Source: Myxococcales bacterium
GTDB lineage: Bacteria; Myxococcota; Myxococcia; Myxococcales; Anaeromyxobacteraceae
Direction of reading: 5' to 3'
DNA length: 39,673 nucleotides
NCBI GenBank assembly: GCA_038320275.1
Contig: JBBQEB010000013.1
Coordinates: forward strand, 1-39,673
Made by a program: the position numbers and the translations under genes
Shown here: piece by piece, positions 1 to 39,673 of the stretch
Layout of the letters: each line of letters starts with the position of its first letter
Numbering within the stretch: the first letter of the stretch is position 1
The notes under the pieces: generated by a model
Seen by the model: only the letters and a program-made list of their open reading frames with translations
The model's database searches: none
Told to the model about the DNA's origin: nothing

Positions 1-125
1 GGTTGGAGTCGCGGTCGAGGTCGAGGTCGGGGTCGGTGTCGGGGTCGCGGTCGGGGTCGGTGTCGAGGTCGAGGTCGAGGTCGGGGTCGGGGTCGGGGTC
101 GGGGTGGGGGTCGCGGTCGGGGTGC
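1..125. repeat. Tandem hexamer repeat (GGGTCG/AGGTCG variants) encoding a PT/ST linker
   Basis: Directly visible: ggtcgaggtcgaggtcggggtcgg...ggggtcggggtcggggtcggggtgggggtc. Confidence 0.9.
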
Positions 126-327
126 CCGTCCCACCCGCGAGGGGAGCCGCCGCTTCCGGGATCGCGGGGTCGGAGGGTGCGACCTCGTCCCAGTCGGACC
201 CGTCGTCGGGGAACTCCGCGAGGCGCCAATCGAAAGCCGAAGGCCTTGCAGGCTCCGCAGCTGGCTCCCTCTTCGTCGGGGAACCGGTCGCCGGCTGCGC
301 TCCAGCCGGTTTCGGCGTCTTCTCCAT
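1..327 (-). CDS. Hypothetical protein with Pro/Thr-repeat linker (N-terminal part; runs off the left edge)
   Basis: Not in ORF track. GGAGGTGACCC-ATG start at 327; open to the edge: MEKTPKPAGAQPATGSPTKREPAAEPARPSAFDWRLAEFPDDGSDWDE...TPTATPTPTPTPTSTSTS. A diverged copy exists at 8980. Confidence 0.75.
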   Translation of the reverse strand, partial: MEKTPKPAGAQPATGSPTKREPAAEPARPSAFDWRLAEFPDDGSDWDEVAPSDPAIPEAAAPLAGGTGTPTATPTPTPTPTPTSTSTSTPTPTATPTPTPTSTSTATPT

Positions 328-525
328 GGGTCACCTCCGGGGACCATCCCGCCGCCCCGTGGGTGCAAGCTAACCTCGGGGTACGACGCGGACAGCCGCG
401 ATCGCAGCCGACGTCCCAGCGCCGCGGCAACCAAGGCCGCGCGCGAGAGCCGATGCATCGAGGCTACGACCTGCTCGCCGTCCCCACATCGAGCCCGCGA
501 GGCCCTTCGTGCCAGCATCCTGTTC

Positions 526-2274
526 ATGGCACACGCTCGACTCCCGCCTCCTGCCACGCGGGCCCTCGCCATCGCCCTCGCGCCGCTGCTCGCCTGCGGG
601 GTGGGCGAGCTCCTGCGGGCGCGTCCGCGGAACAGCACCGGGGGCACCACCGACGCGGTGTGCACGGTAGGTGTGAGCGGGGGCAAGGTGATGGCGCCGG
701 TCTTCGTGCGCAACCTGCGCGGCGACACGGGATGGTTCGCTTCGCCTCTCGTGACGGACCTCGGCGAGGCCGGCAAGAACAAGATCGTCGCCGCCACCTA
801 CGCGCTTCGCGTCTACGACGCTGCCGGCGCGCTCCTCGACAGCGCCGCGGGCAACGGCAAGCGTGTCTACGCGCCGCACCTCGTGACCGATCTCGATGGC
901 GACGGCATTCCCGACGTCGTGGTGGGACAGGGCTCACAGGTGTTCGCCTACACGTGGGTGGGCGGCCGGCTGCGACTCAAGCAGGGGTGGCCGGTGGACA
1001 CGTCGACGGCCGGGGAGTCGCCGGAGGTGCGCGGACTCGCCGCCGCCGACCTCGCGGGTGACGGGCGCATCGAGGTGGTCGCCACCACCACCCAGACGCA
1101 GCCCGTCGAGGCGGGCGGGGCGCAGGTGTTCGTCTTCTCGAGCGACGGAAGCCCCTACCAGCCGCCCGGGGCCTCGTTCCCGGCCTGGCCTCGCTACAAC
1201 CATCGCAAGGGCCCAGGAGGCGACGCCGACGCCAACGGAGCCGGAGAGCGCGGTTACGGGTGCTACGGTCTCAACGTCGCCATCGGCAACCTCGACGACG
1301 ACTCCGCGCTCGAGATCGTGGCGACCTACGACAATCACCAGATCCAGGTCTTCAAGGCGGACGGGACGGCGGTGAACGCCTCGCCATGGTTCACTAATCG
1401 TCTATCCGCCTACGCCGGCGATCGGCTCACCTGGGGACAGTTCATCCGGTGGTTCGATCCCGCGGTGGAGGCGAGCCAGTACCACCTCCACACGGGCGCC
1501 TGGCCCGACCCCGGCGCCGGGCAGGAGTGGCTGCAGTGGACCGCCTCGCCTCCCACCATCGTCGACCTCGACGGGGCCGGTCACGCCTCGGTGGTGGGGG
1601 CGCCCAACGTCGAGACGCACATCCCTTACGCCACCCAGGCCTACGCTCTCATGGCGCTCGACGGCGCGCAGGGTGACGGCAGCCGGAGCGCCATGCGCCA
1701 CCCCGGGTGGGAGACGCTGCCGCGGGGCGAGCGGCCCATCGCGGTTGAGGGCTGGTATCCGCCGGTCGGCGTGCCGGCGGTCGCAGCCGCGAACCTCCAG
1801 GGCGACGCGCGCCCGGAGCTCGTCGTCTCGCTCAACGACGGCTTCATGTATGCCTTCGACGCCGGCGGCCAGCGGCTCTGGAGGTACGACTACACGCACG
1901 GCAAGCCGGTCATGTTCGCCTCGGAAGCGGCGGTGGCCGACCTCGACGGCGACGGCTCGCCCGAGGTGATCTTCACCACCTATGGCTCCCCCGACGCGAG
2001 GGACTCCGGCCACCTCGTCATCCTGGCCGCCAACGGGGCGCTGCTCCACGACGTGGCGCTCCCGAATCCTGGCAGCGACGGCAACGGCAGCGGCGCCCCG
2101 GCCGCCCCCACCATCGCCGACGTCGACGGCGACGGGCAGCTCGAGATCCTCGTGCAGACCTTCGACCACGGCCTGGACGTGTTCACGGTGCCCGGGTCGG
2201 GCACGAACTGCGTGCCGTGGCCGACGGCGCGAGGGGGGCCGACGCGCATGGGCCGGGCGGGCGGAGGGCGGTGA
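526..2274 (+). CDS. FG-GAP/VCBS-repeat beta-propeller protein, probable lipoprotein
   Basis: Repeated DLDGDGxPD/E Ca-binding motifs (DLDGDGIPDVVV, DLDGDGSPEVIF, DVDGDGQLEILV); N-terminal ALAIALAPLLAC lipobox-like segment. Confidence 0.85.
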   Translation: MAHARLPPPATRALAIALAPLLACGVGELLRARPRNSTGGTTDAVCTVGVSGGKVMAPVFVRNLRGDTGWFASPLVTDLGEAGKNKIVAATYALRVYDAAGALLDSAAGNGKRVYAPHLVTDLDGDGIPDVVVGQGSQVFAYTWVGGRLRLKQGWPVDTSTAGESPEVRGLAAADLAGDGRIEVVATTTQTQPVEAGGAQVFVFSSDGSPYQPPGASFPAWPRYNHRKGPGGDADANGAGERGYGCYGLNVAIGNLDDDSALEIVATYDNHQIQVFKADGTAVNASPWFTNRLSAYAGDRLTWGQFIRWFDPAVEASQYHLHTGAWPDPGAGQEWLQWTASPPTIVDLDGAGHASVVGAPNVETHIPYATQAYALMALDGAQGDGSRSAMRHPGWETLPRGERPIAVEGWYPPVGVPAVAAANLQGDARPELVVSLNDGFMYAFDAGGQRLWRYDYTHGKPVMFASEAAVADLDGDGSPEVIFTTYGSPDARDSGHLVILAANGALLHDVALPNPGSDGNGSGAPAAPTIADVDGDGQLEILVQTFDHGLDVFTVPGSGTNCVPWPTARGGPTRMGRAGGGR

Positions 2275-2419
2275 CCGATGCGGACGCGATTCTGGCGCGG
2301 GCCTTCAGCTGTGCACCCGCCCGGCTCCTGGAGCCACCGCGTCAGCCCCTCCGGTCGGCGCGGCACCTCGGTCTCATGAAGGCGGAGGCCGCGCGCGAGC
2401 TCCCGCTCGCCGCTGCGGC

Positions 2420-3031
2420 TCATGCCCTCGCGTCACCTGGAACGGGAAACGGCGGCGAGGTCACGGCGAGAGCTGCCGCCTCCAGGCGAGCCTCCTCGGT
2501 CGCGGCGACATCGCCCTCCGCCCGCGCCACCGCTGCCCTGGCCTCCCAGGCCGCGGGGGACATCGGATAGAGGAGAGTCAACGCGGCCGCCAGCGCGCGC
2601 GCCTCGGGAGCCTTGTCTGTCGCGAGCTGATAGCGCGTCATCGCAACGTGCGAGTCGACGTCCGCCTCGCCGGCCCGAAGGAGGAGCGCGTAGAGGCGAG
2701 GCGTCGAGGGATCGTCCGCGCGGCGGTCGGAGTCCGCCAGCGCCTCGCGGATGCGCCTCCCGATCACGTCGAAGGAGGTGCGGAAGGAAAGAGCCAGCGG
2801 GTCCTTGGAAATTGCGGTCTGGATCTGTTCGAACGCCATCTCGAGCTCCCCTGCGTAGTCACAGGCCACGGCGTAGGCCCAGTGAAGGTGTGCCGAGTCG
2901 ACCCCGGCCTTGCGGGCGAGAGCGAGGACCTCGCCGTACACCGCGATCGCCTCGCGCGGCTCGCCTCGCTCGACGAGCCCGTAGCCCTTGCTCGCGCCGG
3001 CCAGGAGGTTCTTCATCGTCTTGTCGATCAT
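2420..3031 (-). CDS. TPR-like helical repeat protein
   Basis: All-helical pattern (GEPREAIAVYGEVLALA; YAGELEMAFEQIQTAISKDP; YPMSPAAWEARAAVARAEGD); ATG at 3031 after GGAAGGA; alternative TTG start at 3070. Confidence 0.7.
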   Translation of the reverse strand: MIDKTMKNLLAGASKGYGLVERGEPREAIAVYGEVLALARKAGVDSAHLHWAYAVACDYAGELEMAFEQIQTAISKDPLALSFRTSFDVIGRRIREALADSDRRADDPSTPRLYALLLRAGEADVDSHVAMTRYQLATDKAPEARALAAALTLLYPMSPAAWEARAAVARAEGDVAATEEARLEAAALAVTSPPFPVPGDARA

Positions 3032-3575
3032 ATCTCTATTCCTTCCAATGGATTGCGCAAAAGGCAGCAAGCCTAACCGTTCCGGCGGTAGCGCCGGAGC
3101 AAATGGCTCGTGATTGGGCTCCTCGTGAGCTCCCTGGCGGTGGCGAGGAGACAGCGGGGTTTGACGTCCAGCCCTGTCAGCAGCCCACGCCTGGACGCAT
3201 GACGGAAGCTCCGCCAGGAATCTTACGAGGTCAAGCGACCAGGATCAGAAGGGATTTCCGGTCATGAAGCACTCCATCGCACACGGCATTGCCACAACCC
3301 CGGTTACCCGGGAGCTGGCCGAGGGTCGCTGGGCCGTGGCCCTACCGCTCGTCGTGATGGGGTTCAACATCATGCACGTCATCGGACGCCACGGATAGTA
3401 GCACCATTGACCATTCGTGGCAAGCGCGGCTCCTTGCCATCAAATGTCCCGGACGCTCCACTTCGAGGCGCCGCGTCCCGGGACATCCAGGATCCCGAGC
3501 GAGGGAGTTGCTCCATGTATCCCGCCGGTCGGTTTCGGGATCTCTGGCGCGCCCATTCCACCTGCTGGTCGGGCT

Positions 3576-4346
3576 TCACGCCCCGAGCAACTTCTTGCTG
3601 TCCTGCAGCCATCGCTCCTGAAAAGCTCGGCGGGCCGCCCATCCAACCTCCCGCATCCACCAGGCGTTCACGGAGCCTCCGATGCCGGCTCCCACCAACG
3701 GGATGGCCGCCAGCGCCTTTCTCTTGGTCAGGTGGATGCCGAGCTGTTTCGCGAGAGCCTGCGCGGCCTTGACGAGAGCGTCCGGTGTGATGCGACCGGC
3801 CACGGTCTTCTCGGCGCGCAGCATCGTCAGGGCGGCGATCTTGTCATCCATGACGTTGGCGCCGCTCGCCCCGAGGATGCCATAAGCGAAGCGGGCGTCC
3901 TCCTCCGAGCTACACGTGTAGCCGTAGCAGAGCCCGATCTTGTGGATCGTCCGGAGCGCGAGCGTGATGGACGCCGGGATGTCGAACACCAGTCCCACCA
4001 GGCCGCTGGCACCCCCAGCCGCACCTTCCGCCGCCGCGAAGCCAATGGCCCAGGAGTGGACGGAGTCCGCCAGGGCGTCGAGCCGCTCCAGTGGCAGGGC
4101 GCGCAGATCGTCGAGCGACTCCACTCCGGCTTCGCGCAGGAGGTCAGCCGGCCTCGCGAGCGTCTTCGCGAGCGAATTACTTGCCGTCAGTGCGGCCAAG
4201 ATCGCCTCCTCCGGGACCGCCTTCCGCACAGCCCACGCGAGCGGCGCCGTCATCGCGCCGACGCCTTTCGACACCGCGCTTGGCTCTTCCTCCTTCCACG
4301 AGCGGATGTCCTGAAGCTGCTGCTCCTCGTACTTCGTCAACACCAT
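3576..4346 (-). CDS. EcsC family protein
   Basis: AAAEGAAGGASGLVGLVFDIPASITLALRTIHKIGLCYGY and AIPLVGAGIGGSVNAWWMREVG match the EcsC pattern; start MVLTKYEEQQL. Confidence 0.85.
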   Translation of the reverse strand: MVLTKYEEQQLQDIRSWKEEEPSAVSKGVGAMTAPLAWAVRKAVPEEAILAALTASNSLAKTLARPADLLREAGVESLDDLRALPLERLDALADSVHSWAIGFAAAEGAAGGASGLVGLVFDIPASITLALRTIHKIGLCYGYTCSSEEDARFAYGILGASGANVMDDKIAALTMLRAEKTVAGRITPDALVKAAQALAKQLGIHLTKRKALAAIPLVGAGIGGSVNAWWMREVGWAARRAFQERWLQDSKKLLGA

Positions 4347-4377
4347 TTCCAAGAGAGCCTCCGATCCAAAGACCACA

Positions 4378-5087
4378 TCATCGTCCTGCCGCAAGCGCGG
4401 CGATCGCGTACGCGATGGAGAGGAACACGCCCACGGACGTGAAGGGGGCGTAGTCCAGGAAGGCGGCTCCGAAACGCGCCGCCAGGGTAGGGCGGGTCGG
4501 GCCGCGGTGCTCGCGGAGCGCACCCAGGATCGACATGAAGAGCGCCATCGCGAGGGTCAGCCCGGCGGCCAAGGCACCGGCGCTGACGGGCGACGCCAAC
4601 GCTCCCGCGAACCGTTGCGCGAAGAACAGAAAGGTCGCGGCCACCAACGGGATCCCGAAGCCTACCAGGCGCCGCGTGGCCCCATCGATGGCGACCTCCA
4701 CCTGGGAGCGCGCCAGCTCGCTGGATTCGGCAGCGCTTCGACGGATCTCCTCGCCGAGAAGCGTCACCACCCCGCGAAGCCGTTCCTCGACGCCAGCCAG
4801 TGCGCGGTCGGTATAGCCGTAGGTCGGTCGAGGGACTCATCGACGATCTTCTTCGCGGACCGTTCCACGCGTTCTGTCGTGTTCTCGACGATTTCTTGCA
4901 GGACGGGGACGTGGTCCTTCACGATCCCGCGCGCGGTGACGTCGATCTTCTGGATCGCGGAGTCGATGACTTGGGCGAGAGGTTCGAAGAGCTTGACCGC
5001 CTTCCTGCCGGTGAGGCCTCTTCCGGTCAACCGCACTTTGCCATCAGCCGCAGCCTCGTCCGGATCGGGAGGACGCCCCCAACTCAC
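4378..5087 (-). pseudogene. Coiled-coil plus C-terminal membrane protein split by a 1-nt frameshift (ORFs 4764-5087 and 4378-4770)
   Basis: Frame A ...VDESLD(R) continues naturally in frame B as TYGYTDRALAGVEERLRGVVTLLGEEIRR after a shift near 4825-4830; about 3 hydrophobic segments at the C-terminus; could be a sequencing error. Confidence 0.6.
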
Positions 5088-5293
5088 GCTCCGAACCCCT
5101 TCTTCAAAAGATAAGCGCCGCCCGAAGCCAGTGCGCCGCCGCCCACGGCAGCGGCCCAGTGGGGCGCCACCATCAGCGACGCACCGACTGCGACAAGGGC
5201 TCCGAGCGAGGCGGCGCCAATCTTCTCGAGTGGGCTACGCTCGCTCCACCAGCCCGTCAGCGTGTCCGGCTCCATTTTACGCAAGGTGCGCAT
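5084..5293 (-). CDS. Small membrane protein (69 aa, Gly/Ala-rich, about 2 TM)
   Basis: AGGAGGAGTCG-ATG start; MRTLRKMEPDTLTGWWSERSPLEKIGAASLGALVAVGASLMVAPHWAAAVGGGALASGGAYLLKKGFGA; stop overlaps the next GTG start. Confidence 0.7.
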   Translation of the reverse strand: MRTLRKMEPDTLTGWWSERSPLEKIGAASLGALVAVGASLMVAPHWAAAVGGGALASGGAYLLKKGFGA

Positions 5294-5674
5294 CGACTCC
5301 TCCTGAGGCAATCCTCCCCGGGGCACGGACACGAGGGCCGGCAGGGCACCCTCGAGGTGGGCAGCGGCGCGGCCGAGTTCCGCATCGTCGGGCTCCCTGC
5401 CGAGGGTCCGTGATTCACCAAGCGTGGCCCGCGCCGAAGCGCTCCGTCGATGCAGGCGGGACACGCATACCGCCCCGTAGCGAAACCGCAGCACAAGGCC
5501 CCTGTCCGCGCAGGTGGTATTCTGCCCGGACGTCCTTCGAGCAGCGCGAAAAGGCGAGGCAGGCGGCGTTCCGGATGCACTCGCGGACGTTGTGCGACTT
5601 GGCGCGGAGGGTGACCGGCGATGTCGGGCGCGCGTCAACACCTGGATCGGGTCGCTGTCCGAAGTGTGCGTCAT
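5294..5674 (-). pseudogene. Degraded or frameshifted hypothetical gene with a Cys-containing segment
   Basis: Coupled ATG at 5674 (ATGA overlap) gives MTHTSDSDPIQV; GC-ending codon bias then moves to another frame (TSPVTLRAKSHNVRECIRNAACLAFSRCSKDVRAEY). Confidence 0.35.
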
Positions 5675-5988
5675 GAACCCTCGTTGCACGCCGCGGTCTC
5701 ACGCTCCGCCGCCGCCTGGTCGTGGTCGATCCGCAGATCCTCGGCTTCGTGCTGCTTTCGTGTCCTCCGGAGGTAGTGCTTCCACCACCGATCAGAGCCG
5801 CGCCAGCTGATGCTGCGCGACGCGAGCTTCGCGACGAACCGGTGCGCGTCGTCCGCCGTGACCCAGTGGAAAGGCCGCCACGAACGCTCCTTGTCGAGCG
5901 CGCGGAGGAACGTCGCCCAGCTCTCCTGTGCCCGCCGAAACGAGCGCCTGCGCAGCGCCCGCCGCGAGCGATCCTCGGTCCGACTCAT
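5671..5988 (-). CDS. Hypothetical basic, Trp-rich protein (105 aa)
   Basis: MSRTEDRSRRALRRRSFRRAQESWATFLRALDKERSWRPFHW...; ATGA overlaps at both ends. Confidence 0.65.
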   Translation of the reverse strand: MSRTEDRSRRALRRRSFRRAQESWATFLRALDKERSWRPFHWVTADDAHRFVAKLASRSISWRGSDRWWKHYLRRTRKQHEAEDLRIDHDQAAAERETAACNEGS

Positions 5989-6575
5989 CGAACCCCTCGA
6001 GCTCGCTTGTCGAGCCACGTCGCGAGCTCCTCGAGCGCACGGCCCGTGCCGAGGACGATCAGAGCGGCGTCGTAAGCGCTCCCGGGACCGCCGCCCATGG
6101 CACGCACGCGTCGGGCCCAGCGCGGCAGCTCGAGCGCCGCGGCGCCCTCGGCCAGGAAGACGTCGTCCTCGATCCCGTACGCGCTTCGTGGACCTTCCGG
6201 TTCCACGAGGTCCTCCCAAGTCACCCCGCGAATCGCCCAGGCGGCGAAGCCGAGGCGGTCTTCCGGTGGCATGTCCTCCTCGTCGTACGCGTCAGGATCG
6301 AAAACGTCGCTCATCCGCTCCACGTACGCACGGACCTCGCGATCGCGAAGCAGCTTCTTCAGTTCGGCGCCGCCGTCGAGTGCCCGCGCTGCATCGAGGA
6401 CGCGGTCGGCGCGCGTCCGCCATTCGAACTCGGCGCCGTCGTCAGCGAGGCGGAAGCTTGCCCAGCTCCGGCCGTCCGGGCCCGGGAACGGCTCGGCATC
6501 GAAGGGCCAGGTCTGCACCTCGTAAGCGAGTCCGTCGTCGAGGGCGTGCGGGTTGATGAGGGACGCGTGCGCCAT
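5985..6575 (-). CDS. Hypothetical acidic protein (196 aa)
   Basis: GGAGGTGTGA-ATG RBS; GC-ending codon bias; coupled to the downstream gene. Confidence 0.75.
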   Translation of the reverse strand: MAHASLINPHALDDGLAYEVQTWPFDAEPFPGPDGRSWASFRLADDGAEFEWRTRADRVLDAARALDGGAELKKLLRDREVRAYVERMSDVFDPDAYDEEDMPPEDRLGFAAWAIRGVTWEDLVEPEGPRSAYGIEDDVFLAEGAAALELPRWARRVRAMGGGPGSAYDAALIVLGTGRALEELATWLDKRARGVR

Positions 6576-6657
6576 TCACACCTCCGTGAATCGTTCCCTC
6601 GTTGCCGCGGCAACCGGCCGAGGCGGCCGTGACTGCGGCGCGCTCGCGGTCCGTCGC

Positions 6658-7215
6658 TCACGCGCCGGGGTCGTCCGTCGCAGCGTTCGCGAGCCCGCCG
6701 CCCAGGTTACTGAACCGAGCGCGCAATCGCGCGAAGCGTGCGTGCAGCGCCGCGACGCGCTCACGCTCCGGGCCCTCGTACGCGGCGAAACGAGCGAGAA
6801 GGGCGTCTGCCGTCCCCTTTACGTTCGGGATCAACAGGTAGTTCATCGGGTACCAGCGCCGCGTCAGCAGCCGCGGCTCGTACGCCTCGACCAGCGTCGC
6901 GAGGCGATCGGCCTCGGTCTCAGGCCCGGACGATGGTCGGGGATCGACCCGGCGGAAGCCGACCTCAACGCGCCGCATCTCGTGGCTCACGCGCCACACG
7001 CCCTGGTACAGGATCGCGCGGTTCGTCCACCTGAGGAACGTCTCTCCGAGCTTCTCCGCTCCTGGAAAATCGCGATCCACTTGGAACCAGAACACCTCCC
7101 GCGCGGCACGCAGGATCGTCCCGCGGAGGGTCCCGAACGACGAGTGGTAGGTCACGCCAACGCCGGGCGCGGGCTCGACCGCGCCCGGCACGGGCGGCAG
7201 GGTCACGTGTGTCAT
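6658..7215 (-). CDS. Hypothetical protein (185 aa), translationally coupled to metK
   Basis: ATG overlaps the metK stop (ATGA); [37 protein letters not shown]... Confidence 0.75.
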
Positions 7216-8351
7216 GGCAGGTTCACCAGGATCGCGCGCGCGAGGTCGGTGCGCTCCCACGAGAACCCCCCGTCCTCGTCGGCGACGCGCCCGAAGTGCC
7301 CGTACGCCGAGGTCCGCGCGTAGATGGGCCGGTCCAGGTTCAGGCGCTCGCGAATGGCGTTTGGCGTGAGGGAGATCGAGCGACGGATCGCGCGTGCGAT
7401 TGTCCACTCGTTGTCGAGGCTCGTGCCCTGGGTGTCGATCCGGACCGACACCGGCTCGATGACGCCGATCGCGTAGGCGAGCTGGACGAGACAGCGGTCC
7501 GCGATGCCGGCAGCGACGACGTTCTTTGCGAGCCACCGCGCGGCGTAAGCCGCCGACCGATCTACCTTCGACGGGTCCTTTCCGGAGAAAGCGCCGCCGC
7601 CGTGCGGCGCCGCGCCACCGTAGGTGTCGACGACGATCTTGCGGCCGGTGAGCCCGGTATCCGCCGCGGGACCACCGAGGATGAACGAGCCCGACGGGTT
7701 CACGTGCCAGGTGGTGCGGTCGTCGAGCCAGCCCTCCGGGAGCACCTCCATCACGGCCGCACGGACGAGGTCGGGCAGCTCCCGCTCGAAGCCGGGCGCG
7801 TGCTGCTGCGACACGACAATCGTCGCGACGCCGGTGGGCTTGCCGTCCTTGTACCGAAGGGTCAGCTGCGACTTCGCGTCGGGCCCGAGCCGCACCTCTC
7901 CTCCGCGGCGAATCGCGGCGAGCCGCTCGACAATCCGGTGCGCGTAGTGGATCGCCGCCGGCATGAGCTCCGGGGTCTCGTTGGTCGCGTAGCCAAACAT
8001 GATCCCCTGGTCGCCCGCGCCGCCGCTCGCGACCGCCGTGCCGATCTCCTCCGACTGCAAGTGGACGAGGTTCTCCACCTGCGCGGAGTCCCAACCGAAG
8101 TCGGCTCCCGTGTAGCCGATGTGGCGGATCGCGCCGCGCGCGATCGCCTCGAAGTCGACCTCGCTCACGCCGGCCACCTCGCCGGCGAGGATGCAGCGTC
8201 GCGCCGTCACCAGCGTCTCCGCGGCGACGCGGGCTCGTGGGTTCTGCGCAAGGCATGCGTCGACGATGGCGTCCGAGATCCGGTCGGCCACCTTGTCCGG
8301 GTGGCCCTCCGACACGGACTCGCTGGTGAACTCGTACGGTGAATCGCTCAT
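7212..8351 (-). CDS. metK: S-adenosylmethionine synthetase (methionine adenosyltransferase)
   Basis: Signature motifs [60 protein letters not shown]. Confidence 0.98.
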
Positions 8352-8357
8352 GGAATC

Positions 8358-8445
8358 CTCATCGCCGCGGCATTGCCACCGAGCCGGCGTTCGCCGGAGT
8401 TGGCGGGGAGTCGTCGAGCCGCAGCTCTCGTCCCCTCTGGATGGG
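8358..8445 (-). ncRNA. SAM-I-type riboswitch, compact variant lacking P4
   Basis: Minus strand CCCAUCCAGAG-GGGACGAGAG-CUGCGG-CUCGACGACUCCC-CGCCAAC-UCCGGCGAACGCCGGCUC-GGUGGC-AAU-GCCGCGGC-GAUGAG. Shows the AUCCAGAG core, kink-turn-like P2, L2 CUGCGG complementary to CCGCGG (pseudoknot), P3 GCCAAC/GGUGGC and P1 CAUC/GAUG, directly upstream of metK. Confidence 0.85.
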
Positions 8446-8515
8446 TGAAGCTCAGGATAGGGCCTGTACGGACACGGTTCGCGGCTACGCCGACGCAGCG
8501 CCCGGGATCGCGGAC

Positions 8516-8680
8516 TGAGCCGGCCCCGGTTTCGTGGACGCCTCCGATGTGGTGGAGACTTGGTCCACGGGACGAGGAAGAAGGCGGAAGTTCACCGCCG
8601 AGTACAAGGCTGAGGTGGTTGGCCCTGCGCGTGCCAGCGGCAAGGCCGCTGGCCACGTCGCGCAGGAGCTCGATCTGACT
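8516..8680 (+). mobile_element. IS3-family remnant (left inverted repeat plus truncated OrfA)
   Basis: TGAGCCGGCCCCGGTTTCGTGGACG resembles IS3-family [17 protein letters not shown]...SGKAAGHVAQELDL is the typical OrfA helix-turn-helix start; no OrfB. Confidence 0.8.
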
Positions 8681-8689
8681 GCTGATTTG

Positions 8690-8980
8690 CACGGTCCGGC
8701 GGTACCTGGCGGCGAAAGCCCGGGGCGTCGAGCAGGAGCACGGCCTTGCCGCGCTCGACGATGAGTTGGTGGCGGCGGTGGTCGCGGCGACGCAGCCCGG
8801 GCCGGCCGGCCACGTGGCGAGGGCTAGGCGGTCTGCGAGGCGCACCGGGAGCTCATCGAGCGGGAACTCCGCCAGCCGCCAGTCGTGCGCCGAGGGTGCA
8901 CGCTGTTCCGTTCTGGGCTCCGCCTAGCTGGGTGAACCAGGCAGCGGCTGCCCCCGAGCAGGCTTCGGCGTCTCGTCAAT
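8690..8980 (-). pseudogene. Inactivated paralog of the 1-327 gene
   Basis: Gap-free alignment, 25/42 identical residues: (I)DETPKPARGQPLPGSPS*AEPRTEQRAPSAHDWRLAEFPLD vs MEKTPKPAGAQPATGSPTKREPAAEPARPSAFDWRLAEFPDD; ATT instead of ATG at 8980, TAG at 8924-8926; left boundary approximate. Confidence 0.75.
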
Positions 8981-9075
8981 GGCCACCCCCCGCAGCGTCC
9001 TTCTAGCTCCGAGGGTGAAACCTAACCCGGGGATCGGACGGGGACAGCACGGTTGCGCGCCGGGGGGGGGGTGCC

Positions 9076-9897
9076 TCACCGCGGTTCCGGGAGCCGCACC
9101 TCCGGAAACGCTCCCCGAATCGAGCCCTCGTGAAAGACGACGCGCCCGGCGGACAGCTCTCGAGGAAGAAGCGTGGCTGGTACCGATGCGAGTCGCCCCT
9201 CGTGGTCAAGCACGCACCTTCCCACCTCCTGCGCGGGAAGGGCCTCGACCAGCTCCCGCGCTTCATCGATGGCGGCGTGCCATCGGGCGGAAACGTCGCT
9301 CGCCCGGGGAGCCGGTCCCTCGAAGTCGAGGGCATCGAGCTCGCCCTGGACGTATCGCGTACGGGCGCATTCCTCGACGATGCGCTGTGGTGAGAACCCC
9401 GGATCCTTCCCCGCGGCCGCCCACGCCAGGTAGCCGAGGGGCTGCACCGTCTGGTGGCACCGCACGATGTCGAGCCAGTCGCGCGCCTCCCGGCGGCCCA
9501 CGACCGCGAGCAACTTGTTGGTGGCGAGATCCAGGGGATGGAGGGTGAGGCCGAAGATGTCGTGTTCGACGAGCGGAAAGAAGCGGAAGGCGCTGTCGCG
9601 CACCCACTGGAGCAGCACGCTCTCGGCCGGGTCGCTCACGCGCGCCTCGATGAAGGCCTGCAGCTCCCGGAGAGGGTGGACGCGAAGGCCAACTGCCTCG
9701 AGCGCGGCGCGGTCGCGCGCCCAGGTCGCAACCAGCGCGGATTCGCTGTCGTGAAACAGATCGACGTCCCGAGACTTGCGAGCGCCAGCGGTGAGCTCGT
9801 TGAGCGCGACGCCGCCCGCGACGTAGCTCTCGCCGGACGCTCTTCTCCCGTCCGCTAGGAGCAGGCAGACGCGGCGCTGGAGCGCGCTGAGAGCCAT
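9076..9897 (-). CDS. Nucleotidyltransferase, AbiEii/DUF1814-like (type IV TA toxin candidate)
   Basis: YVAGGVALNELTAGARKSRDVDLF (GG...R-S-DVD catalytic motif) and DLATNKLLAVVGRREARDWLD. Confidence 0.8.
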   Translation of the reverse strand: MALSALQRRVCLLLADGRRASGESYVAGGVALNELTAGARKSRDVDLFHDSESALVATWARDRAALEAVGLRVHPLRELQAFIEARVSDPAESVLLQWVRDSAFRFFPLVEHDIFGLTLHPLDLATNKLLAVVGRREARDWLDIVRCHQTVQPLGYLAWAAAGKDPGFSPQRIVEECARTRYVQGELDALDFEGPAPRASDVSARWHAAIDEARELVEALPAQEVGRCVLDHEGRLASVPATLLPRELSAGRVVFHEGSIRGAFPEVRLPEPR

Positions 9898-10088
9898 TCT
9901 TGGAGCCTCGCCGCCCGCTTGAACTGCTCGAGGTCACAGTGCTTCTGGATCGCGTGCAGAACGCGCATCCGCTCCTCGTCCGTCCCAGGGTAGTAGTCGA
10001 GCTTCAGGAACCACAGCGACACGGCCCGGCATTCGTCCACGAGCGCGTCGATGGCTCGAACGATTTCCTCGGCGGAGGCGGGAACCAT
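9855..10088 (-). CDS. Small protein (77 aa), probable partner/antitoxin of the AbiEii-like gene
   Basis: MVPASAEEIVRAIDALVDECRAVSLWFLKLDYYPGTDEERMRVLHAIQKHCDLEQFKRAARLQEWL...; 3' end overlaps the toxin start by 43 nt. Confidence 0.65.
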   Translation of the reverse strand: MVPASAEEIVRAIDALVDECRAVSLWFLKLDYYPGTDEERMRVLHAIQKHCDLEQFKRAARLQEWLSARSSAASACS

Positions 10089-10274
10089 GGCGGCAGGAGG
10101 CTTGATGTCCGCGAGTCTACCGCCGCGGGTTCGACTTCGCACCCGGCCGATATTTGGAGGGATCACGATCGGGTGAGGCCTGCACTTCGTCTCGACTCTC
10201 AGGAGTGCCCGGTGCCGGTGCGTATGAGGGCCACCGTCAGCCGGACCCGCTGCTCCCAAGCTCAGGCGCCGACC

Positions 10275-11000
10275 CTGAAGGATCCCCTCATCGGGCAGGG
10301 GCAAGCTCTTGAAATCATTTAGCGAGGGGATCAACGTGCCGCCTCGTGAGCGACCATCCCCTCGACCGCGACCGCCTGAAGGGTCTCGTTTCCACCATCT
10401 TCGCCGACGACCTGCACGCCAAGCGGGTCGCGTCGCTGGCCAACGCAACGGTGGGGGTGTTGGAGGGCGCGGCGCTGGGTGTACACGCCATCGGTCGCGC
10501 GCTGGCAGTCTCCGCTGGGCTGAAGTCTCGCCACGCGGTGAAGCAGGTCGACCGGTTTTCAGGAACAGCGCCATCGACCCGTGGCGGCTGTTCGCGAGTT
10601 GGGTGCCGTTCGTGGTGGGCGACCGGAGCGAGATCGTGGTGGCCCTCGATTGGACGGACTTCGACGCCGACGACCAGTCCACGTTGGTGCTGTCGATGGT
10701 CACGAGCCACGGACGAGCCACGCCGCTGCTCTGGAAGTCCGTCGTGAAGTCCGAGATGAATGGCTGGCGCAACGAGCACGAAGACGTCTTGCTCCAGAGG
10801 TCCCGCGAGGTCCTCCCAGAGGGCGTGAAGGTAACGGTGTTGGCGGACCGCGGCTTCGGTGACCAAGCGCTCTACGAACTGCTGAAGGACCAACTCGGGT
10901 TCGACTTCGTCGTGCGCTTCCGGGGCGTGGTGAAGGTGGCGAGGGGAAGGTGAGGTCAGGCCAGCCAAGGACTGGGTCCCGCCGAATGGCCGCCCGAGGA
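10275..11000 (+). mobile_element. IS4-family transposase remnant (frameshifted, truncated)
   Basis: LHAKRVASLANAT...KHAVKQVDR-like N-terminus, then after a frameshift near 10560 VALDWTDFDADDQSTL...GRATPLLWKS...LADRGFGD (first two DDE aspartates); second shift near 10945; no C-terminal half. CTGAAGGATCCCCTCAT at 10275 is a possible left end. Confidence 0.85.
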
Positions 11001-11160
11001 ACAAGGGTTACACTCTGTGTAGGGTGCGCATGAGATCCTCCTGGCGCAATCGACCGAGGCGGACAGAGCGTCCTGTCGCGTTCACGGAGGAGGCCTCCGA
11101 GAGTTCGACCGGGCCAGGGGTGCCGGCAACGGAAGGTGGAGCGCTGCCGCCTGAGCGAAG

Positions 11161-11191
11161 GACGGGCACCCGGAGAACCCAGGTGCCCGTC
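11161..11191 (-). terminator. Hairpin directly downstream of the tRNA operon
   Basis: GACGGGCACC...GGTGCCCGTC perfect 10-bp inverted repeat; only a short T stretch follows. Confidence 0.55.
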
Positions 11192-11196
11192 ATGAG

Positions 11197-11270
11197 CGCG
11201 CCCTACTGGATTTGAACCAGTGGCCTTCGGATTCGTAGTCCGACGCTCTATCCAACTGAGCTAAGGGCGC
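11197..11270 (-). tRNA. tRNA-Arg(ACG), CCA not encoded
   Basis: GCGCCCTTAGCTCAGTTGGATAGAGCGTCGGACTACGAATCCGAAGGCCACTGGTTCAAATCCAGTAGGGCGCG. Confidence 0.97.
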
Positions 11271-11290
11271 AATCTGTCGTCCTGCGATAC

Positions 11291-11382
11291 TGGCGGAAAG
11301 GGAGGGATTCGAACCCTCGAACCAGGTTACCCCAGTTACTGGTTTAGCAAACCAGCGCCTTCGGCCTCTCGGCCACCTTTCC
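11291..11382 (-). tRNA. tRNA-Ser(GCT)
   Basis: GGAAAGGTGGCCGAGAGGCCGAAGGCGCTGGTTTGCTAAACCAG, long variable arm, GAGGGTTCGAATCCCTCCCTTTCCGCCA. Confidence 0.97.
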
Positions 11383-11486
11383 AAGACCCTGCGCTGCCGC
11401 CGCTTCGAACCCTGCCGCTGCCTGCCTGGCCCCCGCCGCGAGGCCCTCGTGCCGGCTCTTCGCCCTGCTTCCACGTCGCTTCCACC

Positions 11487-11576
11487 TGGCGGAGGAGGAA
11501 GGATTCGAACCTTCGGAGGGCTTTCACCCTCTGCGGTTTTCAAGACCGCCGCCTTCAGCCGCTCGGCCACTCCTCC
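11487..11576 (-). tRNA. tRNA-Ser(TGA)
   Basis: GGAGGAGTGGCCGAGCGGCTGAAGGCGGCGGTCTTGAAAACCGC, long variable arm, GAAGGTTCGAATCCTTCCTCCTCCGCCA. Confidence 0.97.
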
Positions 11577-11619
11577 GAATCCGCGATCCCTCGTCGCCGC
11601 CAGCCCTTCGAGACCCGCC

Positions 11620-11648
11620 CATATACGTGAGGGCTGAGCGGCGATCAA
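11620..11648 (-). promoter_or_regulatory. Putative sigma70 promoter of the tRNA operon
   Basis: TTGATC-17 nt-TATATG about 45 nt upstream of tRNA-Ser(TGA), followed by a GC-rich discriminator. Confidence 0.55.
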
Positions 11649-11756
11649 GGTGGTTCGCCGCGCCGGGGCCGGCGCTCCTCGAACCGGGGCGGCGCGGGCT
11701 TCCGCCCCACGCCGAACCAGGGCAGCGAGCGCCCTGGCCCCGTACATTCCCGCCCC

Positions 11757-12878
11757 GTGCCGCCCCACCACCTCGTCCTCGTCCCTGGCTTCTTCGGCTT
11801 CGCGAACCTGGGCGACTTTGCCTACTTCGGCCACGTGAAGGACTACCTGCTGGAGGCGGGGCCGAGGCTCGGCGTCACGGGCGAGCTGCGGGTGGTGCGC
11901 AGCGAGCCAACGGCGTCGCTCCCGCGCCGGGCGGCGCTCCTCTGCGAGACGGTGTCGAAGCTCCTCGACGATGCGCCGGGGGAGGTGAGCCTCATCGGCC
12001 ACTCGAGTGGCGGGCTCGACGCGCGGCTGCTCCTCGCGCCGGGAGTGTCGCTCCCCACCGGCGCCGACGTCGAGCGCTGCGCGGCCGCGGTCCGGTGCGC
12101 CGTCACCGTCTCCACGCCGCACCAGGGCACGCCGCTGGCGCACCTCTTCGCGAGCCTGCTCGGGCAGCAACTCCTGCGCCTCCTCTCGCTGGCCACCATG
12201 CACACGCTGCGCACGGGGCGGCTGCCCCTGTCGGCGGTGCTGCGCATGGCCCGGCTGCTGCGCCGCCGCGACGCGAAGCCCACCGGCGTGCTCGACCAGC
12301 TCTTCGCGCAGCTCCTCCAGGACTTCTCCGGCAACCGCCGCCGGGCGGTGGAGGCGTTCTTCTCGGAGATCGGCACCGACCAGGAGCTGGTGGCGCAGAT
12401 CGCGCCGGGCGCGATGAGCGTCTTCAACGCCTCCACGGCCGACCGGCCCTCGGTGCGCTACGGCTGCGTGGTGTCGCGGGCGCGACCGCCGGGCCTCCGC
12501 TCGCTGGGCCGGGCGGGCTTCAGCGCCTACGGACAGGCGACGCACGCGGTCTTCGTCGGGCTCTACCGGGTGGCGGCGAGCGCGAGCGGCCACTTCCCGC
12601 GCGTGACCGCGAATCAGGCTGCGGCGCTGCGGCAGGCGTACGGCCGCGTCCCTGACGCCACCGCCAACGACGGCATCGTCCCCACCCTGAGCCAGCTCCA
12701 CGGCGAGGTGCTGGCGGCGGCCTGGGGCGACCACCATGACCTGCTCGGCCACTTTCACGGCCCCACCCACGTGCCGCCGCACTTCGACTGGGTGGCCTCG
12801 GGCTCGGGCTTCGTCCGCGAGGACTTCGAGCGGGTGTGGGGCGCGGTCGCGAGCTTCCTGGCGAGGCCGCGGGCCTAG
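11757..12878 (+). CDS. Triacylglycerol lipase-like alpha/beta hydrolase
   Basis: LVLVPGFFGF oxyanion region, GHSSGG nucleophile elbow, STPHQGTPLA, NDGIVP, DHHD. Confidence 0.9.
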   Translation: MPPHHLVLVPGFFGFANLGDFAYFGHVKDYLLEAGPRLGVTGELRVVRSEPTASLPRRAALLCETVSKLLDDAPGEVSLIGHSSGGLDARLLLAPGVSLPTGADVERCAAAVRCAVTVSTPHQGTPLAHLFASLLGQQLLRLLSLATMHTLRTGRLPLSAVLRMARLLRRRDAKPTGVLDQLFAQLLQDFSGNRRRAVEAFFSEIGTDQELVAQIAPGAMSVFNASTADRPSVRYGCVVSRARPPGLRSLGRAGFSAYGQATHAVFVGLYRVAASASGHFPRVTANQAAALRQAYGRVPDATANDGIVPTLSQLHGEVLAAAWGDHHDLLGHFHGPTHVPPHFDWVASGSGFVREDFERVWGAVASFLARPRA

Positions 12879-13002
12879 CCAACGGTGCTGCGCGCAAGGG
12901 CGCAGCGCGAGTGCCCTGCACGTCCGCACCCCCTCCGCCCGCGCGGAGGCCGTCGCTGGGCCTCGCGCGGACGCGCGGCGATGTCGTCGCCCCGGCGCGG
13001 CG

Positions 13003-13308
13003 CTACTGCGCGGTCGTGCCCTGGGTCTGCGCCTTCTCTGCCCGCTTGGCGGCCTTCTTGTTCTTGTGGTGCTGGTACAGCGCGCCGCCGGCCGCGCCGA
13101 CCGCGGCGCCCTTCTTGCCGCCCACCACCGCGCCGCCGACGCCGCCCACCGCGGCGCCCTTCAGCTTGCTGTGGTGCTTCTCGGGCTGGCCCTGCGCATT
13201 CTGGCCGGCGGGCTCGTCGGCGGCGAGCACGGGAGCGGCGGAGGTGAGGGCCAGCGCGGCGGCGACGGCCAGGGCAGGGGATGCGAGCTTCCGGGCAAAA
13301 CGGGACAT
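13003..13308 (-). CDS. Small exported glycine-zipper protein
   Basis: AGGAGG RBS; signal peptide ending APVLA; GAAVGGVGGAVVGGKKGAAVGAAGGA. Confidence 0.8.
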   Translation of the reverse strand: MSRFARKLASPALAVAAALALTSAAPVLAADEPAGQNAQGQPEKHHSKLKGAAVGGVGGAVVGGKKGAAVGAAGGALYQHHKNKKAAKRAEKAQTQGTTAQ

Positions 13309-13474
13309 GCGGAGCCTCCTCGAGGCGACAGGTGAGCTGAAATGGTGTTCACCGAGGCGGCGCCGCGCCACGCAACTCGTGCGGTCGGAGCGCCGTCACC
13401 CATCCGGTTCAGCGGCGGGTGCGGCGCGGGTCACCGGCGGAGCGAACCTCGCCGCGCCAAGACCGCACTTCAGC

Positions 13475-14848
<1,374 letters not shown>

Positions 14849-15047
14849 TCAGGGTTTCCGTCCCGCTCGCAGGGGCCCACGCGCCGCACCGCGGCGCCTT
14901 CCCTGCTTCGCGCCCCCGGCGCGGACCCGCGGGCGTTTCCTGATCATGCCCTGTCGTTTTGCGCGGGGGTGCCGCGGGGACGGGGAGGATTATGCTTTAA
15001 CTTCCGGTCGAGCAAGGGTTCTCCTCCCCGTGGCAGGACGAGAGCAC

Positions 15048-15788
15048 ATGGCGGCGCGACCCGGCGAGAGGGGCATGCCCGAGGGCAAGGACGGCGGCGA
15101 CCGCAGAGGGCTCACCGTCCTGCGCGGCGGCGGCGCCCCCGGCGGCTCGGGGAGGCCGCCGGAGCGAGCGGACAACCCGCGGGAGACCACGAGCGTCGAG
15201 CCCGCCCGCGCCGGGAATGCCACCGACGAGGCGCTCGCGCGGGCGTTCGCGAGCGGCGATGAGGGCGCCTTCGCCCAGCTGGTCGCGCGGCATGAGCGGC
15301 TTGTCCTGGCCATCGCCAGCCGGTACACCAGCGGACTCGACGACGCCCGCGATCTGGCGCAGAGGGCCTTTCTCAAGGCCTTCCAGGCTGCCCGGCGCAG
15401 CGCGTTCCTACGACGCGGCGAGGCGCCTCCCTTCCGCGCCTGGCTCCTGCGCGTCGCCGTGAACCTCGGGAAGAACCACGCGCGCGACGCTCGCCGCTGG
15501 TCGCGCGCGCCGCTCGCGGCGGTGGAGCGCGAGCGAGCGGTGGCGCCGGTGGGCAGCTCGGCGCTGGAGCGGGACGAGCGCGCCGCGGCGCTGCGGGAGG
15601 CCGTGCTCGCGCTTCCGCGCCGCCAGCGCGAGGTCCTCACGCTGCGCATCGACGCCGAGCTCGCGTTCAAGGATGTGGCCGAGGCGCTGGGGATCACCGT
15701 CAACAACGCCAAGGTGCACTTCCACAACGCGACGGTGAGGCTGCGCGCCCTCGTCGCCGCGGCCGGGGCGGGAGAGGACGCACCGTGA
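15048..15788 (+). CDS. ECF RNA polymerase sigma factor
   Basis: GDEGAFAQLVARH, DARDLAQRAFLKAF, FRAWLLRVAVN, LPRRQREVLTLR...DVAEALGITVNNAKVHFH; start uncertain. Confidence 0.92.
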   Translation: MAARPGERGMPEGKDGGDRRGLTVLRGGGAPGGSGRPPERADNPRETTSVEPARAGNATDEALARAFASGDEGAFAQLVARHERLVLAIASRYTSGLDDARDLAQRAFLKAFQAARRSAFLRRGEAPPFRAWLLRVAVNLGKNHARDARRWSRAPLAAVERERAVAPVGSSALERDERAAALREAVLALPRRQREVLTLRIDAELAFKDVAEALGITVNNAKVHFHNATVRLRALVAAAGAGEDAP

Positions 15789-16276
15789 GCCCGTGTGACA
15801 CGCTGCGGCCGGTTCTCGAGGAGCGCGCCTCCGGAGCGGTCGCCGATCCCGAGGAGGCGACCCTGCTCGGCGAGCACCTCGCCTGCTGCCCGAGCTGCCG
15901 CGCCGAGCTCGATGCCTGCGCGAGCCTCTATGCGGCGGTGCGCCTCTCGGCGTCCTCGGCGTCCCAGGCCTCCGCGGCCCGCGACCGAGCCGGGCTCGCT
16001 GCCGGAGCGCTGCGCACCTGGAAGGATCGCAGGCGCCGGCGCGTGACGGCGGCCGTGCTCGGAGCGGGCTTCGCGGCGGCCGCGGTGGCGGCGCTCATCG
16101 CGGTCGGCCCGGCCTTCGGCGCCCGTCGCATGGCTGCGTTCGCCCCGCTCCCGGTTCCCGGTGCGGCGGCCGAGCTCTCGGCCGAGGCCGGGGCGCGCGA
16201 GCCCGCCGGAGCGCCCGGTGCCCTCGAGCCGGCAGACGTCGCGTTGGCCGCGCTCGACGAGGCCGACCCGGAGTGA
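15785..16276 (+). CDS. Zinc-binding (ZAS, zf-HC2) membrane anti-sigma factor
   Basis: EHLACCPSCR (HxxxCxxC) followed by one TM helix; GTGA-coupled to the sigma gene. Confidence 0.85.
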   Translation: MSPCDTLRPVLEERASGAVADPEEATLLGEHLACCPSCRAELDACASLYAAVRLSASSASQASAARDRAGLAAGALRTWKDRRRRRVTAAVLGAGFAAAAVAALIAVGPAFGARRMAAFAPLPVPGAAAELSAEAGAREPAGAPGALEPADVALAALDEADPE

Positions 16277-16317
16277 TCCCGGCGCGACCACCTTTCACCC
16301 GGACAGGAGTCTCGACC

Positions 16318-16980
16318 ATGAAGAAGCTCACCGTCTTTCTCGCGCTGCTCCCGGCGCTCGCACTGGCTGCGCCGCAGCCCGCTCCTGGCAGACCCCCCCC
16401 GGCCAGCGACGACCTCTCGCGCATGCAGCGCACGCAGAAGCGGCTGCGGGTCGCGCGCGCGGTGGGGCTCGCCGAGGCGCTCGACCTCGACGAGGCCGGC
16501 GGGCTCCGGCTGCGGGACGCCATGGCCCGCGCCGACGATCGCCGCCTACCTCTGCAGCGGCAGGTGCGCGACGCCACCCGCGTGCTCCGCGACGCCGCGG
16601 CGGGTGATGCGCAGGCGGCGCCCGGCGTCGATGGCGCCCTCGATCGCGTGCGCGACGCCCGCACGCGCATCCAGGCCCTCGACGAGGACCTGCTGCGGCA
16701 GTTGACGCAGGGGCTCACGCCAGAGAAGAAGGCGCGGGCCGCCCTCTTCCTGGCGCGCTTCCGCGAGCGGTCGGCGCGCATGCCGGCGGCGCATCTCGCC
16801 AACCGGCGCGGCCCGGGTCCGGGCTCCATGCGGCAAGGCGGTCCCGGCCCGCATCTCCAGCGCGGCGCGATGAACGACGCGCAGCGGGATGACCAGGAGG
16901 GCGGCCCGGGGAGGGTGGCCTTCCGCGGAGAAGGCGGCGCGCAGCCTCCCTCCCTGGAGAGCTGGCTCGAGGACGAGTAA
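16318..16980 (+). CDS. Exported helical protein, Spy/CpxP-like
   Basis: AGGAG RBS; signal peptide MKKLTVFLALLPALALA; helical core with LTPEKKAR motif. Confidence 0.7.
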   Translation: MKKLTVFLALLPALALAAPQPAPGRPPPASDDLSRMQRTQKRLRVARAVGLAEALDLDEAGGLRLRDAMARADDRRLPLQRQVRDATRVLRDAAAGDAQAAPGVDGALDRVRDARTRIQALDEDLLRQLTQGLTPEKKARAALFLARFRERSARMPAAHLANRRGPGPGSMRQGGPGPHLQRGAMNDAQRDDQEGGPGRVAFRGEGGAQPPSLESWLEDE

Positions 16981-17048
16981 GGGTCGCGCAGGGGTCGCTG
17001 CCCCACGCGGGCGCTCGTCACGGACCGTCCGCGATTACATCGGGTGCC

Positions 17049-17840
17049 ATGGCGCGTCGAGCGAAGCAGCGGGTGAACGTCGAGCAGCGGCTCCCGCCTC
17101 TCTACGAGGGGCCCGAGGTCCTCACCGCGCTGCTCGAGCGCGCCGGCTGCAAGCTCACCGCGACAGAGGTCACCGAGCACTTTCGCGAGTCCCTCGGCGC
17201 CGGGCACGAGCGAAGTGACGCCATCCCCGCCCTCTTCCAGACGGAGCCGCGCTTTGGCGCGCAGGAGGACGCGCGCCGCCTGTACGGCAACCTGTTCGGC
17301 CTCTGGGCCGAGCTGCAGGCGGTGGGGGCGTCGAGCGGGGCGGGATCCCGGCGCGAGGAGCCTGCCGCGGAGGCGCCAGCGGTCCCGGAGCGCGGGTCGG
17401 TGGCGGGTGACGAATTGCCTCCGGGGCTCGTAGAGGCCGTGTGGAAACGGCTCTCGGCGCTGCCGGAGCGCGAGACGCGGCGGCTGCGCGACCGCTTCGA
17501 GCACGCCCAGCCCGACCTCGTCTCCTGGCTCGACGCGCAGCCCTTGCCCGAGTCGGGCGCGCTCGCCGCGCAGGACCTGGCCTTCGAGACGTGGTGCATG
17601 TACGACGTGGCGTTCGGTGACAGGGTGCGCGCGGTGAGCTTTGCCGGCGTGCGCGCGCTGGAAGCGGAACCGCCGCCCATGGAGACCACCCAGCCGGCGC
17701 TCGCGGCCTATGCCGCCGAGTCGTTCGACATGGTGGCGGAGGAGGACGCCGGCTTCAGCCCCGCCGATCGCGCGCAGGTCGAGCGGGCCCTCGCCACGGT
17801 CGCCGCAGCGCTGCGCGACGCGGTGGAAGAGGAGGAGTAG
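17049..17840 (+). CDS. Hypothetical protein
   Basis: 263-aa ORF with GC-ending codon bias filling the gap; no motif recognised. Confidence 0.75.
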   Translation: MARRAKQRVNVEQRLPPLYEGPEVLTALLERAGCKLTATEVTEHFRESLGAGHERSDAIPALFQTEPRFGAQEDARRLYGNLFGLWAELQAVGASSGAGSRREEPAAEAPAVPERGSVAGDELPPGLVEAVWKRLSALPERETRRLRDRFEHAQPDLVSWLDAQPLPESGALAAQDLAFETWCMYDVAFGDRVRAVSFAGVRALEAEPPPMETTQPALAAYAAESFDMVAEEDAGFSPADRAQVERALATVAAALRDAVEEEE

Positions 17841-17850
17841 GGGACCTGGC

Positions 17851-18642
17851 TCACGCCCCGAGCGCCGCGAAGAAGGTGGAGAGCGCGGTGTTGAACGCTT
17901 CCGGAGCGTCGAGATTGGAGAGGTGCCCGGCGCCAGGGATGCGCAGGAGGCGGGCGCCCTTCACGCCCTGCTGAAGCCGCTGCGCCTCTCCGAAGGGCGT
18001 GATGGCGTCCTCGTCTCCGATGACCACCAGGGTCGGGCAGGCAATGTGCGCGAGGTGCGGCACGGAATCTGGTCGCCGCGCCATCCCCCGCTGCGCGGCT
18101 GCGACGCCCTCGGGCGTACCCTCGTGGATGAGCGCCTTCACCCGCGCGACGACGGCCGCATCGGAGGTGGGCCGCAGGAGCTTGGGCGCCATGTCGTCCG
18201 CCACCCAGTCGAGCCCCTTGGCGAGGGCGTCGCCCGCGAATTTCTCCCGCACCGCCTTCGCCTCCTGCGTATCGCCGGGCGCCTTGGTGTCGCAGAGGGC
18301 GAGTCCCCGGATGAGCTCCGGTGCCCGCCGGTGCAGCTCGAGCGCCAGGTAGCCGCCCATCGAAAGGCCCGCCACCGCGGCGCGCCGGATGCCGAGCCCG
18401 CGCAGCAGCGCGACCACGTCGCCGGCCAGCAGCTCCATCGTGCTCGCCTCCGGCGCCGGACGGCTCCCGCCCAGCCCGCGGTAGTCGGGCGCGAGGACGC
18501 GAAAGCGCGCCGCCAGGGCGGCGAGCTGCGCCAACCACATGCCGGAGTGGAGGGGGAAGGCGTGCAGCAGGACGATGACGTCGTTGCCGGAGCCGGCCTC
18601 GCGATAGTGCAGGGTGGCCTCTCCGACGGTGCAGGTGGGCAT
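17851..18642 (-). CDS. Alpha/beta hydrolase (PcaD/BioH-like)
   Basis: LLHAFPLHSGMW, GLSMGG, PTLVVIGDEDAITP, GAGHLSNLD. Confidence 0.92.
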   Translation of the reverse strand: MPTCTVGEATLHYREAGSGNDVIVLLHAFPLHSGMWLAQLAALAARFRVLAPDYRGLGGSRPAPEASTMELLAGDVVALLRGLGIRRAAVAGLSMGGYLALELHRRAPELIRGLALCDTKAPGDTQEAKAVREKFAGDALAKGLDWVADDMAPKLLRPTSDAAVVARVKALIHEGTPEGVAAAQRGMARRPDSVPHLAHIACPTLVVIGDEDAITPFGEAQRLQQGVKGARLLRIPGAGHLSNLDAPEAFNTALSTFFAALGA

Positions 18643-18650
18643 GTGCACGG

Positions 18651-18870
18651 TGTAACAGCGGAGCCCACTTGATGTGAGCCCGTCGCGAGGCACACGATGC
18701 CGTCGACGAGCCGGGCACACGAGGAGGGAGCAGCGGAGGCGTACCTGCAAGGTACGTCGAGCAGCGGACCGACCGGGTACCCGTCCCGCGGCAGCGGGGT
18801 GGGTGTGCCCGGCGCAGGCAGGCAGCGTGCGCCGCAGCAGGGATCATATCAAGGGGTCTCCGCTATAACA
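18651..18870. mobile_element. MITE/REP-like element with 31-bp imperfect terminal inverted repeats
   Basis: 18651-18681 TGTAACAGCGGAGCCCACTTGATGTGAGCCC vs reverse complement of 18840-18870 TGTTATAGCGGAGACCCCTTGATATGATCCC (25/31); inner GCCGGGCACAC/GTGTGCCCGGC and CGTACC/GGTACG arms. Confidence 0.7.
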
Positions 18871-18911
18871 GCGGGCGGCGGAAGAGGCCGCGCGCCGATA
18901 AGAAAAGGCGC

Positions 18912-20357
18912 ATGGAGACTCTCACTGCCAGCGGGCAGGGCGTCGGCTACTTCGCGCGTTTCGGCATCACCGAGGCCATGATCGCCGCGACCCTCTCGGC
19001 CGCCCTGTCGCGAGGCGGCGACCACGCCGACGTCTTCTTCCAGCACCGCGTCACGAACGACCTCGCGCTGGAGGACGGCGAGGTGAACCGCGCCTTCGCC
19101 TCGGTGGAGCTCGGAGTCGGCGTGCGCGTCGTCCGCGGTGACCAGACCGGCTACGGGTACACCGAGGACGTCTCCCTCGCGGCGCTGAAGGAGTGCGCTC
19201 GCACCGCCGCCACCATCGCCGACGGCCCGTCGCGGGAGGGGCCGCAGCGCTTCCACGTCGGGGTCAAGCTCCCTCAGCGTTATCCACTGCGAGTGCCCTG
19301 GGGGGAGGTGCGCCCGTCGCAGAAGCTGCCGCTCCTCGCCAGCCTCAACGAGCGCGTCTTCGCCGCCGACGGCCGGGTGAAGAAGGTCAACGTCCACTTC
19401 CGGGACGAGTCTGGCGCGATGCTCGTCGCGGACAGCTCGGGGCGGCTCGTCGAGGACCTCCAGCCCATGACCCTGCTCTTCGTGTCCTGCGTGGCCGAGC
19501 AGGATGGCCGGCGCGAGAACGGCGGGTACAACGTCGCCGGGCGCGCGGGCTTCGAGCTCTACACGCCGGAGCGGCTCGACCGCATCGTGCGCGAGGCGGT
19601 GGCGCGCACCACCGTGCTCTTCGAGGCAACGACGCCCCCCGCCGGCGAGATGCCGGTGGTGCTGGCGGCGGGCTCGTCCGGCATCCTCCTCCACGAGGCC
19701 ATCGGACACGGCATGGAGGCCGACTTCAACCGCAAGAACGTCTCCATCTACGCCGACAAGGTGGGGAAGCGCATTGCCATGCCCTTCGTGAACATCGTCG
19801 ATGACGCCACCAACGAGGGCGCGCGGGGCGCCATCAACGTGGACGACGAGGGCAACGAGGCGGGGCGGACGCAGCTCGTCGAGAATGGCGTCCTCGCCAC
19901 CTATCTGCACGACGCCATCAGCGCGCGGCACTTCGGCGTGCGGCCCACCGGAAACGGGCGGCGCGAGAGCTACCAGCACGCCCCCCTGCCGCGCATGCGG
20001 GCGACCTACATGCTCCCCGGGCCGCACAAGAAGGACGAGATCATCGCCAGCGTGAAGAAGGGCATCTACTGCCAGAACTTCACCAACGGTCAGGTCAACA
20101 TCGGCGCCGGCGACTTCACCTTCTACGTGAAGAACGGCTACCTCATCGAGGACGGCAAGCTCACCCGGCCGATCAAAGACGTGAACATCATCGGCAACGG
20201 TCCCAAGGTGCTGGAGCAGGTGGACATGGTCTCCGACGACCTCGAGATCGACGAGGGAGGCTGGACCTGCGGAAAGGACGGCCAGAGCGTGCCGGTGTCG
20301 CAGGGGCTGCCCACGGTCCGGGTGGCGAAGCTCACCGTCGGGGGGCGCGGCTCGTGA
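18912..20357 (+). CDS. tldD: TldD metalloprotease subunit
   Basis: LLHEAIGHGMEADFNRK, DDEGNEA, GNGRRESY...PRM, WTCGKDGQSVPVSQGLPT. Confidence 0.95.
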   Translation: METLTASGQGVGYFARFGITEAMIAATLSAALSRGGDHADVFFQHRVTNDLALEDGEVNRAFASVELGVGVRVVRGDQTGYGYTEDVSLAALKECARTAATIADGPSREGPQRFHVGVKLPQRYPLRVPWGEVRPSQKLPLLASLNERVFAADGRVKKVNVHFRDESGAMLVADSSGRLVEDLQPMTLLFVSCVAEQDGRRENGGYNVAGRAGFELYTPERLDRIVREAVARTTVLFEATTPPAGEMPVVLAAGSSGILLHEAIGHGMEADFNRKNVSIYADKVGKRIAMPFVNIVDDATNEGARGAINVDDEGNEAGRTQLVENGVLATYLHDAISARHFGVRPTGNGRRESYQHAPLPRMRATYMLPGPHKKDEIIASVKKGIYCQNFTNGQVNIGAGDFTFYVKNGYLIEDGKLTRPIKDVNIIGNGPKVLEQVDMVSDDLEIDEGGWTCGKDGQSVPVSQGLPTVRVAKLTVGGRGS

Positions 20358-21691
20358 GCGGCGCGGGAGGCGAGAGCCTGCTCGACACCACCCAGCGCGC
20401 GGTGTCCACCGCGCTCGCCAAGGGCGCGGCGGAGGTGGCGGCGGGCGCGTACCGCGTGCGGCAGGTGGAGGTGCAGTGGCGCGACGGCTCGCTGGAGCGG
20501 GTGAGCGAGGCCACCACCCGCGGGCTCGGCCTGGAGCTGTACGTGGACGGACGGTACGGGGCGGTGTCCACCTCCGACCTGCGCCCCGAGGCGGTGGAGC
20601 GGTTCATCGAGGACGCCATCGCCATGACGCGCGCCATCGCGCCCGATCCGCACCGGGCGCTCCCCGACCCGAAGCTCTACGAGGGGCGCGCCGACGTCGA
20701 CCTGCAGCTCGAGGACGCGAGCTACGGCTCGCTCCAGCCGTCCACCCGGCGTCGGCTCGCGGAGGAGCTGGAGGCCGCGGCGCGCGCGGTGCCGGGCTCG
20801 GAGCACATCCTCTCCGTCACCACCGGGTTCGGTGACACGCTGGCCGAGGGGTGCCGGGTGCACTCGAACGGCTTCGAGGGCGTGCGCCGCGCCACCGACT
20901 TCGGGATGAGCGTGCAGGTCTCGGTGAAGGACGCCGACGGCCGCCGGCCGGAGGACTGGGACGCCGCCACCGCCCGCTTCTTCGCGGAGCTGCCACCGCC
21001 GGCACAGGTGGGCCGCCGCGCGTCGGAGCGCGCCCTGGCGCGGCTGGGATCCACCAAGGGTGAATCCGCAGTGCTCACCATGGTGGTCGAGAACCGCTCC
21101 GCGGGCCGGCTCCTGGGGTTCTTGCTCGGCCCCATGTCCGCGGCGGCGCTGCAGCAGAAACGCTCCTTCCTGGAGGGCAAGAAGGGCGAGCGCATCGGCA
21201 GCGAGCGGCTCGACGTGACGGACGACCCGTTCATCCCCCGCGGCTTCGGCTCGCGCCTCGCCGACGCGGAGGGGATGGCCGCGAAGCGCCTGCCCCTCTT
21301 CGAGGCGGGGGTCCTGCGGAACTACTTCATCGACAACTACTACGGCCGGAAGCTCGGCCTGCCTCCCACCACGCGAGGCATGTCGAACCTGGCGTGGAAG
21401 CTGGGGGGGGACGGCGAGGACGCGATCCTGGCGCGCGCCGGCGAAGGGATCCTCGTCACCGGGTTCCTGGGCGGGAACTCGAACTCCACCACGGGTGACT
21501 TCTCGGTCGGGGCGCAGGGCTTCCGCATCCGCGGGGGCAAGCGTGCCGAGCCGGTGAGCGAGATGAACGTGTCCGGCAACAGCCTGGAGCTCTGGCCGCG
21601 GCTGACGGAGGTGGGGAACGACCCCTACCGCTACTCGGCGGGGCGGGCGCCTACCTTGGCCTTCGAGGGAGTGCAGTTCGCGGGGACGTGA
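20354..21691 (+). CDS. pmbA: TldE/PmbA subunit
   Basis: Coupled to tldD; KRSFL, DDPFIPRGFGSRLADAEG, GGNSNSTTGDFS; no HEXXH. Confidence 0.9.
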   Translation: MSGAGGESLLDTTQRAVSTALAKGAAEVAAGAYRVRQVEVQWRDGSLERVSEATTRGLGLELYVDGRYGAVSTSDLRPEAVERFIEDAIAMTRAIAPDPHRALPDPKLYEGRADVDLQLEDASYGSLQPSTRRRLAEELEAAARAVPGSEHILSVTTGFGDTLAEGCRVHSNGFEGVRRATDFGMSVQVSVKDADGRRPEDWDAATARFFAELPPPAQVGRRASERALARLGSTKGESAVLTMVVENRSAGRLLGFLLGPMSAAALQQKRSFLEGKKGERIGSERLDVTDDPFIPRGFGSRLADAEGMAAKRLPLFEAGVLRNYFIDNYYGRKLGLPPTTRGMSNLAWKLGGDGEDAILARAGEGILVTGFLGGNSNSTTGDFSVGAQGFRIRGGKRAEPVSEMNVSGNSLELWPRLTEVGNDPYRYSAGRAPTLAFEGVQFAGT

Positions 21692-22331
21692 GCTCGGCCT
21701 CGCCGAGCAGCCACCGCAGCGCCTCGCTCGCCTCGCGCTGCAGAGCATCCAGGTTCTCGGTGAAGAGGTGCGTCGCGCCGGGCACCACCGCGAGCCGCCG
21801 CGGAGCGAGCGCTCCGCGGAGCGCCTCCTCCACCGCCGCGGGCAGGCCGAACGGGTCCCGCTCCGCCTGCACCACCGCCACCGGCTTCGGGCAGGTGCGC
21901 GCGGCGGTGGTGGCGACCTCGCGCAGGGAGAGTGCCAGCCCTGCCGCGAGCACGCCCCGCACCCCCGCGTCGGGGCAGCCCGCCTCGAGCGCCATCCACG
22001 ACCCGAAGGAGAACCCGCAGGCGACCCGCGGCAGCTCCGGGTCATGCGCAGCGAGCCAGGCCAGCCCTGCGGCGGCGTCCTCCCGCTCGCCGCGCCCCCC
22101 GTCGTGGACCCCCGCCGAGAGCCCCACCCCGCGGAACTGGAAGCGCAGCACCGCCCCTCCCAGCGCGCGGGCCGCTTTGGCGATCCGGTACGTCGCGTGA
22201 TTGTGCATCGTCCCGCCGAAGAGCGGGTGAGGGTGGCAGACCAGGGCGGCGAAGCGCGGCGCGGCGCCATCGAGCGGACCTTCGTGGAGCGCCTCCAGCC
22301 TTCCTGCCGGGCCGCGGAGCTCGACCTGCAC
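21651..22331 (-). CDS. Alpha/beta hydrolase (COG2945-like)
   Basis: GPAGRLEA, CHPHPLFGGTMHN, FRGVGLSAG, GFSFGS, GATHLF. Confidence 0.9.
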   Translation of the reverse strand: MQVELRGPAGRLEALHEGPLDGAAPRFAALVCHPHPLFGGTMHNHATYRIAKAARALGGAVLRFQFRGVGLSAGVHDGGRGEREDAAAGLAWLAAHDPELPRVACGFSFGSWMALEAGCPDAGVRGVLAAGLALSLREVATTAARTCPKPVAVVQAERDPFGLPAAVEEALRGALAPRRLAVVPGATHLFTENLDALQREASEALRWLLGEAELTSPRTALPRRPR

Positions 22332-22355
22332 CGGATCGGTCTCCCCGTCAGCGCG

Positions 22356-23018
22356 TCAGGCCGCGCCGACCAGGTTCTGGAGCAGCGCGAGGCCGTCGGT
22401 GGAGCCCAGGATGGCTTCGCTCGCCCGCTCCGGGTGCGGCATGAGCCCCACCACGTTCATGCGCGGGCCGCCGCCGATGCCGGCGATGTCGTGCGCCGAG
22501 CCGTTGGGCGCCCCGCCCACGTACCGGAAGAGGACGCGTCCCTCCTCCTCCAGCCGCTCCAGCGTGTCGGCGTCTGCGTAGTAGTTGCCGTCCGCGTGGG
22601 CGATGGGGAGCCGCAGCTTGCGGCCGCGGAGCCCCGCCGTCACGGGCGTCTTTCCACCCGTCACCTCCACCGTGACGTCCTGGCAGATGAACTGGAGGGA
22701 GGCGTTGCGGAGGAGGGCGCCGGGCAGGAGGCCCGACTCGCAGAGGATCTGGAAGCCGTTGCAGATTCCGAGCACGGGCCCGCCGGCGCCGGCGAAGCCC
22801 ACCACGTCCTCCATCACGGGCGAGAAGCGCGCCAGCGCGCCCGGCCGCAGGTAGTCGCCGTAGCTGAAACCTCCCGGCAGCACCACCGCGTCGAGCCCCG
22901 CCGGCAGGCGGTCCTTGTGCCACACGTACCGCGCGTCCGCGCCGAGCACGTGCTTCAGCACGTGGTACACGTCGTGGTCGCAGTTGGAGCCGGGAAAGGT
23001 GACGATTCCGATGTGCAT
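22356..23018 (-). CDS. purQ: Phosphoribosylformylglycinamidine synthase glutaminase subunit
   Basis: [33 protein letters not shown]. Confidence 0.98.
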
Positions 23019-23024
23019 GCGCGC

Positions 23025-23270
23025 CTACGCGTCGAAGCGGTAGTCCTCGATGACCGTGTTCGCGAGGAGCTTGCGGCACATGGCGTCCAGCCGCTCGCGG
23101 CCTACGACGGGGTCCTCGCCGTCGCGCAGGGTGAGCTCGATGAGCTTGCCGAGCCGGACGTCCTCCACCTCGCCGAAGCCCAGCGAGCGCAGCGCGCGCC
23201 CCACCGCGCTTCCCTGCGGGTCGAGCACGCCGCGCTTCGGGGTCACGTAGACGCGCACCGTCTTCGCCAT
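23025..23270 (-). CDS. purS: Phosphoribosylformylglycinamidine synthase subunit PurS
   Basis: VLDPQG, VRLGKLIEL, MCRKLLANTVIEDY. Confidence 0.97.
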   Translation of the reverse strand: MAKTVRVYVTPKRGVLDPQGSAVGRALRSLGFGEVEDVRLGKLIELTLRDGEDPVVGRERLDAMCRKLLANTVIEDYRFDA

Positions 23271-23304
23271 GGGAGCCCCGTGTACTGCCGTGCACGGGCC
23301 CGCG

Positions 23305-24591
23305 CTACCCCGCCCGCATCTCCGCCAGGGTGGCCCGAAGCGCCTCCCGCAGGCGCAGCCGAGGCCCGTGCCGAGCCACCTCCGCGGCGGCCAGGATGAC
23401 GTACGCCCAGGCTACGGCGAGGTGGCACTGGATGGGCGGGAGGTCGAGCCCGGTGCCCGGCGTGCCGATGCGGGGCACGTCGATGGGGCCCTTGTAGACG
23501 AACTGCAGCCCGAAGAGCCCCACCATCACGAGGGCGTTGGAACGGGTGAAGCGGAACTTCAGCAGACAGGCGACGCCGTACAGGGTGGTGGCGAAGGAGA
23601 GGAAGATCTCGGTCTTGTGCAGCGGGTCGAGGGGAATGGCCTGCACGTGACCGGCCGAGAGCGCGTAGGCGATGGGGATCATGGCGACGAGCGCGGTGAA
23701 CTGGTTCACCGTCGAGCTCACCATGTTGAGGAGCGCCATGGGCGCGAGCTTCACAGTCCGTGACCAGTAGACCGCGGTGACCTTTTCCGGGAACTCGGTG
23801 AGGAAGGGCGCCACCCATTGCACGAACGCGAACTGCGACACGCCCACGGCGATCGCGACGTGCTCCATGGCCTCGAGGAAGGGCTCCGCCACCGCCCACA
23901 TGACGGCGCCGCCGAGCGCGAAGAGCGCGCCGAGGACGACGTAGCGGGCGCGGGCCGGCTCGACCTCCACCAGCAGGCGAGGCGGCGCGAGTAGCTCGTC
24001 CTTGCCCTCATCCTTCTCGGCGGGGAGCCGGTTGAGCGTCCAGAGGTAGAGCACGAACGCGCCGCCCAGGACCGCCGAGTCGACGACCGAGAGCGTCCCT
24101 TTCCAGATCACGACGAGGTACCAGCTCGAGGCGAGGAGGAGCGCGGTCACCTCGATGACGTTTTCACGCCGGAGCTTGATGGCCTCCAGCGGACGCCCGT
24201 ACTTGCGCCGGTGGTACACGTCGGTGACGAAGAAGATGAGCGGCCAGCCCAGGCCGGTGAGCAGCCGGTTGGAGCCGGTGGCGTTCGCGAAGACGAGGTC
24301 GAGGCGGCCGCTCTGGCCGGCCTGCCAGGCGATGACCGCCTCCACCATGAACTCGGGAACGACCTGCAAGAGCGCGATGAGCGCGACCGCCAGCCCCTGC
24401 GAGAGGAAGAACTGCGCCGCCTCGGCGCCCCACGAGATGAGCAGCGCCGCAGCGATCACCGCGCCGAAGCAGAGCGCGGCCGCGGGGGCGGGTCCGAACG
24501 GGACCGCGCGAACGGCGAAGGCGGCGGCCCCGGCGAAGAGCGCCAGGCCCACCAGCAGGGCCACGACGGCGGGTTGGCGGGGAGTCGGCAC
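23305..24591 (-). CDS. Sodium:calcium (CaCA family) antiporter
   Basis: Two alpha-repeat-like motifs (LLQVVPEFMVE...ANATGSNRLL; APFLTEFPE...NMVSSTVNQ), many TMs; GTG start inferred. Confidence 0.85.
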   Translation of the reverse strand: MPTPRQPAVVALLVGLALFAGAAAFAVRAVPFGPAPAAALCFGAVIAAALLISWGAEAAQFFLSQGLAVALIALLQVVPEFMVEAVIAWQAGQSGRLDLVFANATGSNRLLTGLGWPLIFFVTDVYHRRKYGRPLEAIKLRRENVIEVTALLLASSWYLVVIWKGTLSVVDSAVLGGAFVLYLWTLNRLPAEKDEGKDELLAPPRLLVEVEPARARYVVLGALFALGGAVMWAVAEPFLEAMEHVAIAVGVSQFAFVQWVAPFLTEFPEKVTAVYWSRTVKLAPMALLNMVSSTVNQFTALVAMIPIAYALSAGHVQAIPLDPLHKTEIFLSFATTLYGVACLLKFRFTRSNALVMVGLFGLQFVYKGPIDVPRIGTPGTGLDLPPIQCHLAVAWAYVILAAAEVARHGPRLRLREALRATLAEMRAG

Positions 24592-24668
24592 GCGGTGCGA
24601 CGTAGCGCGAAGGGGTTGCCCACGCCACGCAACGCCAGCGCGGCGGAGCGTGGTAGCGTCCGGAAGCG

Positions 24669-25958
24669 ATGGACGGAGCTCTCCCCTCGGCGGTGCTCCT
24701 CTCGGCGCTGGCGCTCGCGCTGCTCCTCCTGCGCGGGGCGGGGTGCGGGCTCGAGGCTGCGCTGGCGGCGAGCGGCCTCGCGTGGGCGAAGGAGCTCGCC
24801 CGCTCGGGCAAGGCGCCGCGCCGATCCCGCGCGCTCCTGGCGTTGCTGGAGGACGCCGAGCGCACGGCGGCGGCCCTGCGCGCCCTCGAGGTGTTGACCG
24901 CAGTGCTGGCCGGCTTCGCCGCCGGAGCGGCCGGCATGCGCGGCCTGGAGCGCGCTCCGGCGGTGGGCGCATGGCTGGGACTCGTGCTCTGTGCCTTCAT
25001 CGCGCTCGCGCTGGCGGCGGCGGGCCGCGGGGTGGGCGTGCGGCACGCCGGACCGGTGGCCCTGGCGCTGGCGCGCTCCGCCCGGCGGCTGGCGCAAGCG
25101 CTGGTGCCGCTGGCGGGAGCCGCCGGGAGCACTGCCCGAGCCCTGGGCGTGAGCGCCGCGGGCTTCGCGCCTCCCCGGCCCCCGCTGGAGGAGCTGGAGC
25201 GCGCGCTCTCCGAGTACGCCCGCGACGAGGGCAACGCCAGCGACCAGTCGACGAGCGAGCTCATCCAGGCGGTGTTCGACTTCCGCGACAAGGTCGCTCG
25301 CGACGTGATGGTGCCTCGGACGGAGGTGGTGGCCATCGACATCGAGACCCCCGTCCCCGAGATCCTGCAGCTCCTGGCGGAGGAGGGCCACTCGCGGCTG
25401 CCCGTCTATCGCGAGAGCCTCGACAAGGTGGTCGGCACGCTCCACGCGCGCGACCTCGTCCCGATGCTCGCGCACCCCGAGCTCATCGTGCTGCGCGACC
25501 TCATCCGGCCGCCGCACTTCGTGCCGTGGTCGAAGCGGGTGGACCAGCTTCTGCGCGAGATGCAGCGCCGCCACATCCACATGGCGGTGGTGGTGGACGA
25601 GCACGGCGGCGTGATGGGGATCTGCACGCTGGAGGACGTCCTGGAGCAGATCGTGGGCGAGCTCGGCGACGAGTTCGAGGTGGAGGACGGCAAGAGCGTC
25701 GAGGGCCATCCGGACGGCACGTTCACGGTGCGTGCCGACGCTGAGGTGGCGGAGTTCAACCGGGTGACGGGAGCCGGCCTGCCGGAGGACGCCGCCTACG
25801 AGACGGTGGGTGGATTCCTCAACGCGCTCGCCGGCGCCATCCCGGTCTCGGGAGACCGCTTCTTTCACGGAGGGTGGCTCTTCACGGTGGCCGAGGCGAG
25901 CCCCCAGCGCGTCCTCAAGGTCCGGGCTGCGCGCGTGAAGCGGCCGGCGGGCGCGTGA
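24669..25958 (+). CDS. Hemolysin-family/CNNM protein (membrane domain, CBS pair, CorC domain)
   Basis: ARDVMVPRTEV, GHSRLPVY, AVVVDEHGGVMGICTLEDVLEQIVGE, YETVGG. Confidence 0.93.
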   Translation: MDGALPSAVLLSALALALLLLRGAGCGLEAALAASGLAWAKELARSGKAPRRSRALLALLEDAERTAAALRALEVLTAVLAGFAAGAAGMRGLERAPAVGAWLGLVLCAFIALALAAAGRGVGVRHAGPVALALARSARRLAQALVPLAGAAGSTARALGVSAAGFAPPRPPLEELERALSEYARDEGNASDQSTSELIQAVFDFRDKVARDVMVPRTEVVAIDIETPVPEILQLLAEEGHSRLPVYRESLDKVVGTLHARDLVPMLAHPELIVLRDLIRPPHFVPWSKRVDQLLREMQRRHIHMAVVVDEHGGVMGICTLEDVLEQIVGELGDEFEVEDGKSVEGHPDGTFTVRADAEVAEFNRVTGAGLPEDAAYETVGGFLNALAGAIPVSGDRFFHGGWLFTVAEASPQRVLKVRAARVKRPAGA

Positions 25959-26004
25959 CCGTCTCCCCCGTGACTGCAGGCGAGCGCCGGGTTAGAAGCA
26001 CGGC

Positions 26005-26298
26005 ATGTACGCGATTGCCGTCGTGCGTTATCGGAGGAACCTGGAAGAGGTGCTCCAGGTCCAGGAGGAGCACCGGGCCTACCTGCGGGAGCAGAAGGCC
26101 AAGGGCGTGCTGCTGGCCTCGGGGCCGCTCGATCCCCGCTTCGGCGGCGCGCTGCTCTTCCGCCTGCCCGCCGATGCGGGGGAAGGGTTCCTCGACGCGC
26201 TGCGCGACGGCGACCCGTTCGTGAAGCGCGGCATCGCGCAGTGGGAGCTCCTCCGCTGGGCTCCGAACATCGGCGTCGAAGACCTCGACAAGCTGTAG
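26005..26298 (+). CDS. YciI family protein
   Basis: EHRAYL...GVLLASGP...GGALL...DPFVKRG. Confidence 0.88.
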   Translation: MYAIAVVRYRRNLEEVLQVQEEHRAYLREQKAKGVLLASGPLDPRFGGALLFRLPADAGEGFLDALRDGDPFVKRGIAQWELLRWAPNIGVEDLDKL

Positions 26299-26325
26299 GC
26301 CGCGGCTACCAGACGGGAGGATCTC

Positions 26326-26586
26326 TTGGGCGACGGGCACGACCTGCGCGTGGGCATGCGCGTGAAGGACCTGGACGGCAAGGCGCTCGGCAAGGTGAGC
26401 CGCCGGGACGCGCACGCGTTCGAGGTGGTGCGCGGCTTCTTCGGACCCCGCGAGTGGGTGGTGCGCTACGACGAGATCGTCGAGGTGAAGGACGGGATCG
26501 TCACCATCGCGCGAAGCGACGAGGCGCTCTTCGAGCTCGCGGCGGGCCGCCTGCCCGCCACCTGGCGCCGAACCCTCCCGCAGTGA
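26326..26586 (+). CDS. PRC-barrel/DUF2171-like small protein
   Basis: VGMRVKDLDGKALGKV...FEVVRGFFGPREWVVRYDEI. Confidence 0.75.
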   Translation: MGDGHDLRVGMRVKDLDGKALGKVSRRDAHAFEVVRGFFGPREWVVRYDEIVEVKDGIVTIARSDEALFELAAGRLPATWRRTLPQ

Positions 26587-26707
26587 GCGGCGCGCTGCGA
26601 AGCGCCCGCTTCGTCCCCTCCCGGAAGGCTCTCACCGCGGTCGACCGCCGAGCGGGCGGGCCGCGAGACGTCGCGTGCACAGCTTTCCAAGCAAGGAGGG
26701 TCAATCC

Positions 26708-27133
26708 ATGACCAACGATCGACGGGGCGTGCAGGGCGGGATGACGGTGTACAGCCAGGACGGCGAGAAGCTCGGCACGGTGCAGGTGTGTGAGGACCGC
26801 TCCTTCGTCATCGAGAAGGGCTTCTTCTTCCCCAAGGATTACGTGGCCATGTACTCGGACGTGGCCGAGATCCGCGACGGCGCGGTGTGGCTCGCCCGCG
26901 GCCGCGAGTCGCTCACCGAGGGAAACACGCTGACGGAGGCGACGTCCGCGACGTCCACCACCGCGATCGCGCCGGGCCGCGGCGCGGGGCTCGGCGACAC
27001 CTTCGCCGCCAGCCCCGAGGAGATGCGCATGGGCGACGACCGCTCCATCACCTCGCGGGCGGACGCCGTCACCGGGGGTGGACAGGGGCCCGCCAGCGAA
27101 GGACCCGCCTACAGAGGGGGGGCCGCGCGGTGA
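26708..27133 (+). CDS. PRC-barrel/DUF2171-like protein
   Basis: AAGGAGG RBS; GMTVYSQDGEKLGTV...IEKGFFFPKDYV. Confidence 0.8.
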   Translation: MTNDRRGVQGGMTVYSQDGEKLGTVQVCEDRSFVIEKGFFFPKDYVAMYSDVAEIRDGAVWLARGRESLTEGNTLTEATSATSTTAIAPGRGAGLGDTFAASPEEMRMGDDRSITSRADAVTGGGQGPASEGPAYRGGAAR

Positions 27134-27405
27134 GCCAGACCACCTCAACGACCGATCCCGCGGCACCGTACCACCCGATGAAGGTGCCGCAGGGTGGCCT
27201 CGCCCCGCCGGCCTCGCCCGCAGGTGCAGAGGGCGGTGGCGCTCCCCAGGGCGACTCCAGCCTGGGAAGCGTCCCGGAGCCTGACACGTCCGGCTCCGGC
27301 GAGAGCGCTGGGAAGAAGGTCGAGCAGGAGCGGGGCGACCACGAGAACGAGGCGGGAAACGTTCCCCGCGAAGAGCCAGGAACCGGCTCCGCCGGCCATC
27401 CGTAG
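27130..27405 (+). CDS. Small hydrophilic hypothetical protein
   Basis: GTGA overlap with the upstream stop; MSQTTSTTDPAAPYHPMKVPQGG... Confidence 0.6.
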   Translation: MSQTTSTTDPAAPYHPMKVPQGGLAPPASPAGAEGGGAPQGDSSLGSVPEPDTSGSGESAGKKVEQERGDHENEAGNVPREEPGTGSAGHP

Positions 27406-27423
27406 GAGCGAGGGGAAACGGAC

Positions 27424-27453
27424 GCGGGGCCGGGACGTCGAACCCGGCCCCGC
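27424..27453. terminator. Hairpin between convergent genes
   Basis: GCGGGGCCGGG...CCCGGCCCCGC perfect 11-bp stem. Confidence 0.5.
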
Positions 27454-27487
27454 GGTCATGTCTGGATGCCCGAAGCCGCCGCGCGCG

Positions 27488-27934
27488 TCAGCGGCGGTGC
27501 TCCCAGCGTGGCGCGGTTCCGCGGTACGAGGCCAGCTCCGCATAGCGGTGGTCGAGCTCGGCGCGGCGCGCGGCGTACTGGCTCTCGAACCGGTCGCGGC
27601 GCCAGGGGTTTCCGTTCCAGGTCGCGTAGAAGCGGGCCCGGCTTGCGTCGAGGCGCGCGTACTCGCCGCGCAGGTCGCGGTAGGCAACGCGGGCATACGG
27701 ACCGGCGGCGTACGCCGGGGCATTCCAGGGCGGGGCGGGGACCACCCTCGAGACCGCGGCGGGCGGCGCGTAGGCGGGTGCGGGCTGGGCGTAGGGAGCG
27801 GCGGGCGCGTAGGGCGCCGGGGGGCCGCCGCGGTCGCCGTGCTCCCAGCGGTCAGAATCGGCCCGGGCGGGCAGGGCGGCGGCGACGGCGAGGGCTGCGG
27901 TGACGACGAGAGCGGCGCGAGTGATGGGGTGCAT
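27488..27934 (-). CDS. Exported Pro/Ala/Tyr-rich hypothetical protein
   Basis: GGAGG RBS; signal peptide ending PARA; (P)YAPA repeats. Confidence 0.75.
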   Translation of the reverse strand: MHPITRAALVVTAALAVAAALPARADSDRWEHGDRGGPPAPYAPAAPYAQPAPAYAPPAAVSRVVPAPPWNAPAYAAGPYARVAYRDLRGEYARLDASRARFYATWNGNPWRRDRFESQYAARRAELDHRYAELASYRGTAPRWEHRR

Positions 27935-27994
27935 GGCTTCCTCCGTGGTGTTGTCTTCCTGGCTGCAGGAAGGACGGAGGACTGGGGCCGTTAT

Positions 27995-28348
27995 TCAGCG
28001 GCCTTCGGGTGGGGCGCCGCGCGGGAGCCGGTCGATCTTGCCCGCCACGATGAAGTCGTTCTCCGACAGCCCGCCGATGGCGTGCGTGGAGAGCGTCACG
28101 TCGACGAGGTTCCAGCCGTGCAGCGAGAAGTCCGGGTGGTGGCCTTCGGCCTCGGCGAGCGCGGCCATGGCGTTCACGAACCGCATCGCGCTCGCGAAGT
28201 CGGCGAAGCGGAAGTGGCGCCGGAGCGCCCCCCCTGCGCCGTCCAGGGACCAGCCGTCGAGCGTGGAGAGGAGCTCGCTCGCGCGCGCCAGCTCCATTTT
28301 CGGGACGCCGCCCTCGCACGGAACGCACCTCTTCGAGCTCCAGTCCAT
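27995..28348 (-). CDS. phhB: Pterin-4-alpha-carbinolamine dehydratase
   Basis: CVPCEGG, AEAEGHHPD, THAIGGLSENDFIVAGKID. Confidence 0.93.
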   Translation of the reverse strand: MDWSSKRCVPCEGGVPKMELARASELLSTLDGWSLDGAGGALRRHFRFADFASAMRFVNAMAALAEAEGHHPDFSLHGWNLVDVTLSTHAIGGLSENDFIVAGKIDRLPRGAPPEGR

Positions 28349-28394
28349 GGCGGTTCGCTAACAGGCGAGGGCGAGCGGCGCTATCTTGCGCGGG

Positions 28395-28763
28395 ATGGAC
28401 CGCCTCTTCTTCGCGCTCGGCGCGCTCTCCGCCTTCATCTCCGTCGCAGCGGGGGCCTTCGGCGCGCACGCGCTCAAGGCGAGACTGCCCTCCGACCTCC
28501 TGACCGTCTTCGAGACCGGCGCGCGCTACCAGCTCTTCCATGCGCTGGGGCTCCTCGCGGTCGCGTGGGCGTCCACGCGCTGGGGAGGAGGCGCCGTCAC
28601 CGCGGCGGGCTGGCTCTTCGTCGCGGGTACCATCCTCTTCTCCGGGAGCCTCTACGCGCTCGCGCTCACGGGCATTCGCGCCCTCGGCGCGGTGACGCCG
28701 CTCGGCGGCGTGGCGTTCCTGGCCGGCTGGGCGCTCCTGGCCTGGGCCGCCGCGCGGGGTTGA
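28395..28763 (+). CDS. DUF423 (YgdD/TMEM256) membrane protein
   Basis: AGAFGAHAL, FETGARYQLFH, GTILFSGSLY, GAVTPLGG. Confidence 0.93.
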   Translation: MDRLFFALGALSAFISVAAGAFGAHALKARLPSDLLTVFETGARYQLFHALGLLAVAWASTRWGGGAVTAAGWLFVAGTILFSGSLYALALTGIRALGAVTPLGGVAFLAGWALLAWAAARG

Positions 28764-28793
28764 TCTCGGGCGGCACAGCTGCCCGCGCCCTCA

Positions 28794-29108
28794 TCATCGC
28801 TCGAGTGGCAGCCCCGCCGCAGCCCACGCGGCCGTCCCGCCCTCCAGGCTGTAGACCCGCTCGCGCCCCGCGCGCTGGGCGGCGACCGCCGCCGTGAGGC
28901 TCCGCACGCCGTGGGCGCACACGAACAGCACGTCGTCTCGCGGCACCTTCGAGGCTGCGTCGCGCTGCACGTCGCCCAGCGGTACGTTCCGCGAACCCGG
29001 CAGGTGGCCCCCTCCCCACTCGCGCGTCTCCCGCACGTCCACCACGTCGATGCCGCCGCGCGCGAGCAGCTCCTGGGCTTCCGAAAGCGAGACCGGCCGG
29101 ATGGGCAT
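28794..29108 (-). CDS. Single-domain rhodanese
   Basis: VVDVRETREWGGGHLPGS, VCAHGVRS, LEGGTAAW. Confidence 0.9.
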   Translation of the reverse strand: MPIRPVSLSEAQELLARGGIDVVDVRETREWGGGHLPGSRNVPLGDVQRDAASKVPRDDVLFVCAHGVRSLTAAVAAQRAGRERVYSLEGGTAAWAAAGLPLER

Positions 29109-29193
29109 GGCGAGAGCGTTAACCGCCGGGCGCTGGAACCGCCAGGACAGGCCCGGTGGGTTGCGCGGGCGCCTTGTGGCACAGTCTTCGCCG

Positions 29194-30582
29194 ATGGCCG
29201 ACCGGGCTCCGCGCGACCGCTTTCCGCCGCAGATCAAGTACCTCGCGCTCAACGAAGGGTGCGAGCGCTTCTCCTACTACGGGATGACGTCGGTCCTCAC
29301 CGTCTACATGGCCGGGAAGCTCGGCCTGGCGGAGAGCGACGCGGAGTCGAAGTTCCACCTCTTCGTGTTCGCGGTGTACGCGACCCCGCTCCTGGGAGCG
29401 TGGCTCGCCGACCGGTTCCTGGGGCGGTACCGGGTCATCCTGTGGCTCTCGCTCGGCTACGTCTTCGGCCACGCGGTGCTGGCGCTGTTCGAGAGCCGCG
29501 AGGGGCTGTTCGCAGGGCTCGCGCTCATCGCCATCGGAGCGGGCGGCATCAAGCCGTGCGCTGCCGCCTACGTGGGCGACCAGTTCCGGCCGGAGCAGGA
29601 GCACCTGCTCAAGAAGGTCTATGACCTCTACTACTGGACCATCAACTTCGGCTCGACGGCCTCCACGCTGCTCATCCCGGTGCTGCTCGACCGGCACGGC
29701 CCGCGCGTCGCGTTCGCGATCCCCGGGCTCCTCATGGCGATTGCGCTGGTGCTCTTCTGGATGGGGCGGAAGAGCTACCTCTCGGTCCCGCCCACCGGCC
29801 CCAACCCCCACGGCTTCTTCAGGGTGGTGGGGCACGCCCTGCGGCGTCGCGGCGCCGCGCGCCCGGGTGACGACTGGCTGGAGGCGGCGCGCGACCGCTT
29901 CCCCCCGGAGGCGGTGGACGGGGCGCGGGCGGTCTTCCGCATCGTGGCGGTGTTCGCGCCCATCACCGCCTTCTGGGCGCTCTTCTTTCAGTACGGGTCC
30001 TCGTGGGTGCTGCAGGCGGAGCGCATGGATCGCCGCGTGCTGGGCGTCGAGCTGCTCCCCTCGCAGATGTCCACCCTCGACGCGCTCTTCGTGCTGGCGC
30101 TCATCCCCGTCTTCGCGGGGCTCGTCTACCCCGCGCTGGCGCGGCGCGGCCGCGAGGTGACGGCGCTCCGCAAGATGACGGCCGGCATGTACGTGACGGT
30201 CCTCTCCTTCGTTTGCGCGGGGGCGATCCAGCTCGCCATCGACGGCGGCGGCCGGCCCCACGTGGCCTGGCAGATCCTCCAGTACCTCTTCCTCGCCACG
30301 GGCGAGGTGCTGGTGTCGGTGACGGCGCTCGAGTTCGCCTACACGCAGGCGCCCGCGTCCATGAAGAGCGCCGTCATGAGCCTCTGGTATGTGACCATCG
30401 CCGCGGGAAGCCTCCTCACCGCATCGGTCGCGGCGTTGAACCGCTTCCACGGCGCGGCGTACTTCTTCTTCTTCGCGGGGCTCATGCTCGTCGCAGCGGT
30501 GTTGTTTCACGCGATCGCGGCGCGCTACCGTCCCCTGCCCGGCATCGCGCGCGGGACGGCGGGGCTGGGGAGCGCAGCGTGA
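29194..30582 (+). CDS. POT/PTR2 family proton-dependent oligopeptide transporter
   Basis: EGCERFSYYGM (ExxERFxYY), GAGGIKP, YYWTINFGS, EFAYTQAPASMKS. Confidence 0.95.
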   Translation: MADRAPRDRFPPQIKYLALNEGCERFSYYGMTSVLTVYMAGKLGLAESDAESKFHLFVFAVYATPLLGAWLADRFLGRYRVILWLSLGYVFGHAVLALFESREGLFAGLALIAIGAGGIKPCAAAYVGDQFRPEQEHLLKKVYDLYYWTINFGSTASTLLIPVLLDRHGPRVAFAIPGLLMAIALVLFWMGRKSYLSVPPTGPNPHGFFRVVGHALRRRGAARPGDDWLEAARDRFPPEAVDGARAVFRIVAVFAPITAFWALFFQYGSSWVLQAERMDRRVLGVELLPSQMSTLDALFVLALIPVFAGLVYPALARRGREVTALRKMTAGMYVTVLSFVCAGAIQLAIDGGGRPHVAWQILQYLFLATGEVLVSVTALEFAYTQAPASMKSAVMSLWYVTIAAGSLLTASVAALNRFHGAAYFFFFAGLMLVAAVLFHAIAARYRPLPGIARGTAGLGSAA

Positions 30583-30626
30583 CAGCGGAAGTCGGGTCTC
30601 CGCGATGACGCCGCGGAGAGCGCCCG

Positions 30627-30980
30627 TCAGGAGGCCAGGCGATCCGCCAGCCTGAGCATGGTGTCGAGGTCGAAGGGCTTGGAGAGGAACGCCGCCGCCG
30701 CGATGGGCCGGGGCGCGTGCGCGGCGGAGACCACGATGACCGGGACCGACGCGATGCTGGGGTCGCGGAGCTGCTCCTCGCGGAACTCCCAGCCGGTCAT
30801 CACCGGCATCATGAGATCGAGCACCACCAGGTGATGGCGGCAGGCCCGGAGGCGTTCGAGCGCCTCCCGCCCGTTGCTGGCGCCGGTGACCTCGAAGCCC
30901 TCCTCCGTGAAGACGTCGGACAGGGTCTCTCGGATTGCGGCGTCGTCGTCGACGACGAGTACTTTGCGGATGGCGATCAT
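30627..30980 (-). CDS. Single-domain response regulator
   Basis: VLVVDDD, LDLMMPVMTG, SKPFD. Confidence 0.92.
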   Translation of the reverse strand: MIAIRKVLVVDDDAAIRETLSDVFTEEGFEVTGASNGREALERLRACRHHLVVLDLMMPVMTGWEFREEQLRDPSIASVPVIVVSAAHAPRPIAAAAFLSKPFDLDTMLRLADRLAS

Positions 30981-31111
30981 GATTGCGGGATGCGCGGCGT
31001 GCGCTCACCTCATTCTTACCAGCAGAGCCCCGCCAGAGAAATTTTCGGCGCCGACGACGGGGGTGGGCGCCGCGCCGCGTCATCGAGTAGAACGACGGCG
31101 GAGGTGTCCAC

Positions 31112-31606
31112 GTGCTCCTCAAGGAAACCGCGCTGGTCCGGCTGCTTGGCCTGCGCATCCCGGTGCTGCTCTTCCTCGGTCCCCGCGTGCTCGAGCTCGA
31201 CGACGCGGGCTGCGCGGTCTCCATCCCGCTCGGCTTCCGCTCCAAGAACCACCTCGGCTCGATGTACTTCGGTGCGCTCTGCGCCGGCGCCGATCTGGCC
31301 GGCGGCCTCAACGCCTTTCGCGCCATCCAGGCCGGCCACCGCGGCGTGAAGCTCGTCTTCAAGGACGTGCGAGCCGACTTCCTGAAGCGCGCCGACGGGG
31401 ACGTCGTCTTCCGCTCCCGGGACGGCGCCCGGGTGCGCGAGGCGGTGGAGCGGGCCGACGCCACCGGTGAGCGGGTGACGCTTCCGGTGGAGATCCTCGC
31501 CACCGTGCCCGCCAAGTACGGCGAGGAGCCGGTGGCGCGGTTCACGCTGGGCCTCTCCCTCAAGCGGCCTGCGGAGAAGGGCGCAGGGGAGGGTGACTCT
31601 CGCTAA
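31112..31606 (+). CDS. DUF4442 / hotdog-fold thioesterase-like protein
   Basis: SKNHLGSMYFGALCAGADLAGG, VFKDVRADFLKRADGDV. Confidence 0.85.
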   Translation: MLLKETALVRLLGLRIPVLLFLGPRVLELDDAGCAVSIPLGFRSKNHLGSMYFGALCAGADLAGGLNAFRAIQAGHRGVKLVFKDVRADFLKRADGDVVFRSRDGARVREAVERADATGERVTLPVEILATVPAKYGEEPVARFTLGLSLKRPAEKGAGEGDSR

Positions 31607-31615
31607 GGAATCTCC

Positions 31616-32932
31616 ATGCGCCTCCCAGTTCTCGCGCTCCTCCTGTCTGCCGCGCTGCCGGCCTTCGCCGCCGCGCCGTCCACCATCGAGGATGACTGGC
31701 CCCGCGCCCTCGCCGAGGCCAAGGCGAAGGACCTGCCCATCTTCGTCGACGCCTGGGCGCCCTGGTGACACACCTGCCGCTTCATGCGGGCGACGGTCCT
31801 CCCGGACGCGCGCCTGCAGAAGCACGCCGGACGGTCCGTCTGGCTCGCCATCGACACGGAGAACGCGAAGAACGCCGCCTTCCTGGGTCAGTTCCCGGTG
31901 GAGGTCTGGCCCACCTTCCTCATCATCGACCCGCGCGACGAGCGGGCGGTGCTGAACTGGCCGGGGAGCGCCTCGGTCGAGCAGCTCGACAAGCTCCTGG
32001 AGGACGGCGAGCGGAGGGAGCGCGGCGGGGCCGAGGCGCTCCTCGCTCGCGCCGACCAGGCCAACGCCGGCGGCAAGGTCGACGAGGCGCTCGCCGCCTA
32101 TCGTGAGGCGCTGGCGAAGGGCGGGCCAGCCTGGCCGCACCGCGCCCGCGCGGTGGAGTCGCTGGTGCTCCTCGCCTCCACGGGGCAGAAGCCGCGCGAC
32201 TGCGCCGAGATCGCCCGCAGCGAGGGCGCGCAGCTTCCGCGCGGCCCCTCCTTCGCCAACGTGGTAGCGACAGGCCTCTCCTGCGCCGTCGGGGTGCCCG
32301 CGGCAGCCGGATGGCGGAAGGAGGCCATCGCCGCCCTGGAGCCGCTCGCGAAGGAGGCGGTGGAGACGCCTGGGCTCCTCGCCGACGATCGCTCCGGCAT
32401 CTACGAGGCGCTGGCGGATGCGCGCGAGGCTGACGGCGACGCGCAAGGGGAGCGCAAGGTGGCGGAGCGCTGGTGGGCGTTCCTGGAGGCGGAGGGGAAG
32501 AAGGCACAGACCCCCGAGCAGCGCGCAGCGCTCGACACCGGCCGGGTGAACGCCGCGATGAAGCTGCACGACCCGGCGCGCGCGCTCCCGGCCCTCCAGC
32601 TCTCCGAGAAGGAGCTCCCCGGCGACTACAATCCGCCCGCGCGCGAGGCCTATCTCCTGCGCGAGCTGGGGCGCATCCCGGAGGCCCGGCAGGCCGCCTC
32701 GCGCGCGCTCGCACGCGCCTACGGCCCACGCAAGCTGCGCATCTACACGCTCGCGGTCGGCCTCGCCGAGAAGGCGGGAGACGGCGCCGGTTCGGCGAAG
32801 CTCCTCGACGAGGCGATCGCCTTCGCGGAGGGGCTCCCGCTCCAGCAGCGCGGCGAGCGCATCGATCGCGTGGTGGGGGACCTGCGCCGGAAGCGAGCCG
32901 CTCTGGCCGGACCGGCTCAGCGGATGCGGTAG
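31616..32932 (+). CDS. Exported thioredoxin-fold plus TPR protein with in-frame UGA (probable selenocysteine, UxxC)
   Basis: AAGGA RBS; ATG at 31616 gives MRLPVLALLLSAALPAFAAAPSTIEDDWPRALAEAKAKDLPIFVDAWAPW-TGA(31766-31768)-HTCRFMRATV, in frame with ORF 31784-32932; cis-Pro motif WPTF. Confidence 0.88.
31785..31818 (+). promoter_or_regulatory. Candidate bacterial SECIS hairpin
   Basis: Stem TGCGGGCG/CGCCTGCA with inner GTCC/GGAC, starting 16 nt after the UGA; exact fold uncertain. Confidence 0.55.
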
Positions 32933-34140
32933 CGGAGCAGCTTCACCTCCAGGGGGCCGTTCCACAGCTTGTGCGTGATCTCGGGCTTCACGTGCATGGC
33001 GCCCTCGAGCAGTGGGCTCCCGGACAGGAAGACCGCGTTCCAGCCATGGAAGCGCCCCATTGCCTCCGCGAGGCCGCGGTACATGCCCTGCAATTTCAGA
33101 TGGGCGGTGTGGGCCGGGCGGCGGTCGTCGGGATCCCTGGGCTTCTCGGGGCTCCGCTTGCCCTTTGCGCCGGGCCGGCGGCGCTCCTCTCCCTCACCCA
33201 TGAGCCGCTCGCCGTAGGGCGGGTTCATGCACAGCGTGCCCCGGATGAGCTCCGGGTCCGGCTGGAGCTCGCGCACGTCGCCCTTCTCGAAGCGGATGTC
33301 GCCGGCGACTCCCGCCGCGGCGGCGTTGCGCCGGGCCGCGTCGATGGCCTTGGCGAGGAGGTCGCGCGCGACGATGGGCGCTGGAGCGGCGTCGAGGGCG
33401 CTCCGCCGCGCTTCCTCCTTGAGGCGGTCCCAGCGCGACTGCCAGGTGCCGCGGTACTGCGGCCAGCGCTGGAAGCCGAACGGCCGCGACAGGCCGGGCG
33501 CGAGCTTGCGCGCGGCGAGCGCGTGCTCGATGGCGAGCGTGCCCGAGCCGCACATGGGGTCGATGAAGGGGCGGTCGTGCTCCACCTTGCCCAGGGAGAG
33601 CAGGGCCGCGGCGAGCGTCTCCTTGAGCGGTGCCGGCGTCTGCCCCGAGCGGTAACCGCGCCGGTGCAGCGGCTCGCCGGCGAGGTCGAGCGAGAGGTCG
33701 GCCGTGTCGCCCGCCAGGTGCAGCACGAGCCGCACGTCGGGGTCCTTGGGGTCGACGTCGGGGCGAGCGCCGAGCTTGTCGCGAAGGGCGTCCACCACCG
33801 CGTCCTTCACCTTGAGCGCGACGTACCCGGAGTGCGTCATGGCGGAGTCGCGGACGGTGGCCTCCACCGCCAAGGTCGTGCGCGCGGTGAGCCAGGGCGT
33901 CCAGTCCACCGATCGGACGCCGTCGTAGAGCGACGAGGCGTCGCCCGCCGGGAAGGTGGCGAGTGGCAGGAGGACGCGCATGGCGACGCGCGCGTGGAGG
34001 CAGGCGCGCATCCCGGCCTCGAGGTCGCCCTCGAAGGTGACGCCGCCGCGGTCGCCCCGCACCCCCCGCAACTTCAGGGCTGCCAGCTCCCGCCGCAGGG
34101 CCCCTTCGGTGCCCTTGGCGCACGTCGCGAAGAATTTCAT
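32917..34140 (-). CDS. THUMP-domain class I SAM-dependent rRNA methyltransferase (stand-alone RlmL-like)
   Basis: FFATCAKGTE, LHRRGYR, APLKETLAAA, DPMCGSGT, NPPYGERL. Confidence 0.92.
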   Translation of the reverse strand: MKFFATCAKGTEGALRRELAALKLRGVRGDRGGVTFEGDLEAGMRACLHARVAMRVLLPLATFPAGDASSLYDGVRSVDWTPWLTARTTLAVEATVRDSAMTHSGYVALKVKDAVVDALRDKLGARPDVDPKDPDVRLVLHLAGDTADLSLDLAGEPLHRRGYRSGQTPAPLKETLAAALLSLGKVEHDRPFIDPMCGSGTLAIEHALAARKLAPGLSRPFGFQRWPQYRGTWQSRWDRLKEEARRSALDAAPAPIVARDLLAKAIDAARRNAAAAGVAGDIRFEKGDVRELQPDPELIRGTLCMNPPYGERLMGEGEERRRPGAKGKRSPEKPRDPDDRRPAHTAHLKLQGMYRGLAEAMGRFHGWNAVFLSGSPLLEGAMHVKPEITHKLWNGPLEVKLLRYRIR

Positions 34141-34178
34141 GCGGGGGAAGATACTCTACGCCGACCCGAGGAGGACTC

Positions 34179-35579
34179 ATGACCGTACCAGCCCCGACCC
34201 TGCGCGTGGACGATCCCTACACCGGTGAGCCCGCCTGCGAGCTCCCGCTCGCGAGCGAGGCCGACGCGATGCGGGCGGTGGATCGGGCTGCCGAGGCCCA
34301 GCGCGCCTGGGCGCGGGTGGCGGTGAACGAGCGCGCCGAGCTGGTGCACCGCTTCGTCGAGCGGCTCTCCGCCCGGCGCGAGGAGGTGGCGCAGGACATC
34401 AGCCGGCAGATGGGGAAGCCCGTCGCCGAGGCGCGCGGCGAGGTGGGGACGTGCGGCGCTCGCGCGAAGCACATGGCCTCCATCGCCGCGGAGGTGCTGG
34501 CGGACGAGCGGCTGCCGGAGAAGGCGGGCTTCACCCGCTTCGTCGCGCGCGCGCCGCTGGGCGTGGTGCTCGACGTGGCGCCCTGGAACTACCCGCTCCT
34601 CACCGCGGTGAACGTGGTGGCGCCGGCGGTGCTGGCGGGGAACGCGGTGGTGCTGAAGCCCGCCTCCCGCACGCCGTTGTGCGGGGAGCACTTCGCCCGC
34701 GCCTTCCGCGAGGCGGGCGCGCCGGAGGGGCTCGTGACGGCGCTCGTCGCGGGACACGACGTCGTGCGGAAGGTGCTGGCGCGGCCCGAGGTGGCGCTCG
34801 CCGCGCTCACCGGCTCCAACGGCGCCGGCCGCGAGGTCCACCGCGCGGCGGCCGAGCGCCTCCTGCCGGTCATCCTCGAGCTCGGAGGCAAGGACGCGGC
34901 CTACGTCGCCCCCGATGCCGATCTCGCCTTCGCGGTTCCGAACCTCGTGGAAGGCGCCTTCTACAACGCGGGGCAGAGCTGCTGCGGGGTGAAGCGCATC
35001 TACGTGCACGCGGACCTCCACGAGCGGTTCGTGGCGGCTGCCGTGGAGGCCGCGGCCGCATGGGTGCCGGGCGATCCCTCGGAGGAGGGCACCACCCTCG
35101 GGCCGCTCGCGACGCCGGAGGCGACCGGCGAGCTCGCGGCGCAGGTGGCCGGCGCGGTGAAACGGGGCGCGCGGGTCCTCACCGGCGGCGCGCCCACCTC
35201 GCTGGGCGGCCGCGGGCGCTTCTTCCAGCCCACCCTGGTGACGGACGTCCCGCGCGACGCGCCGCTCGCCCAGGACGAGAGCTTCGGCCCGGTGGCCATC
35301 GTGGAGCGCGTGCGCTCGGACGACGAGGCGGTCGCGAGGATGAACGACAGCCGCTACGGACTCTCGGCGTCGATCTGGACCGCCTCGGTGGAGCGCGCGT
35401 CGGGGCTCGGGCGAAGGGTGGAGGCCGGCACGGTCTTCATGAATCGCTGCGACTATCTCGATCCCGCGCTCCCCTGGGTGGGCTGGAAGGCGTCGGGACT
35501 GGGGCTCTCGCTCTCCCGCCACGGGCTCCTCGCCCTCACCCGGCCGAAGAGCTTTCACCTGCGCCTCGCGGCGCGGTGA
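34179..35579 (+). CDS. Aldehyde dehydrogenase family protein
   Basis: PWNYP, LTGS, LELGGKD, NAGQSCCG, ESFGP. Confidence 0.95.
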   Translation: MTVPAPTLRVDDPYTGEPACELPLASEADAMRAVDRAAEAQRAWARVAVNERAELVHRFVERLSARREEVAQDISRQMGKPVAEARGEVGTCGARAKHMASIAAEVLADERLPEKAGFTRFVARAPLGVVLDVAPWNYPLLTAVNVVAPAVLAGNAVVLKPASRTPLCGEHFARAFREAGAPEGLVTALVAGHDVVRKVLARPEVALAALTGSNGAGREVHRAAAERLLPVILELGGKDAAYVAPDADLAFAVPNLVEGAFYNAGQSCCGVKRIYVHADLHERFVAAAVEAAAAWVPGDPSEEGTTLGPLATPEATGELAAQVAGAVKRGARVLTGGAPTSLGGRGRFFQPTLVTDVPRDAPLAQDESFGPVAIVERVRSDDEAVARMNDSRYGLSASIWTASVERASGLGRRVEAGTVFMNRCDYLDPALPWVGWKASGLGLSLSRHGLLALTRPKSFHLRLAAR

Positions 35580-35583
35580 AGCC

Positions 35584-36621
35584 TCACCCGGGTTGCGGCG
35601 CAGGCGCTGCGGCACCTGACCCTCCGGCGCCGGCCTCGAGAGCCCTCGCGAGCCGGGAGACCTCCGCCGCGAACGGATCGAACCGCTCCGGCGACAGCTC
35701 CCGCTGGAGCGCCCGGAAGAGCGTGCCGCGCCGGGCGCGCGCCCGGCGGGCGAGAGCGACGAGCCCCGGGCGGAGGCCGCCCCGCGGCTGGGCGAGCGCG
35801 GCCGCGCCGCCGCCCTCCGCCGGAGCCGGCCGGCCGCCCGGGGCGGGGGGCGCTTCTTCGAGGAGCGCGGCCAGCTCCGCGCCGCGCACGTGCAGGTCGT
35901 GCAGCTCGCCGAGGAGATCCTGCAGCCCCTTCAGCCGCTTCACCGCGTCGCGCGCGTCGACGCCTGGTGTTCCGCGGAGCGGCTCGAGCAGGTAGCGCAG
36001 GCGCTTGCCTCGGATCCGGGCGCGGTGGATTCCCGCCTCGTCCTCGGGACCGCTGGGCGCGTGAAGCCGGGCCTGAAGCTCCGCCAGCGACGAGGCGAGG
36101 AGGCCCGACAACGCGGCGGCGAAGCTCGGCCCCGACCGCCAGCCGCCCTCGTCGATCCGCCGCTCGTAGCGCGACAACCTCCGCGCGAGCTTGCGCGACA
36201 GCGAGGCGTGCCTCTCGAAGAGGCGCTCCCGATCCGCTGCTCCGCCCCCGCGCCGTTCCCCGAGCCTCGCGGCGTAGAGCTCCAGCCCCGGGCGCAGGCG
36301 TTCCGCATCGAGGGAGGCGCGCTGCGTCGCCAGCCAGGCGAGCCCCACCTCGGCGTCTCGCGCCTCGTTCGTTCCCGCGGCGTGCTCGCGGAGGCGGCGC
36401 TCGTCCCTGCGACGGAGGGTATCCCGCAGCCACGGCCGGAACGACCGCAGGGTGCTCCGCAGACGGCGCACTCCGACGCGAAGGTCGTGCAGCGCCTCCT
36501 CGTCGCGGCCTTCCAGCAGTCGCTTTGCCGCCGCGTCCGCCACGCGAAGCTGTGCCAGCGCGATGAGCCGAGCCCCCTCCTCGGGCGGGCCGTCCAGCGT
36601 GTCGTGGCCGAGGGGGCTCAC
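35584..36621 (-). CDS. CHAD domain protein
   Basis: EALHDLRVGVRRLRS, IHRARIRGKRLRYLLE, LQDLLGELHD. Confidence 0.92.
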   Translation of the reverse strand: MSPLGHDTLDGPPEEGARLIALAQLRVADAAAKRLLEGRDEEALHDLRVGVRRLRSTLRSFRPWLRDTLRRRDERRLREHAAGTNEARDAEVGLAWLATQRASLDAERLRPGLELYAARLGERRGGGAADRERLFERHASLSRKLARRLSRYERRIDEGGWRSGPSFAAALSGLLASSLAELQARLHAPSGPEDEAGIHRARIRGKRLRYLLEPLRGTPGVDARDAVKRLKGLQDLLGELHDLHVRGAELAALLEEAPPAPGGRPAPAEGGGAAALAQPRGGLRPGLVALARRARARRGTLFRALQRELSPERFDPFAAEVSRLARALEAGAGGSGAAAPAPQPG

Positions 36622-36936
36622 GCGGGGTGTCTTACCGTCGGGCGACCGCGGTCGCCGGTGCCGGCGTGGTCAGGCGCGCAGGCGTCAGCCTCGGGCCGGC
36701 GGGCGCATCCGTCCAGAGAGCTCCCGGACCCTGCCCCGGGCGCGGTGCGAGGCCGCGAGACCGGCTGAGGGTCGCGGGTAAAGCCCGCGGGGACGGTTCG
36801 GTCCTGAATCGGCCGGTCGGCGCCTGCCGACCTCCGTCGGGTACGCCCGAAAGAGGTGAGCGATGGACGCACACTTCCATACCTACGGGTGCGGTGCTTT
36901 GATGCACCCATTCCTCGTGGAGCCATGGAGTCCATC

Positions 36937-38058
36937 ATGCGCAAGGCCGTCCTGCTGCTCGCGTCGTTGGTCATCGGTTGCGGTAGCAGCGGCGGTACGG
37001 GCGGAGGCGGTGGAAACAATGTGGCCGACGGGGGGAGTGGCACCGACGGCGGGACCATCGGCGGCATGGACGGAGGCAGCGGCACGGACGGCGGGACCGT
37101 GGGTGGCACGGACGGAGGCAGCACCGGCGGTGGCGGCACGACCATCACCGCCCTCTGCCAGACCTCGCTGAGCTCGTTCCGCAACCTCTACACGACCTGC
37201 CTCCACGCGAACCCGGACTTCGTCAACGCCCTCTTCACGGATGGTTTCCTGAGCTGCAACACGACCTCCAAGGAGGTCACCTCCGGTCGCGTCGTCTACA
37301 ACGCGAGCCAGGGCGCCGCGTGCGCCAGCGCCCTCGCGTCGCTCACCTGCGCACAGTTCGGCTCGAGCTTGACGCCCGCGGCGTGCGCGACGGTGCTCAC
37401 GGGCACGGTGCAGACGGGGGGCACCTGCTACGAGGATGACGACTGCGCGGCGGGCACGTGCAGCGCGACGGCGAAAGCCTGTCCGGGAACGTGCCAGCCC
37501 CTCGCCCAGCTCGCCCAGAGCTGCGCATCCTTGACCTGTGCGGGCACGCTGACCTGCTCCGCCTCGCAGGTGTGCGTCGCCCCGTCGGCCGTGAACGGCG
37601 CCTGTCCCTGCCAGGACGGTCTCTGGTGCGATTCCTCCTCGGCGTCCCCCGGAACGTGCAAGGCCCCTCAGACGAGCGGCGCTTGCAACGCGACCAACGA
37701 CGGTCAGTGCGCGCTCGGAACCACCTGCGCGGGGACCGCTTCGCCGACCTGCATGCCGCTCGTCGGGCTCCAGGGCGATTGCTCGGCAGATGCCTCTCTC
37801 TGCGGGTTCGGATACACCTGCGACGTCGCGAGCCACAGGTGCGTGGGCTTCCCCAAGGTCGGCGAGGCGTGCGGCGCAACGAACCCCGTCTGCATCGGTG
37901 GCTTCTGTGACCTCGCGGGGACGCAAAAATGCGTCGCTTACAAGGATCTCGGAGCCGCCTGCTCGCTCCCCGCGGACTTCCTAGCCTGTGGCCTCGGAGC
38001 CAGCTGCGACGCGTCGACCTCCAAGTGCGTCGCCTCGGCGACGTGCCAGGCGCCGTAG
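36937..38058 (+). CDS. Cysteine-rich lipoprotein with GTDGG linker
   Basis: MRKAVLLLASLVIGC lipobox; repeated (G)TDGG; C-terminal Cys-rich repeats (GGTC...C...C, GEAC, GAAC). Confidence 0.85.
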   Translation: MRKAVLLLASLVIGCGSSGGTGGGGGNNVADGGSGTDGGTIGGMDGGSGTDGGTVGGTDGGSTGGGGTTITALCQTSLSSFRNLYTTCLHANPDFVNALFTDGFLSCNTTSKEVTSGRVVYNASQGAACASALASLTCAQFGSSLTPAACATVLTGTVQTGGTCYEDDDCAAGTCSATAKACPGTCQPLAQLAQSCASLTCAGTLTCSASQVCVAPSAVNGACPCQDGLWCDSSSASPGTCKAPQTSGACNATNDGQCALGTTCAGTASPTCMPLVGLQGDCSADASLCGFGYTCDVASHRCVGFPKVGEACGATNPVCIGGFCDLAGTQKCVAYKDLGAACSLPADFLACGLGASCDASTSKCVASATCQAP

Positions 38059-38174
38059 CCCTCATCGCAGGCTGGACGAAAGCGCCGGCGAGCTGTGAAC
38101 CGCTCGTCCGGCGCAACGTCGCCCGGCGCGACGAGGCTCTTCGTCGGCTGGGCACCTCGCATCGCGGCGCCCGG

Positions 38175-38200
38175 AGAGGTGTCCCCTCCCGGACACCTCT
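38175..38200. terminator. Hairpin abutting the GGDEF stop, between convergent genes
   Basis: AGAGGTGTCC-CCTCCC-GGACACCTCT perfect 10-bp stem. Confidence 0.55.
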
Positions 38201-39166
38201 TCAAGCCATCGCCTGTCCCACCGGGCCGAACGGCTGGGGAGGAGGGCGCCCCACCACCTCTACCCGCAAGCCGTCCTTGCCCGAGCGCTTCGCGTCGTAC
38301 ATGAGCTGATCGGCCCGGCCGAGCATCTCGTCGAGCGAGCGGGGCGGGGTCTGGAAGGTGACCGCGCCGATGCTGAAGGACACCTTCCAGCCGCTCGCCG
38401 TCATGGCGGCGGCGAGCGCGCCGCGCAGGCGGCCCAGGAGCGCCTCGGCGGTCGGCTGGTCCGCATCGACGAGAAGCAGCCCGAACTCGTCGCCGCCCAG
38501 CCGCGCCACCGCGTCCATGGCGCGCGTGCCGCTGCGGAGGGTGCTCGCCGCCAGCGTGAGGAGCGCGTCGCCCTCGCGGTGGCCGAAGCGGTCGTTCATG
38601 GCCTTGAAGTCGTCGGCGTCGAGGTAGGCCACGGTGAGGGGCCGCGAGGTTCGCCGGGCGCGCTCCAGCTCCACCGCCGCCTGCTCCAGGAACGCCCGGC
38701 GATTGGACACGCGGGTGAGGGGGTCGGTGCGCGCGAGCTGGACCTCCGACTCGAGCCGCAGCTTGAGGGCGTCGAGCAGCCAGCAGAGGGCGACGAGCAC
38801 GCCGGCCTGCACCGCGCCGTTCCAGGCGAGGACCTGCGGCGCGAGGGGGAAGGTCCGGCTCGCGAGGTCGGTGCCGAGAGAGGTCAGCGCCCCCACCGCG
38901 GTGAGGAACAGCCCGGTCCGGCGCGACACGTACCAGGTCGCGAAGCCGATGGGGCCGAGGTAGAGCAGCGTGAAGGACACGTCCGGCCCGCTCAGCGCGT
39001 CGCCGAGCGCCACGCACAGGAGGAGCCCCAGCGAAAGGGCGGTGGCCGCGGGGCGCGAAAGCCCTTCGAGCCACGCGCTCGCTACCGCCCGGAGCTTGAC
39101 CGCGGGTCGCCGTGAAGGCGACGGGCGGGCGCGGCGGCCGGCATGTCGTGGCATGGGGGTGCTCAT
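38201..39166 (-). CDS. Membrane-anchored diguanylate cyclase (GGDEF)
   Basis: N-terminal TMs; TDPLTRVSNRR, DADDFKAMNDRFGHREGD, RAMD I-site then ARLGGDEF; start uncertain. Confidence 0.93.
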   Translation of the reverse strand: MSTPMPRHAGRRARPSPSRRPAVKLRAVASAWLEGLSRPAATALSLGLLLCVALGDALSGPDVSFTLLYLGPIGFATWYVSRRTGLFLTAVGALTSLGTDLASRTFPLAPQVLAWNGAVQAGVLVALCWLLDALKLRLESEVQLARTDPLTRVSNRRAFLEQAAVELERARRTSRPLTVAYLDADDFKAMNDRFGHREGDALLTLAASTLRSGTRAMDAVARLGGDEFGLLLVDADQPTAEALLGRLRGALAAAMTASGWKVSFSIGAVTFQTPPRSLDEMLGRADQLMYDAKRSGKDGLRVEVVGRPPPQPFGPVGQAMA

Positions 39167-39338
39167 GGGGAGGTTGGAGCGGACGGAGGTTCTTTCGGGA
39201 GGGGTAGGCGCGTCAAGGTGAGCAAGACGGCGCCGCTGTAGGTGAACCGGGCCCGCGGCTCGCCAGAAGGCGGAGGGTCACCATCTCGTCGCGCGCCTGG
39301 CACCGCGCCGTCACGCTCCGCTGCTGTAGGATCGCGGC

Positions 39339-39673
39339 GTGTCCTTGATCCTGATCGTAGATGACGAGGCGGACCTCCTGGCGCTCCTCGACTTCAACCT
39401 GAAGGGCGCCGGGTTCGAGACCACCCTCGCCACGACGGGGGAGGAAGCGCTCGCACAGCTCCGCCGACGGGTACCCGACCTCCTGCTGCTCGACCTCATG
39501 CTCCCCGACGTCTCCGGCACCGAGGTGTGCCGCCAGGTGAAGGCCGATCCGCGCACCCGGGGCGTGCCCGTGGTGATGCTGACGGCGAAGGGCGACGAGG
39601 TGGACAAGGTGGTCGGCTTCGAGCTCGGGGCGGACGACTACGTGACGAAGCCCTTCAGCATCCGGGAGCTCAC
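39339..39673 (+). CDS. OmpR/PhoB-family response regulator (partial, runs off the right edge)
   Basis: Not in ORF track: MSLILIVDDEADLL...LDLMLPDVSG...MLTAKGDEVDKVVGFELGADDYVTKPFSIREL. Confidence 0.92.
   Translation, partial: MSLILIVDDEADLLALLDFNLKGAGFETTLATTGEEALAQLRRRVPDLLLLDLMLPDVSGTEVCRQVKADPRTRGVPVVMLTAKGDEVDKVVGFELGADDYVTKPFSIREL

Follow-up and report, generated by a model that had tools for sequence, protein, structure and literature searches.

The gene at positions 31616 to 32932 (+ strand) of the window, the whole stretch of 39,673 nucleotides of a Myxococcales bacterium analysed here, encodes, judged from its sequence, a genuine predicted selenoprotein, well supported and of a chemical kind already known. 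Its in-frame TGA lies at the position of the attacking Cys of a CxxC motif and is very likely read as selenocysteine (Sec). This assignment builds on the codon pattern among relatives, the selenium machinery, domain homology and fold, residue conservation, and a hairpin that tracks Sec, all obtained by computation. The Sec site is not new, since it was predicted in 2006 in the ortholog of Anaeromyxobacter dehalogenans. The features of the present variant are instead its predicted exported thioredoxin-TPR build and its off-consensus SECIS element.

The reading frame consists of the following parts:

31605 to 31609, + strand: Shine-Dalgarno-like AAGGA, 6 nt 5' of the ATG, overlapping the TAA of the upstream DUF4442 gene
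31616 to 32932, + strand: read-through coding sequence, from the ATG at 31616 to the TAG ending at 32932; 438 amino acids if the TGA is Sec
31766 to 31768, + strand: in-frame TGA (codon 51), putative Sec51, at the attacking position of CxxC

The frame contains this one TGA only. Translated with TGA as U, it reads PIFVDAWAPW-U-HTC, where W-U-H-T-C are residues 50-54, and Cys residues stand at positions 54, 196 and 223. An earlier note on this DNA had described a ribosome-binding site, a signal-like N-terminus and a thioredoxin lead-in running into a single TGA at codon 51, with read-through joining a 382-aa open reading frame. Both points are confirmed by sequence and translation, the table-11 frame 31784-32932 (382 aa, from Met57) being the in-frame tail of the 438-aa product. 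A sequence search at the locus gave no match to a sigma-70 promoter or a terminator, and no plasmid copy of the gene was found at E 1e-20.

Codon 51 was compared in two sets of loci. For the first, 60 relatives and the own genome were searched and 43 orthologous loci were read, the own locus included; 34 have TGA and 9 have TGC. All 31 loci from the own family carry TGA, and 6 of the 37 own-family genomes yielded no full ortholog with the query used. The second set comes from a scan of a genome collection that found 394 relatives, the best 80 of which have 56 TGA, 21 TGC and 3 TGT. Together this gives 90 TGA, 30 TGC, 3 TGT and no other codon in 123 loci; the two sets overlap, and the 123 loci correspond to 103 distinct 66-nt windows (71 Sec, 32 Cys). 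The suggestion that the TGA aligns with the attacking Cys of homologs thus holds at 123 of 123 loci. On this codon comparison the TGA is not a chance event, the same codon being TGA in relatives and otherwise always TGC or TGT. A recent nonsense mutation, unique among relatives that all have Cys, had been raised as a counter-possibility; it is contradicted by the conservation of the TGA across phyla, the TGA forms belonging by record titles to Anaeromyxobacteraceae, other Myxococcales, Acidobacteriota and Eisenbacteria. A misread TGC or TGG at 31766-31768 finds no support either, as the contigs aligned there show no other letter; they possibly stem from the source sample and are therefore not independent evidence.

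In the protein database, the best 120 of 898 matches fall into two halves: 60 are full-length CxxC proteins, and the other 60 are shorter and all start at the Met57 position, six codons past the TGA, some of them named 'hypothetical' or 'TPR repeat protein'. Gene callers do lose the N-terminal part, as the earlier note had anticipated. Among the best 150 cluster representatives, 98 cover the site (96 of them with Cys) and 52 lack it. A quick version of a tree, in which the Sec label of 11 truncated proteins was assigned without DNA, shows Sec and Cys forms interleaved, with 8 label changes, 2 of them forced by well-supported branches. Within the own genus, one Cys protein falls among the Sec forms, pointing to one or more reversions to Cys.

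The short database entries could also be taken at face value, in which case the UGA would mostly be a stop and the product a cytoplasmic TPR-only protein re-initiated at Met57. We consider this very unlikely. Met57 is shared by 91% of 159 rows, half of the best 120 matches begin there, and the SECIS loop is off-consensus (see below), all of which would fit a restart. Met57 is, however, conserved in the full-length Cys forms too, its AUG sits within the stem of the hairpin, and a start at this position drops the first half of the thioredoxin fold in the structural model. In addition, the signal-like N-terminus and the W-x-x-W lead-in are conserved, and in the TGA forms they lie in frame 5' of the TGA.

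Reading the TGA as Sec requires the corresponding machinery, and a genome without it would speak against the assignment. In the own genome, selA and selD are over cut-off, the latter with its own in-frame TGA, as are two tRNA-Sec genes; of selB, the first 50 codons are present, cut by a contig end and 88% identical to the SelB of a relative. Full selB is over cut-off in 25 of the 37 genomes searched. Among the TGA-bearing relatives, 31 of 34 have tRNA-Sec and the other 3 have selA; for the TGA-bearing Acidobacteriota and Eisenbacteria genomes the numbers are 3 of 5, with selA and selB in the other 2. All 39 TGA-bearing genomes tested carry at least one Sec-machinery gene. tRNA-Sec is also found in 8 of 9 Cys-form genomes, so the Cys form persists in genomes where Sec could be used. 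The SelB C-termini of 12 relatives are alike and presumably ordinary, as we judge by comparison with the canonical motif.

The two tRNA-Sec genes (G000:C231:1160-1254 and G000:C89:8313-8407) have UCA anticodons, are 83% alike over the matched stretch, and both seem to carry one extra A in the D-stem. The own genome is the only one with two copies among the 46 genomes with a match; the second copy may have arisen by duplication or have entered as a contaminant in binning (genome contamination 2.9%). The window itself has a tRNA cluster (Arg-ACG, Ser-GCT and Ser-TGA; 11196-11576, - strand). Because of the two tRNA-Sec-like genes, we also considered that a system of the tRNA-ReC (selC*) type might decode the UGA as Cys, which appears most improbable. 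Each of the two scores as tRNA-Sec and has G-CCA at its end, U73 being the Cys identity element of tRNA, and the other 45 of the 46 genomes are single-copy yet keep the TGA. What speaks for such a system is the presence of two tRNAs with UCA anticodons, together with the existence of SECIS-dependent UGA-to-Cys decoding as described in PMC13582414.

Other candidate Sec genes are present in the genome. Likely ones are G000:C59:11837, C46:21532, C5:47974, C2:10416, C7:10078 and C8:24230, which comprise a PrdB-like gene, a SelL-related gene, two BCP-type peroxiredoxins and two FdhA genes, the last two with Sec motifs as in the supplement of Zhang et al. 2006 (PMC1794560). The gene at G000:C10:15749 (- strand; locus L145:231-890) has an in-frame TGA in P-T-U-G-M-C and a canonical hairpin with GGUCU; its product, with a signal-like N-terminus, has no Pfam or NCBIfam match and is possibly a second uncatalogued UxxC selenoprotein. 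A rhodanese-domain gene at G000:C49:19204 (- strand; locus L144), another likely Sec gene, has C-K-N-P-H-U and a signal-like N-terminus, with weak matches, below cut-off, to the TsoB and LYCAU models. The selD gene (G000:C66:3216, - strand) has a hairpin with an off-consensus predicted loop (CCG). Three of nine read-through candidates checked (C148, C5-30816 and C203) have no family spanning the TGA and were excluded from the control set used below, in which C10-15749 was kept despite having no family match.

The protein encoded by the read-through frame has the following features:

31616 to 31669, + strand: predicted signal peptide of about 18 aa, with Arg, a Leu/Ala core and A-F-A, from a reading of the sequence and a hydropathy script
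31676 to 32017, + strand: thioredoxin-fold domain, about residues 21-134, with W-U-H-T-C and Pro99; PF13899, PF13098 and PF00085 over cut-off
31775 to 31777, + strand: Cys54, putative resolving Cys; C in 100 of 100 rows covering the position and in 96 of 98 in a second set
32030 to 32908, + strand: TPR-like helical repeat region, residues 139-431, from DSSP on the model, structure match and conservation
32201 to 32284, + strand: Cys196 and Cys223 on neighbouring helices, from conservation

The layout proposed earlier, a thioredoxin domain followed by a TPR-like scaffold with two more Cys residues, is borne out by Pfam, the model and conservation. The match to Pfam Thioredoxin_7 (E 5e-10) covers residues 24-106, on both sides of the TGA, and Thioredoxin_2 and Thioredoxin are also over cut-off. 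Pro99, which we take to be the position of the thioredoxin cis-Pro, is found in 144 of 145 rows, and the domain has a thioredoxin fold with UxxC and a Pro loop. Among 37 profile matches in the PDB, the best include 2kuc, a 'putative disulphide-isomerase' (E 3e-17), and DsbD chains (E 3e-9). The AlphaFold2 model, built with 93 sequences (pLDDT 94.3, pTM 0.91), shows the thioredoxin fold and then about 14 helices. With VIA-align, residues 21-134 match thioredoxins (Z ~15, rmsd 2.2 over 107 residues), and residues 135-437 match the TPR domain of LGN (Z 18.2, rmsd 5.1, 288 aligned).

Along the repeat, charged motifs are nearly invariant at several helix starts (D257-D258-R259, D307, D337-Y-N339, R343 and G370-P-R372). 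C196 and C223 are both C in 159 of 159 rows, and in 133 and 131, respectively, of 150 more distant rows; this conservation makes a structural C196-C223 disulfide likely. A few rare family members carry fusions, P0201 to a DsbA-like domain, P0181 to extra TPRs and P0220 to peptide deformylase, of which the latter two may be gene-calling artefacts.

The signal-like N-terminus indicates that the protein is very probably exported. Of the 43 orthologous loci, 41 encode a hydrophobic core at the N-terminus. A lipobox-like motif occurs in 5 of the 9 Cys loci and in none of the 34 Sec loci, and in 44 of 85 full-length representatives.

We now consider the RNA just downstream of the TGA, where two elements can be delineated:

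31776 to 31827, + strand: SECIS-like hairpin within the coding sequence, 11-62 nt from the U of UGA, from folding, covariation and the contrast of Sec and Cys forms
31799 to 31804, + strand: predicted apical loop, CUCCCG/UCCC, with no G at either of its two leading positions

The hairpin folds with -31.9 kcal/mol (z -4.94, 0 of 200 shuffles as good), and its loop lies about 30 nt past the codon, within the 16-37 nt expected of a stable hairpin just 3' of the UGA. Sec and Cys forms were scored against synonymous-codon shuffles, with a threshold of z < -1.65. The Sec forms have mean z values of -1.58 (17 of 32 below the threshold) and -2.07 (30 of 50), compared to +0.76 (0 of 9), -0.18 (2 of 15) and -0.16 (0 of 9) for the Cys forms. 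The first Cys set consists of 9 distant, lower-GC forms, but the contrast survived a repeat in which 15 Phe-type Cys forms comparable in GC were used. In an alignment of 32 Sec windows, the share of paired cells is 95.5%, versus 30-44% in slid controls, and pair 30-43 covaries (CG in 16 and GC in 13 of the 32); kinship of the sequences inflates both the covariation and the Sec/Cys contrasts, and these sequences also served to derive the structure. The Thr codon before the upper stem is ACG in 21 of 23 cases, compared to about half elsewhere.

Of two further possible marks of Sec, the first is weak and the second was rejected. GTC at the Val codon under the loop occurs in 66 of 71 Sec forms (~48% elsewhere) but also in 24 of 32 Cys forms, and so carries little weight. 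Phe at +5, with UUC pairing with GAAG, is found in 51 of 60 full-length Cys proteins as well, and several Acidobacteriota Sec forms have Ser there.

The bacterial SECIS model in Fig. 2 of PMC13188914 requires a G in the first two loop positions, and the present loop departs from it: in the computed folds, a G-first loop costs 16.5 kcal/mol here. Of 71 Sec forms (median cost 8.3), 13 can form such a loop for no more than 1 kcal/mol, a smaller share than among ordinary TGA stops (25 of 60). For the other candidate Sec genes of the genome, it comes at zero cost in 7 of 9, the exceptions being the PrdB-like gene (1.2) and selD (4.3). Since the predicted loop breaks the consensus, decoding of the UGA could be inefficient. 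G31-U32 at the base of the upper stem is invariant in the 32 aligned windows and could become exposed if three pairs open upon SelB binding.

What is new at the RNA level is thus a covarying hairpin 3' of the TGA that is stable in Sec but not in Cys forms and whose predicted loop has no consensus G; no account of this off-consensus hairpin of the family was found in the literature. PMC13188914 (2026) notes that certain putative SECIS elements of bacteria do not conform to the consensus and might constitute separate classes. It is tempting to combine these observations into an uncatalogued, cross-phylum family of exported Sec-thioredoxin-TPR proteins, whose UGA would be decoded via a distinct SECIS class; its loop would be led by pyrimidines and lack G, and the ordinary-looking SelB that serves the canonical G-loops of the cell would read it as well. 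We offer this complete picture tentatively, as a possibility somewhat less likely than not.

Turning to known systems, supplementary file 4 of Zhang et al. 2006 (PMC1794560) holds a 76-aa Sec 'Thioredoxin' entry, Anaeromyxobacter_dehalogenans_1. It reads as residues 47-122 of the A. dehalogenans ortholog in locus L031 and matches the protein of 31616-32932 at 50 of 76 positions, with the same Sec site, which makes the site an already published prediction. The entry is a short thioredoxin, whereas the L031 ortholog, at 437 aa, also has a TPR-like region and an N-terminus that resembles a signal peptide. The UxxC thioredoxin-fold rows in Table 1 of PMC13188914 are Trx PF00085, thiol:disulfide interchange PF13098, Trx7/PDZ NF041199 and TsoB NF045694. 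They share UxxC in a thioredoxin fold with the present protein, for which PF00085 and PF13098 are over cut-off; none of the 119 rows of that table names a TPR fusion ('TPR' has 0 occurrences in it). Neither this protein nor two Cys relatives reach the cut-off of any NCBIfam model, the score with TsoB NF045694 being 20.6 versus 805. The whole exported thioredoxin-TPR architecture with the invariant second Cys pair was not found in the literature, where subscription papers and bioRxiv supplements may hold more.

As to function, we favour a periplasmic disulfide reductase or isomerase that uses Sec and is recharged by DsbD-type proteins, which on balance is the probable reading. The proposed cycle is modelled on what is known of the thioredoxin family. 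With the hairpin (11-62 nt from the U of UGA) as guide, SelB and tRNA-Sec would decode the codon, and the signal peptide would export the chain (many Cys relatives being lipoprotein-like). The Sec51 selenolate would then attack a client disulfide, and Cys54 would resolve the mixed bond. The TPR-like arch, braced by a C196-C223 disulfide, may select the client via its conserved charged residues, and a DsbD/CcdA-type membrane protein would finally re-reduce the enzyme. The DsbD C-terminal (gamma) domain and Thioredoxin_7/DsbH-like periplasmic reductases are among the best profile matches of the catalytic domain; unlike them, the family has no membrane domain and has a 300-residue repeat that they lack.

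The domain order suggests another option, namely that the same selenoprotein is a periplasmic CnoX-like chaperedoxin, in which envelope proteins that are unfolded or oxidised would be held by the TPR part, and their Cys residues protected or repaired by the UxxC motif. CnoX/YbbN (3qou and 3qdn, Foldseek ranks 1-2) also has a thioredoxin and then a TPR domain, and CnoX unites holdase and redox roles (PMC8129009). The match is domain-wise only, however, with a Foldseek TM of 0.20-0.22 and an rmsd of 23 over the full length, and there is no YbbN chain among the 37 PDB profile matches. CnoX has ~285 aa, with SxxC in E. coli, and binds GroEL through its conserved last C-terminal helix (PMC8129009; 10.1101/2022.05.03.490446). 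The present family has ~440 aa, U/CxxC and a longer repeat with a Cys pair, and the C-termini of 43 orthologs vary freely, no position beyond residue 400 being conserved at 85% or more, so that a counterpart of the GroEL-binding helix is not seen. CnoX acts in the cytoplasm with GroEL/DnaK, whereas this family has the signal-like N-terminus and, in part, the lipobox-like motif described above. The conserved charged residues along the repeat, moreover, would fit the binding of a specific ligand better than a generic holdase role. We therefore regard the chaperedoxin option as unlikely.

A reductase or isomerase is also, by a modest preference, the redox role that we assign over others, the main competitor being that the same selenoprotein introduces disulfides, as a DsbA-like oxidase or a dedicated partner of one envelope complex. 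In favour of this role, the host encodes very Cys-rich exported proteins. The P0201 fusion to a DsbA-like domain also speaks for it, as it does for the reductase/isomerase reading, but is a single sequence. The sequence matches of the protein are, however, thioredoxins and DsbD domains, not DsbA. The own genome has two DsbD_TM genes and five DsbA-like/Thioredoxin_4 matches, the latter meaning that the redox direction is not fixed by context; no DsbB match was found in this genome, which is 91% complete, so that absence is not thereby shown. Overall, an oxidase role seems rather improbable to us.

The surroundings of the gene were compared over the 123 loci. Its immediate neighbours are:

31112 to 31606, + strand: upstream DUF4442 (hotdog-fold) gene, PF14539, 9 nt away; near the gene in 17 of 123 loci
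32917 to 34140, - strand: convergent RlmL-like THUMP methyltransferase gene, from Pfam, overlapping the 3' end by 16 nt; in 22 of 123 loci

The DUF4442 gene is probably co-transcribed with the selenoprotein gene, as a lineage-limited neighbour. The RlmL-like gene is ordinary, as is the aldehyde dehydrogenase gene that follows (34179-35579, + strand). The 28 largest neighbour clusters are lineage-specific, none extending beyond 22 loci, and no thiol-redox partner is a conserved neighbour among them, so that the surroundings offer no clue to function. The protein at 36937-38058 (+ strand), with 373 aa, lipoprotein-like and rich in Gly and Cys, had been put forward in the earlier note as a local substrate; this idea gains no support, as the protein has no Pfam match and is not a recurring neighbour in the 123 loci.

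The present assignment corrects a systematic annotation gap, in that half of the best database matches are without active site and signal peptide, for a family that is covered by no curated model. By this assignment, the envelope of Myxococcota, Acidobacteriota and Eisenbacteria would contain a Sec enzyme from a family whose Sec and Cys forms are interleaved on the tree. With 71 distinct natural off-consensus examples, covariation and canonical controls in the same genome, the family makes the question of distinct SECIS classes directly testable. If the proposal of a distinct class is true, the family would be a natural test case for the tolerance of SelB and the ranking of off-consensus elements, and also for a selenium-based route of disulfide repair in the bacterial envelope.
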